Assembly: GCA_963695345.1 (NCBI GenBank)
Contig: OY968769.1
Coordinates: 1,312,001 to 1,376,000, forward strand
Source: an uncultured Methanomassiliicoccales archaeon
GTDB lineage: Archaea > Thermoplasmatota > Thermoplasmata > Methanomassiliicoccales > UBA472
Reading direction: 5' to 3'
DNA: 64,000 bases
The position numbers and the translations under genes were made by a program. Shown here piece after piece: positions 1 through 64,000 of the stretch. The notes under the pieces are model-generated. The model saw only the letters and a program-made list of their open reading frames with translations. It did no database searches and had not been told where the DNA came from. How positions within the stretch are numbered: the first letter of the stretch is position 1; every line of letters starts with the position of its first letter.

Positions 1-523
1 TTGGCTCTGACAGGTACTCCGGGAACAGGCAAGTCCACCATCGCCAATATTCTGGCGTCCAGAGGGCTCAAGGTCATTGAGCTTGGGGACCTGGCCAAAG
101 AAAAGAAATTGTTGGAGAGGTTCGATCGAAGGCGCGGCACCCATGAGGTGGACGTCAGGAAACTGGACCTGGCAGTGGATCAGACAGACACCACTGGGAC
201 GACGATATTGGTGGGGCACCTGTCACATCTCATCTCTTCGGACATGATAATCGTCCTGCGATGCCGCCCGTCGGTGCTTGGCCGAGCGGCTAAGGTCCCG
301 CGGCTATCCGGAGAAGAAGATGGCGGAGAACGCAGAAGCCGAGGCCTTGGACGTCATTCTGGTGGAGTCCGTGGAGACTGGCCGGGAGGTATACGAGATC
401 GATACCACCGCCATTTCGGCGGAAGCGGCGGCTGACGCCGTCGTCATGATACTGGCCGGAGAAAAGGAGAAGTACGCCATCGGAAATATCGACTGGAGCG
501 AGGAGGCATTGAACTGGTCCTAG
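1..523 (+). CDS. Adenylate kinase, AK6/Fap7-type NMP kinase; probably 5'-truncated, one apparent frameshift near 278-281
   Basis: Walker A GTPGTGKST, then VGHLSHL and VLRCRP in ORF 1..435. The family C-terminus (LAERLRSRGY..K..EN.EAEALDVIL.E) continues in ORF 278..523. Confidence 0.85.
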
Positions 524-1154
524 ATTCTAAGCGCGGCAAGGTGGAATTCATTCTCACCCCGATAGCGAAATCGCTGACCCGGTTCTCACCCAACTTCATC
601 TCCGGGATGTCCCTCGTCGTAGCGATCTTCGCGGCGCTGGCCACTTTCTACAGTCCGGAGCATTGGCAGATCCTGCTGCCAATGGTCACGGTCCTCGTCC
701 TGGTTTCCGGGCTGTTCGATGCCCTCGACGGCAAGGTGGCCCGGCTAACCGGCAAGACCTCGAAGCGGGGGGATTTCCTGGACCATGTCCTTGACCGTTA
801 CGCGGACGTGCTGATGATCGGGGCCGTGGCCGTCAGTGCCTGGTGCAATCCCTATCTGGGGATGGCGGCGATAATCGGAGTCCTGCTCACCAGTTACATG
901 GGGACCCAAGCCCAGGCGGTAGGCGCGGGGAGGAGATACTCTGGCCTCCTGGGCCGGGCGGACCGGATAGTACTGTCTCTGACATCCCCCTGGTGCAGTT
1001 GGTGATCATGTCGTGAACGGGGATGGATGGCTGACGTTCGGGTCCATACGCCTGTCCGCCTTCGAGACTGATGATGCTGTGGTTCGCGGTGGTCGGTAAC
1101 CTTACCGCCATCCAGCGGGCCTGGGGCACCTGGAAGGAACTAGAGGGAAAATGA
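514..1154 (+). CDS. pgsA: CDP-alcohol phosphatidyltransferase (archaetidylinositol-phosphate/PgsA-like); apparent frameshifts near 985-1035
   Basis: CDP-OH transferase motif DALDGKVAR...GDFLDHVLDRYAD. The typical C-terminus (LMMLWFAVVGNLTAIQR...) lies in another frame and ends at TGA 1152-1154. Start inferred at CTG 514 behind AGGAGG. Confidence 0.85.
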
Positions 1155-2238
1155 TCATTTCTTGGGCGCTTCTTCCTTCCCCTTCTCAGGCGGTTTCACC
1201 TCGGTCTTGCTCCTCTTCATGTCGATGGTCTTGAACCGGTAATAGTTAAGCGGGTGCCGGATCTTTCCTGAGCGGCACATCGCGTCCTGATCGACGCAGA
1301 TGCCGTTGGTCCTCATGGTGGAGCATTCCGGGCAGGAATACTTCTTGCCCATGCCGTCCCCGGTTATGTGCCTGACCTGGTATTCGGTCATCTTGTTGTC
1401 GAAGTCCGGTGACGTATAGAAGGTCCTGATGATCTGGTCGGTCGGCATGCCGATATAGTTCAGGAATGTGACCATGGCGAAACGCCCGGCGTGGGGCATG
1501 TTCTTGCCTGCCTGGGCCTGCGATACCAGCGCCTTCATGCAAGGAGGGAAGTTCACGATCCGCACCTCCCCGAACTCGTTCCCCTTGTACTTGCTGCGTA
1601 TCTCCTCGACCTGGGCGGAGACCTCGCCCACCTCTTCTCTGAAAGCCTCTATGATGGCCTCGGTCACGGGCAGCGGCAGCTCGTGCTCGATCTTTTCATC
1701 CAGGGCCTGCTCCAGAACCCTGGAGAACTTGACCTTGGACAGGGAGATGTAACCCTTCTTGACCTCTTGGTTCACCAGTTTCCATTCCTTACCGCGGATG
1801 CCGGAAGTGTACCTCAGGAAATCGCAGAAATGCATCGACGGCAGCTCGCCATCAAGTTGTGCACGAAACCCCCAGATCGGCGGCCACCTCCATCTGCAGG
1901 TACACATCCTCGGTGTGAAAGCCTCTCGGCCAAGGTCTTGGCCTCGCCCATGGCGTATCGTCCTGATCAGGAAATCATCGCCCACGCTGGAGACGATCAT
2001 CCTTGCCACCGGATAGGAGAGGAGCTCGGCCAGGAACATCTTCCTCCGTGCTCGGTCGAGTTGGTCTGGATCTTTGTGTCGTTCAACGCGTCCAAGACCC
2101 GTCTTCCGACCCCTTCTCCTCGCCTCCGGATACGCAGCTTTGGCTCATCAGGTCCTCCAGGGAGACCCTCATGCTCCTGACGAATCTCAGAAGCCCCCTT
2201 GACAAAAGGGTATCGGGCCAAGGAACTTCGTCATCCAT
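1155..2238 (-). CDS. priL: DNA primase large subunit PriL; several apparent frameshifts in the 5' half
   Basis: N-terminal ARYPF motif, WKLVNQEVKKGY, FPPCMK, H.GRF..VTFL, and the Fe-S domain YSCPEC...GIC...C...HPL.YY. Confidence 0.9.
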
Positions 2239-2305
2239 CGGGTGATTGTGAGCGGCATCCCGATATTTATGGGCATTCCGTCAATGCAGCCGAACGGTCG
2301 TGCTG

Positions 2306-3922
2306 TCAAACTGAGAAGTCCAACATCTCCGCCAGGGTCTCCCCCACCGAGCGATCGTCCATCGAAGCGATGAATTCCTCCTTGGACCGGTAGGGACGAT
2401 GGACGAGGATGTTCGCCGCCCGCTTCTTGCCGACGAAGGGGAGCGAGGCTATCGCCGCGAGCGAACATTTGTTGATCCGGAGCGGGTGCTCCACGGCCGT
2501 CAGGCTCCGGTAGCCGTGACCGCTCACCACCGCGTCGACGAACTTGCCCAGTTCGATAGGATAGGAAAAACCCACCAGCAGAGGATAGGTACCGATCTGG
2601 CGGCCGAAGGTGGTCTTACCCTCGTTCATCTCGGTGTACACCCGGCGAAGGACGGTCCCCAGCGGCGCGACCCGTTCCAGCATCGGCCGGTCAATGGTCT
2701 CCCGGACCTTCTGCTTGAATTTGACGAACTCGGAATGGGAAACGCCCTGGTCGAAGGCCCGCCGGATGCCGATGACCTGCCGGATGTTGATGCGGCGGAC
2801 CAGGAGGCCCCTTCCAAGCACGGAGCTGAGGAAATCATAGTCCAACTGCAGGGTCTTCTTCGTCTCACCGTCCAGACCGATGATGAAGTTCAGACCCGGC
2901 AGCACCGCGGGTAGGCCAGTCGGTCCACGTTCCCGGCCGATCTGATTGATCAGCTCGATAGCCTGCATCACCTGATCCGCTGAGGCGTTCAGGTTGTTCG
3001 CGGAAACGACCGCCGGATCGGCGCTCTCCATGCCCAATGCCAGGACGTTTCCGCTCGTACAGTGGCGCACTATGCTTCGGAGTATCTGCCCCGACTCTTC
3101 CGGATGCGCCGCGATGACGGCGGGATTGGCATTGTCCAGGTGGAGCAGGTCCACCCCGAGCGAGGCCACTCCGGACAACAGTTCTTCGATCGCTTCCGGA
3201 TCTGGCCGGGGGGTCTCCGTCCCGTCTAGATGCGCGTGATATGAAATGAAGCAGGTTTGCGCCCCAAGGCGGAAATTGCGTACCCCCAGGTCATGCAGTC
3301 TCTTGCATTCGGCTACGATGTCCTGCGGTTCCCGGCAGACCGGGACGCCTTTTAGCGGTTCCACGCAGAAGGAGCAGCCACCGCTCTTGTATCTCACACA
3401 CCCGCGATAGGTCTCGATCTCGGCAACCAACGGCTGGGGGAAATCCCGATGTTTGGTGACGATGTCCGCCCCTATCATGAGCCACCGGTTCCACTCCTCG
3501 ACCGTTCTCCATCGATTTGTTGGGACGCCGCCATCGATAAAGTCGAACAGGCAGCTCGCGGGGTCACGCGTGGCGATGATGTCGAAAAGACCGGAGGTCT
3601 CGATGTCCTTCTCCATCGTCAGAGGCCCTCCGAGGATCTTGATGCCGCCCATCAAAGGCAGGAATCTCTCGACCTCCCGCCTTGATGCCGGGGAAGCCCT
3701 GATGTACCTGCCGGGGACGGCGCTCCCCGTAAGGAAGATCACGACATCTGCCTTCTCTGCAAGCCTTCCTTGCCGCAGATCATCGATGGTGCGGTAGCTG
3801 GCTTCCGCACCGGCGTCCTTCGCCGCACCATAGGCTGCCCTTACCAGCGGATGGATATAGGGAGGTACTCCAAGTGATCCCGGCTCATCGATGTATCCAT
3901 CGATCACTGCGACAAGCGTCAT
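2306..3922 (-). CDS. Radical SAM enzyme with TRAM-like and C-terminal helix-hairpin-helix domains (COG1031-like)
   Basis: IDGY.DEP..LGVPPY N-terminus, RGCVRYKSGGCSFC cluster motif, GRQIGTYPLLVG, and HhH LPFVGKKRA. ATG at 3922. Confidence 0.8.
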   Translation of the reverse strand: MTLVAVIDGYIDEPGSLGVPPYIHPLVRAAYGAAKDAGAEASYRTIDDLRQGRLAEKADVVIFLTGSAVPGRYIRASPASRREVERFLPLMGGIKILGGPLTMEKDIETSGLFDIIATRDPASCLFDFIDGGVPTNRWRTVEEWNRWLMIGADIVTKHRDFPQPLVAEIETYRGCVRYKSGGCSFCVEPLKGVPVCREPQDIVAECKRLHDLGVRNFRLGAQTCFISYHAHLDGTETPRPDPEAIEELLSGVASLGVDLLHLDNANPAVIAAHPEESGQILRSIVRHCTSGNVLALGMESADPAVVSANNLNASADQVMQAIELINQIGRERGPTGLPAVLPGLNFIIGLDGETKKTLQLDYDFLSSVLGRGLLVRRINIRQVIGIRRAFDQGVSHSEFVKFKQKVRETIDRPMLERVAPLGTVLRRVYTEMNEGKTTFGRQIGTYPLLVGFSYPIELGKFVDAVVSGHGYRSLTAVEHPLRINKCSLAAIASLPFVGKKRAANILVHRPYRSKEEFIASMDDRSVGETLAEMLDFSV

Positions 3923-4025
3923 GCTAGAGCGGCACTCCAAAATAAATAAAATAAGCCTGCTGCCCTTGCAGCCAGGCGGTCTAGGTATGCAACGATAATA
4001 TTCAAAGTCGTTTCTTGGGTCAGCC

Positions 4026-4292
4026 TCAGATGAGGCCGACCTCCACCGTCTCAACGTTCTGGATGCCTTCTACTGAGCGGTAGACTTCTTCCAGCTTCTC
4101 GATCAAGCCCCCGGAGTCCAGCATGATCGTGGTTACTTCGAGCATGCTCAATCCAAAGGCGAGCGGCTTGACCTCGGACCGGACGACCTTGACGCCTTCT
4201 GGGACGATGGTCGGGATCTTCTTCGAGAGCCCCTCTAGGTCGTAGTCGGTTGAATCTGGCATTAGGTGATGAACGGCGGCGACCTGTCCCAT
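4026..4292 (-). CDS. ef1b: Elongation factor 1-beta
   Basis: MGQVAAVHHLMPDS...EVKPLAFGL..LEV...VE.VE, 88 aa, downstream of the small Zn-finger gene as in other archaea. Confidence 0.92.
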   Translation of the reverse strand: MGQVAAVHHLMPDSTDYDLEGLSKKIPTIVPEGVKVVRSEVKPLAFGLSMLEVTTIMLDSGGLIEKLEEVYRSVEGIQNVETVEVGLI

Positions 4293-4303
4293 TGTGAACA
4301 CCC

Positions 4304-4471
4304 TTAAGGTCCGGTGAACCCGCACTTGTCACACTTGTACTTAACACTCTGGTCGCGGCAGTTGGAGCATCTCCCGATCTCGGTGACACCGCACTGGGGG
4401 CACTTGAAGAAGGTGATACCCTTTCCGACCAATCTCTTGCCGCATGAACTGCAGACTTTCTCATTCTCCAT
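4304..4471 (-). CDS. Small Zn-ribbon protein (DUF1610/HVO_2753-like), 55 aa; not in the ORF track
   Basis: [11 protein letters not shown]...[25 protein letters not shown]: four CxxC pairs, with the conserved position upstream of ef1b. Confidence 0.9.
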
Positions 4472-4655
4472 AGCAATCGCTCGTGCGAGATTAGACTTCT
4501 TGTATAAATATATAAGGGGGTTCCGAAGACCGCAAATAATCCTTTAGAACATCGCAAACAAATATGTTCTCATCTGAGATTACGGAAATGATAGTATATC
4601 GATACATGACAGGTTGATGACCTCTCCAATAATCTCCGTGTCCTTGAGTTGAAGA

Positions 4656-4668
4656 GAAAGATTAAATA
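4656..4668 (+). promoter_or_regulatory. Putative BRE/TATA promoter of tRNA-Lys
   Basis: GAAAG-ATTAAATA about 45 nt upstream of the tRNA 5' end. Confidence 0.55.
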
Positions 4669-4713
4669 ACGGCACCGGATTCTCTCGGCTCTGCACGCCG
4701 GCATACCTACCAA

Positions 4714-4846
4714 GGGCCTGTAGCTCAGCTAGGTAGGACGTTTGGTCACAAGCGTCCCTAGAAAGAGCAGCTGGCTTTTAACCAGCTGGCCAAGGGTTCG
4801 AATCATCCACGGTAACTCCGTGATGTCGAAAATCCCTTCAGGCCCG
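4714..4846 (+). tRNA. tRNA-Lys(UUU) with two non-canonical introns (D-loop about 4735-4763, T-loop about 4803-4832)
   Basis: Acceptor GGGCCTG/CAGGCCC, D stem GCTC/GAGC, anticodon arm GCTGG-CTTTTAA-CCAGC (TTT at 4777-4779), T stem AAGGG/CCCTT. Removing both inserts gives a normal cloverleaf. Confidence 0.92.
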
Positions 4847-4978
4847 CTTGCGTAGGCAAAGAAACGACATGGGAGATCGAAAAGTGAACATCCGTTTCGA
4901 GAGATTCCGATGCATTTTTATAAGGCCGCTACTTAGTATGAAAGAAGGTCCGGGCTTAATTTCGTCGAGGTGATAGCT

Positions 4979-5242
4979 ATGGTCGACACTGTACAGTTTA
5001 ACGTCTTAGAGCACGACCTCGTGCCAGAGCATTATTTGTTATCGGACGAGGATACGAAGAAGGTACTGGCCTCTTTGAGGATCCAGAAAGACCAGTTGCC
5101 AAAGATCCGAAAGGGCGACGCCTGCATCAGGCTTCTGGAGAACATTGAAGGCCCTATCACCGAGGGTAGAGTGGTCAAGATTGTGCGCCGGAGCGCGACC
5201 GCTGAGACCACCGTTGCCTATCGCTTAGTTGTCAGAGGGTGA
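4979..5242 (+). CDS. rpoH: RNA polymerase subunit H (Rpo5)
   Basis: HDLVPEH.LL...QLPKI...[11 protein letters not shown]....YRLV. SD GAGGTGA precedes ATG 4979. Confidence 0.95.
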
Positions 5243-8200
5243 ATTCGTTGCGTGACCTAGTCGAACTCTATTTCAAAGAAAGAAGCATAGTGAATCATCA
5301 CATCTCCAGCTTTGACGACTTCTTGTCGACGTTGGACAATCCGAACAGCAGGATGCAGAAGATCGTCGACAACCTGCGTGTTTCCGCCGAGGACCTGGAC
5401 AGAGGGTTCATAAGGCTCGACCCGGACAAGACCGACGGCCGGATCGTGGAGATCCGCGTCGGTAGGAAGCGGGACGAGAAGACCGGGAACATCGACAACC
5501 AGTCGCGCCCGACCATACATGTCGGATTGCCGGTCGTCCGTGAGGCGAACGGTTACGTCCATGATCTCACCCCCATGGAGGCCAGACTAAGGAACCTGAA
5601 CTATCTGGCCCCCGTTTATCTGGATTTCACCGTCGTCGAGGACGGGATAGAGAAGGAACCGGAAAGGGTCCACATCGGTGACCTGCCGGTCATGGTCAAG
5701 TCGAAGAAATGCACCCTCTACAAGGAGAACATGGAGCAGGAGAGGGAGATCAACGACCATGAGTATAGCCAACGCCTGATGAAGGCCGGCGAGGACCCGA
5801 TGGACCCGGGCGGATACTTCATCATCGGCGGAACGGAGAGGGTATTGATCACCCTCGAGGACCTGGCCCCGAACAGGGTCATGGTCGAGTACAACGAGCG
5901 GTATGGCACCAAGCTCGAGGTCGCCAAGGTGTTCTCGCAGAGGGAAGGCCACCGGGCGCTCACCCTGGTCGAGAAGAAGCGGGACGGCATGCTCATGGTC
6001 ACGGTACCAGCAGCCTCCGGACAGATCCCGCTGGTCGCCCTGATGAAGGCGCTAGGAATGAAGACGGACGAGGAGATATTCGAAGCCGTCGCGTCCATGC
6101 CTGAGATGCATAACATCGTTTACGCTAACATCGAGGAATGCCAGGACAAGAAGCTGTTCCCGCCGAACGGAATTTTCACCCCGGACGACGCGAACCTGTA
6201 CCTGGAACGCAAGTTCGCCACCGGTCAGGCGAAGGAATACCGTCTGAAGAAGGTCGAGTCGATCATCGACCGGTCCCTGCTGCCCCACTTGGGCGATACC
6301 AAGGACGACCGGATGAAGAAGGCCATCTTCCTCGGAAGGATCGCCAGGTCCGTGCTCGAACTCTATCTGGAGAAGCGCGGTGAGGACGACAAGGACCACT
6401 ACGCCAACAAGAGGCTGAAGCTGTCCGGTGACCTCATGGAGGACCTGTTCCGGGTGGCGTTCACCAACCTCATGAAGGACCTGAAGTACCAGCTGGAACG
6501 CTCGTATGCCAGGAAGAAGGACCTGAGGATCGCCAGCGCGATCCGTCCGGACCTGCTGACGCACCGTTTGCTGCACGCTCTGGCCACCGGCAACTGGGTC
6601 GGCGGAAGGGCAGGCGTATCGCAGCTGCTGGACCGCACGTCCAACATGTCCACCGCCTCTCACCTGAGGCGCGTTACCTCTTCGCTTACCCGGTCCCAGC
6701 CTCACTTCGAGGCGCGTGACCTGCACCCGACCCAATGGGGCCGATTGTGCCCCAGCGAGACGCCGGAAGGTCAGAACTGCGGACTGGTGAAGAATGCCGC
6801 GCTGATCATCGATGTCTCGGAAGGCTTCCGCGAGGAGGATGTCGCCTACCTGCTGAAGGACCTCGGGGTCAAGGAGGTCAAGGGGCAGAAGAGCGGCACC
6901 CGCGTCTATGTCAACGGCGATTTGAAAGGTGTCTCGGAGAAGGCCAAAGAGCTCATCGCCGAGATGCGTCACCGCCGGCGCAGCGGTCTGCTCTCCCACG
7001 AGATCAACATCCGCTTCGACCACGAGATGGACGAGGTCATCATCAACTGCGACGAAGGCCGTCTCAGAAGGCCGCTGCTGGTCGTGAACGACGGCAAACT
7101 GGCCCTGACCCGCAAGAACATCGAGGACATCCGCGAGGGCAAGAGCAAGTGGTCCGACCTGATACGCGAGGGCGTTCTGGAATGGATCGATGCCGAGGAA
7201 GAGGAGGACGCCTTCATATGCGTCGACCCCTTCGAGGTACCGGAAAGATGCGACAAGTGCTCCCGTGCCCTGTCCCCCATTGACGTCGACTGGATGAACC
7301 CAGGTACGACCGACAAGCAGGCCAACCTGAAGTGCAAGCACTGCAACCAGATCATATCCGGAAAGCTGCTTATGCAGAAGGACCACACCCACATGGAAGT
7401 GGACCCGATGGTCATTCTCGGTGTCTGCGCCGGCCTGGTCCCGTATCCGGAACACAACTCCTCTCCACGTGTCACCATGGGAGCAGGTATGTCGAAGCAG
7501 TCCCTGGGATTGGCTTCCAGCAACTACCGGAAGAGGCCAGACACCCGCGGGCACGTGATGCACTACCCGCAGAAGCCGATGGTGCAGACCAAGACCATGG
7601 AGTTCGTGGCGTTCAACGAGAGGCCGGCTGGCCAGAACTTTGTCGTCGCGATCCTTTCCTACCACGGCTACAACATGGAAGATGCGCTTATCCTGAACCG
7701 CGCCAGTGTCGAGCGCGGCCTGGGACGTTCCTCGTTCATGAGGACGTACAGGGCGGAAGAGCGCCGCTACCCCGGCGGACAGGAGGACCACTTCGAGATC
7801 CCGCCGCCCGATGTCAGGGGAGCGAGACAGGACCTATCATACAGCAATCTGGGAGAGGACGGGCTGATCAGCCCGGAGACCTCCGTCACCGGCGGCGACG
7901 TGCTGATCGGTAAGACCTCACCGCCGAGGTTCCTGGAAGAGGAGACCGACTTCCTCACGCCCCAGAAGAGGCGCGAGACCTCCATAACCTGCCGTGCGGG
8001 AGAGACTGGATGGGTCGACTCGGTCATGCTGACGGAGTCTGAGAACGGTTCCCGCCTGGTCAAGATCCGCGTCCGTGACGAGAGGATACCGGAACTGGGA
8101 GACAAGTTCGCCTCCAGGCATGGGCAGAAGGGAGTTATCGGACTCATTGCGCCGCCGGAGGACCTGCCGTTCACAACCGACGGCATAATACCGGACCTGG

Positions 8201-8838
8201 TCATCAACCCGCACGCTATCCCGTCCCGTATGACCGTCGCCCACATCCTGGAGATGGTCGGAGGGAAGGTCGGCTCCATGGAGTCGAGGCTCATCGACGG
8301 CACTCCTTTCTCCGGTGAGAGGGAGGACGCTATCCGCGAGTCGCTGGTGCGCAACGGGTTCATGCATTCTGGCAGGGAGGTCATGTATGACGGCCTCACC
8401 GGTCAGATGATCGGTGCGGACATCTTCATCGGGGTCATCTACTACCAGAAACTGCACCACATGGTGTCGGGTAAGATGCACGTCCGGTCAAGGGGACCGG
8501 TCCAGATACTTACCAGGCAACCGACCGAGGGCCGTTCCAGGCAAGGTGGTCTGAGGTTCGGTGAGATGGAAAGGGACTGTCTCATCGGCCACGGAGCCGC
8601 GATGGTCATCAAGGACCGTCTGCTGGACGAGTCCGACGGAACGTTCCAATACGTCTGCGGGAACGGTAACTGCGGCCACATGGCCATGCTCGACCGGCGC
8701 GGCTCGCTGCGGTGCCCGGTGTGCGGAAACAACACCAACGTGCACTTGGTCCAGACCTCATACGCGTTCAAGTTGCTCCTGGATGAGCTGCTGTCGCTTG
8801 GGGTCGCTATGCGTCTTCAACTGGAGGACTTGCGATGA
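5239..8838 (+). CDS. rpoB: RNA polymerase subunit B (Rpo2), unsplit; real start possibly TTG 5248
   Basis: [36 protein letters not shown] and other conserved Rpo2 blocks over 1199 aa. Confidence 0.98.
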
Positions 8839-11612
8839 TGCGAGGGGTATCAAAGAGGATAGGTTCGATCAAGTTCAGCTGCCTCTCTCCTGATGAGATC
8901 AGGAAGATGTCGGCCACAAAGATCATCACCGCCGATACGTACGATGACGACGGGTTCCCGATCGACATGGGTCTGATGGACCCGCACTTGGGCGTCATCG
9001 AACCCGGTCTCCGGTGCAAGACCTGCGGCCACAAGGTCGACGAATGTCCCGGTCACTTCGGCAATATCGATCTGGCCATGCCGGTGGTGCACGTCGGTTT
9101 CATGAAGGAGATCAAGAAACTGCTGCAGTCCACCTGCCGTTCCTGCGGCCGCCTGCTGCTCACCGAGGAGCAGGCCAAGGAGTACCGTGAGACCATGGAG
9201 CAGGTCGAGGAGCTGGGAGGCGACTCGATGGATGTCCGCCTGGTTTCGAAGGACACGGCTAAGGATGCCGCTTCCAGACAGGTCTGCCCGCACTGCGCCG
9301 CAGAGCAGCTGAAGATCACCCTGGACAAGCCGACCACCTTCCGCGAGGACGGCCACAAGCTGACCCCGAAGGAGGTCCGGGAGCGTCTGGAAAGGATCCC
9401 GGACGCCGACCTGGTCCCGCTGGGCATAGACCCCGCGTCCTGCCGTCCGGAATGGATGGTGCTCACCGCCCTGCCGGTCCCGCCGGTCACGGTCCGTCCG
9501 TCCATCACCTTGGAGTCCGGAGACCGGTCCGAGGATGACCTGACGCACAAACTGGTCGATGTCCTGAGGATCAACCAGCGTCTGCGTGAGAACCGTGACG
9601 CCGGCGCGCCCCAGCTGATAGTCGAGGACCTGTGGGAGCTGCTGCAGTACCACATCACCACCTATTTTGACAACCAGACGTCCGGTATCCCGCCCGCAAG
9701 GCACCGGTCCGGCCGTCCGCTGAAGACCCTGGTCCAGAGGCTGAAAGGCAAGGAAGGAAGGTTCCGTTCCAACCTGTCAGGTAAGCGTGTCAACTTCTCC
9801 GCCCGTACCGTCATCTCGCCAGACCCGGCGTTGTCGATCAACGAGGTCGGAGTGCCAACGGAGGCGGCCAGAGAGCTGACGCTGCCGGTCCACGCGACCG
9901 CTGCCAACCTCCAGGTGTTGAAGGACATGGTCAAGCGCGGACCGACGCCCCATTCCGACCACTACCTGCCCGGTGTCAACTACGTCATCCGGCCGGATGG
10001 CAGAAGGATAAGGGTCACCGACAAGAACGCGGAGACGGTGTCAGAGACGGTCGAGATCAACTTCGTCATCGAGAGGCATCTGATGGACGGCGATATCGTG
10101 CTCTTCAACCGGCAACCATCGCTGCACAGGATGTCCATGATGGCGCACACCGTCCGGGTCATGCCGGGCAAGACCTTCAGGCTGAACCTGTGCGTCTGCC
10201 CTCCCTACAACGCTGATTTCGATGGTGACGAGATGAACATGCACGTGCTGCAGTCCGAGGAGGCTCGGGCCGAGGCGACGATCCTGATGAAGGTGCAGGA
10301 GCACATCCTGTCGCCCAGGTTCGGCGGGCCGGTCATCGGCGCCATCCACGACCACATCACCGGGACCTACATGCTCACCCACAATAACCCGGTGTTCAAC
10401 AAGAGCCAGACACTGATCATCACCTCCAGGCTGAAGGGGAACGACCTTCCCCCGCCGCTGATCAAGGACGGAAAGGAGTTCTGGACCGGGAAGATGATCT
10501 TCTCCTCCATCCTGCCCAAGGACATGCGCGTGGTGTTCAAGTCCTCCATCTGCGAGAAGTGCACGCAGTGCAAGAAGGACAAGTGCGAGAACGACGCCTA
10601 CGTGAGGATCAAGGACGGAAAGCTTCTGACCGGCACGATCGATGAGAAGGCCATCGGATCGATGAAGGGAAAGATCCTGGACAAGATCGCGCGTGACTAC
10701 GGATCGAACTACTCGCGGGAGTTCCTGGACAGCGTTACCAAGATCGCCATCGGCGCCATCATGGTCAAGGGGTTCTCCACCGGCATCGACGACGAGGACA
10801 TCCCGAAGGAATCCCAACTCCAGATCCAGGACATGCTCCAGAACGCATCGGATAAGGTCGACCAGCTGGTCACCGCCTACCGCAAGGGCGAGCTGGAACA
10901 GATGCCCGGACGATCCATGGAGGAGACCCTGGAGGTCGAGGCCATGAAGGAGCTGGGACGAGCGAGAGATGAAGCCGGTCGGATCGCAGGAGACCAGCTA
11001 GGTCTGGAGAACGCCGCGGTTCAGATGGCCAAGTCCGGAGCCAGGGGTTCCATGCTTAACCTTTCCCAGATGGCCGGGTGCATCGGGCAGCAGGCAGTCA
11101 GAGGAGAGAGGCTGTCCAGAGGATACTGGAACAGGACCTTGCCTCACTTCCGCCAGGGTGACCTGGGTGCGAAGGCCAAGGGATTCGTGACCAACTCCTA
11201 CAAGTCCGGGCTGACCCCGACCGAGTTCTTCTTCCACTCCATGGGAGGTCGGGAAGGACTGGTCGATACCGCCGTCCGTACCAGCCGATCTGGTTACATG
11301 CAGAGGCGGCTTATCAACGCCCTGGAGGACCTGAAGCTCAAGCAGGACCACACCGTCCGGAACACGGCCGACAGCATCATCCAGTTCGAGTATGGGGAGG
11401 ACGGGATCGACCCGTGCCGCGGCGTCGGCGGGGAAGCGATCGACATCGACGACGTACTCCTGGAAGTGCTCGGTGACGAAGCTGAACTATTGCAGCGCAT
11501 CGAGGACAAGAAGGTCGGCACCTACGGTACCGTCGAGAAGGACCTGATGGAGCTCTCCGAAGAGGAAGAGGAATCAGAGGAAGTCGAGTTCGAGGGCGGA
11601 GGTGAAGAGTAA
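8835..11612 (+). CDS. rpoA1: RNA polymerase subunit A' (Rpo1N)
   Basis: Catalytic [10 protein letters not shown], plus [17 protein letters not shown] and [11 protein letters not shown]. Confidence 0.98.
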
Positions 11613-13066
11613 TGGCACGCAAGGACACGATCAACGCGCTCCGCCGCCGCAAGATAGCAGACGACGTCGCCGATAAGATAACCACCAAGTTCGCCTCCAT
11701 CGGAGAAGTGGAGAGCGCCACCAAGGAGGACCTGCTCGCAGCCGGTCTGGCCAAGGATGAGGTTGTCGACGTACTGGAGAAGTTGAACGCTCAGAAGTCG
11801 AAGCGCACCCCGGTGCGCAAGACCATCCGAAAGGCGGCCGAGCCGGAGTCCACCGCCAAGAAGTTCGACATCAGCATCCCGGACAAGCAGCGGAAGCCGA
11901 GCACCTTCGAGAAGCACCTGGACGACACCTGCAAGAAGCTCAACCTCAAGCTGTCGAAGAAGGTCATCCATGACCTGGCCGACAGGATCGACGGCATCGG
12001 CGTCCCTCAGGCCAAGATCGAGAAGATCCTCAAGCGGGCGGCCGAGAGATACTCGGACCATATGATGGACCCGAACGAGTCGGCCGGAATATTGGCGGCC
12101 CAGTCCATCGGTGAACCGGGAACACAGATGACCATGCGTACGTTCCACTACGCAGGAGTCGCGGAAATCAACGTTACCTTGGGTCTCCCGAGGCTGATCG
12201 AGATCGTGGATGCCAGGCGCATTCCCTCGACCCCCATGATGGCCATCTACATCGAGCCGAAGTTCCGGAACGATGTCGATGAGGTCAGGCGGATCGCTTC
12301 CGAGATAGAAACGACCAAGGTGCTGGACATCGCGACCATCGAACCCGACAGCAACAATATGAGGGTGGTCGTCCGTCCGGACGCCCGGAAGATGGAAAAG
12401 AAAGGGCTCACCCTGGAGCTGATCCACGAAAGGCTGAGCAAGATACGCGGTCTGAAGGGCAAGATAGAGATCGCCGATGACACCATCGTCCTCTCGTCGG
12501 AGGAGCCGTCCTTCAAGAAACTGCAGAACATCATCGATGTGGTGAAGGATTCCAAGATCCAGGGGATCGAGGGGATCCATCGCGCGATCATCCGGAAGGA
12601 GAAGGCGAATGACGAGTACGTGATCTACACCGAGGGCTCCAACCTGCAGAAGGTCCTGGAGAAGGACCGTGTGGACAAGAAGAGGACCTCGACGAACTCC
12701 ATCCAGGAGATCTACGAGGTGCTCGGCGTCGAAGCGGCGCGCAACTCGATCATCGACGAGGCGTCCAAGACCTTGGATGAGCAGGGTCTGACCGTCGACA
12801 TAAGGCACATCATGCTGGTCTCGGACCTGATGACGAACGACGGGGATGTGAAGGCAATCGGCCGTCACGGTATCTCCGGCCGCAAGTCTAGCGTCCTGGC
12901 CAGGGCAGCGTTCGAAATCACCGCGGCGCACCTGTTGCACGCGGCGTTGACCGGAGAGGTGGATCACCTAGACGGCGTTGCAGAAAACATTATAGTAGGG
13001 CAGCCGGTTACTCTCGGCACCGGAGCCGTCAACCTGGTATATGCACCTAATCGTAGGGGGCAGTAA
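11612..13066 (+). CDS. rpoA2: RNA polymerase subunit A'' (Rpo1C) with N-terminal extension
   Basis: [47 protein letters not shown]. Confidence 0.97.
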
Positions 13067-13068
13067 AA

Positions 13069-13350
13069 ATGATTGATTTGGGAAGAGCCTTAAAGACCGC
13101 AATAACCACTGGCAAGGTGGTATTCGGTGTACAGCAAGCAGAGAAAGCAGTAAAGAGCGGAGAGGCTAAGCTACTGGTCGTTTCAAATAACTGCCCTAGC
13201 GAGTTCCTCATGTCGAAGACCCACGGCATCCCGGTCCACGTGTACGAAGGTACCAACATGGACCTCGGAGCCCTGGCAGGAAAACCATTCTCGGTTTCGG
13301 CAATCGCGATAATCGATAAGGGCGCGTCTAATATTCTTTCGTTGGGATGA
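13069..13350 (+). CDS. rpl30e: 50S ribosomal protein L30e
   Basis: TGKVVFG...KL.VVS.NCP...Y.GT..DLG.LAGKPF, in its operon position after rpoA2. Confidence 0.95.
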   Translation: MIDLGRALKTAITTGKVVFGVQQAEKAVKSGEAKLLVVSNNCPSEFLMSKTHGIPVHVYEGTNMDLGALAGKPFSVSAIAIIDKGASNILSLG

Positions 13351-13351
13351 T

Positions 13352-13777
13352 ATGGCAGAGATCACTTTCACCGAGGAGACGCTCAGGTACATCGCCCTGT
13401 TCGAGTCGGTAACCAGGACCCATGTGAAGGATTGTCTGGAGACAGAGGACAAGCTGGTCTTCGTCGTCGATCCCGGCCAGGCAAACCGGGCCGTGGGCAA
13501 GGCCGGCGAGAACGTGATCCGGCTCAAGAACACCACCGGAAAGAACATCCAGGTGGTCGAGTACTCGGACGACCCGGAGACGTTCATCAAGAACGTGTTC
13601 TACAACTACAATGTCCAGGGTGTGGTCATCGAGAACCGCGGCAACATCGTGCACGCGACGGTTACGGTCGACCCGAAGGTCAAGGGACGCGCAATCGGCA
13701 AGAACGGGCGCAACCTGAAGATCGCCAGGGACATCGTGAACCGGCACCACAACGTGCAAAGCATCAGCGTTGCCTGA
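13352..13777 (+). CDS. nusA: Archaeal NusA (KH-domain transcription factor)
   Basis: Two KH GxxG motifs (AVGKAGEN, AIGKNGRN), in its operon position. Confidence 0.95.
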   Translation: MAEITFTEETLRYIALFESVTRTHVKDCLETEDKLVFVVDPGQANRAVGKAGENVIRLKNTTGKNIQVVEYSDDPETFIKNVFYNYNVQGVVIENRGNIVHATVTVDPKVKGRAIGKNGRNLKIARDIVNRHHNVQSISVA

Positions 13778-13789
13778 TCTGTTCGAAAC

Positions 13790-13817
13790 CCCTTTTTCCG
13801 ATTTTTCATTTTATTAT
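13790..13817 (+). terminator. Oligo-T terminator of the rpo-nusA operon
   Basis: CCTTTTTCCGATTTTTCATTTT immediately after the nusA stop, between convergent genes. Confidence 0.6.
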
Positions 13818-13820
13818 CGG

Positions 13821-14885
13821 TCAGCGCAGCGGCCGCCGTTCGACCTCGAGCCGGTCCGCCGTCGGGTATACTTCGATGATGTAGCATTCCATGTCAAGCT
13901 CTGGATACAGCTCCTCGAGTATCCATGGCGCCACCTCGAGCCGGTTCTTCTCCGCATCGGCCTTCATCATTGTGAGCGGGACGTCGTACTCGGACCGCAG
14001 TCGCTCCGCCAGCGCCTCCGGGTCCGGGGTCTGGACGATACCTTTGATCAGCAATCCCTCATCGGTGACCAGGTCATGTTCTTCCGCCACGCGGCGGGCC
14101 CGCCGCTTGATCCGGTTCCGCAGCTGGACCACATCTTTGAAGCTGGATGAACAGAAATGGACCGTCACCCGGCGCTCCTTCCTCATCAGTTTCTTGGCCA
14201 TGGCGGAACTGCCCTTCACCGCGCTGGAGACGTCATCGATGATGTCGTGGCCCCTCTCCTTCATGGCCTCGGCGTTGGTCGCAGAGAACTCCAGCTCGTT
14301 CAGGTTGACGAAGTCCAGGCCGTTCCGGTCGGCGAAATCGATGAGGCACTCCAGCCCTCTCTCCTCTCCCGGGATGGCCGGTACCTCGAATCCCACAGGG
14401 ATGCCGAGATCCTCGATCGCTTCCGCGATCCGCAACGAATCAAGACATTCCCAGGTCTCCACCTGGGGGTGTATCCTGAGCTCATCCAGTCCTGACCTGA
14501 CCAAGGCCCTGAACTTATCTCCATCGACGGTGGAGGTGTAAAGGTGGATGTGATGGCCGGGACCAAATTCCGTCTTCAGCATTTCGATGTAGTGCAGCGT
14601 CCGGTCCATTACGTCCAGCGGATCGCCGCCGGTGATGCCCGTACCCTCCGCGGCAATGCTCCGGGCCTCATCAAGAATGTCCGAGTCAGCAAAGACCTGT
14701 CTCTCATTGGCGAAGACCAGGTCCTTCCCCTTCTTCTTCTCAGAAAGGGGGCAGTAGTAGCAGTGCATCCGGCACCTTCCGGTCACCAGCAGGACCATCT
14801 TAGCGCCCTTCCGGCACTGTAGGCAACCGGTTGGAAGCGCGCCGGCATAGCATGATCCCGCCTGCATTCGCCTGATCTGAACCAT
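13821..14885 (-). CDS. Uncharacterised radical SAM protein (COG2108-like)
   Basis: GCLQC..GAKMVLLVTGRCRMHCYYCPLS (CxxxCxxC), GITGGDP, GLDELRIHP, and a C-terminal YPT.D..EVER. Start uncertain. Confidence 0.8.
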   Translation of the reverse strand: MVQIRRMQAGSCYAGALPTGCLQCRKGAKMVLLVTGRCRMHCYYCPLSEKKKGKDLVFANERQVFADSDILDEARSIAAEGTGITGGDPLDVMDRTLHYIEMLKTEFGPGHHIHLYTSTVDGDKFRALVRSGLDELRIHPQVETWECLDSLRIAEAIEDLGIPVGFEVPAIPGEERGLECLIDFADRNGLDFVNLNELEFSATNAEAMKERGHDIIDDVSSAVKGSSAMAKKLMRKERRVTVHFCSSSFKDVVQLRNRIKRRARRVAEEHDLVTDEGLLIKGIVQTPDPEALAERLRSEYDVPLTMMKADAEKNRLEVAPWILEELYPELDMECYIIEVYPTADRLEVERRPLR

Positions 14886-14977
14886 CGGGCTTCGGACGCC
14901 GACCGGACTAATAAAAACTTCCCTGACAGGCGCAAAAGATACTAAGGGAACAGCCATTCCCGTCCCAGGCGATAACG

Positions 14978-15628
14978 ATGCGTAAAAGGTCAAGGCTCAT
15001 TCTGGCATTGGACGAGACAGACGAGCGTAAGGCTATGGAAGTGGCTGACGCCGTAGGCGACCTGGTCGATGCCATTAAGATCAATTGGCCCCTGGTCCTC
15101 TCCACGTCTCCCGAGATCATCACCAGGCTGTCGCGTTCATCGGAGGTGGTCTGCGATTTCAAGGTGGCGGACATACCGAACACCAACAGGCTCATTGTTG
15201 CCGAGGCGGTCAGGCGCGGCGCCTCCGGCGTGATCGTTCACGCCTTCACCGGGAGCGATTCGGTCACGGCCGCAGTGGAGGCCGCCGATGGCAAGGACAT
15301 CTATGTGGTGACGGAGATGAGCCACCCCGGTGGAATGGAGTTCACCGCACCGGCGGCCGAGAGGCTGGCCAAAATAGCCGTTGAATGCGGCGCCTCCGGC
15401 GTCATCGCGCCCGCCACCAGGCCGGAAAGGGTCAAGGCCATAAGGCAGACGATCGGCCCGAACCTTTCCATCCTGTCGCCCGGCGTAGGTGCCCAGGGCG
15501 GGTCCGCAACGAAGGCCCTCGAGATGGGTGCGGACTACGTTATCGTGGGTCGGGCTATCTATGGCGACCCGGATCCCCGAGGGGCGGCGAGCCGATACAT
15601 CGAGGAAATCAAACACCTGAGAAATTAG
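14978..15628 (+). CDS. pyrF: Orotidine-5'-phosphate decarboxylase
   Basis: LILALD, DFKVADIPNT, TEMSHPG, PGVGAQGG, IVGRAIY. Confidence 0.97.
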   Translation: MRKRSRLILALDETDERKAMEVADAVGDLVDAIKINWPLVLSTSPEIITRLSRSSEVVCDFKVADIPNTNRLIVAEAVRRGASGVIVHAFTGSDSVTAAVEAADGKDIYVVTEMSHPGGMEFTAPAAERLAKIAVECGASGVIAPATRPERVKAIRQTIGPNLSILSPGVGAQGGSATKALEMGADYVIVGRAIYGDPDPRGAASRYIEEIKHLRN

Positions 15629-15746
15629 CGCCGCGAGAGGGTCAGTATTGTCCTATCCAGACAATCGGGACAAATGCCTAATAATTGGACTAAGGTTTTA
15701 ATAGCTCGTTCTGCATCAACTGCTAGTTTTCCTCAGGAGAATATAG

Positions 15747-18700
15747 ATGGCATCATCAGAGGAAGGGTCGAAAAGCCCTGCCGAGAAGAAGCGTTCCGCA
15801 GGAAATTCCAGACTGAATTCGAAATTCTCGAATACCTGGCTGGGAAGACACTGGCAGACGGCGCTCATCATCGTGCTAATTGTATTCCTGGCCTTTTTCG
15901 TCAGGACTTACTTTGGATACTCGACCTCGGTTGACAATGGTTTCCTTGTCTCCGGCGGTTCTGACTCGTACTATCACGAGCGCGTTATCGACAACGTGGC
16001 GAATACCGGTGAGCACATCGTGCGGGATAACATGCTCAACTACCCGTACGGGGTCAGGAACGAAAGGCCTCCACTGTATGATTGGTCGGTCGCGGTGGCC
16101 GGTATGTTCCTGCAAACGGTGACAGGTATTTCCTTGACCGATGGACTCGGCTTTGCACTGGTGTTCTCAACGGCCGTCTGGGGAGCCTTGACGACAATTC
16201 CGGTCTATCTCCTCACCCGGGCAGCCTTCGGGAAGAAGCCAGCGATACTGGCGGCACTCCTGTTCGCGCTGATGGCGGGCAACATTGAACGTTCGATATT
16301 CTCAAACGCTGATCACGATTCCATGGTATTGTTCTTCGTGGTCTTTGCCTTCTATTTCCTGCTTCGTGCGCTCCAGACCATGAAGGGCGATAGATGGGTC
16401 AGCAAATGGAGCAAGTTCTCCGAGGTCAAGAGCGGATTGAAGTCGTTCGGATCCCAAAATGTAGGTTCCATGCTCTATGCCGCGCTGGCAGGAGTGTGCG
16501 TAGCGCTCGTGGCGATGATATGGACCGGCTACACCTATGTCCTCATCATCGTACTGGTGTACCTCATCGTTCAACTGATGATCGACCGGTTCCGGAACGC
16601 CGATTCCCTTGGCATCGTGATGTCCATCGGGATAATGTTCACCGTGGCCTTCCTGGTCATGGCGCCGCTGTACATCCAAATGAACTATGTCCAGACCTGG
16701 CTAGACACTCCAGTGGAGCTGTTCCTGGTCGCGGTCATAGCAGGAATGATATTCGTGGTCACCCGGGACTATCCCTGGACCATTACGCTTCCGGTCATCG
16801 CGCTGATATCGATCATCGCGCTGGTCGCGTTCTATCTCATATCTCCCAACTTCTTCAACGCCATAGTATCCGGTCAGGGATACCTGGTGAAGAGCAAACT
16901 GTATTCGACCATATCCGAAGCGACGGCGCCGGCGTTCTCTACGCTGGCATTGTCATTCGGTGCGGTGACGTTCTGGCTGGCCCTGTTCGGTGTCGGATAT
17001 GCGGCCGTCAAGATCCCGAAGAACCTGACCCCTTTCCTGGTCTTCCTGGTCGTATGGACGGCCGTGTCGATCTACATGGCCTCCTCTGCGGGGAGGTTCG
17101 TTTTCAACGCCACACCCGCCTTCGCGGTAATGGCTGGCTGGATCCTGATGCTGATCATCGAACGGGCTCAGTTCAGTGAGTTCTATAAAGCGATGGCAGG
17201 GTCGCAGGGAAGCTTCCTGCGCAGCCTGCGGAAATCGATCAAGTTCCGCCACTTGTTCGTGTTCCTGGTGGTGCTCGGGCTGGTAGTCCTGCCGAACGCC
17301 TGGACGGCACTCGATGCGGGCATACCGAACCAGTCAAAGAAGGCGTATGACAAGCAGATCTACAACACCGTGCCGGACTTCCTCAAGCCGTCGACATACG
17401 ACGTCAAGAATGGAACATACTGGTATCTAGGGGCGTTCTCCTATGATCTGCCCTTGCCGACGACGTACTATCCATCGGCATGGTCCTGGTTCAATGAAAG
17501 GGACAGCAATATCGCCAATCCGCTGGAAAGGCCTGCTTACCTATCATGGTGGGATTATGGATTCGAGGCCATCCAGGTTGGGGGACATCCAACGGTGGCA
17601 GATAACTTCCAGAACGGATATCAGATGGCGGGATCGTTCCTGATGGTCTCGAACGAGACCGGAGCGATCGCGCTTATGGTGGCCAGGATAATCGAGAAGG
17701 TTCGCCTGGACAACAGCACCGACGTGTCCGTCGCGACCGTCGCACTGCTTCAGAAATATGGTGTCAACTACAACGAGATGTACCATATCCTGGCCCGGCC
17801 GTCTGACTATATCAACGTGGTCAAGAACAACCCTGCCATCTATGGCCCCTACGATACCGAGCTCTCCGCTACCAACGCATGGTACGCGGCTGCCCGGGTC
17901 GAGCTGTCCAAGATCGGCGAGAGCAAGCTGGTATCGCTATACCACGACCTCCGGGGCGTGTCCGGATACAACATCGGATACTTTGCCGTGGACAGTCGGC
18001 TGTTCCCGTTCTCGGCTACCAGTCAGAACATCTTCTATGCCCCGGCAAAACTGGCGGACCAGAAGATAGACCCGCTGTCGAACGCGCCATCGGACTACTA
18101 CACCATAACCGCCGTTGACCAGTATGGTACAGAGTATGCTCTGGCCGACGTGACATCGTCGATGACGATAGTCAGCTACGCGATCCACTACACGGCGTTG
18201 TTCTACCAGACGATGCTGTACCGGGCTTTCATGGGCTACGGGCCCTATGACGTCGGTCTAACAAGCGATGGTATACCGGGAATCAGCGGAAGTCTCATCT
18301 ATTACCCGCCAATGCAGGGCTGGAACCTGAGCCACTTCAGGATGGTCTACCGTACGGCTTACTACAATCCGTACGCCGACTACAGCAACCATACCGACGC
18401 CTGGGTGGCCATCAATTACACCCAGGGCCAGGAATACCAGGTATTGATAAACGCCGGCAAGATGAACGGTACGGTGGACCTGTCCGCCGGTGGGCTGTAC
18501 AGCGCGGTCGTATTCCTCCAGTACTATGACGGAGTGACCATATCCGGTACCGCCCTCTCGCAGAACGGGGAGCCCATGGCGAACGTTTACGTGACCGCCC
18601 TGGACGACAACCGGGATTCGACATACTTCCCCTACGGGATACCCCATCAAACGGTCAAGACCGACGCCAACGGGAATTACAGTGTAATCGCCCCGTTCGG

Positions 18701-21700
18701 CAACACCACCATAGCCTACAGCTATGGCACGCTGGACAGCGTAACCCAACTGGCCACGGTCATAACCACCAAATCGTACCAGATCAGCTACGCGGAGGCC
18801 ATGGGGGCGACAGGGGCCGGGGACAGCCAAACGGTGATCAATGGCAATATCACCCTGAACGCTGCAAGCCTCTCGGGCAAAGTGTACTGGGACAGGGACG
18901 GAGACTCGGTGTTCGATATCGGGACCGATATCCTGATCACCGGTGCCACCGTGGTGCTGGAGAACAAGACCACTGGCTACTATAAGAGTCAGGTAAGCAC
19001 GGCGACCGGCTATTCGTTCCTCGGCCTGCCTCCGGCGACGGTCAACATGTATGCCATATATCAGGGCCATATCATCGGCAACGTATCTGTTGACCTGAAC
19101 CCGAAGAACGGTAACATCTCAAAGGACCTGGCCATCAAACCGGCCCAGATCAAAGGGGTCATCATGCTGACCTCTGGCGATGTCGCTCAGAACGTCCAAC
19201 TTCAATTGAAGGACCTGACTTCGTCCCGGTTGATCAACACCACCACAAGCGCCGCCGGGCAGTTCACCTATGACCTGCTCTTCTCCGGCAACTACACGTT
19301 GAGCTCGGCCAGCCCCTTGATGAGCCTAGGAGAGCAGACCTACAGCCTGACCGCCGGCGAGACGCTCAACAAGGCGTTGACGATAACCTCGGCGATGACG
19401 GTGAGCGGACACCTGTCCAACAACGGGAACGCCGTACCGTACGCGCAGATCGAGATCATGAACGGCAAGAGACAGATGTGGACACAGGCCAACGCCAACG
19501 GGGACTATTCGATCACCGTGCCGCAGGACAATTACACTGTGTACGCGTTCGCGACCGTTCAAGGGGTCCAATTGGTCGCACTTTCCAACGTGACCGGTTC
19601 CTCCGGCTCGGTGACCAAGGACCTGGCGATGACGGAAGCGACCGCGACCGGTCTGCAGGTGACCTCGACCGACCTGAGCGGTGTTCAGTTCGTCATCAGG
19701 TCAAAGTCGATCCCGGCGGAGGTATATGCCATAACCAACGCGACCGGCGGTGCGACGGTATTGCTACCGTCGGGAACCTATTCGGTCTACGCATACAAGA
19801 GCACCACTTCGGTCTATTGGGCCGACCTGACCCTTCCAGCAACCGGTGTTCAGAACATCGCTCTGGAAAATGCCGTGACGCTCTCCGGTAAGGTATGGTT
19901 CGATGCCAATTTCGACGGGGCCATGGGCTCGGCGGAAGGGGTCGGCAACGCCACCATCACGGTCTCGAACCAGGCTGGTGACCAGGTAACGTTCTATACC
20001 AGCAGCACCGGGGCCTACAGCGTGCCTCTGGTGAGCAACGGGACATACACCCTGACCGAGTCGTTGATCAACTATGAGACATACCGGATCACGTACACCG
20101 ACTTCAACACCTCCACGGTCAACAACATCAAGCTCGTCCCCACGAACCGCACCGTCTCAATGACAGTGACGTCCAATGGCGGAGCTCCGGCAAAGCCAGT
20201 GACCGTAACGCTGACCGCTGTCGGAAAAGGCGCGGTCACGATCAAGGGAGTGACCTCGGCCGCCGGTGAGCTGACGTTGAGCGTCCGTCCCGGACAGTAC
20301 AATATCACGGTCAATGAGAACGTGACCTCAGACAGCAACGACCAGTTCCAGCTGCGGGCGGGCACGGTCCCGCTTACGGTGGGCATCGGCCAGAACGCCA
20401 CATCATTGAACCTGCCTATCGTGGAACGGTTCCTGGTGACGGGCGTCTCCGCCAGCGGGCCGACCACATTGACGTTCACCGGCAGTGACGTCAGGACCCA
20501 GGCCATCGGCGCCGGGGCTGGATACAGCGTGTATCTCATGTCCGGTGTTTATGGCGTCTATGCCGATGTCAACGCCACCGGCGGCCATCTGGCATTGTTC
20601 AATACCACTACCATCGCTGGACCGACCGCCTACGATGTGGTGGCCTCCCCGGCCATCCTTGTGCAGGTGCAGGTCCAGTATGCTGGAAGGCAATTGAACG
20701 CCAGCGCCCCGATATCCTTCAGTTCACCCAATGGGGCGACGTTCAACACCACCACCAACGCCACTGGTTATCTCGGCGTCTACATGCCCTCCGGTCAGCT
20801 GACCGTCAATGTGGACCTGCATACGCTCGGATCGATCAGCGGATCGGACCGTTACCTGCGGTACACCAATGTTACCACGGTCAACTTGGGGACGGTCACC
20901 TTCCCGTTGAACCTGGACACAGTCCGGAGCTTCGATAACAGTACCGTGACCGGTACCATGATCGCCACCGGCGGATCAGCCGCCGCGGGGACGATAAGCT
21001 TCGCGCCGGATTCGCCTACCGCGATGTGGTCCAATTACACCTCCGCCACCGGGGCCATCGCGGTACCGCTCGCACCTGGCACATACAATGTGTATGCCAA
21101 CGGCGGAGCCAACGGGGTGTTCCTGGGCAAGGTTGTCGTAGCCAGCTACCTGAACCAGACGGTCAACGTCCAATTGGTGCCCGGGGTTACGTTCTACGGA
21201 ACGACCTCGATAGGGACCACACCGGTACAGGCCAACCTGGCCCTCTCCTCGGTCGGCAACATGACGGCAAGCTCTGCGGCGGATGGAACGTTCTCCATAG
21301 TATTGCCGGCAGGCAATTACGCCGTGAACGCCTCGACCAGATTGGTCGAGAAAGGGGCCAACATACTATACTTCAAGACCTTCGCCCAGACTCTATCGGC
21401 GGACACGATGTCCAACATCGTTCTGGAACGTTTCAGCACTCGCAGCGTCAAGGTGTATTGGGACCCATCGCAGAAGGCCACCCTGAATGCCAACCAGACC
21501 GCGGTGTACAACATAACGGTGACCAACACCGGAGACCTGGCTGACACATACAACCTGGCCGCCTCGCTGTCCGGTTGGAACGTGACGCTGTCCCAGCAGA
21601 ACGTCAGCCTCGACTTCGGCGCAGCCGGGATAGCCACCATCCAGATGTCGATAACGCCGTCAAAGACGGTCAAGGTCACCCAGAACTCGATAACCTTCAC

Positions 21701-22289
21701 CGCCACCTCCACGAACGACGCATCCGTGGTGGCGAGCACTCAGGCCAATGCCACGATCGTGCCCCGGTTCGAGGTCAACGCGACGCTGGCCCAGGTCTAT
21801 GCGAACGACGGGACGAACTATCGGTATCAGATCAAGATAAACAACAACGGCAACATCGACGATACCTACTTGATAACCGTGGCCAACAAGGCCCTGCTAG
21901 CATCGCAGGGATGGAACGTCTCCCTGAAGAGCACCGGCAGCTATGTCGACCAGGTCAACGTGACCGTCACCAGCCAGAGCTTCAAGTACATCGAGTTCTC
22001 GATGCTGCCCAACGCGACCTTCCTCGTCCCGGAACTGAACCTGAGCGCGAACATCCTCATCCAGTCGGCGGGTAACGACAGCACGTCATACAACTACGTG
22101 TTCTCGCCGGAGCTGCCGAAGATCAGTATCCCGAGCGGCGGCCTGGTCGTGTCCGGCAGCAAGACGTCACCCTCCCAGGCGACGCTGCCTCTGGAAACCA
22201 CAATACTCTTGGCATTGGTGATGGTGCTGTTCGTGCTCCTCATCTACCTTTCCGTAAAGAAGGGGGTGTTCACACGAAGAAAGCGCTGA
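15747..22289 (+). CDS. aglB: Oligosaccharyltransferase AglB/STT3 with a very long C-terminal beta-sandwich (carboxypeptidase-regulatory-like) extension and C-terminal TM anchor
   Basis: Multi-TM N-terminal region with DSYYH and DHD, ISEA (TIXE-like), SWWDYG at about 17547, ADNFQ. About 1250 aa of Thr/Asn/Val-rich repeats follow, then a TM and KKGVFTRRKR. Confidence 0.9.
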   Translation: MASSEEGSKSPAEKKRSAGNSRLNSKFSNTWLGRHWQTALIIVLIVFLAFFVRTYFGYSTSVDNGFLVSGGSDSYYHERVIDNVANTGEHIVRDNMLNYPYGVRNERPPLYDWSVAVAGMFLQTVTGISLTDGLGFALVFSTAVWGALTTIPVYLLTRAAFGKKPAILAALLFALMAGNIERSIFSNADHDSMVLFFVVFAFYFLLRALQTMKGDRWVSKWSKFSEVKSGLKSFGSQNVGSMLYAALAGVCVALVAMIWTGYTYVLIIVLVYLIVQLMIDRFRNADSLGIVMSIGIMFTVAFLVMAPLYIQMNYVQTWLDTPVELFLVAVIAGMIFVVTRDYPWTITLPVIALISIIALVAFYLISPNFFNAIVSGQGYLVKSKLYSTISEATAPAFSTLALSFGAVTFWLALFGVGYAAVKIPKNLTPFLVFLVVWTAVSIYMASSAGRFVFNATPAFAVMAGWILMLIIERAQFSEFYKAMAGSQGSFLRSLRKSIKFRHLFVFLVVLGLVVLPNAWTALDAGIPNQSKKAYDKQIYNTVPDFLKPSTYDVKNGTYWYLGAFSYDLPLPTTYYPSAWSWFNERDSNIANPLERPAYLSWWDYGFEAIQVGGHPTVADNFQNGYQMAGSFLMVSNETGAIALMVARIIEKVRLDNSTDVSVATVALLQKYGVNYNEMYHILARPSDYINVVKNNPAIYGPYDTELSATNAWYAAARVELSKIGESKLVSLYHDLRGVSGYNIGYFAVDSRLFPFSATSQNIFYAPAKLADQKIDPLSNAPSDYYTITAVDQYGTEYALADVTSSMTIVSYAIHYTALFYQTMLYRAFMGYGPYDVGLTSDGIPGISGSLIYYPPMQGWNLSHFRMVYRTAYYNPYADYSNHTDAWVAINYTQGQEYQVLINAGKMNGTVDLSAGGLYSAVVFLQYYDGVTISGTALSQNGEPMANVYVTALDDNRDSTYFPYGIPHQTVKTDANGNYSVIAPFGNTTIAYSYGTLDSVTQLATVITTKSYQISYAEAMGATGAGDSQTVINGNITLNAASLSGKVYWDRDGDSVFDIGTDILITGATVVLENKTTGYYKSQVSTATGYSFLGLPPATVNMYAIYQGHIIGNVSVDLNPKNGNISKDLAIKPAQIKGVIMLTSGDVAQNVQLQLKDLTSSRLINTTTSAAGQFTYDLLFSGNYTLSSASPLMSLGEQTYSLTAGETLNKALTITSAMTVSGHLSNNGNAVPYAQIEIMNGKRQMWTQANANGDYSITVPQDNYTVYAFATVQGVQLVALSNVTGSSGSVTKDLAMTEATATGLQVTSTDLSGVQFVIRSKSIPAEVYAITNATGGATVLLPSGTYSVYAYKSTTSVYWADLTLPATGVQNIALENAVTLSGKVWFDANFDGAMGSAEGVGNATITVSNQAGDQVTFYTSSTGAYSVPLVSNGTYTLTESLINYETYRITYTDFNTSTVNNIKLVPTNRTVSMTVTSNGGAPAKPVTVTLTAVGKGAVTIKGVTSAAGELTLSVRPGQYNITVNENVTSDSNDQFQLRAGTVPLTVGIGQNATSLNLPIVERFLVTGVSASGPTTLTFTGSDVRTQAIGAGAGYSVYLMSGVYGVYADVNATGGHLALFNTTTIAGPTAYDVVASPAILVQVQVQYAGRQLNASAPISFSSPNGATFNTTTNATGYLGVYMPSGQLTVNVDLHTLGSISGSDRYLRYTNVTTVNLGTVTFPLNLDTVRSFDNSTVTGTMIATGGSAAAGTISFAPDSPTAMWSNYTSATGAIAVPLAPGTYNVYANGGANGVFLGKVVVASYLNQTVNVQLVPGVTFYGTTSIGTTPVQANLALSSVGNMTASSAADGTFSIVLPAGNYAVNASTRLVEKGANILYFKTFAQTLSADTMSNIVLERFSTRSVKVYWDPSQKATLNANQTAVYNITVTNTGDLADTYNLAASLSGWNVTLSQQNVSLDFGAAGIATIQMSITPSKTVKVTQNSITFTATSTNDASVVASTQANATIVPRFEVNATLAQVYANDGTNYRYQIKINNNGNIDDTYLITVANKALLASQGWNVSLKSTGSYVDQVNVTVTSQSFKYIEFSMLPNATFLVPELNLSANILIQSAGNDSTSYNYVFSPELPKISIPSGGLVVSGSKTSPSQATLPLETTILLALVMVLFVLLIYLSVKKGVFTRRKR

Positions 22290-23065
22290 TCTCGTTGACA
22301 ATGGTAATGTGCATGATCGTGGCCTCGGTATTCGTGATGCCGGTCAAGGCCGCCGACGATTCAACGCTGCAGGCCTCGATAGACGGGCCTTCGGTGGTCA
22401 GCCTCGGAGACGTGACCCAGTATACGATCTCCATCGCCGGCGGACCGGCCGGAACATCGAATGGGACCTATTCGTACAAGGTCACGATGACCGGTTTTGC
22501 CGCCAATAACGCGACGCTGATCCCGGGATCGGCCAGTTCGACGACCGGTATCTTCAAGCTCAACCTTACCACGCCCATTGTGCTTGGTGACCTGACGATA
22601 TCGCTCAACGCCACTTCGACCAATCCCGACGGCACCACCTCCTCCACGGTGAAGACCATCACGGTGAAGGTGATCAATCCGGTCGTGTTCACGGTGAACA
22701 TCAAGAACACCGGGAACATGACAGTCACCAACATTCCGGTGTACTTCTATGTGGACTATTCGGAGAGCAACAAGAACCCGGTCCACGTGGCCAACGTGAC
22801 TATCTCGGCACTGTCGACGAAGAAGGTAGTGTATAACTGGACGACGACCAGCCTGGGCGCGGGGTCGCATGAGCTCAAGGTGGAGATCGATCCGAACGCC
22901 ACCTTCGTGCTGTTCGATATCGGCGGCACGGTCCAGACGAGCACCTTCTACTACAATCAGGCCGATTTCGGTACGACGAACGCGCTACTCTACGTGGCCC
23001 TGGTGGTATTGCTCGTCGCGGTCTACCTGGTCTATCGCAGGCCGATACCGCGTAAGAAGAAGTGA
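22274..23065 (+). CDS. Secreted, C-terminally anchored CARDB/Ig-like surface protein; start probably ACG 22274 (ORF track uses TTG 22295)
   Basis: Signal peptide (M)KKALISLTMVMCMIVASVFVMPVKA, CARDB-like VNIKNTGN..V.V.FY...G.HELKVEIDP, then TM and RRPIPRKKK. Confidence 0.75.
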   Translation, partial: TKKALISLTMVMCMIVASVFVMPVKAADDSTLQASIDGPSVVSLGDVTQYTISIAGGPAGTSNGTYSYKVTMTGFAANNATLIPGSASSTTGIFKLNLTTPIVLGDLTISLNATSTNPDGTTSSTVKTITVKVINPVVFTVNIKNTGNMTVTNIPVYFYVDYSESNKNPVHVANVTISALSTKKVVYNWTTTSLGAGSHELKVEIDPNATFVLFDIGGTVQTSTFYYNQADFGTTNALLYVALVVLLVAVYLVYRRPIPRKKK

Positions 23066-23092
23066 AAACCGTTTCCCATTTCCATTTTTTTC
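23066..23092 (+). terminator. Oligo-T terminator after the aglB operon
   Basis: AAACCGTTTCCCATTTCCATTTTTTT directly after the stop. Confidence 0.55.
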
Positions 23093-23115
23093 TATCGTCT
23101 GTCCAGCAGCAACGG

Positions 23116-23742
23116 CTATTTTGATTGCAGTACCTTATCCAGGCTGGCCAGCTTGATCTCCAGGCGTCTCATGCTGACCGCCACCGCCACCTCTCCCCGG
23201 GTCTTCTCCAGGACGGACCGGGCGATGTCCTGCTTTCTGCGTATGGAAACGATCGCGTCGGGGTAATCGAACTTCATGAGGATGAGGAACATCTCCTCCA
23301 TCATCTCCAGGTATCGGACGGCGTCATCGTTGCGCCCTTCCCGGAGCGCCTCCAGGGCAAACCTTCTCAGCTCACCGATGGCGTCCGCGAAGCCCATCAG
23401 GTATGCGGTCACCGGTATGTCCAGTTCGTCCGGTTCCGGCAGGTCCAATCCCTTGGTTATCGTCAGAACGATCGCCGCTTCGGCCACCTCCTGGAGGGCG
23501 TCCTGCACGATACCCGAGTGCCAGATATCCGGATGTTCGTTCAGCAGCGATTTCAGCCGCTGCGACTCGTCCATCGTCTCTGCCATAAGGCTCTCCACGT
23601 CCTCCTTCTTGTGGATGCCGTGTACCACTCCCGATGCCAGCCTGGTCGTCGCCCTCGATGACTTGATGGCGATCTCCCTGACGGTGTCCTTCTCGTCAAG
23701 CCTCTCCTGTATCTTGGCGACGATCTCATCCAGGTTGCTCAT
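23116..23742 (-). CDS. Translin/C3PO-family RNA-binding protein
   Basis: D.VRE.AIK.SR, ALQEVAEA, YLMGFADAIGELRR, RRKQD.AR..LEKT. Confidence 0.85.
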   Translation of the reverse strand: MSNLDEIVAKIQERLDEKDTVREIAIKSSRATTRLASGVVHGIHKKEDVESLMAETMDESQRLKSLLNEHPDIWHSGIVQDALQEVAEAAIVLTITKGLDLPEPDELDIPVTAYLMGFADAIGELRRFALEALREGRNDDAVRYLEMMEEMFLILMKFDYPDAIVSIRRKQDIARSVLEKTRGEVAVAVSMRRLEIKLASLDKVLQSK

Positions 23743-23770
23743 GGATGAACCCTATGATTTGCTCCGTTAT

Positions 23771-25093
23771 TTATCTTCTCAGGGAATCCATATGTTCCTT
23801 CCGGCTCTGGACGACATCCTTCTTGCCGATATCATGCCTGACATAGATGGCCTCGCCCTTTACGAACCGGAGGGCCCTCTCGCACGCCTGTTCCGCTTTC
23901 TCCAAGGTGTCGTCCACCCCGACGACCCCGACGGCGCGCGAAGAGGTTGTCAGGATGCTGCCGTCGACGTCATCCACCATCGCGTAGTACAGTCGGGCCC
24001 CTTCTCTCTCGATCGCCGCCTCGTCAACCGTTATCGGGAGTCCCGCCTTCGATTCCATTCCGTAGCCCTGCGGGACCACGTACTTGCAGACGGTGGCCTT
24101 CTCCTGGAAGTCCACCTTGACCTTGCCCAGGTGGCCGTCGGCGATGCCCTGGCAGACACTGGTGAAATCAGATGATAGGACGGTGAGGACGTTCATCGCC
24201 TCAGGGTCCCCGAACCGGGCGTTGTATTCAATGACCTTGGGCCCTTCCCTGGTCAGCATGAACTGGGAATAAAGCACACCCTTGTAGGGGCAGCCCTCCA
24301 GGCGCATTGCTTCGATCATCCTCTTGACGATCTGCACCGCCTTCTCATACTCATCCCTATGAACGAACGGCAACAGATGGTCGGCGTCCGAGTAGGATCC
24401 CATTCCGCCGGTATTGGGCCCCTCATCGCCCTCGAACGCCCTCTTGTGGTCCTGGACCAGAGGCATGGGGGCGATATCCCGACCATCGCAGAACGACTGA
24501 AGGGTGAATTCCTCGCCGACGGCCTTCTCTTCCAGGACCACACCGGCACCCCCGATGTGCTTCTCGAAGATCTCGTCTATGTAGTCGCAGACATCCGCCT
24601 TGGTCCTCAGGTGTTCGCCTTGGACCTTCACACCCTTTCCTCCGGTGAGGCCAATGGGCTTGACCGCGACCTCCATGCTCATGTCTTTGACAAAGGCCTT
24701 TGCCTCTTTCGCCTCATCGAAAGAATGGAAATCGAGGTTCCCGGGAACCCGGTGCCTCTGCATGACCTCCCTGGCGAAGCTCTTGGAGGTCTCGATCCGG
24801 GCTGCTGACCGGGTCGGCCCGACGCAACGGACCCCGTTCGATTCCAGCAGGTCCACCAGTCCAACCTCCAGAGGCGCCTCCGGCCCGATGACCGCCAGCT
24901 CTATATGGGAACGTACAGCGTAATCCGCTATCCTTTGCGTGTCGGTCTCCTTTACCAGGAGCGTGTCCTTGCTGGATCTGGCGATCCCTGGATTGCGGTT
25001 CCTCATGGCTGAAAATATCTCAGAACCGCCCCTCTCGAGCGCCTTGACGATGGCGTGCTCCCTGCCGCCCCCTCCTACCACTAGGATTCTCAT
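23771..25093 (-). CDS. purD: Phosphoribosylamine-glycine ligase
   Basis: MRILVVGGGGREHAI, GPEAPL, QDHKRAFEGDEGPNTGGMGSYS, EYNARFGDPE. Confidence 0.97.
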   Translation of the reverse strand: MRILVVGGGGREHAIVKALERGGSEIFSAMRNRNPGIARSSKDTLLVKETDTQRIADYAVRSHIELAVIGPEAPLEVGLVDLLESNGVRCVGPTRSAARIETSKSFAREVMQRHRVPGNLDFHSFDEAKEAKAFVKDMSMEVAVKPIGLTGGKGVKVQGEHLRTKADVCDYIDEIFEKHIGGAGVVLEEKAVGEEFTLQSFCDGRDIAPMPLVQDHKRAFEGDEGPNTGGMGSYSDADHLLPFVHRDEYEKAVQIVKRMIEAMRLEGCPYKGVLYSQFMLTREGPKVIEYNARFGDPEAMNVLTVLSSDFTSVCQGIADGHLGKVKVDFQEKATVCKYVVPQGYGMESKAGLPITVDEAAIEREGARLYYAMVDDVDGSILTTSSRAVGVVGVDDTLEKAEQACERALRFVKGEAIYVRHDIGKKDVVQSRKEHMDSLRR

Positions 25094-25187
25094 TTCGGAT
25101 CGGTCAGGACAATGGACATCGCCTAATAAAAAGGATGTTGGGCGAGGAGGCAACCCCGGCCCACATCGACGAAGGCCAGCCTACCGA

Positions 25188-25844
25188 TCATTTGGAGATG
25201 CCGATCGCCTTCATGACCGATTCTATGCCTTCCCCGGTCTTGACGCTGGTCAGGTAGAGGGTCTTATTGTTTGTGATCTTGGAATAATCCGACCTCAAGA
25301 CCTCCACATCGACCTCCATATACCCCGCCAGGTCGACCTTGTTCAGGACCGCTACGTCGGACGAGGTGAAGATCATCGGATGCTTCCTCACCATGTCGTC
25401 TCCTTCCGTGACAGATATCACCACCATCCGAACGTCCGTCCCCAACGGGAAATCGGCCGGGCAGACCAGGTTTCCCACGTTTTCGATGAAAATGAAACCG
25501 ATACCGTCCAGGTCCATCTTATCTAGAGTACGCTCGATCAGGTTGGACTCAAGATGACACTCCTTTCCGGTGTTGACGTTGTAGGCATCTATACCTGCCT
25601 CTTTGAATCGTTTGTAATCATCCTCGCCGGTCACGTCTCCCGCGATGACCGCCACACCTATCCCCGTCTGCTTCAGATGGGTGGCCATCTTGATGATCAT
25701 GGCCGTCTTTCCAGAACCGATCGAACCCATGACGTCTACGGACCGGATTCCCTTCGCGACCAGCCTTTCATGGTTGTGCTCTGCCAGGTGGACATTCTCC
25801 GCTAGCACGTCATGCTCCATGCCGATGCTCTTTATCTTGTGCAC
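25188..25844 (-). CDS. hypB: Hydrogenase nickel incorporation GTPase HypB
   Basis: GSIGSGKT, NTGKECHL, ENVGNLVCPADF.LG, SVTEGDD, NKVD. Confidence 0.95.
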   Translation of the reverse strand: MHKIKSIGMEHDVLAENVHLAEHNHERLVAKGIRSVDVMGSIGSGKTAMIIKMATHLKQTGIGVAVIAGDVTGEDDYKRFKEAGIDAYNVNTGKECHLESNLIERTLDKMDLDGIGFIFIENVGNLVCPADFPLGTDVRMVVISVTEGDDMVRKHPMIFTSSDVAVLNKVDLAGYMEVDVEVLRSDYSKITNNKTLYLTSVKTGEGIESVMKAIGISK

Positions 25845-26082
25845 GGACCGTAGATGAATAATCTTGTCTTAACGGTTGTCATTCATGACCTCAACATCAC
25901 GCAAGGCAGGCCGGTCCTTTCAGCGTTATCAAAAATTATAATCATAATTCAGTATTCAATTTTCGATTTCGACAGCTGGGCCAGCAAATATTCAGAATGA
26001 AAATCATTAATTCATTTCTTCGAATTTATGAGCATATCCTTATAAGAACAAATTTTGTTGATTTGATAATTAATCAGGAGGA

Positions 26083-29000
26083 ATGGGCACGTATTCACCG
26101 GAAGATAGCTCTAATCAGTTGATACTAGGACCACTCGCCAGGCGAAAAGGATTCCTCATGGTAGGGGCCCTTTTGATCGTCTGCGCGTTCGCGCTACTTT
26201 TAAGCGCCTCAGGCGCCAACGCGACGACATATGTTTACCAGGACATCTCCACAGACACCACCTGGAACGAGGCTGGTTCGCCGTATGTCGTGAACGATAC
26301 GATCACAGTTCAGAGCGGGGCCACCCTAACGGTGGGTCCGAACGTCAATGTGAGGGTCGACGCCGGCCGTCAAATATTGATCGATGGCTCACTGAGGGCC
26401 AACGGCGAGGCTGCCCGGATGATCAACTTCACCGCCAACAGCACCACCTGGAACGGAATGGTCTCTGGGGCCAACTCCCTCATCAGCCTTAACTATGTCA
26501 AGTTCAACAACGCGACTGGAATGACCGTCCAGAACACCGGTGTCTTCACCAACTCGATGTTCAGGGACCTGTCATCCAACGCAATACTATTCTCCATCAT
26601 TCACAAGAGCGGTAACCTGACGGTAACCGGATGTGACTTCAGACAGGTATCCGTCAATGATATCCTGGTTCAGGTCTCGGCCTGGTCGAACGCCACCACC
26701 ACCCGAACCACATCCGTCCCCATCGTGATCGCCAACAACAATTTCGCGCTGGGACTGACCGGAACAGCGGTCCGTATCGAAGAGACCGTCAACCCCGTGC
26801 AAAGCGGTGTGGCCGTGCTCAACAGCGCGATCAGCGTCAACAACAACCGGTTCAACATAGGAACGCACCAGGCTATATCGGTCGAGCGAACCGTGGTCTC
26901 ATACGACAACGCCACCGCAACGTTGAACGGCGCTTTGACGTTCAACTTCAATACCTTCACCAGCGGGAACGCGATCAGCGTTGTCAACTCGGCAACCGCC
27001 CTTGATCTTCCCAGCCTACGCTTCAACCATGACAACTCGGTCAACATCAACAGCGGAGTAACCGTCTCCAACAACGACCTGAGGAATGTCATAGGAAATG
27101 GGTTCAGCGACAGCTCCACCCTGGTGACCTTTGGGCAGAAGACCTCGACAATGACCAACCCGATCAGGGTCACGGGAAACAACTTCACTACCTCCATTGA
27201 CGCGATCATTGCTCAGAAGACCGCGGTAGCCTACGAGAACGGCACTGCGGTCTTTGCCAGCGACATCACCGTCGACCATAACCGGATGATAAGCGTCGAG
27301 AATGGCATCATCGTGGGCAAGTCACTTCTGGCGGTCGGCGACTTCAATGGCAGGATCACCTACACGGGTGCGGAAACAATCAGCAACAACACCGTCACCC
27401 TGGGAACGGGCGTATTCTTCGTAAGCAACCTTGCGGAATCATCGTCAGGGTACGGAATAGTCAGCATGAGCGGGGCCAAAGTGGTATCGGACAACACGAT
27501 CGCCAACATCGGCAGCGGGATGACCATCTCGGTGAGCGAATCGGCATCGACCTCGGACCACTCATCGACCACCTTGACAATTCCCGTGGCCGTAGTCAGG
27601 AACAACGTCAGCGTTGCTTCGGGATTGATCGCTTCCGGTTCTTACTCGGCTGCCTCTGATCTATCGCACTTGACCATTCTAGGCGATGTCCGTGTATTGA
27701 ACAACATCGGTTCCCAGCTTTCGAGCAGTGGCATTACCTTATTGATCAACGGGCTGGCGGCCGTGGACGATGGAAATATCACCGTCACCGGTTCAATGAC
27801 CGTTTCGGACAACAAACTGCACATAGCCTCTGGACCTGGAATAACCTTCGAGATGCATGCGACCGGTCAGAACAATGGCAAGACACATATCACGATGCCG
27901 ATAGAGATATCCGGCAACAACATCGACTGTGTCGGATCCAACGCTGTCAGGGTGATCGTTACGCTGAACACCCTGAACAACGCCTTGATCGCTGAAACCG
28001 GCGCTGTCACCATCGATTCAAACCTGGTGACTCGTGCAGCCAATGGGTTCACCATCAGCAGGCAGGTTACTGCCGGCAGCAAGACCAACTCCTCCGTTTC
28101 CGTGGTCAGCGATGTGACCATCATCAACAACGTGATGAACAATCTGACCGGCAACTGCATGTCCCTGACGGACGCGGTCGCCGCCAACGGACACAAGGAG
28201 CTTGTCTTCAACAGCACGGTCACCGTGACCGGCAATGTCGTGCATAAGGCGACCGGAAGAATGCTGGACATCTCCAGGCAAGGCTTGAGGTCGTACGACA
28301 GCGCAAAGCTGACCTTCACTGGCTCGATAACCGTGTCCAATAACCTGGCAGTGGTGTGCGGGGAATCGATCCGGTTGAATCTGGCATATGAGTCGAACAA
28401 CCTGTCCACCCTCTCCGTCACCGGTGACCTGACCGTGACCAACAACCAAGGTCTGGACATAAGCCATAATGGAATAGAGGTCTACCAGGATTCAAGATCG
28501 AAGGGCAACTCCACCATGTCGGTGGTCGGCAATATCATGGTTAGCGACAATGTCTTGGAGATCGGTAACCTAGAGGCGATAACCCTTCAGAACTACCTAG
28601 TAACAAGTGACAACTCGACCGGGACAATGGTCGGGTCGGTCAATGTGCTAAGGAACAGTGCGGTCATCGAAAATTCCAGCGCTCTCAGCGCCCTGGTCCG
28701 GGTCATCGCCTCCGATAATTCGGATGCTCTTATGGCTGGAGACCTGGTCGTCTCAAACAACACCATGACCTACTATGGAAACAACGATGGATACTTCGTT
28801 GATGTCTATGTCTATGCGTCCGTAACGCAGACCAAGAAGGTCGCGACCGCGACCTACAATGGCGACATGGTCGTTACAGACAACAAGGCGACCGTTACTG
28901 GAATCAACGCATATCGTGATGTCTACTACGTCTATTTCGATGTACAGGCGAAGGTCGAAATCACCGGTCCGCACGGGAACGCCTGGGCGAACGCCACCGC

Positions 29001-31749
29001 GGCCAATGTGAAGGTGCTGCGCAACATAGCGATAATGAACGGAGCGATGGCAGTTGGCCTGAGGTACGATCCGGATCTGATATCCCAGGCAATTAACGGT
29101 GGTACGTCAACGGTCACCGTCGGCACGCAGCTGGTCGCCAACAATGAAGTGACCGCAACAGGCGATGACTTCTACGGGCTGTACTATTACGGCGACAACC
29201 TGTACTCGATCAGCAACATTGGAAATGCGACCGTAGTATCTGGATCCATCAGCATCCGGGACAACACGGTGGGCATGAAGGGCAATAACAGCATCGGTCT
29301 GTACGTCCGTAACGACGTTGACAACATCGAGGCTGTCGCACACTCCCACTGGCTAGCCTCGTTCAAGCTGGTCGATGGATTGAACATCATCAGGAACTCC
29401 CTGGTGATGAAGGGCTCGGAGAACTTCGGAATACTCGTTGAGAACGACGGGCAAACCCTCGATGTGATAGTGGATGATATGGACGGCGATGCGTTCCTGC
29501 AGTATGAGATGACCATATCAAACAACGTCCTGACCATGTCTGGCCCTAACAATGTCGGCATCGATCTGACGGACTACATCCGCTACTTCTCATACAACAA
29601 CGGTAACGTTGTCATGAAGGCGGATGTTATGATATCGAACAACAACGTGAAGATGAACAGCGACACCGGCGAGGGCATACTGCTGAGCGCGCCGTTAAAT
29701 GTCGATGTGACCTCATTCAACGGTGTGGCGACGATATCGGCAAAGGTCTCGGTAATCAACAACATCGTCACCCGCGGCGGCATCGGAATACACGTTGACG
29801 GTACTGGACAGGGAGATGTCTACATCACCAGCAACAAGGTGACTGGAACCTACAACATCTCGGTCCTGATCGAGGGCGCCAACGCGATAGTGGAGAACAA
29901 CATAATCACCGAGAACGCCGGTAATGGAATAGTCCTGCAGAACAACCTGGCTTCCACCTACCTGGTGATCGGGAACAACACCATTACCCACAACGGCGGA
30001 ATAGGCCTGTGGGTGCTGGAGAGCAACGGGGTCGCCGTCTTTAATGGCATATTCGAAGAGAACATGAATGGCGGAATAATCGTACCCAGCGATGGTGTGG
30101 TGGCTCCGTCCGATTCCCTGACGCTTGCCTTATCGTCCGGCAGCCAGGTCAAGTGGCTGGTCAGCACCGCAACGACCGTGAAGGGCAACGACGTGGAACT
30201 CTTCGGGGATGTGGAGATCACCCGCTACGGTATATTGACACTGGACTCGGTGGACAGCTTCACCATCGGAGCCGCCGACACCGGGGTCACCCAGTTGATG
30301 GTAGACTTCGGAGGTTCCTTGATCGTAAGGAACTCCAACATGTACTCCGACAACGGCAAGGGGCTGTTCCTGGTCTACGGCAAACTGCAGATGACCAGCT
30401 CGATCGTGAGCGATTGGTCCGAGATATACCTGGGCAACACGTCGACCGCGTCGATCACCGCCTGTACTATCCAGTATAACGACCGGAACGGAATATTCAT
30501 CGACGGGGCGAACCCGACCATATCCTCGACGACGATCCTCGCGAACGGAATGGACGGGATATTCGTCAACGACGGGTCCCAGCCGATCATCAAGAGCTGC
30601 GTGATCATGCAGAACGAGCGCGGGATATACGCCAGGAGCTCTTACCTGGACAATGTGGTCGACAACATATTCGTGTTGAACAGTGTGGCCGGACTGTACG
30701 CCGAGGACGTGGTGGGCAGGATCCACGCCAACATATTCCTGTTGGACAAGAACGAGATATTCCTGTACAACTGCGTCGTCTCGGTCGAGGACAATGAGAT
30801 CGGATATGCCCGCATCGTCGATGATGTGGCCAAGTACTCTGTTCTGCTGTCCCTGGTCCTCAGCTACCTGGATACATCCAGCCTAACTGAGGAGGGTCTC
30901 AGCTCGGGCGACCTGATGGCCACCTATGGCCTCTCGGACCTGCTCCTGCCGATGCTCCTCGAGCACGTGGGTATGTACGCCATCAACTCGGATGTCACAG
31001 CGAAGGACAACACCTACGGAATGCTGAGCTACGCGGTGTATGCGGAGAACTCGACCGTATCGTTCAGCGACACCGTGAAGGAGAACGCCATCGTCCTCCA
31101 GTGGCTCAACCATAACCTGGACTCCCGGAACATCACGGTACCGACGTTCGTGTACAACGGCATATACCTGATCAACTCGAAGTTGACCATGAGCGGGGCC
31201 AGTATCCAGTGCAGGAACGACGCGGTGTTCCTGGACGATTCCAGTGCCCTCATAACCAAGTCGGCGCTGAACGCGTCAAGGTTCGACATCTACTCGGTGC
31301 ATGAGAGCAGCGTCAACATCAGCGCCACCTCCATGGACGGTAAGCTGAAGATCGAGGATGGCGGCCTGATGACCTGGTTTAACCAGTTCACCGTCATCGT
31401 CAAGAACTCCGACGGCAAACTGGTCTCGGGAGCGCCGGTGACCGTCGTGGACGGGAACGGCAAGCTGATCTCCAGCGGCGTGACCGACAGCAACGGTCAG
31501 TATCTGGCCGACGTGACCGGATGGACCCAGGATGAGTATGGCAGGCACGCCGTCTCCTCTCCGTACTGGGTGAACGCCACGGTGGACGGCAAGGTCGTCT
31601 CGCAGACCGCCGACGGAAGCCAGGCCCAGACCGTGTCGGCCCAGGCCCAGAGGAGCACGATCGACGCGATCATGCTGCCGATGCTCCTGATAGTCGCCCT
31701 GATCGTCGTGGTCGTGGTGATAATGGTGGTCCTGCGCAGCCGCAAGTAG
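26083..31749 (+). CDS. Large cell-surface adhesin-like protein with right-handed parallel beta-helix repeats
   Basis: Signal peptide (RRKGFLMVG...ANA), TW...GSPYVV..TITV.SGATLT N-cap, many V.NN/I.NN rungs, and a C-terminal Ig-like module (SGVTDSNG) followed by TM and RSRK. Confidence 0.8.
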   Translation: MGTYSPEDSSNQLILGPLARRKGFLMVGALLIVCAFALLLSASGANATTYVYQDISTDTTWNEAGSPYVVNDTITVQSGATLTVGPNVNVRVDAGRQILIDGSLRANGEAARMINFTANSTTWNGMVSGANSLISLNYVKFNNATGMTVQNTGVFTNSMFRDLSSNAILFSIIHKSGNLTVTGCDFRQVSVNDILVQVSAWSNATTTRTTSVPIVIANNNFALGLTGTAVRIEETVNPVQSGVAVLNSAISVNNNRFNIGTHQAISVERTVVSYDNATATLNGALTFNFNTFTSGNAISVVNSATALDLPSLRFNHDNSVNINSGVTVSNNDLRNVIGNGFSDSSTLVTFGQKTSTMTNPIRVTGNNFTTSIDAIIAQKTAVAYENGTAVFASDITVDHNRMISVENGIIVGKSLLAVGDFNGRITYTGAETISNNTVTLGTGVFFVSNLAESSSGYGIVSMSGAKVVSDNTIANIGSGMTISVSESASTSDHSSTTLTIPVAVVRNNVSVASGLIASGSYSAASDLSHLTILGDVRVLNNIGSQLSSSGITLLINGLAAVDDGNITVTGSMTVSDNKLHIASGPGITFEMHATGQNNGKTHITMPIEISGNNIDCVGSNAVRVIVTLNTLNNALIAETGAVTIDSNLVTRAANGFTISRQVTAGSKTNSSVSVVSDVTIINNVMNNLTGNCMSLTDAVAANGHKELVFNSTVTVTGNVVHKATGRMLDISRQGLRSYDSAKLTFTGSITVSNNLAVVCGESIRLNLAYESNNLSTLSVTGDLTVTNNQGLDISHNGIEVYQDSRSKGNSTMSVVGNIMVSDNVLEIGNLEAITLQNYLVTSDNSTGTMVGSVNVLRNSAVIENSSALSALVRVIASDNSDALMAGDLVVSNNTMTYYGNNDGYFVDVYVYASVTQTKKVATATYNGDMVVTDNKATVTGINAYRDVYYVYFDVQAKVEITGPHGNAWANATAANVKVLRNIAIMNGAMAVGLRYDPDLISQAINGGTSTVTVGTQLVANNEVTATGDDFYGLYYYGDNLYSISNIGNATVVSGSISIRDNTVGMKGNNSIGLYVRNDVDNIEAVAHSHWLASFKLVDGLNIIRNSLVMKGSENFGILVENDGQTLDVIVDDMDGDAFLQYEMTISNNVLTMSGPNNVGIDLTDYIRYFSYNNGNVVMKADVMISNNNVKMNSDTGEGILLSAPLNVDVTSFNGVATISAKVSVINNIVTRGGIGIHVDGTGQGDVYITSNKVTGTYNISVLIEGANAIVENNIITENAGNGIVLQNNLASTYLVIGNNTITHNGGIGLWVLESNGVAVFNGIFEENMNGGIIVPSDGVVAPSDSLTLALSSGSQVKWLVSTATTVKGNDVELFGDVEITRYGILTLDSVDSFTIGAADTGVTQLMVDFGGSLIVRNSNMYSDNGKGLFLVYGKLQMTSSIVSDWSEIYLGNTSTASITACTIQYNDRNGIFIDGANPTISSTTILANGMDGIFVNDGSQPIIKSCVIMQNERGIYARSSYLDNVVDNIFVLNSVAGLYAEDVVGRIHANIFLLDKNEIFLYNCVVSVEDNEIGYARIVDDVAKYSVLLSLVLSYLDTSSLTEEGLSSGDLMATYGLSDLLLPMLLEHVGMYAINSDVTAKDNTYGMLSYAVYAENSTVSFSDTVKENAIVLQWLNHNLDSRNITVPTFVYNGIYLINSKLTMSGASIQCRNDAVFLDDSSALITKSALNASRFDIYSVHESSVNISATSMDGKLKIEDGGLMTWFNQFTVIVKNSDGKLVSGAPVTVVDGNGKLISSGVTDSNGQYLADVTGWTQDEYGRHAVSSPYWVNATVDGKVVSQTADGSQAQTVSAQAQRSTIDAIMLPMLLIVALIVVVVVIMVVLRSRK

Positions 31750-31756
31750 TGACGCC

Positions 31757-31797
31757 AAACACCTTTTCCAACCCTTTTCCGTTTTTTCCTTTTTTTA
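31757..31797 (+). terminator. Oligo-T terminator after the adhesin gene
   Basis: AAACACCTTTTCCAACCCTTTTCCGTTTTTTCCTTTTTTT. Confidence 0.65.
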
Positions 31798-31858
31798 CCT
31801 CGGCGAAGCTCGCAAAATGATTAAGTGGCGAACGCGCATTCTACGCCAGGTGCATCAG

Positions 31859-33157
31859 ATGGGTTATTCTCAAAGACTCCTTGACGTTCTCCGTTCGCTC
31901 AACGCCGAGGAAGGCGATACCGTCCTGGTCCATGATACCGGCCGGGAGTACCGGGGCATTCTAATGCCCCATCACGAGTTCAGCGACCCGGAAGTGGTCG
32001 TGGTCAAGATGAAGTCCGGCTATAATGTGGGCATCAGGACCGGTCCGGATACGGCCATCGAGGTCATATCAAAGGTCCAGCCCAAGGAAAGGAAACCGCA
32101 GCGGCTCCACCCCTGCAAGGACAAGCGAACGGTGTCAGTGCTGGGTACTGGAGGGACGATAGCCTCCTACGTCGACTACCGCACCGGGGCGGTGCACCCG
32201 GCCCTGTCCGCCGACGACCTGGTGGCGGCCGTGCCGGAGATAGCGGACATATGCAACGTCCGTTCCGAGGTGATCTTCTCCATCTTCAGCGAGAACATGA
32301 CGGTGGAACATTGGCAGACGCTGGCGGGGGCAGTGGCGGACCGTTTGAATGGCGGCGTGGACGGATGCATCGTTCCCCATGGGACGGACACGATGGGTTA
32401 CACATCGGCGGCGCTCTCGTTCATGCTCGAGGACCTCAGAAAGCCCGTCATGCTGGTGGGCGCCCAGAGATCGTCCGACCGGCCATCCACCGACGCACAC
32501 ACCAACCTGGTGTCGGCGGCCCGTTTCATCGCCGAAGGGGACTCCGCGGGGGTATATGTCCTGATGCACGAGACTTCCTCGGATACCGCTGGAGCGGTAC
32601 ACCTGGGAACCAAGGTGCGCAAGATGCACACCAGCAGGCGTGACGCATTCCAGAGCGTGAACTGCCGCCCGGTCGCCCGGATCGGGTTCGAAGGCCCGAT
32701 CGAATATCTGGCCGACCATCAGAGGAGAGCTGAGGGAAAAGTGACGCTCAGGGAATCCATGGACGAAAAGGTGGCGTTGCTGCAGTATTACCCGGGGATG
32801 TCCCCATCGGCGTTCGAGTCGGTGCTCGGTTCACACCACGGTATCGTCTTCGCCGGATCGGGGCTAGGTCACGTGTCTAAGGACATGGTCGTCGCCATCG
32901 GAAAGGCCATCAAGGCCGGGACCCAGGTCGTGATGACGTCCCAGTGCCTCTATGGCCGGGTCAATCTGAACGTCTACGACACCGGCCGCGACCTGATCAC
33001 GGCCGGGGTCATTCCCGCCGAGGACATGCTGCCGGAGACCGCCTACGTCAAGCTGATGTGGGTGCTGGGTCAGACATCGGATGACCTAGAGGTGAGGCGG
33101 CTGATGCGAACGAACCTTCGCGGAGAGATAACGGAAAGGAGGGAGATCGATGGCTGA
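31859..33157 (+). CDS. gatD: Glutamyl-tRNA(Gln) amidotransferase subunit D
   Basis: KMKSGYNVG, GTGGTIAS.VDY.TGAV, HGTDT, GAQRSSDRPS, RKMHTSRRDAF. Confidence 0.97.
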   Translation: MGYSQRLLDVLRSLNAEEGDTVLVHDTGREYRGILMPHHEFSDPEVVVVKMKSGYNVGIRTGPDTAIEVISKVQPKERKPQRLHPCKDKRTVSVLGTGGTIASYVDYRTGAVHPALSADDLVAAVPEIADICNVRSEVIFSIFSENMTVEHWQTLAGAVADRLNGGVDGCIVPHGTDTMGYTSAALSFMLEDLRKPVMLVGAQRSSDRPSTDAHTNLVSAARFIAEGDSAGVYVLMHETSSDTAGAVHLGTKVRKMHTSRRDAFQSVNCRPVARIGFEGPIEYLADHQRRAEGKVTLRESMDEKVALLQYYPGMSPSAFESVLGSHHGIVFAGSGLGHVSKDMVVAIGKAIKAGTQVVMTSQCLYGRVNLNVYDTGRDLITAGVIPAEDMLPETAYVKLMWVLGQTSDDLEVRRLMRTNLRGEITERREIDG

Positions 33158-35012
33158 GCATGAACTCACTTGCGGCATCGAGATACACCAGCAGCTCAGC
33201 ACCAAGAAGTTGTTCTGCTCATGCGAATCGGACCTGGTTGAACAGGAGGGGTCCATACTGCTGCGCCGGCTCAGACCTTCCCAGTCTGAACTGGGCGAGA
33301 TAGACCGGGCGGTGCTGGCCCAGGCCGCCAGGAAGATGAGCTTCAGGTATCAGGCGCCGCCTTCCAGATGCTGTCTGGTTGAGGCTGATGAGGAACCTCC
33401 CCACGACGCGGACAAGGACGCGGTCCAGGCATCCCTGGTCGTTTCCGCACTGCTCAAGGCCCGGCCCGTCGATGAAGTGCACTACATGAGGAAGATCGTC
33501 ATCGACGGTTCGAACACCTCCGGTTTCCAGAGGACCGCCCTGATAGCGACCGATGGAATGCTTGAGGTCAATGGGAAGCAGATATCCATCCTCTCGGTCT
33601 GCCTCGAGGAGGACGCCGCGCGCAAGGTCGAGACCAAGGCCAGCGAGGTAACCTATCGCCTGGACCGGCTGGGCATACCTCTGATCGAGATAGCCACCGG
33701 CCCGGACATGCATGACGGCGAGACGGTGAGGGAGGTGGCCCAGCGGCTCGGTTCCATCCTCCGGGCGACCAAGAAGGTGAAGCGCGGCCTCGGGACGATC
33801 CGCGAGGATGTCAACATATCCATCCCAGGGGGAGCCAGGGTCGAGATCAAGGGCGTACAGGACCTGAAGCTGCTGCCGACATATGTGGAAAAGGAGGTGG
33901 AACGGCAGCGTTCGCTCCTCAGGATCCAGGGCATGCTCCGCGAGAGAGGCGTTACCCAGGTATCCGGCGAGGTGGTCGACTATACCGCAGTATTCGTCTC
34001 GTCCAAGTCGAAGGTGATAACCTCCGCGCTGGGCAAGAGCGGCAAGGTGCTGGGCATCAGGCTGCCGGGCTTCGTCGGCGTCATGAAGAGCGCTGACGGG
34101 AAGCTCCGCCTCGGTGCGGAGATGGCACAGCACGCCCGTACCCGCGGGGTCATGGGCATATTCCATTCCGATGAGCTGCCAGGTTATGGCATAACCCCGG
34201 AGACGGTGAACGACCTACGGGCCGCCATGGGATTGGGGGAAGGTGACGCCTTCGCCATCTGCGCCGACGACCCGGTCAAGGCGGACGCCGCCCTGAGAGC
34301 GGCGGCGGAACGGGCCAGGACGGCATTGGAAGGCGTTCCGGAGGAGACAAGGGACCCGCTGCCGGACGGCGGCAGTTCTTTCTCCAGGCCCTTACCGGGG
34401 GCTGGCAGGATGTATCCGGAGACCGACGTCAGGCCGATACCGATCACCCCTGAGCGCATGGCGGAGATCGAAGCCAACCTCCCCGAGCTACCAGAGCAGA
34501 CCATCAACCGCTTCGTCACCGCATATGGAATTCACAAGCAGCAGGCGGCTCAGATAGTCAGGGAAGGATTCGAGCAGCTCTTCGAAGAACTGGCCGCGAA
34601 GGACCAGGCAGGGGTGGCGGCGCGCACCTTCCTGAACACCTATCCGGAACTGGAGAAGGAGGGTCTGGACGTCTCTTCGATATCCGATGCCTCGGTGAGG
34701 GAGCTGTTCGACGCCCTGGCGAAGGGGTGCTTCACCAAAGAGGCGTTGCCGGACCTGCTGCGCCATATCGCCGGCGGGAAAAATGTCAAGGCGTCAATAG
34801 ACGCATTGGGCATAACCCAGGTGGACAGCGGGGAGGCCAGTACAATCATTTCCAAGCTGGTCAGGGAACGGGAACACTTCGTCCGGGAGAAGAAGATGGG
34901 TGCCATCGGGCCGCTAATGGCCCCGGCCATGGCCGAGCTCCGCGGCAAGGTGGATGGAAAGACGATCAGCGAGATACTCAAAAAGGAGATAGAGAAACTG
35001 CTCAACACGTGA
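33150..35012 (+). CDS. gatE: Glutamyl-tRNA(Gln) amidotransferase subunit E
   Basis: GIEIHQQL..KLFC, MRKIVIDGSNTSGFQRT, RPLPGAGRMYPETD. Confidence 0.97.
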   Translation: MAEHELTCGIEIHQQLSTKKLFCSCESDLVEQEGSILLRRLRPSQSELGEIDRAVLAQAARKMSFRYQAPPSRCCLVEADEEPPHDADKDAVQASLVVSALLKARPVDEVHYMRKIVIDGSNTSGFQRTALIATDGMLEVNGKQISILSVCLEEDAARKVETKASEVTYRLDRLGIPLIEIATGPDMHDGETVREVAQRLGSILRATKKVKRGLGTIREDVNISIPGGARVEIKGVQDLKLLPTYVEKEVERQRSLLRIQGMLRERGVTQVSGEVVDYTAVFVSSKSKVITSALGKSGKVLGIRLPGFVGVMKSADGKLRLGAEMAQHARTRGVMGIFHSDELPGYGITPETVNDLRAAMGLGEGDAFAICADDPVKADAALRAAAERARTALEGVPEETRDPLPDGGSSFSRPLPGAGRMYPETDVRPIPITPERMAEIEANLPELPEQTINRFVTAYGIHKQQAAQIVREGFEQLFEELAAKDQAGVAARTFLNTYPELEKEGLDVSSISDASVRELFDALAKGCFTKEALPDLLRHIAGGKNVKASIDALGITQVDSGEASTIISKLVREREHFVREKKMGAIGPLMAPAMAELRGKVDGKTISEILKKEIEKLLNT

Positions 35013-35583
35013 TCTCACGAGGTACCAGCTCCAGCACCCTGAGCTCCTCGAAGAACAGGTGCTGGGCCCGCAGCTCCCGGCTATGGAAAGGATAGAGCAT
35101 CTCCCTGAGCGGGGTCTGTTCCATGTCGGAGGAGACGATCACTATGATCCTCCCATCCTGGTTGAGGTGCGGCGGGGCCTGCTCCAGGAACCTCCCCAGT
35201 GTCTCCGTCCCGGTCCTGCCTCCCGCCCAGGCCAGATCGGAGACATCGGTGCCTTCTCCCCGGAGATAGGGTGGATTGAAAACGATCAGGTCGAAACAGC
35301 CGCGAACGTTCTGGAAGAGGTCCGACCGTATCACCTCGAGCCTCAGCCCGTTAAGGCCGGCGGCCGCCTTGGCGCAGAATGCCGCCTCCTGGTTGACGTC
35401 GACCGCGGTCACCGCTGCCCCTGCCTTGGCCAGATGAAGTGAGACCAGTCCGCTGCCGCATCCTATCTCCAGCACACGGTCTCCGGGAACGACCTCGAGA
35501 GCGTCGATCAGCAGGAACGTGTCGTCGGACGGGCAGTAGACTCCTTCCGGGCAGTTCACGACGATCGATGTATCCAGTTTCAT
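35002..35583 (-). CDS. HemK2/Mtq2-type protein N5-glutamine methyltransferase
   Basis: VY.PSDDTFLL, LEIGCGSG, FNPPY, GG..G. Confidence 0.9.
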   Translation of the reverse strand: MKLDTSIVVNCPEGVYCPSDDTFLLIDALEVVPGDRVLEIGCGSGLVSLHLAKAGAAVTAVDVNQEAAFCAKAAAGLNGLRLEVIRSDLFQNVRGCFDLIVFNPPYLRGEGTDVSDLAWAGGRTGTETLGRFLEQAPPHLNQDGRIIVIVSSDMEQTPLREMLYPFHSRELRAQHLFFEELRVLELVPREITC

Positions 35584-35698
35584 GGGCGTTTATCCATACC
35601 TCATTCCCCGATGGCGGGATAAAGCCATTGGCTGACATTCCTGGAGATGTCGGCGAAACAATAATAACCAGAGGTGTGCTTGATGGCGTCTGGGCTCC

Positions 35699-36604
35699 AT
35701 GGACATTCTGTCGATAGTCGCTGTCATCGTCATGCTGGTGGCAATGGCGATCGGGTTCATGAGGCGGTTCAGCTACACCAACGTACTGGTCGTGGCTAAC
35801 CTTGTGGTATTCATGCTGACGCTCCTGGCCCCTCTGACGCCATTCTCCGGCGGACTGAGGGCGGTACAGACCGACCTGGGGTTCAGGGCGACCTATTTCA
35901 CGGATGACATAGGCCATCTATACACCATCTTCACCAATCTGTTCATTCATGCGAATTTCTTTCACGTCATAGGGAACATGCTCTTCCTGTTCCTCATCGG
36001 CAACTCCTATGAGGAGAGGGTGGGAAAGAACAAGTTCGTGGCCACCTACCTCATCGCCGGAGTGGCCGGGACGCTGGTCGAATCGGTCGTACTGACGGGT
36101 TCGAACAGTTTGTTGATCGGTGCCTCGGGGGCCATCGCCGGGGTCATGGGAGCCATGCTCCTGCTCTATCCCCGGGATAAGGTCCCGATGTTCCTGTTTG
36201 TCATATTCCTGCCCGCGGTCTCGGTCTGGCTGGCGGTCGGGTCCTGGTTCGCCTGGCAGGTGTTCTTGGCGTTCTCCACGCCGACCAGCCTGGTGGGCGG
36301 GGGGATAGGGTTCGGGGCCCACTTCGGCGGATTCCTCGCCGGCATGCTGGTGGCACACCTCTATCCCCAATCCCTGGCCAAGACGCCCCGGGCGGTGGAT
36401 GTGACCGACCTCGAGTCCCTGGCGACGACCAAGGAGCTCAGGGATGCCCTCGACCACATCCGGGGTGAGACCAACCCGGACATACGCAACGCGTGGCTGG
36501 ATTATTTTGCCGAGCACGCCGTCTGTCCCAAATGCGGCAACCGCCCCAAGTGGAAGGGAAACAATATTAAGTGCTCCTGTGGATTTGAAACATCGTTGAA
36601 ATGA
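35699..36604 (+). CDS. Rhomboid intramembrane serine protease with a C-terminal Zn-ribbon
   Basis: F.H...H...NM, GASGA, AHFGG, and C-terminal CPKCG...CSCG. Confidence 0.9.
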   Translation: MDILSIVAVIVMLVAMAIGFMRRFSYTNVLVVANLVVFMLTLLAPLTPFSGGLRAVQTDLGFRATYFTDDIGHLYTIFTNLFIHANFFHVIGNMLFLFLIGNSYEERVGKNKFVATYLIAGVAGTLVESVVLTGSNSLLIGASGAIAGVMGAMLLLYPRDKVPMFLFVIFLPAVSVWLAVGSWFAWQVFLAFSTPTSLVGGGIGFGAHFGGFLAGMLVAHLYPQSLAKTPRAVDVTDLESLATTKELRDALDHIRGETNPDIRNAWLDYFAEHAVCPKCGNRPKWKGNNIKCSCGFETSLK

Positions 36605-37206
36605 CGCCCATCAAGGTCACCGTCCTGTGCGAAGGCCGCATCGTGAGGAACGGAAAGGAGATATTGGAGGCCCATTCGTCGGTCACCATGGTCACCTGGC
36701 CCGAGCACATCATGATCGTCGATTCCAGCGACGACGATTACCGCCCCCGGGTGGTCGATGCGCTATCGGCCAACGAGGTCGATCCTGACCAAGTGGACAT
36801 CGTCGTGAACACGCACCTGCACTCCGATCACTGCTCGAACAACGACCTGTTCGGCTACGCGATCCAGATGGCCCACAGGTTGGAAGACCCTCCCCTGCCA
36901 TATGTCCAAGTTACGCAGGACCAGGAACTGTTCCCAGGGATCACCCTGGTGCACACTCCGGGCCACACTCCCGGCACCATGAGCGTGTTCGTCGAGGCGG
37001 AACGTAGGTATGCGATCGTCGGGGACGCCATACCCACCTTCGATAATGTGAGGCGCTGGGTACCGCCCGGGGTCGCATGTGACGGGGAGGCTGCGCTAAG
37101 GAGCATGAAGAAGATAGTATCCTTCGCCGACATCGTCGTTCCCGGGCATGATGCGCCGTTCGAGGTCGACCGTACAAACGATAGATTTATCCAGAACAGA
37201 GCATAA
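36601..37206 (+). CDS. Metallo-beta-lactamase-fold hydrolase (MBLAC1-like)
   Basis: THLHSDH, TPGHT, GDA, PGHD. Confidence 0.88.
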   Translation: MTPIKVTVLCEGRIVRNGKEILEAHSSVTMVTWPEHIMIVDSSDDDYRPRVVDALSANEVDPDQVDIVVNTHLHSDHCSNNDLFGYAIQMAHRLEDPPLPYVQVTQDQELFPGITLVHTPGHTPGTMSVFVEAERRYAIVGDAIPTFDNVRRWVPPGVACDGEAALRSMKKIVSFADIVVPGHDAPFEVDRTNDRFIQNRA

Positions 37207-37214
37207 TCGCCGTG

Positions 37215-37826
37215 ATGAGTGATATGAACATACCGAACGCCCTTAACCTTGAATGTCCGGATTGCGGAGAGAAGACAGTGCACGAGGTGCTGAGGGGCAA
37301 GATCAGCAAGGAAGGGGACGTGCTGGAGACCACGGTCAAATGCCAGCAATGCGCAAAGGTCTACACGACCGTCGTCAGGGAACCGAAGGCGGTTCTTGTC
37401 CCCATAATCGTGTCCGAGATGGGAAGCTCCAAACGCTACGAGGTGGAGATGTCCCAAGGCGACCTGGTCTCCTACGAGGATGAGATGTTCGTCGAGGACA
37501 TGCCGGTGCTCATCACCGGACTGGAGGTCGGCGGCCGCCGCGTGATGAAAGCGAAGGCCGAGGAGATTTCCACTCTCTGGGCGAAGAAGTTTGATAAGGT
37601 CAGGGTAAGAATAGCGGTCAACAAGGGCAGCAAGACGCTATCCATTGACATCACCGCCACGCCCGATGAGGAATTCTTCGTCGGCGACCTGATGACCCTG
37701 GGACGTGAGGAAGTGGTCATCCATTCGATCAAGACGACGGACGGCGGCATGGCCAAGACCGGCGCCGTGCGGGCCAGGGACATCGTCCGTATCTACGCCA
37801 AGAAGGCCAGGACGACATACTCCTGA
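37215..37826 (+). CDS. Archaeal Zn-finger protein (HVO_0476-like)
   Basis: CPDCG...HEVL....VKCQQC, V.IIVS, A.A.EI.TLWA, RIYA. Confidence 0.8.
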   Translation: MSDMNIPNALNLECPDCGEKTVHEVLRGKISKEGDVLETTVKCQQCAKVYTTVVREPKAVLVPIIVSEMGSSKRYEVEMSQGDLVSYEDEMFVEDMPVLITGLEVGGRRVMKAKAEEISTLWAKKFDKVRVRIAVNKGSKTLSIDITATPDEEFFVGDLMTLGREEVVIHSIKTTDGGMAKTGAVRARDIVRIYAKKARTTYS

Positions 37827-37833
37827 AGGACCG

Positions 37834-38487
37834 ATGGGAACCGAGCAAGAGCGTAAGAGGATGATCGCCGAGCTGGTCGCATCCGGCTATGTTCAAGGCA
37901 AGGAGGCAGAGGCGGCCATGGAGAAAGTGGAACGGCACCGGTTCCTGCCTCGCGCCTTGGAGGGAGTGGCCTATGTCGATTCCCCGCTCTCCATCGGGGA
38001 GGGGCAGACCATCTCGGCTCCCCATATGGTCGGCATGATGGTCAGCGGTCTGGACCTGCGCCCCGGCATGAAGGTGCTGGAGATCGGGGGCGGCTCCGGT
38101 TACCACGCGGCGGTCATCGCCGAGATGGTGATGCCCGGAGGTCACGTCTACAGTATCGAGAGGCTACCATCGCTGGCGGAGCGGGCGAGGGCGAGCCTGG
38201 AGGCGGCCGGATACGCGGACACCGTGACCACCATCGTGGCTGACGGATCGAAGGGATGTCCGACCTACGCTCCCTACGACCGGGTAAGCGTCGCCTGCGG
38301 CGCACCGGACGTCCCGCCCCCGCTTTTTGAGCAGATGAAGGAGGGCGGCAAGATGCTGATCCCGGTCGGCGGGCGAACCTACCAGGAACTGTATCTAGTC
38401 ATCAAGGAGGACGGCAAGAGAAAGATGCTGGACCTGGGGTCCGTGGTCTTCGTACCGCTGATCGGGGAGTACGGTTTCAAGGAGTGA
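37834..38487 (+). CDS. pcm: Protein-L-isoaspartate O-methyltransferase
   Basis: AY.D.PL.IG.GQTISAPHM, LEIG.GSGY.AA, APYDR, FVPL.G. Confidence 0.95.
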   Translation: MGTEQERKRMIAELVASGYVQGKEAEAAMEKVERHRFLPRALEGVAYVDSPLSIGEGQTISAPHMVGMMVSGLDLRPGMKVLEIGGGSGYHAAVIAEMVMPGGHVYSIERLPSLAERARASLEAAGYADTVTTIVADGSKGCPTYAPYDRVSVACGAPDVPPPLFEQMKEGGKMLIPVGGRTYQELYLVIKEDGKRKMLDLGSVVFVPLIGEYGFKE

Positions 38488-38489
38488 GA

Positions 38490-39170
38490 TCAACCCTTCA
38501 GGCCGGTCTGCTGGCCGAGGATATATGGCAGGATGTCCGAAATGTCGTTGCTGCGGACCACGACGTTCGCCTGATGCGCCACGTAGTCGTCTATCGGATT
38601 GAAGGCGATCTTCAGATTCGACGCCTCGAACATGGACACGTCGATGAAGCTGTTGCCGACGCTGCAGACGTGCTCCCTGTCCACCCCGTAGACCGAGGAG
38701 AACCTTTCCACCGCCTGGCGTTTGTTGGCGAGCTCGACCCGAAGCACGCCCTCGCCGGTCAGCTTTCCGGTGGTGTCGCAGGCGAAGCCGTTAGCCACCC
38801 AATCATCGAAGCCGTAGCGCTTGGCGATCTTGGACGCCACCACATCCAGGCCGCCGCTCACGATGACGGTCTTGATGCCATGCCATTTCAGCTCGTCAAC
38901 GGTCCTCTGGATCCCCTCCACGATCGGCAAGGGCTCCAGGATCGTGGTGACGTCCGAGAGGCAGAGGTTGGGTTTCTTGTTCAGCCAAAGGGCGATGTCC
39001 CGGCGCATGAACTCCATGTCGTCAATCTCCCCCTTGACGAACGCCTTGATGGACTCCTCGCTCTTTACCCCGAAATGGTCGTGCACCCAGGTCCAGGACG
39101 ATTCATAATCGACCAGCACGCCGTCCATGTCGAATGCCACCATTCCAAAGTCGTGTCTTACCTTCGGCAT
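38490..39170 (-). CDS. HAD-IB phosphatase (phosphoserine phosphatase-like)
   Basis: FDMDGVL...SSW, VSGG, K, VGNS..D, AFNP. Confidence 0.85.
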   Translation of the reverse strand: MPKVRHDFGMVAFDMDGVLVDYESSWTWVHDHFGVKSEESIKAFVKGEIDDMEFMRRDIALWLNKKPNLCLSDVTTILEPLPIVEGIQRTVDELKWHGIKTVIVSGGLDVVASKIAKRYGFDDWVANGFACDTTGKLTGEGVLRVELANKRQAVERFSSVYGVDREHVCSVGNSFIDVSMFEASNLKIAFNPIDDYVAHQANVVVRSNDISDILPYILGQQTGLKG

Positions 39171-39301
39171 GGCTAGGCCGAGGAATGATGGGGCTATTAA
39201 GCATTGTGAGAACGGCCGGAGCAAAGTCCGGTACATCTAAATAACGAGAAAAAATGCCCTTAACCTACTAGTTGCTACTATCAGCTCTAGGATGTGCTGA
39301 A

Positions 39302-40993
39302 ATGAGAAAGGACCCAAGCAAGGCAATGCACGCGGTCATCGCGCTAACGTTACTCCTCGGTATGCTGCTTTTGGTCCCTGCGTCCGGCCATTCGGTCGCC
39401 GATACCGGCGCTGGGACCAGCCTGACCGAATTGACCGGCCTGAATGCCCACGCCCCGATACGCATCGACGGGGACGCAGAACTCATCGAATTGGCCAATG
39501 CCGAGGGCTGGCCGGGGATCGGGACGGCGGCGAACCCGTTCATGATCGGGGACCTCGAGATCAAATCCAACGGTTCATACAACGGCATCTACATCGGCAA
39601 CGTTACGCTGAGCATCGAAATAGCCAACTGTTCGGTCAGTGGCGCAAGCAGCGCAGCGGCGGATGACTATCCTTACAACTACGGCGCGGGGATCGCCATA
39701 GTGAACGTCTCCGGGGTGGCGACCGTCCGGAACAACCTCTGCGATGGGAACAGCGAAGGCATATTCGTCTATCTGTCGAACTCGATCCTGTTGGAGGGCA
39801 ATACCTGCAACAACAACGGCTACGACGGGATCAACCTGTTCGGATGCAACTCCGGCACCATACGGAACAACATCTGCAGCGGCAATGCCAACACCGGAAT
39901 ATACCTGGCGGGGTCGAGTACCGGAAATACGATAGCCAACAACGTCTGTGGCGCTGAAGGATACGGAATATATCTGTACCGCTCCGGGTCGAATATGGTG
40001 ACCGGGAACATATGCAACAGCGACGGTCACGGAATACTTCTGGGGGGTTCGGATGACAGTACCGTCACGGACAACATCTGCGGGAGCTCGACCCTGAGCG
40101 GGATAACCTTGGAGGGGAGCAATAATAGTGTCGTATCCAGGAACACCTGCGATGACAGCGGGTACTACGGGATATTCCTGGACAGCTCCAGCGGGGACAC
40201 CGTCTCCCTCAACACCTGTACCGGCAACAAATACTACGGCATCTTTCTGGGCGGTTCGAACTCCAACAAGGTGATGGACAATGATTGCAGTTCCAACAGC
40301 TTCTATGGTATCTACCTTTTCAGCTCCTGGTCCAACACCGTCTCGGGCAACACCTGCGACTACAACACCCACTACGGCGTTTACCTATACAGCGCCAGCA
40401 TCAATAACACGATCCGTTCGAACATCTGCGACGGGAATGAGGAGGTCGGCATTTTCCTCTACGCCTCCGGCACCGAGAACCGGGTCAGCGAAAACTACTG
40501 CGACAACAATGGTCACTATGGGATATACCTCTACGCCTCGAACTACACCGCCATCACCGGGAACCTTTGCCGCATGAACGGGCACTATGGGATCTATCTC
40601 TACAATGAAAGCTCCAACAACTCCGTCACCGGGAATAAGTGCGATGACAACACGGAGACCGGGATACTCCTCTACCTGGATTGTGGGTACAACTATGTCG
40701 GGTCCAACACCTGCAACGGCAACAAAGGCAATGGCATACAGCTGCTCCAGGCGTGCTCGAACAACACAGTAATCGACAACGCCTGCCTGGACAACGGCGA
40801 GAGCATAAGCGTGGACCAGACCAGTCTGGGTAACATGATCACCGGCAATACCGTCAAGGGATCTTCCGGCAACGACTGGGCATGGTTCGCGGTGGGCGGG
40901 GCGACCGTCCTGGCCATCGTGCTCTTGGCAATCCTGATGCTGAGGAGGAAGAAAAGGGGACCGTCACGCAAGAAAAGCAAGGGCGGAAGGTGA
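39302..40993 (+). CDS. Surface protein with NosD/CASH-type parallel beta-helix repeats
   Basis: Signal peptide, HAPIRI.G...GW.G.GT...PF.I N-cap, roughly 22-aa repeats GIYL..S..N....N.C..N, then TM and a basic tail. Confidence 0.85.
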   Translation: MRKDPSKAMHAVIALTLLLGMLLLVPASGHSVADTGAGTSLTELTGLNAHAPIRIDGDAELIELANAEGWPGIGTAANPFMIGDLEIKSNGSYNGIYIGNVTLSIEIANCSVSGASSAAADDYPYNYGAGIAIVNVSGVATVRNNLCDGNSEGIFVYLSNSILLEGNTCNNNGYDGINLFGCNSGTIRNNICSGNANTGIYLAGSSTGNTIANNVCGAEGYGIYLYRSGSNMVTGNICNSDGHGILLGGSDDSTVTDNICGSSTLSGITLEGSNNSVVSRNTCDDSGYYGIFLDSSSGDTVSLNTCTGNKYYGIFLGGSNSNKVMDNDCSSNSFYGIYLFSSWSNTVSGNTCDYNTHYGVYLYSASINNTIRSNICDGNEEVGIFLYASGTENRVSENYCDNNGHYGIYLYASNYTAITGNLCRMNGHYGIYLYNESSNNSVTGNKCDDNTETGILLYLDCGYNYVGSNTCNGNKGNGIQLLQACSNNTVIDNACLDNGESISVDQTSLGNMITGNTVKGSSGNDWAWFAVGGATVLAIVLLAILMLRRKKRGPSRKKSKGGR

Positions 40994-41077
40994 ACGAATG
41001 CATCCGGGCGTATCCACCTGGCCATGGGGCCATTCAGGTGGGAGGCTTATAATAACCTCAAATCCATTGGCTTCATC

Positions 41078-41791
41078 ATGATTACGCTAGTCGGGGTCGG
41101 GCATGTCTTCGACATCGCGGCCCAGGTCAAGCAGGTGATCCGGGAGAGAGGTCCGGGGGCGGTGTGCATCGAGCTCGATCAGGAACGGTACGAGGCGCTC
41201 CGCCATCCCCGGGAGCGGGAGGGGGTACCGTTGCCGTATAAATTGCTGGCATTCATGCAGAAGCGCATGGCCCGGCAATACGGCGGGGAGGTGGGCAACG
41301 AAATGCTGGCGGCCGCCGATGAGGCCGAGGAGATCAATGCCCGGCTGCTGCTCATCGATGCCGAGGCGGGAAATCTGTTCAACCGGCTCTGGCAGGAGAT
41401 GTCTTTCCGTGAAAGGGTTTTGCTCATGGTATCGAGCGTCGGCGGCCTGCTCATGAGCCGCAGGCGCATCGACAACGAGATCGAGAACTTCCAGGACAAC
41501 GAGGCATCATATCTGGAGCAGATGGGCCAGGAGTTCCCCACCATCAAGCGTGTGCTCATCGATGAAAGGAACCAGCTAATGGGCGCCCGAATTCTGTCCG
41601 CCGAGGTCCAGTTCGGCAGCGTGGTCGCCGTGGTCGGGGATGGGCATATCGACGGGATCGTATCCCTGGTCAACCGCCCGGATATCGAGGTGATCCGTCT
41701 GAAGGCCCTGAAGGAGATCCCGATAAAGGATGTCCAGAGCGGCTCCGGCACATCGGAGGCCCATATCCAATTCACCGTCAGTATGGAATGA
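41078..41791 (+). CDS. TraB/PrgY-family protein
   Basis: LVGVGHV, V.IELD.ER, G.EM..A, LIDERN..M, VAVVG.GH..G. Confidence 0.88.
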   Translation: MITLVGVGHVFDIAAQVKQVIRERGPGAVCIELDQERYEALRHPREREGVPLPYKLLAFMQKRMARQYGGEVGNEMLAAADEAEEINARLLLIDAEAGNLFNRLWQEMSFRERVLLMVSSVGGLLMSRRRIDNEIENFQDNEASYLEQMGQEFPTIKRVLIDERNQLMGARILSAEVQFGSVVAVVGDGHIDGIVSLVNRPDIEVIRLKALKEIPIKDVQSGSGTSEAHIQFTVSME

Positions 41792-41832
41792 AGAAAGGAT
41801 TAATCATCCGGTAGGGAATCTCCTTGATGTCC

Positions 41833-42516
41833 ATGAAGGTCAAGCTGCTGTCTTACACCAACCAAGCGGAGGTACTGTGCGCCACCGCCGCCCGGACCTG
41901 CTATTCCTCCGATGCGCCGTCGAAGATACTGGAGAATGTCGATGGTGGAAAGGCTGGCAAGTTCATCGACAACGTGGTGGGGATGGGGCATCATTCGATC
42001 ATCGAGCACGCCTACTACACTTTCTCCCTGGAGGGCGTCTCCCGGGCGATGACCCACCAGCTGGTGCGGCATCGGCTGGCCTCGTTCTCCCAGCAGTCCC
42101 AGAGGTATGTTTCGTTGCTGACCCCCGACTTTGTCGTCCCGCCGACCGTAAAGGGCAATCCGGATGCGGAAAAGCGGTTCCGGGGGGCGATGGAACAGGC
42201 CTGGGAGGCCTACCAGAGGCTGGCCGAGCTGGTACCGGTCGAGGATGCCCGCTATGTTCTACCGAACGCCTGCACCAGCAACATCATGGTCACGATGAAC
42301 GCCCGGGAACTCTTGCATTTCTTCACCTTGAGGTGCTGCAACCGGGCCCAATGGGAGATCCGGGAGGTGGCCGACATGATGCTCGAAGAGGTGCTCAAAG
42401 TGTCCCCATCCATCTTCAAGGAGGCCGGCCCTGGATGCGTCCGTGGGCCCTGTCCCGAGGGTAAGATGACGTGCGGTCATCCGAGGAAAGCGTTGAAAAA
42501 GGCTTATATAGACTGA
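41833..42516 (+). CDS. thyX: FAD-dependent thymidylate synthase
   Basis: GH.S..EH, SRA.THQLVRHRLASFSQQSQRY, EDARYVLP, RAQWEIR. Confidence 0.96.
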   Translation: MKVKLLSYTNQAEVLCATAARTCYSSDAPSKILENVDGGKAGKFIDNVVGMGHHSIIEHAYYTFSLEGVSRAMTHQLVRHRLASFSQQSQRYVSLLTPDFVVPPTVKGNPDAEKRFRGAMEQAWEAYQRLAELVPVEDARYVLPNACTSNIMVTMNARELLHFFTLRCCNRAQWEIREVADMMLEEVLKVSPSIFKEAGPGCVRGPCPEGKMTCGHPRKALKKAYID

Positions 42517-42547
42517 ACCCTTTTGGCGCTCACTCAAGGTCGTTATT

Positions 42548-42739
42548 ATGGGCAACGTCCGACCAACTTACATTAAGCGTGTCGCTATGGAACTCGTGCA
42601 GAAGTACCCCCGGGCAACTTCGGCCGATTTCGAGAACAACAAGGTGCTGGTATCCAAGCTCACCGACGTATCGTCGATCGTGATGAGGAACCGCATCGCC
42701 GGGTACATCTCCCGCTACTGGCAGAACCAGGAATTCTAA
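42548..42739 (+). CDS. rps17e: 30S ribosomal protein S17e
   Basis: MGNVRPTYIKR..DFE.NK...RNRIAGYI. Confidence 0.95.
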   Translation: MGNVRPTYIKRVAMELVQKYPRATSADFENNKVLVSKLTDVSSIVMRNRIAGYISRYWQNQEF

Positions 42740-42782
42740 AAGCGAAACCTATATCATGGCTCCCCGGAATCCGGTGTGAGCC

Positions 42783-43745
42783 ATGGTCAAAGCGATAGAG
42801 GTCCAGGACCTCAGTAGGATTTTCGGTGGAAAGAAGTCAACCCCCAGCGTAGCCCTCGACCATCTCGACCTCCAGGTCGATGAGGGCGAGCTTTTCGGTC
42901 TTCTAGGTCCCAATGGCGCCGGCAAGACCACTCTCATCAAGATACTATCGACATTGTTGCTGCCGTCGTCCGGCACGGCAAAGGTGCTGGGCCACGATGT
43001 GGTCAGGGAGGCGGCCAAGATCCGACCCCGGATCAACATGGTCTCCGGAGGCGAGACATCCGGCTACGGCCTCCTCACCGTCAGGGAGAACCTTTGGATG
43101 TTCTCCCAGTTCTACGGCATCCCGGGCAAGGAGGCCAAGGCCACCATCGATGAGCTCCTGGTCAAGTTCGATCTCCTGGACAAGGCCGACGCCAAGGTGC
43201 GGACCATATCCACCGGCCAGCGGCAGAAGATGAACGTTGTCCGGGGTTTCGTCACCGACCCGGACCTGCTTTACCTGGACGAGCCGACGCTCGGCCTGGA
43301 TGTGAACGCTTCCCTCATCATCCGCGAGCACCTGCGTTCGTGGGTCAAGAGCGACAGGAAGAAGACCCTGCTCCTCACCACGCATTACATGATCGAGGCG
43401 GACGAGCTGTGCGACCGGGTCGCGATAATCAATGACGGGCGGATACTCGCCTGCGATTCCCCCCGGAACCTGAAGAAGCTGATCTCGAAGGACACCACGT
43501 TCAGCATCGAGACCACGCCGTTCGGTGACGCCGGCGGACTGTCGCTTCTCCACGGCGTCACCGGGTACTCCGCCGAGACCACCAGCGAGCACACCGTGCT
43601 GAAGCTGGTGACCGAGGACGAATCCTCCATCTCCGACATCATCTCATACCTCACCCAGCGCAACGTGAGGATCATATCGTTCAGCAAGAACGAGCCGACG
43701 CTGGAGGATGTGTTCATACAGATGGTGGGGAGAGGTCTCGAATGA
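42783..43745 (+). CDS. ABC-2 type exporter ATP-binding subunit
   Basis: GPNGAGKTT, STGQRQK, LDEPT, TTHYM.EA, EPTLEDVF. Confidence 0.93.
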   Translation: MVKAIEVQDLSRIFGGKKSTPSVALDHLDLQVDEGELFGLLGPNGAGKTTLIKILSTLLLPSSGTAKVLGHDVVREAAKIRPRINMVSGGETSGYGLLTVRENLWMFSQFYGIPGKEAKATIDELLVKFDLLDKADAKVRTISTGQRQKMNVVRGFVTDPDLLYLDEPTLGLDVNASLIIREHLRSWVKSDRKKTLLLTTHYMIEADELCDRVAIINDGRILACDSPRNLKKLISKDTTFSIETTPFGDAGGLSLLHGVTGYSAETTSEHTVLKLVTEDESSISDIISYLTQRNVRIISFSKNEPTLEDVFIQMVGRGLE

Positions 43746-44554
43746 CCGACTGGCGTCTGAACGGAAGGGCCATCATCGGACGGGCGTACCCAAGGGTCCT
43801 GGGGGTCATGCGGGAACCGTCATGGATCCTTTTCGACATCTTCCTGCCGTTGCTGGGCATCGCCGCCTACATCTTCTATTACCGGGCCATGAACGCCCCG
43901 GAGATGTACACCGGTTTCATAGTCATCGGCGGCGCCATGACCGCCTACTGGATGAACGTCCTGTGGTCCATGGCGACGCAGTTCTACTGGGAGAAGGAGG
44001 TGGGCAACCTGCAGCTGTACATGCTGGCCCCGATGTCCCGCATGAGCGTGCTCGCCGGGATGGCGCTGGGCGGTATGCTCATGACCACCATCAGGGCGGC
44101 ATCCACCGTGCTCCTGGGGGTGTTCCTGTTCAACGTCAGTCTTACCCTGGCCCAGCCAGTGGAGCTGATACTGGTGTTCTCATTGACGTTGGTAGCCCTC
44201 TACGGCATGGGGATGATGTTCTCATCGCTGTTCCTGATGTGGGGGCGTTCCGCCATGCAGATGACCTCGCTGCTGCAGGAACCGATCTATCTGGTTTCCG
44301 GGTTCTACTTTCCGGTCAAGGCGCTGGGCTATTGGGTCGCGCTGGGGGCTTCCATACTCCCCATAACTCTGGGCCTCGACGGTATGCGCCAGCTTCTGTT
44401 CGGTGCCAGCTCCGACGGGTTCCTGCCGGTCGATGTCGAGATAATCGTCCTGGCGATCTTAGCGGTCGTGTTCTTCTTGCTGGCCAGACATTTCCTGGAG
44501 TACATGGAGAACCTGGGCAAGAAGGAAGGGAGGCTGACCCTGAGATGGCAGTGA
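43742..44554 (+). CDS. ABC-2 type exporter permease
   Basis: Six hydrophobic segments, EK..GNL, SGFYFPV..L, LPIT...D..R. ATGA overlap with the ATPase gene. Confidence 0.88.
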   Translation: MTDWRLNGRAIIGRAYPRVLGVMREPSWILFDIFLPLLGIAAYIFYYRAMNAPEMYTGFIVIGGAMTAYWMNVLWSMATQFYWEKEVGNLQLYMLAPMSRMSVLAGMALGGMLMTTIRAASTVLLGVFLFNVSLTLAQPVELILVFSLTLVALYGMGMMFSSLFLMWGRSAMQMTSLLQEPIYLVSGFYFPVKALGYWVALGASILPITLGLDGMRQLLFGASSDGFLPVDVEIIVLAILAVVFFLLARHFLEYMENLGKKEGRLTLRWQ

Positions 44555-45417
44555 GGGACCTGCTCTCGAACCATTGGCGCACCTTCCGTTGGGCTTCCTG
44601 GCTCGGATGGCAGATGGAGGCGAATTGGACCAACTGGTACCTGTTCATCATCTATTCCATCGCCAAACCCATCGCCGGTACGCTTATCGTCGTCATCATG
44701 TACCTGATCGTGTTCGGCGGGGTGACCGGGGACCCGACCTTCTTCTCCTATATGTACCTCGGGAATGCCTTCTACATCTTCATCGGCCAGGCGCTTTTCG
44801 GGACCACCTGGGTCATTCATGAGGACCGGGAGCACTACCAGACCCTGAAGCAGATCTACATGGCCCCGATCAGCCTGTTCATCTACCTGATCGGACGGGC
44901 CATGGCCAAGATCGCCGTGGCCGGCATGGCGGTCATCATCACCCTGGCGTTCGGGATGTTGGCGCTCGGGCTGCCGCTGGCCCTGCTGAACATCGACTGG
45001 GCACTGTTGACCCTGGCACTGGTGATCGGCCTGCTGTGCATGGTCTCCATCGGGGTGGCCATGGCCGGGATAACGTTCCTTACGGCCAAGCATGGGTACG
45101 GGATAAACGAGGGCGTGGCCGGCCTTTTCTACCTGTTCTGCGGGGCCATATTCCCGCTGACGGTCCTTCCCGACTGGGGGCAGGCCATAGGTCAGTCGAT
45201 CCCCATCACCTATTGGCTCGAAATTACGAGGCGGGCGATGCTCCCCGGTTCGGGCATATCGGGCATCAGCGGGTTGGGCGAATATTCCAACATCCAGATA
45301 CTTTCGTTCCTGCTGCTTTCCGCCGGGATATTCCTGGTCCTGTCAATCGGTATATTCAAGTATGCGGACTATCTTGCCAGAAAGAAGGGCAAGCTCGACA
45401 TGAGCACGTCCTATTGA
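44545..45417 (+). CDS. ABC-2 type exporter permease (second)
   Basis: Start ATG 44545 (MAVRDLL...), multiple TM segments, GAIFP..VLP.W, PITYW. Confidence 0.88.
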   Translation: MAVRDLLSNHWRTFRWASWLGWQMEANWTNWYLFIIYSIAKPIAGTLIVVIMYLIVFGGVTGDPTFFSYMYLGNAFYIFIGQALFGTTWVIHEDREHYQTLKQIYMAPISLFIYLIGRAMAKIAVAGMAVIITLAFGMLALGLPLALLNIDWALLTLALVIGLLCMVSIGVAMAGITFLTAKHGYGINEGVAGLFYLFCGAIFPLTVLPDWGQAIGQSIPITYWLEITRRAMLPGSGISGISGLGEYSNIQILSFLLLSAGIFLVLSIGIFKYADYLARKKGKLDMSTSY

Positions 45418-45457
45418 TGTTGGGGCCGTTCTTCGGTGCCAGGCGTCAGTTCAACAG

Positions 45458-45531
45458 GCCCGAGTGGGGTAGCTTGGATATCCTAGGAGGCTGCGAACCT
45501 CCAGACCCGGATTCAAATTCCGGCTCGGGCG
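45458..45531 (+). tRNA. tRNA-Arg(GCG)
   Basis: GCCCGAG/CTCGGGC acceptor, GGAGG-CTGCGAA-CCTCC anticodon arm (GCG at 45493-45495), CCGGA-TTCAAAT-TCCGG T arm. Confidence 0.93.
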
Positions 45532-45922
45532 CTACACATCCCATTTCTGTGCAATATCATTTATTTCTGGAGGAAGCTCTTTTCCATTCATGACCTGGTC
45601 CAGCTGAGGTTCTGATCTCTGACCGGCCGCTGCTCAGGTCAGCCTGATCTCGGTCATAAGGCTGAGGGTGGAGCACGAACTGAACGGCAGGTCGATCGAC
45701 ACATCGATTTATGTGTCTCCCTGGATCCACCGGTCAGGAAGACGATCGCCGAAGCAAGGACCGGACGGTTCATGGCGTTATCCTGGCAGGCGGGCGGGGC
45801 CGGACACCGACTATGTGTATCTGGAAACGTTCCGGAAGCTCGGGGAGCTGGTGGAGCATATTCGCCCTGGACAAAGGTACTCATGCGGGGCACTGGGCAG
45901 GTACAGGCTCTGAGAGGCTGAA

Positions 45923-47848
45923 CTACTCCAGCGTCACTCCGACCGACTCTGAGATCTCCAGGTCCCCCGGCGGCATGATACGGGATATCTCCTCCTCGGG
46001 CACCTCGAATATCCTTGCCAGCTGGGACGATACCTTGCTCCTCACGGACCGGGAGGGCTTGATCGCGCAGTACTTGGTGGAATGTGCCTTGACCGCCGGG
46101 AGCGGTCCGCACACGATCTTCCTCGCGCCTTCGAAGGTTATCTCCCCCACTGCCAGCTCCAGCGGCAAGTGGTGCATGTAGTTGCGCTTCCCGCGGATGA
46201 TGAAACCGCCGCGGGGAACGAACTCTCCGGCGTCGGGTGTCTTGGTGACCTGGTCAGGCTCCACCCAGTAGGCGGTCCCTTCGCTCACCCCGGCGTTCCA
46301 GGCCTTGGAATGCGCCAGCGCGAACAGGCAGAGTTCGCGCAGCTCCTCCTCGGTGGCCGCCCCTCCGTCCTTCAGGATCGTGGACGGTGCCCCGTGCACA
46401 TCCGCGTGCGCGTACCGGTCCTTCGAGGTCAGATGTTTCTTTACCACCTGGTCGTTCCCGCGGGCGTCGCGTCCGGCGAGCACCAGTTTCCCTCCCGAGG
46501 TGATGAACCATTTGTAGGCCTCGAACCAGAACCGCTTGGTCGGCTTGACGTCCTTGACCGCGGTGCGGGCGATGGCCTCTCCCTTCTTCCTGCGCGACGC
46601 GATCTTCAGCTCCGTCTCCTTGGCGGCCTGCTCCGCCCCGACCAGCTTCGACTTTGCCTCCTTGGCCTCCAGGAAAAGGATGTTGGCGTTCTCTTCCAGG
46701 CCGACGGTATAGTCAACCTTCACCTCGAACTCGCCGAGCCTGACCGTCGCGTTGTGGTTCTTCGGGTCGACCGCCACCACTCCGGGGATCCCCAGCATGG
46801 CCGATCTGATGGCCTCCCAGTCCCCCATAGAGGAGAGCTCCTTGAGCCTGGCCAGCAGGTCGGTGGCCGGTTGATAGTTGATGTACAGCGAATTGGCCCG
46901 CTCCGCCAGTCGTTCCGATTCCTGGCGCTGCCGGGTCACGTTCTGGGTCATCTGCTCCATCTGGCGAATGAGGCGCTCCAGCTCCTCGTCCTTCTCTTCC
47001 TTCTTCTCCTCCACCCTGACGCTCTTCACGAACAGGTCCAGCGCCTCGGACATGGTGGCCTTCGGTTCGGAGCGCAGCGCCGAGTTCAGGCGCAGCTCGA
47101 TCGGGGTAACGTCCACCACCAGGTCACCGTTGTGGACCAGTCTCGGGCTGGGCGCGGTCTTGATGGAAATCAGTATCTCGCCTATGGACCGGAACAGATC
47201 GTTCATCTCTTGGTCGGTGAGGGTCTTCGCCTTGCGGGACTTGTCTATGCCAGCCCGCAGACAGACCTCTTCCGCGTACTGTCCGCCGATATTGGCCGAG
47301 GTGGCCAGGGTTCGGACCACATCAGCGGTGGAACCGGCGATGGCCTTCTTGAAACCGTCTTCGTTCTCCACCTTGGGGTCGAAACGGGAAAGCGGAAATT
47401 GGTATTCTGAGCCGATTAGCACATCCCGATGCCGCCACTTCTTCTGCTCGATGCAGTTGACTATCTTACCATCGCCCACAATGAGCAGGTTCCCTTCTCC
47501 GAACAGTTCGAAGATGATCTCGAAGGCGGTCTCTCTGTTTGCCACCTTCATCACCAGGATACGGTCGAACTCACGCTGTTCCACTGACTGAACCCTGGCG
47601 TTGCCGAGGAGCTTACGTGCATGAACGGCAAAACTGGAAGGGATGTCCGGCGCGTCCGGTTTCGATTCCGGGGCGAACAGCCATTTGGTGTCCTTGAAGT
47701 AGAGCTCCCTCTTCCCCTGCTGGGTATTGATCCGGAACAGGACGTTCCTCTTGTCCCAGTTGAACACCTTGTCGACGAATCCGCCGACAAGCGACTGCAT
47801 CTCGCCCGATATCGCCAGGATATCGAATGCGTTCATCTCTCCCTTCAT
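45923..47848 (-). CDS. rqcH: Ribosome quality-control NFACT/Rqc2 homolog
   Basis: FDRIL, ELFGEGN, coiled coil, WFE.Y.WF..S...LVL.GRD...N...VKKH, HAD.HGA, G.F.IRG.RN. Confidence 0.92.
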   Translation of the reverse strand: MKGEMNAFDILAISGEMQSLVGGFVDKVFNWDKRNVLFRINTQQGKRELYFKDTKWLFAPESKPDAPDIPSSFAVHARKLLGNARVQSVEQREFDRILVMKVANRETAFEIIFELFGEGNLLIVGDGKIVNCIEQKKWRHRDVLIGSEYQFPLSRFDPKVENEDGFKKAIAGSTADVVRTLATSANIGGQYAEEVCLRAGIDKSRKAKTLTDQEMNDLFRSIGEILISIKTAPSPRLVHNGDLVVDVTPIELRLNSALRSEPKATMSEALDLFVKSVRVEEKKEEKDEELERLIRQMEQMTQNVTRQRQESERLAERANSLYINYQPATDLLARLKELSSMGDWEAIRSAMLGIPGVVAVDPKNHNATVRLGEFEVKVDYTVGLEENANILFLEAKEAKSKLVGAEQAAKETELKIASRRKKGEAIARTAVKDVKPTKRFWFEAYKWFITSGGKLVLAGRDARGNDQVVKKHLTSKDRYAHADVHGAPSTILKDGGAATEEELRELCLFALAHSKAWNAGVSEGTAYWVEPDQVTKTPDAGEFVPRGGFIIRGKRNYMHHLPLELAVGEITFEGARKIVCGPLPAVKAHSTKYCAIKPSRSVRSKVSSQLARIFEVPEEEISRIMPPGDLEISESVGVTLE

Positions 47849-47918
47849 CACCATCCCTTAGCATCTGGATGGACAAAAGGGTTTGCCATTGTGACCGTTG
47901 TTGTCGCGGAACAACTCA

Positions 47919-47932
47919 GAAAGATTTATCAA
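47919..47932 (+). promoter_or_regulatory. Putative BRE/TATA promoter of tRNA-Thr
   Basis: GAAAG-ATTTATCAA about 27 nt upstream of the tRNA, the same layout as the tRNA-Lys promoter. Confidence 0.55.
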
Positions 47933-47958
47933 TGGTAATCAGGTTGGGGAGTGACACT

Positions 47959-48030
47959 GCCACTGTGGCTTAGAGGTATAGCGATGCCTTGGTAAGGCAT
48001 AGGTCGAGGGTTCAATTCCCTCCAGTGGCT
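47959..48030 (+). tRNA. tRNA-Thr(GGT)
   Basis: GCCACTG/CAGTGGC acceptor, ATGCC-TTGGTAA-GGCAT anticodon arm, GAGGG-TTCAATT-CCCTC T arm, followed by a T-tract. Confidence 0.95.
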
Positions 48031-48122
48031 CTTTTTCTATTATTCGGTTTCACGGACCGTTCTTCCAGCATAGAAATATAGTTGACAACCTCTATTTCAG
48101 TAGGCTCTTGGGTGAATTAAGG

Positions 48123-49019
48123 ATGAACCGTCGGCTTCTCTATTCGATCCTGATATTCGCTGGAGTCCTGGCATTAGGGACCGTGGCCTTCACCTTCGTA
48201 GAGCCTTCTGTTCATGGGGATCCGTGGGTGTCTCTGTATTTCACCATAACCACCGTTTTCACAGTAGGATACGGGGACGTGGTACCGACCACCGGCGACA
48301 GCAGGATCACCGCCGTCATTGTGATGGTGCTGGGGATCGCAGCCGGGGTCCACACATTGCAGAACCTGTTCGATCTGGCGATCAGGCGCGACCTGAGGAG
48401 AGAGCTAGGCCTACCGGAAAGGAGGGTCAGGATGAAAGATCATTACATCATTTGTGGCTACGGACACGTGGGAAGGGAGGTCCTGGACCAGCTGGCAAAG
48501 AAAGGGGAAAGGTACCTGGTCATTGAAAATGACCGGAGCAAGGTGGAGACCATGGTGGACCACGGCATCCCGGTGATCGCCGGAGACGCGGAATCGGAGG
48601 AGGTGCTGCAACGGGCCAATATCTCGACCGCCAAGGGGCTTATCGCCACCATGAAGGATTCACAGAACATGATCGTGGTCCTGACGGCAAAGACGCTCAA
48701 CCCGAAGATCAATGTGGTGACGGAGGTCGAAGACCATAAGAACGAGGGGAAGTTGAGACTGGTAGGTGCGGATAGCATCATCAACTGCCATGAGATGGGG
48801 GCCAGGTTAATGGTGGGGAGAGCACGGAACGTCACCATAGACCCGGTCTGCGGGCATGAGATCAGCACACCCGACGCCAAGTTCAGTCATGTGTACCAGG
48901 ATGGAACCTTCCACTTCTGCTCGAAGGAGTGCATGGAAGCCTTCAGACTGAACCCTGACCGGTTCAAGGAGCTAAGGACCGTCCTGGATGACACATGCGG
49001 TATGGGTCCCAAATATTGA
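48123..49019 (+). CDS. 2-TM potassium channel with RCK_N (TrkA-N) domain and a C-terminal YHS/TRASH domain
   Basis: TTVFTVGYGD filter, IICGYGHVG Rossmann motif, DPVCG...Y....FHFCSKEC...F..NP.RF. SD GGGTGA precedes ATG 48123. Confidence 0.9.
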   Translation: MNRRLLYSILIFAGVLALGTVAFTFVEPSVHGDPWVSLYFTITTVFTVGYGDVVPTTGDSRITAVIVMVLGIAAGVHTLQNLFDLAIRRDLRRELGLPERRVRMKDHYIICGYGHVGREVLDQLAKKGERYLVIENDRSKVETMVDHGIPVIAGDAESEEVLQRANISTAKGLIATMKDSQNMIVVLTAKTLNPKINVVTEVEDHKNEGKLRLVGADSIINCHEMGARLMVGRARNVTIDPVCGHEISTPDAKFSHVYQDGTFHFCSKECMEAFRLNPDRFKELRTVLDDTCGMGPKY

Positions 49020-49020
49020 T

Positions 49021-50229
49021 TCACTTCATCCGGTAGTATAGGAAGCCAGACCAGATCTTGGGCCAGAAATAGGTGGACTTCTTCGGCATGACCCTTCCTC
49101 CCAGCGCCACCTGCCAGATCGCTTCGAGATTGGGGGTGCTTAGGATGACCGCCATGTCCGCCTCTCCCTTCTGGATCTTGTCACCCACAGAGATCGGATC
49201 GTGGTCATAGGCGATCTTGAAGTCCTTGCCGGCGTTCGGAACGACGACCTTGTCCAGAAGCACTTTCTCGCAGACGAAGGTGTCCACCGACCACATCATA
49301 TCCGTGGGGTCGGTTTCCCTGGGCACGAGCAGGACATACCGTTCGTTCCTGGTCCAAAGGCCCAATGCGGTCTCCTTCGAGGCGGTGAGCGCGCTTATCA
49401 TCTCCGGCAGGCGGTCGAAGATGCGTAGGTAGAAGAACTCCTCCAGTCGGTTGATCAGGTCGTCCTCGCTGATCTCCATCCCGGAGAGGAGGCGGTGCGT
49501 CGGCCTCACGATCAATCCCGGATCGTTGGTGGAGATGAGCGTGGCCATGACATACTGCTTACGTTCGTCCGTCGGATTCTCCTGGGCATATCTGACCGAG
49601 GTCTCGTAACGGTGATGCCCGTCGGCGATCAGGAGCCTTTTTGAGCTCAGCTCGGTCATCATCCTAGCGACCACGTTAGGGTCGGATATGCGTGAAAGCA
49701 CATGGGTCACGCCCTGCCTTTCCGTCCATTCCAGAACCGGGGCCGCGTTCTTGTCCATCGCCTTGACCAGATCGGCGGGGAGCTGGTCGTAGAGACAGAA
49801 TATCGATTCGCAGTGGGTTTCGACACCGCGCAGCAGGTTCAACCGGTCCTCTTTGACCTTGGAGAATGTCTCCTCATGAGGGATCACGCCGTCCCGGTCA
49901 TATCCCTCGGCCTTCAGGATGCCCATGATGCCGGTCCTGTGCACTTTCTCAAAGTTCTCGGTGAAGGTCTGCCGGTACAGGTAGAAAGATTCTTTCTCAT
50001 CCTTGACCAGCCTGCCCTGTTCGATCCACGATTCCAGCCGCTTGCCCGCTCCCTCGTAACCTCCCGAGATCCCTCCCAGTGTGATGTTGGTTACGTTCAG
50101 CGGATGGGATTGAAGCTCCGCCAGCTCTTCCTTGGAAATGACGTCGTAGGGTGGGGATACCCGGTCTGAGACCTTCTCTTGCGCGTCGATTTTCGGTATG
50201 AATCCTTGGAAGGGACGGAACTGGACCAT
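49021..50229 (-). CDS. DUF1015-family protein
   Basis: F.PF.G, SPPYDVI, YLYRQ, PHEET...K.DRL.L, IADGHHRYET, MP.KSTYF.PK..SG. Confidence 0.88.
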   Translation of the reverse strand: MVQFRPFQGFIPKIDAQEKVSDRVSPPYDVISKEELAELQSHPLNVTNITLGGISGGYEGAGKRLESWIEQGRLVKDEKESFYLYRQTFTENFEKVHRTGIMGILKAEGYDRDGVIPHEETFSKVKEDRLNLLRGVETHCESIFCLYDQLPADLVKAMDKNAAPVLEWTERQGVTHVLSRISDPNVVARMMTELSSKRLLIADGHHRYETSVRYAQENPTDERKQYVMATLISTNDPGLIVRPTHRLLSGMEISEDDLINRLEEFFYLRIFDRLPEMISALTASKETALGLWTRNERYVLLVPRETDPTDMMWSVDTFVCEKVLLDKVVVPNAGKDFKIAYDHDPISVGDKIQKGEADMAVILSTPNLEAIWQVALGGRVMPKKSTYFWPKIWSGFLYYRMK

Positions 50230-50296
50230 TCGATTGCCTCACTCCGTTAGGGCCGTATCTTGGTTATATTGTTTTCATTCCCGGTCCGCTGATTCT

Positions 50297-51464
50297 CTAA
50301 CCCACAGTGATGCGAAGCAGCTCGAAGGCTTCTTTCTCGGCTCTGCTCAGTTCCATGATATTTTGGCTCAGGCATTCCATCAGGTCCCCGATCTTCGATG
50401 GGTTCAGAGAGTCGAACTCATCTTTTATGGTGCTTAGGAGTTCCGTGTCTAGCTCGCGGTTGATCTCGGAGATTCTGGCCGCCGCCCTCGGTCCTTCCCG
50501 TTCGAACAGATCGTTCTTCATCACCATGAGGCGTCTCGTTTCAGCCAAGGAGTCCCATTCGTCCGGCAGGGCCGCTTCGGCTATCTCCGACCATCGTTCT
50601 CCGCATGCCCTGAACTTCGCTGCCGCTGAGCGAAGCTCCGGAATGTGGATGATGGTGGACGCTTCGTCTAAGAAATCCGCGTACATAGGCCGGAACGCCC
50701 CTCCTCCCGTCCCGCCGATCTCGATATAGATGAAGAGATTTAGAAGGCATCCGAACAACGACATTCCCTTGAATCTCCCTGGCCACTTCTTGAGTTCTCC
50801 GGACAATTTGTTGATGCCCTTGAGACCGAAGTTGGTGATTGCCGGCTCCAGCATCGAATCACAGGAATTCGCTATGCTTTCCCTTATCCCAGGGGTCAGG
50901 TCTGCCGATCTCCTTTGGGTAACTGGGCAGGAGCATTCTGTTCTTTGGCTGGAAGGGAGGGCACTTCGAGCCCCTGGCTTTCTTGAGGTCTTCCATTCTC
51001 AGTTCGAAGGGGTTAACGCTCCGGTCGCTGACCAAGGCCATTCCATTGCTGACTCCATGCACCACAATGGTGTGGCCTCCGAAATGGGCTTCCTCTGGCA
51101 TCATCATGTAAGGAAGGTAAGCCATGTCCACGAAGACAATGGTCGGTTCACCTCCCTTTAGTGAATCCATCAGGTCTTTGAGGGCGGCGTGGCCGCTCGA
51201 TGTCTCCTTGATGGTGGTTGCTCCGCCTATCCTCCTGAACGTATCCCCTATCGGGTCGCTTCCCTTTCCATATCGTCCTCCCACAAAAGGAGCTGGCATC
51301 CCTTTTCCGTACCAGTATATGAATGACAGGCCACCGCTGAGCCCGAAGGCCATCTCCTCGGACATTTTTATCCCATGGAAGTTCAGTACCGACCTGGCGG
51401 CCGTAGACCAGCAGTGCTTACCCCCTTGTGTTTCAAAACCTTCTATTGTTATGTCCTCGTTCAT
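50297..51464 (-). CDS. BtrH N-terminal domain plus DUF4872-like protein; one apparent frameshift near 50905
   Basis: G.HC.S.A, SE.M.FGL.GG, VDM.YLPY, HFGGH, GTGGG.FR.MY..FL.EA. The two ORFs join if one G is removed. Confidence 0.75.
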
Positions 51465-51473
51465 TTACCCACC

Positions 51474-52016
51474 TCATACCGTTTCTCCCTTCTCCATCCG
51501 TGCTGTCAGTTTCTCGATGCATTCACGCTCTGCTTCCAGTTGTACCAGAGGCAGCTCGAACATGAGGGTCACACGATATGGGTCGCCCCGTCCCATGCTC
51601 TCGGCGATCTTCCTTTCCAGGAACCGCGCCCGTTCGTCGAGCGATTTCACATGGTCATGGAGGCATTCGATCGCGCTTTCCCTGCTGAGCATATTGATGT
51701 TGGCAAGCCCTAGATCGAAGGGAGCGATCAGTTTTGGACAGCTGGACAGGACAGTGGTGATCTTTTCCTTCATTGCTGCTGTTCCTAGGTCGGTAACTGT
51801 ATAGATCCTGCGAGATGGTTTTCCTTCCACTGATTCAAGTTCGCTGCTGATCAGCCCGGATCTCTCCAGGCGTTTCAGGACATAGTAGATCGAGGAGAAC
51901 CCAATCTGGGTCCAGTTGCGCATCCCCCTTTCCTCAATGGTTCGGTCCAGATCATATCCATATTGCGGCCTCTCGCAGAGCAAACCAAGAATCGCTGCCT
52001 CAATATCGGATATCAT
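51474..52016 (-). CDS. PadR-family transcriptional regulator
   Basis: ILGLL.E.P.YGYDL, W..IGFSSIY..L.RLE..GLI, P.R.IY.VT..G. Confidence 0.92.
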   Translation of the reverse strand: MISDIEAAILGLLCERPQYGYDLDRTIEERGMRNWTQIGFSSIYYVLKRLERSGLISSELESVEGKPSRRIYTVTDLGTAAMKEKITTVLSSCPKLIAPFDLGLANINMLSRESAIECLHDHVKSLDERARFLERKIAESMGRGDPYRVTLMFELPLVQLEAERECIEKLTARMEKGETV

Positions 52017-52020
52017 ATGC

Positions 52021-52040
52021 CTATGATATTATAGTCATAG
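52021..52040. promoter_or_regulatory. Putative PadR operator (CTATGA-N8-TCATAG inverted repeat)
   Basis: Perfect 6-bp inverted repeat with an 8-nt spacer, 5-24 nt upstream of the padR start codon. Confidence 0.55.
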
Positions 52041-52352
52041 AATATCAATATTGCTCTCTCTCATTTCAGACGGTTGTGTTTTCTCCGGTAACTTAACGTC
52101 AAGTTATTCATTAATGAATTATCTATTTCTGGTTTTTCTGCGATAATTGCGAAATGATTGTTTTTACTGGCTATTTACCTTATCTTGACTGTCGACGATT
52201 ATTTTCGAGATTCGTATCGAATATTTTTACATCCCTGCCTGCAATATATTCAAATATTACCAGTGAAATCCATGTTTATGCTTAACAATCGTGAATGTAT
52301 TTCGCCGGTCAAGTTGAAAGAAAATCGAACCGAATGCAGGAACAAAAAGTAA

Positions 52353-55156
<2,804 letters not shown>

Positions 55157-55185
55157 GGTCGCCCCAGAGCATGGGATATCGACAA

Positions 55186-55725
55186 TTATGTCCTTTCCTT
55201 CATTCTCTGCAGGGCGTACTCCGCTCCCTTGCTGGCATAATAGCTCTTGTCCGAGATCAACGACTCCATCGCGGTGATGGACCTAATATCGACCAGTCCC
55301 ATGCGTTGTGCGAGCCTTCCAAGCGCCCAGGCGGCCATGCACCTGATCGTGGCCACATCGTCCCCCAGAAGGGCGGTCAACGGCTCAAGCGCTTCGATGG
55401 CTCCGATGCGCTGACCGGTAAGCTCTCCCAACGTCCAAGCGCTGTTCTCCCTGACCTCAGGATCTTCATCCCGAAGGGCGGTGATGAGCGGTTCAAGTTC
55501 GGCCAGGTCCCCGACCCCTGACTGCGCCAGCTTTCCCAGGATCCAAGAGGCCGTTTCCCGGCTGGCTTCAGACCCCTCCTCCAGAACGACCAGCAAAGGA
55601 GGTACCGAGGACAGCTCGCCGGCATCTTTCTGGGCCAATTCCGCCATCGCTCTCATTGCTTCGGTTCGCTTCCCCTCATCGCGTGATAGGATCTCGATGT
55701 TCAAGCGGTTAAGCGAAGGTGACAT
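55186..55725 (-). CDS. HEAT-repeat protein (PBS lyase-like repeats)
   Basis: Repeated PL...L.D....VR..AAW.LG.L units. Confidence 0.82.
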   Translation of the reverse strand: MSPSLNRLNIEILSRDEGKRTEAMRAMAELAQKDAGELSSVPPLLVVLEEGSEASRETASWILGKLAQSGVGDLAELEPLITALRDEDPEVRENSAWTLGELTGQRIGAIEALEPLTALLGDDVATIRCMAAWALGRLAQRMGLVDIRSITAMESLISDKSYYASKGAEYALQRMKERT

Positions 55726-55729
55726 GATA

Positions 55730-55951
55730 TTAACCTGGTCCTGTTGAAACGGCAGCGGATTTCTTTCTAATGATAGGTTTTTCCTTGTAGAACTCACACG
55801 TCCCGTAGTCAATCTCCGGGCGGCATTCCCCATAATCGGCCTTCATGCCCAAAGCGTCATGCCGGAAGCGTCTGGCCTTGCAATTGGCACAACTGTCGTC
55901 CTCTGAATGCCATCGGCATCGCTTCTTGCCTGAGGTCTCGACCCTTAACAT
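55730..55951 (-). CDS. Small Cys-rich hypothetical protein (73 aa)
   Basis: MLRVETSGKKRCRWH...CANC...C...CEFY, ending 4 nt before the HEAT gene start. Confidence 0.5.
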   Translation of the reverse strand: MLRVETSGKKRCRWHSEDDSCANCKARRFRHDALGMKADYGECRPEIDYGTCEFYKEKPIIRKKSAAVSTGPG

Positions 55952-56030
55952 CGTCCTGGAAAGAATATCATCTAACGAAATAAACATATTGAAGGCCGTT
56001 AACACAAGATTCGCGGGCGATTTTGGGCGA

Positions 56031-57554
56031 TCAGACGATCGGAACAAGGGATATTTTGGGAATGTCTCCCTCCCGGTCGATCACCAGAGCGTTGCATTCG
56101 GTGAATGGTTCGATGGAATACACCACCGTCGTCCCTCCGATGCGGTCCAGTCTGATGCGGTGGGTCGCCAGGTCCACCAATTTGTCCCTCGACCGGCTCG
56201 ATTGTGAAATGAATCCGACCAGTATGGCCTTGTTGCGCTTCACGCAGGCCAAATGGTCTGTGAAGTTGTCCATGACGTTCGGGACCGTAGATCGATTCCA
56301 GGGTGTCAAATCCTATGATCGACAACAAAGGGGTGGAGGTTCCCTTCAGCGAGAACGAGATCGATTTCCACCTAAGGTCGGTCTCGACGTCATTCCCTTC
56401 GATCGGCATGATGTATGGGTCGTTCGCCCCTTCGATCTGCGACGCGACCTCCGGAATGCGGACCTGCCTGGCGAACCGTTCATCGCCTATCAGACCAGAC
56501 ATCCTTTCCCTGGCCCCGCCGGACGTCTCCTTCTTGGTCGGGAGCCATAGCACGCCCCTTCCCAGGGAGGCGAAGTTCGCGACCATCGATTGCTCCAGCA
56601 GGCTGCAGGCTCCGGGCGGTACATCCGGTCCAAGCTCGACCAGCACGATCGATCCCGGAGGAACTCCGTTCTGCATCATCCGGTCCAGGTCCCTCATTCC
56701 CAGGGACACCCTTCCGGACATGTCCGGTATCGGGGTCCACCTCCTCTTCATCACCATCGATTCCGGCCTGTCCGGGAATGTCCTGATCCTGAGCCCCGTT
56801 CAAGGTGAACAGGTACTTCGGTTGGTTGATCTGGGTACCCCGAAGCTTGAGCAGGTTCATCTCCCGGAGCCTTCTCCGGTGATGGTCTGAAAGGGAGAGC
56901 TCGATCACCCCGTCACCCAGGTAGTCCAGGTATCGGTCGTTGCTCTCCAGAACAAAAATGAAATCGGCACGGCGCCTTTCCACCAGGTCCTTCTGGATCG
57001 TGGTGATCAGCGAGGCCTGGTTAATGCCGCAGGTCTCCGCCATCGCGTCTACGCTGTCCAGCACGACCAATGTGCGTTCGCTGCCGCAGCGCTCCAACGC
57101 CTCATAGATCTTCTCCAACGGTCCCAGTTCAACCCTGGTCTGTTGCAGGTTCTGCCCCATTCTGAGGTTTATGCCCTGTCCCCCATACCAGTTTCATCCG
57201 GCTGAACCAAGGTCTTTTCGGCCCTTCCGCATCATCGTCCGAGGCATCCTTTGTTATTGCCTCCTGGACCAATTCCTCTTCCTGCTTGCGCAGCATCTCG
57301 GCCCGGACACTTTCTCCGATGTCCTCTCCATAGACCTTGTTGGCCAGCCAGGGGAATTGGGTTAGTAGGAGGGCGTCCGACACCCTGGTGGAGAAGTAGA
57401 AGGAATTGTCGATCTCATCGATCTCTTCTATCGCTTGCAATGCAAAGGTGGTCTTACCCACACCTGCATTCCCACGTAGGATCAGAGAATGACCTCCGGT
57501 CGCCAAAAAGAACCGTCTAAGCTCTTCTGGTAGCATCCTTGCACTTTTGTCCAC
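56031..57554 (-). CDS. GvpD/KaiC-like RecA-superfamily ATPase with two domains, the second degenerate; several apparent frameshifts
   Basis: SLILRGNAGVGKTTFALQ, YFSTRVS, VVLDS.D, DYLGDGVI.L, R.....KLRG..I, then SLG..DLD...GS.VLVE. Split over four ORF-track frames. Confidence 0.72.
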
Positions 57555-57711
57555 GAGGAACGACCCGCCTACAGTTCTCGTTCAGACATTTTTGGGTATA
57601 TATCTGCTAGCAGGAAAATAACAATTCTTGATATCCAGACACTGGATGTTGTAAAAGAAATGGAAAATTGGAAAGGATTTTAGCCTCTCTCCAAGAATGG
57701 ATCAGGTCGGC

Positions 57712-58714
57712 TCAGTCGCCCCAGATGGCCTCGAGGTTGACATGCCTGCGGACCAGGTCGGCGATGTGCTCGATCTTGTCCGAGTCGTTCGGGTTGATCC
57801 TGGCGACCAGGCGGTCGACCATTTCGGCGGTGACGGCGGTCGAGTGACCGACCAGCAGGACCGGTACCTTGAGCTCGTCGGCCTTGGCCAAGATCTGACG
57901 AGCCGGGTATAGGCCTCCGGTCAGGATAAGGCAGGACGTGTCCGTTGCCAGCGCCGCGGTGAGCATGTCCGATCGGTCCCCTCCGGCGATCATGGCCTTG
58001 CGGGGTAGTCGGCGCATGTCCTTCATTGCCGATTCGGCGGTCATGCCGCCCACCATGGTCTTCTCGATGGATCGTTCCAGGCCTTCCTCTCCGGCCAGGA
58101 CCTCAGCGTTGAGGGCTTCGGCGATCTCGCTGACGTGCAAGTATCCAAGCTCCCGGGCGACCGGTATCGAGCCAAGGACCCTTACTCCCGCTCCTTCCAG
58201 CAGCCTTTCCACTGCCGGGTCGTCCGACTTGTTCAGGATGACCCCCTTGAGCTTCAAGCCCCGCCTTCTCCATCAGCCTGGCATGGTGAGCTACCTTGTC
58301 CAGTGCATCCGGCTCATCGGTCGCCACCAGCACGATGTCGGCCCCGATGGCCTGGGCGATGCTCACTCCCTCCACTCGGTGAAGTGCGCCGGTGGTGAAG
58401 AGCTGGGGCGACTCCACGATCATGAACTCGGCCTCGCCCTTCACCCGATCGTACCCGGTCGTGATGGCGTCCATGCTGACCGGGCTGAAGATATCATATT
58501 TCAGGGGCGATAGCATTTCCTCGGTCGGCTCCAGGTCGAGGGCCTTCTTCATCAGGTAGGCGTCCCGGTCGACGACCCGGTTGTCGATGCAAAGTACATC
58601 CTCGCGGAACGGCTTGTAATAGCCGACCTTGCCCTTGTAGTTCTTAGCCAGACCTAGTGCTACCATGCTCTTTCCAGAGTTTTCGAACACCGAGCTTAGG
58701 AATAATGGTCTCAT
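57712..58714 (-). CDS. Phosphotransacetylase N-terminal-like protein (BioD-like P-loop plus DRTGG domain); apparent frameshift near 58260-58285
   Basis: SGKSMVALGL, GYYKP, GVILN, GGDRSD...AAL....CLILTGG. Confidence 0.85.
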
Positions 58715-60811
58715 CAATTCATCCTCCTTATGGTCACCAGCGCGTCAACCGCGTAGCAGCCCTTGCCTTCGTCCCCGACCATTACCGGGTTGACCTCCAG
58801 CTCGGAGATCTCGGGGAAATCGATCGCGATCTGTGAAATGCGGACCAGCACCTCCCTGAGGGAGTGCACGTCCGCCATCTTCCCGCCCCTAGCACCTGTC
58901 AAGATGGGGTAGGATTTGATAGATTTTATCATCGACTCGACGTTGTATTGCGTCAATGGGGCGATCCGTCTGGGAGACATCCTTCATGATCTCCACGAAG
59001 ACGCCTCCCAGACCGAACGTTATGACAGGTCCGAACTGCTCGTCCCTGGTCATGCCCACCAGGACCTCCTTTCCCTTCACCATTTGGCATACCGTTACCC
59101 CGTTCAATTTTGCACTCGGTGCGCGGCTTGCCACTTTCGACATCATCAGTTCGAAGTCGTTCTTCACCGCCTCTTCGGAGGCGGCACCGACGATGACCCC
59201 TCCCACGTCCGACTTGTGTGCGATGTCCGGCGAATCTATCTTCAGTACTACCGGGAAGCCGATCTTGGCGGCCGCCTTGGCCGCATCCTCCGCCGTCCTG
59301 GCGGTGACCTCCGCCGGCACTCCCACGCCGTATGCCTTGAGGATCTCTTTGCCCTCACTTTCAGATAATGAGGTCCTGCCTTCGGCATGGACCTTATCCA
59401 GCACCTCACGCACGCGGTCCTTGTCCCCTTCCACGGTGAGGATGATGGTGTCGTTGATCTCTTCCCTCATCTTCTTGTAGCGGACCATGGCGCCCAGCGC
59501 TCTGATGGCTTTGTCCGGGGACTCATAGTTAGGTATGTTGGCCTCCCTCAGCAGGTCGATCCCCTTGGACGTCTTGTGTCCTCCCACGAAGGCCGCCACG
59601 ATCGGAATCGGTACCTGGCCGGCGAACGATGATACCAGATGCGCCACCGCTCCAATGTCGACGGTGTCAAGTGGCGAAAGGAGGACTGCGATGCAATGTA
59701 CGTTGGGGTCTTCCATGACCGTCTTGATGGCGAACTCGTAGCGGGCGGCGGTCGCGTCTCCCAGCACATCGACCGGGTTGTAGATGTTCGCTTCCCCGGG
59801 CAGGTAGGCCTTCAGCTTGTCGATGGTCTCCTTCGTGAACTGCGCCAGCGTTAGGCCGTAATCGGAACAGGCATCCGCGGCCATGACTCCGTGGCCACCA
59901 GCGTTGGTCACGATCGCCAGCCCGTCGCCTTTGGGCAGCGGCATGTTGGCGAACACCTGGAGAAGGTCGAACATCTCATCGATGGTGCTGACCCTCATTA
60001 TACCCGATTGCCGGAAGGCCGCGTCATAGACCTTGTCGCTGCCAGACAGCGCACCGGTGTGCGACGAGGCCGCCTTCGAACCGCAGCTGGTCCTTCCGGA
60101 CTTGAGCACGATGATGGGCTTCTGCCTGCTGGTCTTGAGAGCGCTCCTCATGAACGCCTTGCCCCGGTTCGCCCCTTCGATGTACATACCGATGACCTTG
60201 GTCTGCTCATCGTCCCTCAGATAGGCCAGCAGGTCCGCCTCGTCTATGTCCACCTTGTTGCCGGTGCTGACGAACTTGGAGAAGCCGACCTTGGACTTGG
60301 TCGCCCAGTCCAGCATCGAGCTGCATACCGCTCCTGACTGGGAACTGATGGCGACCGGGCCGGCCTTGGGATAGATGTTGGTGAAGGTGGCGTTCATGTT
60401 GTGGTGGGCATTGATGATGCCCATGCAGTTCGGTCCGAGGATCCGTATTCCGTACTTCTTACCGATCTCGCCGATCTGCTTCTCCAGGTGGGCCCCTTCC
60501 TTGCCCAGTTCCTTGAATCCGGCAGTTATGATGATGACATCCTTGATGCCTTTCTTGCCCGCGTCCTCCATTACCGAGGGGACGAACGTGCTCGGGACAG
60601 TTATTATGGCTAGCTCAATAGGATTAGGTACTGCGGTCAGGGTAGGATATGCCTTATGGTCGAGTATCTCGGAAGCCTTCGGATTGATCGGGTAGAGTTC
60701 TCCCTTGAAACCAGACGCGATCAGATTCCTGAACATTATGTGCCCGATCTTGCGCTCTTCCGCTGAGGCTCCGACCACGGCAATGGAATTCGGTTCGAAT
60801 AGTGCCTTCAT
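58714..60811 (-). CDS. acd: Acetate-CoA ligase (ADP-forming), fused alpha-beta type; apparent frameshift near 58968
   Basis: P.SIAVVGAS, GPNCMG, SQSGA, AASSHTGAL (phospho-His), NPVDVLGDA, ATP-grasp HKSDVGGV and FGP.I.FGLGG, ELEVNP..AVDA. Confidence 0.92.
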
Positions 60812-61168
60812 TTAATCATCTGCGGATTGGATTTTCTCGTGAAGGGGCAGGGGGAATTTAAAAGAATCGGAATCTGTACACAATAACAAACGTCACATGT
60901 CGATGTTCAAGGGTTTTTGCCACCAAAGTGGTGGTGAAATCACCGGAATCGTTGGAGCGTCCAATCATCACTGGATAGGTATTTTCAAGAATCAAGTAGC
61001 ATCGACAGTATCCATTAACAAAATCAGAATAATCGGACGTATTCTATAAACGACAAATGACGATAAATGAGCAGTCATAATGTTTCCGCATACAATTCCC
61101 TTGCAGATGGTAGGTACTTTCGATGACCCGAGAATTAACGTTATAATATTGCCCCCCCAACTTAGTAT

Positions 61169-61729
61169 ATGATGGCAGACGAGTGCGGTTGTTCATGGGC
61201 AAGCAGCGATCCTGAGATGAAAAAATACCATGATGAGGAATGGGGAAAGCCGGTGCATGACGATCGGCTGCTCTTTGAGTTCCTCATACTTGAGGGAGCG
61301 CAGGCAGGGCTCAGCTGGAAGACGGTCCTTCTCAAGCGTGATGCTTACCGGAAGGCGTTCGACAATTTCGAACCGGAGAAAGTGGCCCAATACGATGACA
61401 AGAAGGCCAAGGAGCTCATGTCAAACGCCGGGATCATAAGGAACTGGCGGAAGATCGAGGCGGCGGTGAACAATGCCAAGGGAGTAATGCAGATCCAGAA
61501 GGAGTTCGGAAGCTTCGACAGATATGTGTGGGGTTTCGTGGATGGAAAGCAGATCAGGAACGAATATGGCAGCATGAGCGAGATCCCGACCGAGTCTCAG
61601 GTATCGAAGGAATTGAGCAAGGACCTGAAGAAGAGGGGTTTCAGCTTCGTGGGTCCAACCATCATCTACTCGTTCATGCAGGCCGTGGGATTAGTGAATG
61701 ATCATGTCAAGGGCTGTCCACAACATTGA
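61169..61729 (+). CDS. tag: DNA-3-methyladenine glycosylase I
   Basis: C.W...YHD.EWG.P, LEGAQAGLSW, FVGPTI.Y.FMQA.G.VNDH...C. Confidence 0.95.
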   Translation: MMADECGCSWASSDPEMKKYHDEEWGKPVHDDRLLFEFLILEGAQAGLSWKTVLLKRDAYRKAFDNFEPEKVAQYDDKKAKELMSNAGIIRNWRKIEAAVNNAKGVMQIQKEFGSFDRYVWGFVDGKQIRNEYGSMSEIPTESQVSKELSKDLKKRGFSFVGPTIIYSFMQAVGLVNDHVKGCPQH

Positions 61730-61922
61730 TGGGGATCGCCCAGTTGCCGATCCTGTTCGGACGCTCATTAATGGAAGATGATAATTGAACGGTTTGATTT
61801 TATCTGCAACACCAGTCCTTATTATCTTTCATGAAAATAGGGCGAACATTCCTGTTGGCGGCAATCGTTTGGAGGTTCAAATGACCTCCTGCACGGCTCA
61901 TGGAAGCCTCAACCAAGCAGGA

Positions 61923-62874
61923 TCACTCTTGGGGACATGATCCATTCATCACATGCGCTAGGGTTTCCGCCTCGATGTAGATCCGTTTGATCTCAGGATA
62001 TGCCTTGCATAGGTCAGCCTCGATGCGATGGATCGACTCGTGCATCTGCTGGTCCGTTGTCCCCGCGACGAAGCACACTCCCATATTGATTATCAGGTCC
62101 TGGGGGCCCATGTACATGGTGAGGATGTCCCCTGCCTTTTCCACTGCTGGGTCCGACTCTACCCGCCGCCGGATGTCCTTCAGCTCTTCGGGGCTGACGC
62201 CCTCGCCCATCAGCAGACCCTTGGTCCGCGAGGCCAGGAACCAAGCCACGCTCATCAGCAGCAGACCGATGGCTATCGATGCTATGCCGTCCATGTATGG
62301 GTTGTGGAACATGTGGCCCAGGAATATTCCCAGGAACGCGAAGACCAGGCCCAACATGGCCGCGCTGTCCTCGAACACCACCGCGTATAGGCTCGGGTCC
62401 TTCGAACGCTTGATGAACTTCCAGGTTCCCATGTCCCCCCTCGCCCTGAGGAACGCTCGGAAGGCTATCGAGAACGATGCGCCTTCGACTAGAAGGGCGA
62501 TGGCGAGAACGATATAAGCTACCGTCGGATCCCCCAGTTCGGTGGACGGGGTGACGGAGGAAATGTAAGCTTATTCCCTCATATACTGACATGCCACCGC
62601 CGATGCCGAAGATGGAAATGGCGACGATGTTCGTCCAGAAGTACAGCGATTTGCCATAGCCGAACGGATGCTCGGCGTCCGCTGGCCTGCTGGCATCCTT
62701 TAGTCCCAGCAGCAGAAGGAGGCCGTTCCCGGTGTCTACGACCGAATGGATCCCCTCGGAGATCATGGCGGACGAGCCGGTGAAGATGGCCGCGATGAAT
62801 TTTATCACCGCTATGATCAGATTGCCGATAACGGCCGCGACGACCGCCAACTTAGACTCGCCATGTGATGCCAT
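61923..62874 (-). CDS. Cation diffusion facilitator family transporter; apparent frameshift near 62570
   Basis: GSSAM.SE.IHS..D.GN, HPFGYG, EDSAA..G, DG.AS..IG, then a C-terminal cytosolic domain. Confidence 0.88.
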
Positions 62875-63516
62875 GCAATCCTCTTCCGACAACCCCTATC
62901 GTGTTCAAATCATTTATGGCCGAATGCTAGAAGCAAGTGGGTGAATCTCACTTTTGTGTAGCGTTCAGGATTTTTCTTTTCAGGTATGTCTGGCACGCAT
63001 CACGACCGTTTTAAAATTGCCCAGCATGTTCTCAACCCCAATGAAGGAAACGGCAACAAGCATTGATGAGCCTTCAATGAGCGCCAAGGGAATATGATTT
63101 CGCCAATGATAATTGACTGAATAGAAGAATGAGTGGGCTCAGCCGAGATTACACATCTCTAAAGCCTGATGATATAAAAAGGAAAGGCATTTTTTCAAAC
63201 GATTCGCAGAGCCAGTTATCCAAACAATTTTACCATTTAATTCTCGGGATATGCGTTAACAATTGCTCTATGAGGAACGTAACTATGCTTGGCCGGACCA
63301 ATGACGAGTTCAATTACTTATATAGGTAACTTTTCAGACTTCGATAGTAAAATCCCTTCTTCCCTTTTTTTCTTTAAGCAGGCTAGTTATAGATGTTGAT
63401 GGCCTCGCAGACAAATTCTGATCCAGGGCAAGGCCGATTGCAAATGAACACGACTCCCTATCAGCTAAGATAAGTATAAAGTATCACTTTACACATTATA
63501 TATTCTGCTGATCAGA

Positions 63517-64000
63517 ATGAGGACAGTGGCTCGAATAGAGAACAAAGTGCGAATAAGTGAGATAGCCAAGAGGTCTGGAGTCACTAAACCTACAATTCAT
63601 TACTATGTTCAGGAGGGCTTGTTACTCCCACCTTTGAAAACCTCGCGCAACATGGCCTATTACGACCTGGGTTGCGTCTCGGAAATTCATTTGATAAAGG
63701 AACTACAGACCAAGAGGCATCTTCCACTGTCCGCCATAAAACTAATGATGAAAGCAAGGCGCGAATGCCAAGAACCCAGTCACATTGCGGAGATGGGCTC
63801 CCTCTTGGAGGCTATCTTTTGTCCCATCGACCAGGAATCGGAAGTTGAAATCATGACCGGTCCCGAGCTGGTGGAGATTACAAATTTGCCTAAGAATGAT
63901 CTTTTAACTTTAGAGAACATGGGCTTGATAGCCCTAGGGAAAACCATTCAAGATCGTTCCAACCTGGACATATGCATTATTGGCATAGTGAAAAAGCTAT
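63517..64000 (+). CDS. MerR-family transcriptional regulator; runs off the window end and is absent from the ORF track
   Basis: MRTVARIENKVRISEIAKRSGVTKPTIHYYVQEGLLLPPLKTSRNMAYYD...IKELQ...LPLSAIK, with the frame open to 64000. Confidence 0.85.
   Translation, partial: MRTVARIENKVRISEIAKRSGVTKPTIHYYVQEGLLLPPLKTSRNMAYYDLGCVSEIHLIKELQTKRHLPLSAIKLMMKARRECQEPSHIAEMGSLLEAIFCPIDQESEVEIMTGPELVEITNLPKNDLLTLENMGLIALGKTIQDRSNLDICIIGIVKKL

What the first reader, a model, noticed from the sequence alone, without database searches (positions are those of the whole stretch)
4714..4846. tRNA-Lys(UUU) carrying two non-canonical introns and none in the anticodon loop
Seen: intron 1 (about 4735-4763, 29 nt, D-loop) has a CTAG/CTAG 4-bp helix, GTA and AAA bulges and a GGACG/CGTCC inner stem. 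Intron 2 (about 4803-4832, 30 nt, T-loop near position 59/60) has a TTCG/CGAA helix, two AAT bulges and a CACGG/CCGTG stem. Each junction is a relaxed bulge-helix-bulge with one imperfect flank. Knowledge: multi-intron tRNAs at non-canonical sites are characteristic of Thermoproteales and other lineages with broad-specificity (alpha-beta)2 or epsilon2 EndA, while alpha2/alpha4 enzymes are regarded as stricter. Inference: this lineage has a broadened splicing endonuclease, and standard scans may miss this tRNA. The introns could also shield the tRNA from integrating elements.
Basis: partly seen in the sequence, partly recalled or inferred. Interest (0 to 1): 0.72.

Follow-up and report, generated by a model that had tools for sequence, protein, structure and literature searches.

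The report
Lysine tRNA gene with two introns
This is a real lysine tRNA gene split by two short introns in its D-loop and T-loop; most relatives of this methane-making archaeon share the arrangement, and it is a known kind of gene whose main interest is that the host's splicing enzyme is of a type thought to be strict.

Summary
Window 4714-4846 (+) encodes tRNA-Lys(UUU) in three exons (21, 39 and 14 nt). A 29-nt intron lies at position 20/21 (4735-4763) and a 30-nt intron at 59/60 (4803-4832). Each sits in a bulge-helix-bulge motif with one imperfect flank. It is the only Lys(UUU) gene found in the 2.56-Mb genome, an uncultured Methanomassiliicoccales archaeon.

All 36 genes parsed from six families of the order carry both introns at the same sites, with compensatory changes in the intron helices. 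One family instead has an intronless 74-nt gene that corresponds exon for exon to the window gene (same exon lengths, D-loop and T-loop). In a class-wide sample, 50 of the 94 genomes matched by both patterns carry both introns.

The claim of a broadened endonuclease is not supported by known determinants. EndA is a single 383-aa two-unit (alpha'2-like) protein. Its catalytic unit is collinear with the narrow M. jannaschii enzyme and lacks the Crenarchaea-specific loop. Within the class, families with a reduced, Thermoplasma-like EndA lack these introns, which is a lead and not proof.

The arrangement is not new. The tRNAscan-SE 2.0 supplement already lists a 139-nt Lys-TTT gene in Ca. Methanomassiliicoccus intestinalis. 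No spliced RNA could be shown here.

The parts
4714..4846 (+). tRNA-Lys(UUU) gene, 133 nt, no encoded CCA
   Evidence: Read. ARAGORN calls Lys(ttt) after script removal of both introns. The exons correspond one for one to the 74-nt intronless orthologues.
4714..4734 (+). Exon 1 (21 nt): acceptor 5' strand, D stem 5' strand, D loop up to U20
4735..4763 (+). Intron 1, 29 nt, between positions 20 and 21 (D loop)
   Evidence: Absent from the family f7 orthologues.
4729..4732 (+). Central 4-bp helix of BHB 1, 5' strand (CTAG, D-loop bases); pairs with 4758-4761
   Evidence: Invariant CTAG/CTAG in 36 of 36 intron-bearing genes. It covaries with the D loop in other families of the class (CCAG/CTGG, GTAG/CTAC).
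4758..4761 (+). Central 4-bp helix of BHB 1, 3' strand (CTAG, intron bases)
4733..4735 (+). 5' bulge of BHB 1 (GTA); inferred cut 4734|4735
   Evidence: GTA in 34 and GTT in 2 of 36 genes. The cut rule is recalled.
4762..4764 (+). 3' bulge of BHB 1 (AAA), opposite unpaired A4727 and G4728; inferred cut 4763|4764
   Evidence: AAA in 33 and AGA in 3 of 36 genes. The centroid fold shows it.
4736..4757 (+). Inner hairpin of intron 1: 4736-4744 pairs with 4749-4757
   Evidence: 9 pairs. Pairs 3-5 carry compensatory changes (helix 5). Strain variants cluster in its distal (loop-side) part, 4742-4752.
4764..4802 (+). Exon 2 (39 nt): A21, D stem 3' strand, anticodon arm (anticodon TTT 4777-4779), variable loop, T stem 5' strand, T loop to A59
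4803..4832 (+). Intron 2, 30 nt, between positions 59 and 60 (T loop)
   Evidence: Absent from the family f7 orthologues.
4797..4800 (+). Central 4-bp helix of BHB 2, 5' strand (TTCG, T-loop bases 54-57); pairs with 4827-4830
   Evidence: Partner is CGAA in 28 and CGGA in 8 of 36 genes.
4827..4830 (+). Central 4-bp helix of BHB 2, 3' strand (CGAA, intron bases)
4801..4803 (+). 5' bulge of BHB 2 (AAT), opposite unpaired T4826; inferred cut 4802|4803
   Evidence: The MFE fold pairs A4801 with T4826 instead, giving a 5-bp helix with a 2-nt bulge.
4831..4833 (+). 3' bulge of BHB 2 (AAT), directly abutting the T stem; inferred cut 4832|4833
4804..4825 (+). Inner hairpin of intron 2: 4804-4806/4823-4825 and 4808-4812/4818-4822, with C4807 bulged
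   Evidence: 4 of 5 distal pairs carry compensatory changes (helix 9).
4833..4846 (+). Exon 3 (14 nt): U60, T stem 3' strand, acceptor 3' strand, discriminator G
4657..4669 (+). A/T-rich box upstream of the gene, a possible archaeal TATA element (inferred only)
   Evidence: Sequence seen. Relatives show similar A/T boxes upstream. Not tested.
4970..5242 (+). Context: rpoH, first gene of rpoH-rpoB-rpoA' directly downstream
   Evidence: Pfam RNA_pol_Rpb5_C, E = 1.1e-24. rpoB is 5239-8838 and rpoA' is 8835-11612.

Best explanation
Window 4714-4846 is the functional, and apparently only, tRNA-Lys(UUU) gene of an uncultured Methanomassiliicoccales archaeon.

Proposed mechanism:
1. The gene is transcribed as a precursor carrying two introns.
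2. Each exon-intron boundary folds into a bulge-helix-bulge: a 4-bp helix built from mature loop bases (D-loop CTAG, T-loop TTCG) and their intron complements, with a 3-nt bulge on each strand.
3. The cell's single EndA cuts in all four bulges (inferred at 4734|4735, 4763|4764, 4802|4803 and 4832|4833). EndA is a two-unit chain that presumably acts as a homodimer.
4. RtcB joins the three exons into a 74-nt tRNA, and CCA is added afterwards.

The two motifs keep the 3-4-3 core and one perfect flank each, so an ordinary alpha'2-type enzyme probably suffices.

Shown here: the gene anatomy, its conservation and covariation, the correspondence of its exons to intronless orthologues, and the presence of EndA and RtcB. 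Inferred: transcription, the exact cuts, the enzyme's competence, and dimerisation.

The arrangement is ancient and widespread in the class. It is not a peculiarity of this genome.
For: Anatomy: all cloverleaf and BHB parts are present. The fold is -63.5 kcal/mol, z = -6.5, 0 of 200 shuffles as good. ARAGORN calls Lys(ttt) once both stretches are removed.

Need for the gene:
- No other Lys(UUU) gene was found by ARAGORN, by Rfam's tRNA model over the genome, or by an anticodon-arm scan in which only this locus has tRNA context. The genome does hold Lys(CUU) at 1000810-1000887.
- AAA makes up 10 of 130 Lys codons in rpoH, rpoB and rpoA'.

Conservation:
- 39 of 41 related genomes match.
- 36 of 36 parsed genes from families f1-f6 have both introns at the same sites. 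3 of 3 from family f7 are intronless 74-nt genes with the same exon lengths, the same D loop (AGCTAGGTA) and the same T loop (TTCGAAT). These score 73.4 bits as tRNA.
- Order-wide, 222 of 261 genomes match the pattern. All 40 matched genomes of f2-f6 show the intron, and all 33 f7 genomes whose matches were printed are intronless.
- In the class sample, of the 94 genomes matched by both patterns, 50 have both introns, 11 only the T-loop intron, 3 only the D-loop intron, and 30 neither. Without the unpublished genome G348 the first figure is 49 of 93.

Selection on structure: 97.1% of cells pair against 32-50% when slid, 15 pairs carry double changes against 1-4, and 0 of 500 shuffles reach the observed score. 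The intron loops vary freely.

Machinery:
- One EndA ORF of 383 aa with two N-terminal and two catalytic Pfam domains.
- Tyr, His and Lys of the catalytic triad are present in the C-terminal unit, read from the alignment to A. fulgidus EndA.
- One RtcB gene.
Against: - No spliced RNA was seen. The four runs laid are contigs; they cover the unspliced gene and show no joint across either intron. That neither supports nor refutes splicing.
- Neither BHB is strictly hBHBh'. The 3' bulge of intron 1 lies in a 3x2 internal loop. The 5' bulge of intron 2 lies in a 3x1 loop, or in a 2-5-3 arrangement in the MFE fold.
- Reviews state that alpha4 and alpha'2 enzymes need the strict 3-4-3 motif (PMC3239211, passages; PMC4033280, passages).
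- The genome's tRNA set could not be completed. Ile(GAT) and Ser(UGA) were not found, so my scans do miss genes, and a second Lys(UUU) gene cannot be fully excluded.
Confidence: 0.85

Rival explanations
1. The gene is functional, but only because this lineage's EndA has acquired broadened specificity by a route other than the known loops. The full-size, non-catalytic N-terminal unit, or lysines in the short loop GKKIGK of the catalytic unit, would let it accept bulges that face unpaired bases.
For: - Both BHBs depart from the strict motif in nearly all lineages.
- Within the class, the EndA form tracks the introns. All 12 f24 and 2 f25 genomes, and 2 of 3 f19 genomes, give only one PF01974 hit, in open frames of 298-311 aa where printed for f19 and f24. 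None of these families carries either intron in Lys(UUU). Arg(UCU) is intronless in 3 of 3 such genomes where it was identified.
- 58 of 64 intron-bearing genomes give two hits.
- Family f7 lacks the Lys introns but keeps the two-unit EndA, and 4 of 5 f7 genomes checked have a 59/60 intron in Arg(UCU).
- Kaneta et al. 2018 note a deletion in the structural unit of Thermoplasmatales EndA (PMC5829648, passage).
Against: - The catalytic unit is collinear with the narrow M. jannaschii enzyme and lacks the CSL-type insertion. The loop has the same length in f6 and f7 orthologues.
- M. kandleri EndA also has full-size units and no loop, and it has constrained specificity (PMC6379350, passages).
- The EndA-intron association may rest on one or two evolutionary events, because the families concerned may be a single clade. 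Kin are not independent.
- Two-unit alpha'2 enzymes of similar length exist in lineages said to have only canonical introns (recalled, not tested here).
Confidence: 0.3
2. The introns persist because they protect the gene from integrases that use tRNA genes as attachment sites (the Randau and Soll idea, mentioned by the first reader). This is a reason for retention, not an alternative to splicing.
For: - The idea is in print (PMC4090602, passages).
- This genome has att-like duplicated 3' parts of two tRNA-Leu genes, at 99098-99132 and 1490923-1490960. Elements therefore do appear to target its tRNA genes, and the T-loop intron interrupts the region such elements usually copy.
Against: - Nothing here tests the idea.
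- Family f7 and the Thermoplasma-like families carry intronless genes.
- The review itself notes that other tRNA genes remain available as targets.
Confidence: 0.15
3. The gene is a disrupted pseudogene, or the two insertions are not removed and remain in the RNA.
For: No spliced RNA was observed. Standard tools do not call a tRNA here.
Against: - The insertions sit at identical sites across six families of the order and more families of the class, with compensatory changes in every intron helix and invariant exons.
- It is the only Lys(UUU) gene found, while AAA codons are used in RNA polymerase genes.
- A 30-nt insertion in the T loop and a 29-nt insertion in the D loop would disrupt the D-loop/T-loop contact of a working tRNA (established tRNA knowledge).
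Confidence: 0.03

Closest known systems
chr.trna28-LysTTT of Candidatus Methanomassiliicoccus intestinalis Issoire-Mx1, listed in the tRNAscan-SE 2.0 supplement (PMC8450103, file Archaea_20_vs_131_diff.txt)
   Same: Same order, same isoacceptor. It is a 139-nt gene, the same length as the two-intron genes I parsed in family f6. It is marked 'novel', meaning version 1.3 missed it, and scores 83.1 bits in version 2.0.
   Different: It is only a table row. I saw no description of its introns, their positions or their distribution. I saw the one row that the term search returned and did not read the rest of the file. The window's gene is 133 nt and comes from another family.
[quoted passage not shown] 2011, PMC3239211, passages)
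   Same: The intron lies at 59/60 in the T loop, and the BHB is built from T-loop bases. Pro(GGG) has two introns.
   Different: The ARMAN-2 host has a three-unit epsilon2 EndA with a specific loop and proven broad specificity. Its Cys intron forms a relaxed hBH motif. Here the host has a two-unit enzyme without such a loop, and both bulges are present.
Multi-intron tRNA genes of Thermoproteales (Sugahara et al. 2008, as cited in PMC4033280 and PMC8450103, passages)
   Same: Two or three BHB introns in one tRNA gene at non-canonical sites, missed by simple scanners.
   Different: [quoted passage not shown] Their introns are many and show transposition between genes. Here few genes are affected, and the two introns are old and fixed at the same sites across a class.
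Korarchaeum cryptofilum: alpha2-type EndA together with non-canonical and multiple introns (PMC3239211 and PMC4033280, passages)
   Same: A single-chain two-unit EndA in a host whose tRNA genes carry non-canonical and multiple introns.
   Different: The K. cryptofilum enzyme carries the same specific loop as (alpha-beta)2 enzymes and is thought to be a fusion of that type. The enzyme here lacks the loop. In 2014 K. cryptofilum was called the only alpha2 archaeon with non-canonical introns.
Methanopyrus kandleri EndA, PDB 5x89 (fused beta-alpha; Kaneta et al. 2018, PMC5829648)
   Same: It is the best solved-structure match of the window genome's EndA over both units (E = 1.2e-39, query 30-368). 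It has full-size structural and catalytic units and no specific loop.
   Different: It is two genes in M. kandleri, fused artificially for the crystal. It is reported to have constrained specificity and cuts a relaxed BHB only slightly (PMC6379350, passage).

Membership tests
Archaeal BHB tRNA intron (spliced by EndA and RtcB) | A 4-bp central helix between the two splice sites | tested here: met
   CTAG/CTAG and TTCG/CGAA. Both are kept in 36 of 36 genes, with one U-A to U-G change in helix 2. Helix 1 covaries with the D loop in other families.
Archaeal BHB tRNA intron (spliced by EndA and RtcB) | Two 3-nt bulges on opposite strands, one at each end of the central helix | tested here: met
   GTA and AAA; AAT and AAT. 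One bulge of each motif faces unpaired bases.
Archaeal BHB tRNA intron (spliced by EndA and RtcB) | Removal restores a canonical cloverleaf tRNA | tested here: met
   ARAGORN calls Lys(ttt) after removal. The exons correspond to the intronless 74-nt orthologues, which score 73.4 bits.
Archaeal BHB tRNA intron (spliced by EndA and RtcB) | The host encodes the splicing endonuclease and the ligase | tested here: met
   EndA at genome 1264438-1265589. RtcB at 2337987-2339294.
Archaeal BHB tRNA intron (spliced by EndA and RtcB) | Spliced product and excised introns exist as RNA | tested here: inconclusive
   Only contigs of RNA libraries could be laid. They cover the unspliced form and show no joint.
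Strict hBHBh' motif (stated substrate of alpha4 and alpha'2 enzymes) | Outer and inner helices abut both bulges directly (pure 3-4-3) | tested here: not met
   In intron 1, A4727 and G4728 lie between the D stem and the central helix. In intron 2, T4826 lies between the inner and central helices, or the MFE fold gives 2-5-3.
Host with (alpha-beta)2 EndA | Separate catalytic and structural subunit genes | tested here: not met
   Both PF01974 matches in the genome lie in one open frame.
Host with (alpha-beta)2 or epsilon2 EndA of broad specificity | A specific loop insertion (CSL or ASL) in the catalytic unit | tested here: not met
   A. pernix alpha shows a roughly 10-residue insertion relative to the query. 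The query is collinear with M. jannaschii alpha, with gaps of 1-2 residues. The alignment to ARMAN-2 was not printed, so absence of an ASL rests on the collinearity with M. jannaschii.
Host with epsilon2 EndA | Three units in one chain (alphaN-alpha-betaC) | tested here: not met
   Two units only. Pfam finds two N-terminal and two catalytic domains. The N-terminal unit aligns to M. jannaschii alpha 3-166.
alpha'2 (homodimeric two-unit) EndA | One chain holding a non-catalytic unit followed by a catalytic unit | tested here: met
   The C-terminal unit has Tyr, His and Lys aligned to the A. fulgidus triad. The N-terminal unit lacks the His, by my reading of the sequence against that motif.
alpha'2 (homodimeric two-unit) EndA | Assembles as a homodimer | not tested
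   No complex prediction or assay was run.

The most novel reading that the evidence does not exclude
Much of the class Thermoplasmata, Methanomassiliicoccales included, has for a long time kept BHB introns at 20/21 and 59/60 in tRNA-Lys, and at 59/60 in tRNA-Arg(UCU). It has done so under a loop-less, single-chain, two-complete-unit EndA. On this reading the enzyme form is a so far unrecognised route to tolerance of imperfect and non-canonical BHBs. When the structural unit was reduced in the Thermoplasma-like families, those introns were purged. That would be an independent case of intron-enzyme co-evolution inside the 'strict' alpha'2 group.
Probability: 0.3. Interest if true: 0.65.

Novelty: new member of a known kind. 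Interest (0 to 1): 0.45.

Why it matters
The gene matters in three ways.

1. Annotation. The gene is needed to read AAA codons, yet ARAGORN and Rfam miss it. Genome annotations of this order can therefore appear to lack tRNA-Lys(UUU).

2. The rule linking enzyme type to intron type.
- Reviews state that alpha4 and alpha'2 endonucleases serve only strict BHB introns at the canonical site.
- They also state that non-canonical or multiple introns go with enzymes carrying a specific loop.
- Here a loop-less two-unit enzyme coexists with two conserved non-canonical introns whose motifs are slightly relaxed, across many families.
- Either such motifs fall within the tolerance of 'narrow' enzymes, or this enzyme form is broader than assumed. 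A simple cleavage assay with cultured relatives' enzymes would decide between the two.

3. Intron history. The mosaic of states across the class (both, one or neither intron) is a clean data set for studying how long tRNA introns last and how they are lost.

Tried and rejected
- **RNA evidence.** The look-up of sequencing runs listed 14 RNA runs holding part of the stretch. The four runs laid are all contigs. They cover the unspliced gene at 95-99% identity and show no joint across either intron. Contigs cannot show a short, modified, spliced tRNA, so this counts neither way.
- **Genome-wide BHB enumeration.** 445,296 candidates were followed by single-splice ARAGORN scans. These gave only known tRNAs and artefacts at their ends. 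My filters require both flanking helices, so relaxed cases are missed.
- **Profile search for tRNA pieces.** An nhmmer profile built from this genome's tRNAs gave partial hits that I inspected.
  - The hits at 1237411-1237453, 1637701-1637753 and 1620449-1620498, and the ARAGORN long-'intron' calls at 904508-904709 and 2300609-2300740, look like coding sequence. I rejected them by eye and did not test them.
  - A region-level two-intron search on five such regions found nothing.
- **Missing tRNAs.** Searches for Ile(GAT) and Ser(UGA) by anticodon-arm scan and by an acceptor/D-arm/T-arm scan that allowed a split T loop failed. The single hit at 2184784-2184904 looks spurious.
- **Other splice combinations.** ARAGORN also accepted alternative splicings at the Lys locus, read as Ser(act), Met(cat) and Ser(aga). 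I rejected them because their helices are only 2-3 bp and the intronless orthologues support the Lys reading.
- **A 5-bp central helix for intron 2.** The MFE fold forms TTCGA/TCGAA. I did not adopt it as the conserved form, because in other families the extra base is C or G and cannot pair with A58.
- **EndA alignment.** In one search my script picked the wrong frame or strand for 3 of 6 loci. Only G000, G029 and G098 are usable.
- **Literature.**
  - No paper in the library holds 'Methanomassiliicocc*' together with 'tRNA intron'.
  - One paper holds it together with 'splicing endonuclease'; I saw only its search listing, and the title and abstract start concern ribosome biogenesis evolution.
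  - Borrel et al. 2014 (PMC4153887, passages) give tRNA counts and do not mention tRNA introns.
  - The 2026 Asgard preprint does not mention Thermoplasmata.
Full report
**What is there**

Reading window 4600-4960 gives a complete cloverleaf once two stretches are set aside.
- The cloverleaf parts are the acceptor stem 4714-4720/4839-4845 with discriminator G4846, the D stem 4723-4726/4765-4768, the anticodon arm 4770-4786 with TTT at 4777-4779, and the T stem 4792-4796/4834-4838.
- The first stretch set aside is 4735-4763 (29 nt), between U20 and A21 of the D loop. The second is 4803-4832 (30 nt), between A59 and U60 of the T loop.
- The exons are 21, 39 and 14 nt, 74 nt in all. No CCA is encoded.
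- ARAGORN finds nothing here. Rfam at gathering threshold finds nothing. Rfam's tRNA model gives 18.3 bits for genome 1316719-1316809 against a threshold of 29.

**The two motifs**

Intron 1:
- D-loop bases CTAG (4729-4732) pair with intron bases CTAG (4758-4761).
- The 5' bulge GTA (4733-4735) is clean and is followed by a 9-bp inner hairpin.
- The 3' bulge AAA (4762-4764) is followed by the D stem, but A4727 and G4728 lie unpaired opposite it.

Intron 2:
- T-loop bases TTCG (4797-4800) pair with CGAA (4827-4830).
- The 3' bulge AAT (4831-4833) abuts the T stem directly.
- The 5' bulge AAT (4801-4803) faces one unpaired base, T4826, before the inner hairpin.

The 133-nt RNA folds at -63.5 kcal/mol (z = -6.5; 0 of 200 shuffles as good). 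The centroid reproduces all these helices. The minimum-energy form pairs A4801 with T4826 and so draws intron 2 as 2-5-3.

The exact cut points (after the second base of each bulge) rest on a recalled rule. By sequence alone they can slide by 1 nt in intron 1 and by up to 3 nt in intron 2.

**It is the gene the cell needs**

- The window lies in a one-contig genome of 2.56 Mb, 56% G+C.
- The close relatives of its EndA (91-94% identity) are titled uncultured Methanomassiliicoccales in 4 of 5 records.
- ARAGORN with introns, Rfam's tRNA model and an anticodon-arm scan find no other Lys(UUU) gene. Lys(CUU) is at 1000810-1000887.
- AAA is a minor but used codon: 10 of 130 Lys codons in rpoH, rpoB and rpoA', which start 124 nt downstream of the tRNA.
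- A script that removes candidate BHB introns and passes the result to ARAGORN recovers Lys(ttt) with exactly these two stretches removed.

**Relatives**

*Close relatives.*
- A DNA search of 41 related genomes matched in 39. The two without a match are 93% and 91% complete.
- I parsed 39 genes and aligned them as A1.
- All 36 from families f1-f6 have both introns at the same two sites, with lengths of 29-34 nt each.
- All 3 from family f7 are intronless 74-nt genes. Their exon lengths, D loop and T loop are those of the window's exons, and they score 73.4 bits as tRNA.
- Anchored at the junctions, the central helix of intron 1 is CTAG/CTAG in 36 of 36 genes. Its bulges are GTA (34) or GTT (2), and AAA (33) or AGA (3).
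- The central helix of intron 2 is TTCG with CGAA (28) or CGGA (8).

*Structure counts on A1* (35 distinct rows, 39 pairs).
- 97.1% of cells pair, against 32-50% when partners are slid.
- 15 pairs carry changes on both sides, against 1-4 when slid. 0 of 500 shuffles reach the observed score.
- 3 of 3 pairs of the variable part of the inner helix of intron 1, and 4 of 5 of intron 2, show compensatory changes.
- Variants among strains in public runs fall at 4742-4752, in the distal (loop-side) part of intron 1's hairpin.

*The whole order*.
- A pattern spanning the gene matched 222 of 261 genomes: f1 43/46, f2 1/1, f3 4/4, f4 1/1, f5 10/10, f6 24/24, f7 138/174.
- All 40 matched genomes of f2-f6 show intron 1 in the printed string. 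Their match spans of 97-138 nt, against 57 nt for the intronless form, also imply a T-loop insertion.
- All 33 f7 genomes whose matches were printed are intronless.
- 251 further matches were not printed. The f1 matches were not among the printed rows.

*The wider class* (two pattern searches of the same 151-genome sample; 94 genomes matched by both).
- Both introns: 50 genomes (f1 2, f8 1, f10 15, f16 14, f21 14, f30 2, f33 2).
- T-loop intron only: 11 (f8 2, f15 6, f21 3).
- D-loop intron only: 3 (f16 1, f18 2).
- Neither: 30 (f7 16, f19 3, f24 9, f25 2).
- One f16 genome, G348, is unpublished. Without it the first figure is 49 of 93.
- 52 genomes matched neither pattern and 5 matched only one. 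Their state is unknown.
- Where the D loop differs, the intron strand of the central helix changes with it: CCAG/CTGG in f21, GTAG/CTAC in f16, TTCG/CGGA in G327.
- Lys(CUU) carries a 59/60 intron in four fetched genes of f13 and f14. Those loci were chosen because their BLAST matches stopped at position 60 or 61, so they are not a fair sample.

The two introns are therefore old, separately gained or lost, and maintained by selection on the BHB and not on the intron sequence.

**The enzyme**

*Architecture.*
- The genome gives two matches to the EndA catalytic domain, both in one open frame. The ORF is 383 aa, at genome 1264438-1265589.
- Pfam finds two N-terminal and two catalytic domains.
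- The best solved match is the fused beta-alpha enzyme of M. kandleri (5x89, E = 1.2e-39, both units). Next is A. fulgidus alpha'2 (E = 6e-31). T. acidophilum alpha'2 matches well only in the catalytic domain.
- The N-terminal unit is full size: it aligns to M. jannaschii alpha 3-166 at E = 6.4e-20. By my reading it lacks the catalytic His.
- The C-terminal unit has the Tyr, His and Lys that align with the A. fulgidus triad. The triad numbering is recalled.

*Known specificity determinants.*
- The catalytic unit aligns end to end with M. jannaschii alpha, with gaps of 1-2 residues.
- A. pernix alpha shows a roughly 10-residue insertion at the Crenarchaea-specific loop.
- Orthologues in f6 and f7 have the same length at that loop. 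Only 3 of 6 sequences are usable.
- One RtcB gene is present.
- By the criteria in print, this enzyme would be classed as narrow. Only (alpha-beta)2 and epsilon2 types, with an insert carrying a specific loop, are said to cut non-canonical introns (abstract of PMC5829648 in the listing). The loops are said to confer breadth regardless of type (passages of PMC5829648 and PMC6379350).

**A lead on co-evolution inside the class**

- In the 151-genome sample, 143 have EndA.
- 125 give two catalytic-domain hits. 18 give one: all 12 of f24, both of f25, 2 of 3 of f19, and 2 incomplete f15 genomes. The open frames printed for f19 and f24 are 298-311 aa.
- Families f24, f25 and f19 are exactly those, besides f7, with no intron in Lys(UUU).
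- Arg(UCU) is intronless in the 3 of 5 such genomes where I could identify it.
- Family f7 keeps the two-unit enzyme, and 4 of 5 f7 genomes checked have a 59/60 intron in Arg(UCU).
- Kaneta et al. note a deletion in the structural unit of Thermoplasmatales EndA.

This fits a link between a complete structural unit and tolerance of these introns. The short-enzyme families may be one clade, however, so the pattern may rest on one or two events and proves nothing.

**What is known already**

- Multi-intron tRNA genes with BHB motifs at non-canonical sites are a known kind. Position 59/60 is a known site (ARMAN-2 Cys and Pro).
- The tRNAscan-SE 2.0 supplement lists a 139-nt Lys-TTT gene in Ca. Methanomassiliicoccus intestinalis, scoring 83.1 bits and missed by version 1.3. 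The arrangement is therefore already machine-catalogued in this order.
- I found no text describing it. No paper holds 'Methanomassiliicocc*' with 'tRNA intron'. The 2014 comparative genomics paper of the order gives tRNA counts only (passages).
- Reviews say that Euryarchaeota with alpha4 or alpha2 enzymes have single introns at the canonical site (PMC4090602). They also say K. cryptofilum, whose enzyme has the specific loop, is the only alpha2 archaeon with non-canonical introns (PMC4033280).
- The case here is an exception to those statements. I cannot say whether databases such as GtRNAdb show it more fully.

**Limits**

- No spliced RNA was shown.
- The tRNA set of the genome is incomplete in my hands (Ile-GAT and Ser-UGA missing).
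- Family and genus labels are coded, and kin are not independent.
- The class counts cover only genomes whose genes fit my patterns.

**Verdict**

It is a functional two-intron tRNA-Lys(UUU) gene of a known kind, ancient and widespread in its class. The inference of a broadened endonuclease is not supported by known determinants but remains open, with a testable lead.

Noticed in passing
G000:C1:1705441-1705575 (outside the window; locus L072:21-155): tRNA-Arg(UCU) also has two introns: one at or near the canonical site, and one at 59/60. The 59/60 BHB (TTCG, AAT, a 7-bp inner helix, CGAA, AAT) has both flanks perfect. ARAGORN misses the gene and Rfam gives it 19.6 bits. In family f7, 4 of 5 genomes checked keep only the 59/60 intron and one is intronless.
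   Followed up: partly
G000:C1:99098-99132 and 1490923-1490960 (outside the window): These are near-exact copies of the 3' parts of tRNA-Leu(TAG) (gene at 96567-96653) and tRNA-Leu(CAG) (gene at 1490261-1490347). They lie 2.5 kb and 0.6 kb downstream of their genes and look like attachment-site repeats left by integrated elements.
   Followed up: no
Whole genome G000: No tRNA-Ile(GAT) or tRNA-Ser(UGA) gene was found by ARAGORN, Rfam, an nhmmer profile or my own scans. They may be hidden by several or unusual introns.
   Followed up: partly
G000:C1:1462723-1462820, 1079266-1079366, 1691675-1691785, 2430787-2430884, 1718806-1718906: ARAGORN mislabels several intron-bearing tRNAs. By eye they are Val(GAC), two CAT tRNAs, Arg(CCG) and Ser(GGA), each with an intron at or next to 37/38. 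At least 14 tRNA genes of this genome carry introns, which is many for a euryarchaeon.
   Followed up: partly
Class-wide sample: EndA comes in two forms within the class. One is a two-unit form with two catalytic-domain hits (125 genomes). The other is a shorter form with one hit (18 genomes; all of f24 and f25, and 2 of 3 of f19). The short form goes with absence of the D-loop and T-loop introns in Lys(UUU).
   Followed up: partly
Loci L053-L055 and L066 (families f13 and f14): In other families of the class, tRNA-Lys(CUU), and not Lys(UUU), carries a 59/60 intron with the same TTCG/CGAA-type helix.
   Followed up: no
window 4710: One RNA-library contig (run X1) begins at 4710, directly behind Illumina adapter letters and 4 nt upstream of the mature 5' end. 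It runs on into rpoH. This may mark a fragment or transcript end. It is a single contig and so very weak evidence.
   Followed up: no
window 4970-11612: The tRNA gene sits directly upstream of rpoH, an unsplit rpoB (1199 aa) and rpoA'. Relatives also show a ribosome-binding-site-like GGTGAGG and an ATG shortly after the tRNA, so the neighbourhood may be conserved.
   Followed up: no
window 45458-45532 and 47959-48031: The two other tRNA genes of the window, Arg(GCG) and Thr(GGT), are intronless.
   Followed up: no

Follow-up and report, generated by a model that had tools for sequence, protein, structure and literature searches.

A gene in the stretch of DNA analyzed here (64,000 nucleotides of the genome of an uncultured Methanomassiliicoccales archaeon, hereafter the window) raises the question of what a YHS/TRASH metal-binding domain is doing at the cytoplasmic end of a potassium channel. 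A reading made from the sequence only had described the product as an MthK-like K+ channel in which this domain stands in place of the C-lobe of the RCK domain, and had proposed that a transition metal or thiol redox chemistry gates it. The open reading frame lies at 48123..49019 on the forward strand, as do all the features given coordinates below, and comprises 298 codons plus a stop, giving a protein of 298 aa. The DNA offers an ATG at the head of this frame and an alternative TTG at 48108; the TTG is an unlikely start because relatives of the channel begin at the same methionine, with the shared N-terminus M(N/K/R)RRL, and because a GGTGA (48111-48115) precedes the ATG, 7 nt 5' of it. Directly upstream is a tRNA-Thr(GGT) at 47959..48031 (ARAGORN; Rfam tRNA, 71.4 bits), a neighbor and not a part of the channel gene. 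Near-identical RNA coverage was confined to this tRNA (47914-48036) in the four of six runs that were aligned, the six runs containing just 5-7% of the sampled words; over the channel gene the RNA data consist of short pieces, 85-90% alike and derived from other organisms, and are uninformative on transcription.

Pfam searches and reading of the DNA resolve the protein into three parts. The N-terminal 2-TM pore domain (Ion_trans_2, PF07885, residues 11-85, 48153..48377) scored 50.8 bits against a cut-off of 22.5 and carries the potassium selectivity filter T47-V-G-Y-G-D52 (TVGYGD) at 48261-48278. It is followed by an RCK N-lobe (TrkA_N, PF02254, residues 108-221, 48444..48785; 112 bits, cut-off 23.8) with a GxGxxG motif at 48456-48473 and E135, and then by a YHS/TRASH domain (PF04945, residues 239-283, 48837..48971; 39.9 bits, cut-off 30.3), which scored 43.5 bits in a scan of the genome. 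Within the last of these, the DPVCG motif starts with D240 at nt 48840 and FHFCSKEC ends with C270 at nt 48932; beyond it, the tail carries T-C292-G-M, with the Cys292 codon at 48996-48998. The pore, the N-lobe, the YHS/TRASH domain and the TCGM tail recognized by the sequence-only reading are thus all in place. An AlphaFold2 (AF2) model places TM1 at residues 3-26, the pore helix at 34-46 and TM2 at 58-95. The end of strand β6, an invariant cysteine (C222) and helix αF (226-234), encoded at 48786..48824, form the predicted RCK dimer interface and the hinge into the YHS domain, whose strands start only three residues after αF in the model. Two helices (268-276 and 278-292) follow, and the second of these together with the cysteine-bearing tail is encoded at 48954..49016.

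The classical C-lobe family, TrkA_C (PF02080), is absent from the channel protein among Pfam families at E ≤ 1, and comparison with relatives indicates that the YHS domain occupies its place. A whole-protein search gave 330 matches. The 69 protein clusters closest to the channel (E from 1e-169 to 5e-58) include 68 with YHS, the sole exception being a truncated 217-aa form (P0026), and 64 with all three domains. Source labels for these clusters are Methanomassiliicoccales or Euryarchaeota, with names such as "NAD-binding protein," "YHS domain-containing protein" and "voltage-gated potassium channel." The next 51 matches listed are at most 40% identical, and none of them has YHS while 47 have TrkA_C, so that most of the nearest proteins beyond the family have the classical lobe where the channel has its YHS domain, as does a further locus, L117, which is 40% identical to the channel and has a classical C-lobe at the YHS position. 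The substitution of YHS for the C-lobe proposed earlier is consequently well borne out.

This architecture belongs to a conserved family of narrow range. The channel gene is present in 40 of 201 genomes of the source's own order, Methanomassiliicoccales, and its distribution over the families of the order is uneven (26/46, 1/1, 3/4, 1/1, 4/10, 4/24 and 0/114). Its recurrence in 64 clusters and in these 40 genomes means that the combination is not a chance one. A few copies are broken, with internal stops in two (G001, G069), a split gene in one (G043) and a fragment in another (G117). Among 401 genomes sampled across the phylum, matches reaching residue 293 or beyond occurred in four, all from the same order; in the other 26 matching genomes the match ended at residue 249 or earlier (E ≥ 5.7e-34), and a full-length homologue of the channel was not found outside the order in this sample. 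A weak search for longer (523-2000 aa) or shorter (30-162 aa) proteins sharing residues 190-298 returned none at E ≤ 1e-5. The YHS part is not decaying, since its mean pairwise identity is 49% as against 53% for the pore. MthK-like loci were also seen among the matches listed in the genome contigs, and these are distant (identity ≤ 34%).

In most of 26 parsed loci the channel gene is flanked by the same neighbors on opposite strands, in the order NFACT, channel, DUF1015, with the NFACT gene divergent from the channel and the DUF1015 gene convergent with it, stop codons abutting. This retained order points to vertical descent and is silent on function. A metal-homeostasis gene was not found as a conserved neighbor in the 26 loci. 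An upstream gene for a NosD/beta-helix surface-type protein at three loci was taken as unrelated.

In PDB searches, MthK (1lnq) was the top hit by sequence (E 2e-25, channel residues 9-231), and by fold MthK and GsuK ranked highest, aligning over about 225-230 columns and again only within residues ~9-231. The channel shares with MthK a 2-TM pore, a TVGYGD filter, an ensuing RCK domain and a methionine just ahead of that domain, and the filter is nearly invariant in the family (T47 and V48 91/91, G49 90/91, tyrosine in 75 and phenylalanine in 16 at position 50, and G51 and D52 91/91). It differs from MthK in lacking the C-lobe and in possessing the YHS domain and cysteine tail, and it differs also at the Ca2+ site. 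The MthK Ca2+ ligand D184 corresponds, by a hand count of the alignment, to T176 of the channel, and this position is occupied by T in 67, A in 22, V in 4 and S in 1 of the family sequences and is acidic in 0 of 94. Channel E201 (94/95) and E203 (93/95) are conserved; even so, Ca2+ site 1 of MthK, comprising D184, E210 and E212, is not reproduced as a set. The label "MthK-like" therefore suits the channel's pore and RCK fold but does not hold at its ligand site.

In place of the MthK sequence GWSEST, as aligned, the channel has a complete GxGxxG...E motif, in which G112, G114, G117 and E135, the last at the end of β2, are each conserved in 95 of 95 sequences. GxGxxG with an acidic residue at the end of β2 is the dinucleotide fingerprint of RCK domains of the KTN/TrkA type, and because this motif (G112-x-G114-x-x-G117 with E135) is invariant, a nucleotide is the expected ligand of the N-lobe. 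The motif thus suggests an N-lobe of the nucleotide-binding (KTN) type, for which a metal would be at most a second input. A Rossmann N-lobe with this fingerprint is shared with GsuK and with the KTN-type RCK proteins TrkA and KtrA, and the top fold matches included GsuK entries titled as NAD bound and ADP bound. Those proteins differ from the channel in having C-lobes, with two RCK domains per chain in GsuK, and a YHS domain was absent from the GsuK/KTN-type proteins among the matches seen. The RCK domain of Escherichia coli Kch (PDB 1id1) was matched at E 1e-14; Kch resembles the channel in having an RCK N-lobe that dimerizes without a classical C-lobe and is unlike it in being a 6-TM protein with no metal-binding domain. 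The invariant fingerprint and the loss of D184 had both escaped the sequence-only reading, as had the conserved putative internal start at Met104 described below.

The predicted structure of a homodimer of residues 104-298 is compatible with a conventional RCK assembly. The pair reached an ipSAE of 0.70, compared with 0.18 for the best of three controls, and among proteins of solved structure 20 of 30 pairs of one chain attained this mark, as did 1 of 23 single-chain proteins. Contacts were shared between runs to at least 91%, and the partner pLDDT was at least 84. Helix αA (115-129) packs against β6-αF (217-236) in the predicted interface, to which residues 171-176 and 197-203 also contribute. 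The arrangement is that of a textbook RCK dimer, and because such dimers have already been solved, the high score may reflect likeness to them only; the model predicts that the RCK domains of the channel pair into dimers. The confident interface stops at residue 236 and contains no YHS residue. It does contain C222, conserved in 93 of 94 family sequences, and given this predicted location a packing role would be a simpler reading of that cysteine than service as a further metal ligand.

The YHS part of the channel contains the ligand motif of its domain family, (D/C)-x2-C...C-x3-C, in the form D240-x2-C243-x22-C266-x3-C270 (D240-P-V-C243 and C266-S-K-E-C270), and these four residues are candidate metal ligands. 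Across 95 distinct sequences, fragments included, position 240 is D in 90 of 93 and C in 3, position 243 is C in 94 of 94, position 266 is C in 80, D in 12 and S in 2, position 270 is C in 93 of 94, and position 292, in the tail, is C in 86 of 91. The 12 sequences with D266 form one diversified clade that has retained the aspartate in our tree. The three with C240 (CPVCG) likewise form one clade, the only clade without the tail cysteine, and their sister group keeps both D240 and the tail cysteine. The remaining losses of the tail cysteine are one change to tyrosine (P0052/L107) and two proteins that end before the tail (P0067 and P0068). This covariation would fit a site that requires a fixed number of ligands, Cys292 included, and it is suggestive only, because each of the changes is a single event.

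Structural comparison addressed whether the YHS part has a treble-clef-like fold, as in L24e. The model of residues 232-298 (pLDDT 77) had no Foldseek match at E ≤ 0.001, the best matches being weak ones to ribosomal protein eL24/L24e and the ToMO/MMO hydroxylases (E 0.4-1). VIA-align gave a Z score of 5.3 to 1fyz_A 410-476 and about 5 to eL24, in a range common for the tool, and a still weaker likeness to the FCS zinc finger (Z 3.3) and to NosL. The YHS part by itself had no significant sequence match in the PDB; the best hit, at E 0.11, was spurious, and L24e followed at E 0.4. These resemblances of the model are consistent with membership in the YHS family and are not decisive.

A search of 1.84 billion proteins with the YHS part of the channel gave 1226 matches at E ≤ 0.001, and the 38 nearest YHS proteins that were scanned (of 150 listed) include many Cu/heavy-metal P-type ATPases, CusB-like fusions, an ArsP permease and multi-YHS proteins; just one of the 38, itself a family member, has the architecture of the channel. 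In the source genome the only other YHS domain above the cut-off is a 48-aa protein encoded 16 nt downstream of a P1B ATPase of the copper type (TIGR01511, 483.7 bits, cut-off 397), and it aligns without gaps to the channel YHS (29% identity, pairwise E 1e-9). Copper-handling TRASH/YHS proteins, among them the N- or C-terminal domains of Cu-ATPases, archaeal CopR-type regulators and small copA-adjacent YHS proteins, share a Pfam family with the channel, but they are transporters, chaperones or DNA-binding regulators, and none is known to gate an ion channel.

Another related system is a YHS adenylyl cyclase from Mycobacterium phlei, in which, as in the channel, YHS (IPR007029) stands at the C-terminal end and a short linker connects it to a dimeric signaling domain, the output being a cyclase instead of a pore (PMC4626032). 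Its proposed ligands, D178, C181, C204 and C208, have the same spacing, Asp-x2-Cys-x22-Cys-x3-Cys, as those of the channel, and activation by 1-10 μM Cu2+ requires the YHS domain, with no activation reported for Zn2+, Fe, Cr, Co or Ni; activation is reversed by EDTA and so is not an oxidation (PMC4626032). The same paper describes L24e as binding Cd2+ through four cysteines, the first cysteine as commonly replaced by aspartate in YHS domains, and the YHS domain of toluene-4-monooxygenase as ligand free in the crystal (PMC4626032).

By analogy with the cyclase, and given its own Cys/Asp pattern, the channel YHS domain could plausibly act as a metal sensor, and a structural zinc site would fit the same channel data. 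As to which metal might be bound, the association of YHS domains with copper proteins speaks for copper, while the conserved Asp240 and the clade in which C266 is replaced by aspartate speak against a site specific for Cu(I), which we regard as disfavored.

The segment between pore and RCK lobe holds a further feature. Met104 is invariant (95/95) and directly precedes the RCK lobe, and its ATG (48432-48434) is preceded at a 6-nt spacing by AGGAGG (48420-48425), the whole putative second start spanning 48420..48434. A methionine in this position in MthK is an internal start that supplies the soluble half of the octameric RCK ring. The six purines encode R100 and R101 as AGG AGG, and AGGAGG, 6 nt and ATG recur in 25 of the 29 loci where the site was located, the deviating loci being L094, L099, L109 and L112; one more locus (L115), whose site was not matched by the search patterns, was left out. 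These loci are kin, so the counts overstate their independence. In 23 parsed loci AGG is used for R100 in 23 and for R101 in 19, compared with 10/23, 7/23 and 1/22 at control conserved arginines and 117 of 371 remaining arginine codons in 22 channel genes, and the leucine, proline and glutamate codons adjoining AGGAGG vary freely. Since control arginine codons and neighboring codons vary, constraint on the protein does not explain the synonymous conservation of AGGAGG. The 3' end of the 16S rRNA (...GGATCACCTCCT) contains an anti-Shine-Dalgarno (anti-SD) sequence. Three database gene calls start exactly at Met104, which shows only that gene finders accept the site.

We infer from these patterns a putative MthK-style second start at Met104, which would yield a 195-aa soluble RCK-YHS subunit. 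The AGGAGG-ATG might instead not be a start, its codons being kept for mRNA structure, pausing or codon preference in an essential linker, with a ring made of four channel-borne RCK-YHS units only or completed by another partner. No stretch of the channel is more conserved than that linker, residues 96-107 (85% mean pairwise identity), so that the constraint may be on the amino acid sequence; SD sequences are used to a modest extent in this genome (GGAGG upstream of 5.6% of naive first ATGs and 2.1% of internal ATGs); and two distant MthK-like relatives keep the methionine without an SD sequence. Set against the near-exclusive use of AGG at R100 and R101 and the freedom of the codons around them, these points leave the absence of an internal start rather unlikely, though it deserves to be taken seriously.

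Our best reading of the locus, which we hold tentatively and at somewhat less than even confidence, is a K+ channel modulated by both a nucleotide and a metal through a ring that includes internally initiated subunits. The channel would be a tetrameric, K+-selective 2-TM channel with a cytoplasmic gate formed by an RCK ring of KTN N-lobes, half of the ring probably being contributed, as in MthK, by soluble RCK-YHS subunits made from the same mRNA by initiation at Met104. The YHS/TRASH module, replacing the peripheral C-lobe and joined directly after the hinge helix αF, would most likely bind one thiophilic transition-metal ion (Zn2+ or Cu) through Asp240, Cys243, Cys266 and Cys270, with the tail residue Cys292 closing the site. 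Gain or loss of the metal would order or free the C-terminal helix and alter the hinge, and this would bias an opening of the ring that is also set by NAD(H) or ATP/ADP on the Rossmann fold. Changes in hinge angle are what drive opening of RCK rings, as established for MthK, and because the YHS domain starts three residues after αF, a metal-dependent fold is well placed to alter the hinge. Weighing against this dual-input reading, YHS/TRASH folds may be purely structural or metal free, and the channel has neither a conserved metal-homeostasis neighbor nor a predicted interface contact made by the YHS domain.

Almost as likely as the dual-input channel is a structural module in which YHS holds Zn2+ permanently, or folds metal free, as a compact cap that replaces the C-lobe on the RCK dimer, gating then being left to a nucleotide or another N-lobe ligand only. 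The closest solved folds are indeed structural, whether eL24/L24e and the FCS zinc finger, at the Z scores given above, or the metal-free C-terminal part of the di-iron hydroxylase α subunits matched at 1fyz_A 410-476; one clade has reverted to the classical Cys4 pattern, the nucleotide fingerprint is invariant, and metal-related neighbors are absent. A static knuckle would have no need of a conserved tail cysteine that covaries with position 240, nor of the C-terminal helix, and the nearest YHS sequences belong to metal-trafficking proteins. The M. phlei cyclase presumably lacks such a tail cysteine. The combination of one aspartate with three cysteines is, moreover, the sensor form in the only tested YHS fusion enzyme (PMC4626032).

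A thiol or zinc-thiolate redox switch, in which oxidants such as O2, or electrophiles, oxidize the cysteine cluster, release the metal and alter gating, would tie K+ handling in a strict anaerobe to oxidative or electrophile stress in a Kef-like manner. Four to five conserved cysteines within 55 residues, an invariant C222 at the dimer interface and a patchy, lifestyle-like spread over the families of the order (present in six families, for example in 26 of 46 genomes of one, and in 0 of 114 genomes of a seventh) would suit such a switch. Support specific to it is nil, the clade with aspartate at position 266 retains the site with one thiol fewer, and the YHS cyclase is activated by binding and not by oxidation (PMC4626032); we consider this explanation improbable. 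The boldest form of the metal-sensing proposal, which we consider rather unlikely, would make this the first known K+ channel to have a sensor domain dedicated to transition metals; metal held by the Asp/Cys3 set would recruit Cys292 as a latch and so order the C-terminal helix next to the RCK hinge.

The suggestion that this architecture is uncharacterized agrees with the literature searched, in which no publication tying a YHS or TRASH domain to a potassium channel or to RCK was found, subscription journals being thinly covered; a search for potassium channels of Methanomassiliicoccales returned unrelated papers only. As far as searched, the component parts are known, and their combination, its conservation, the tail cysteine and the putative internal start are undescribed. 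The list of RCK ligands given in the sequence-only reading (Ca2+, nucleotides and glutathione) was incomplete, as Na+, H+, Zn2+ on BK and c-di-AMP also act on RCK domains.

No other ligand gate of K+ channels is understood as well as the RCK ring, whose known inputs are Ca2+, other simple ions, nucleotides and c-di-AMP. An RCK channel with YHS in place of the C-lobe would add transition metals or metal-thiolate redox chemistry to these inputs, and the swap would mark the peripheral lobe as an exchangeable sensor slot. So far a single cyclase has offered a functional readout of the poorly understood YHS domain; the channel would provide another, and because the channel is small (298 aa) and likely has a 195-aa soluble partner from the same gene, it is well suited to flux assays, metal analysis and cryo-EM. 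If the sensor-latch reading is true, metal together with nucleotide state would open or close an octameric ring of channel-borne and internally initiated RCK-YHS subunits, and the membrane potential and K+ content of the hosts of this family, which are environmental methylotrophic methanogens, would be tied to cytoplasmic metal or metal-thiolate redox state.

The gene for the 298-aa K+ channel (window positions 48123-49019, forward strand) lies between a divergent NFACT/Rqc2-like gene upstream (45923-47854, reverse strand) and a convergent DUF1015 gene downstream (49021-50229, reverse strand), with the stop codons of the channel and DUF1015 genes abutting. Of the 26 related loci parsed, most keep this NFACT-channel-DUF1015 order, across genera at about 50% protein identity. 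Between the NFACT gene and the channel lies a tRNA-Thr(GGT) (47959-48031, forward strand), the sole Rfam match in the 64-kb window, separated by 91 nt from the downstream channel ATG. Metatranscriptome contigs from wetlands and peat contain near-identical copies of this tRNA together with its immediate surroundings (47914-48036).

Within the channel, the most conserved stretch is the linker joining the pore to the RCK domain (LGLPERRxRMKDH, residues 96-107; 48408-48443), with a mean pairwise identity of 85%, compared with 47-62% for the domains. This pattern of sequence conservation suggests that the linker is under double constraint, as a protein linker and as the ribosome-binding site of the putative internal start at Met104. 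In some relatives the gene is broken (G043, contig C3, 512771-513659; G001, contig C6, 550-1392; G069, contig C17, 304225-305091), by either a two-frame split near residues 192-196 or one in-frame TAA or TGA, and therefore either the channel gene is dispensable in some lineages or these copies are assembly errors.

Besides the channel, the sole Ion_trans_2 match in the window's own genome (G000) is a 275-aa membrane protein outside the window (23.7 bits; locus L005, 1474-2301, reverse strand; contig C1, about 0.272 Mb), which lacks an RCK domain and whose filter-like TLGSSD is degenerate; the adjoining ORFs resemble those of DtxR-type metal regulators and FeoB-type GTPases. The D-x2-C-x22-C-x3-C motif of the channel's YHS domain recurs in a 48-aa stand-alone YHS protein, also outside the window (locus L001, 1501-1644, reverse strand; contig C1, about 2.387 Mb), whose gene follows, after a gap of 16 nt, that of a copper-type P1B ATPase with a CPC motif and a TIGR01511 score above the cut-off. 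This small protein is likely a copper chaperone or regulator.
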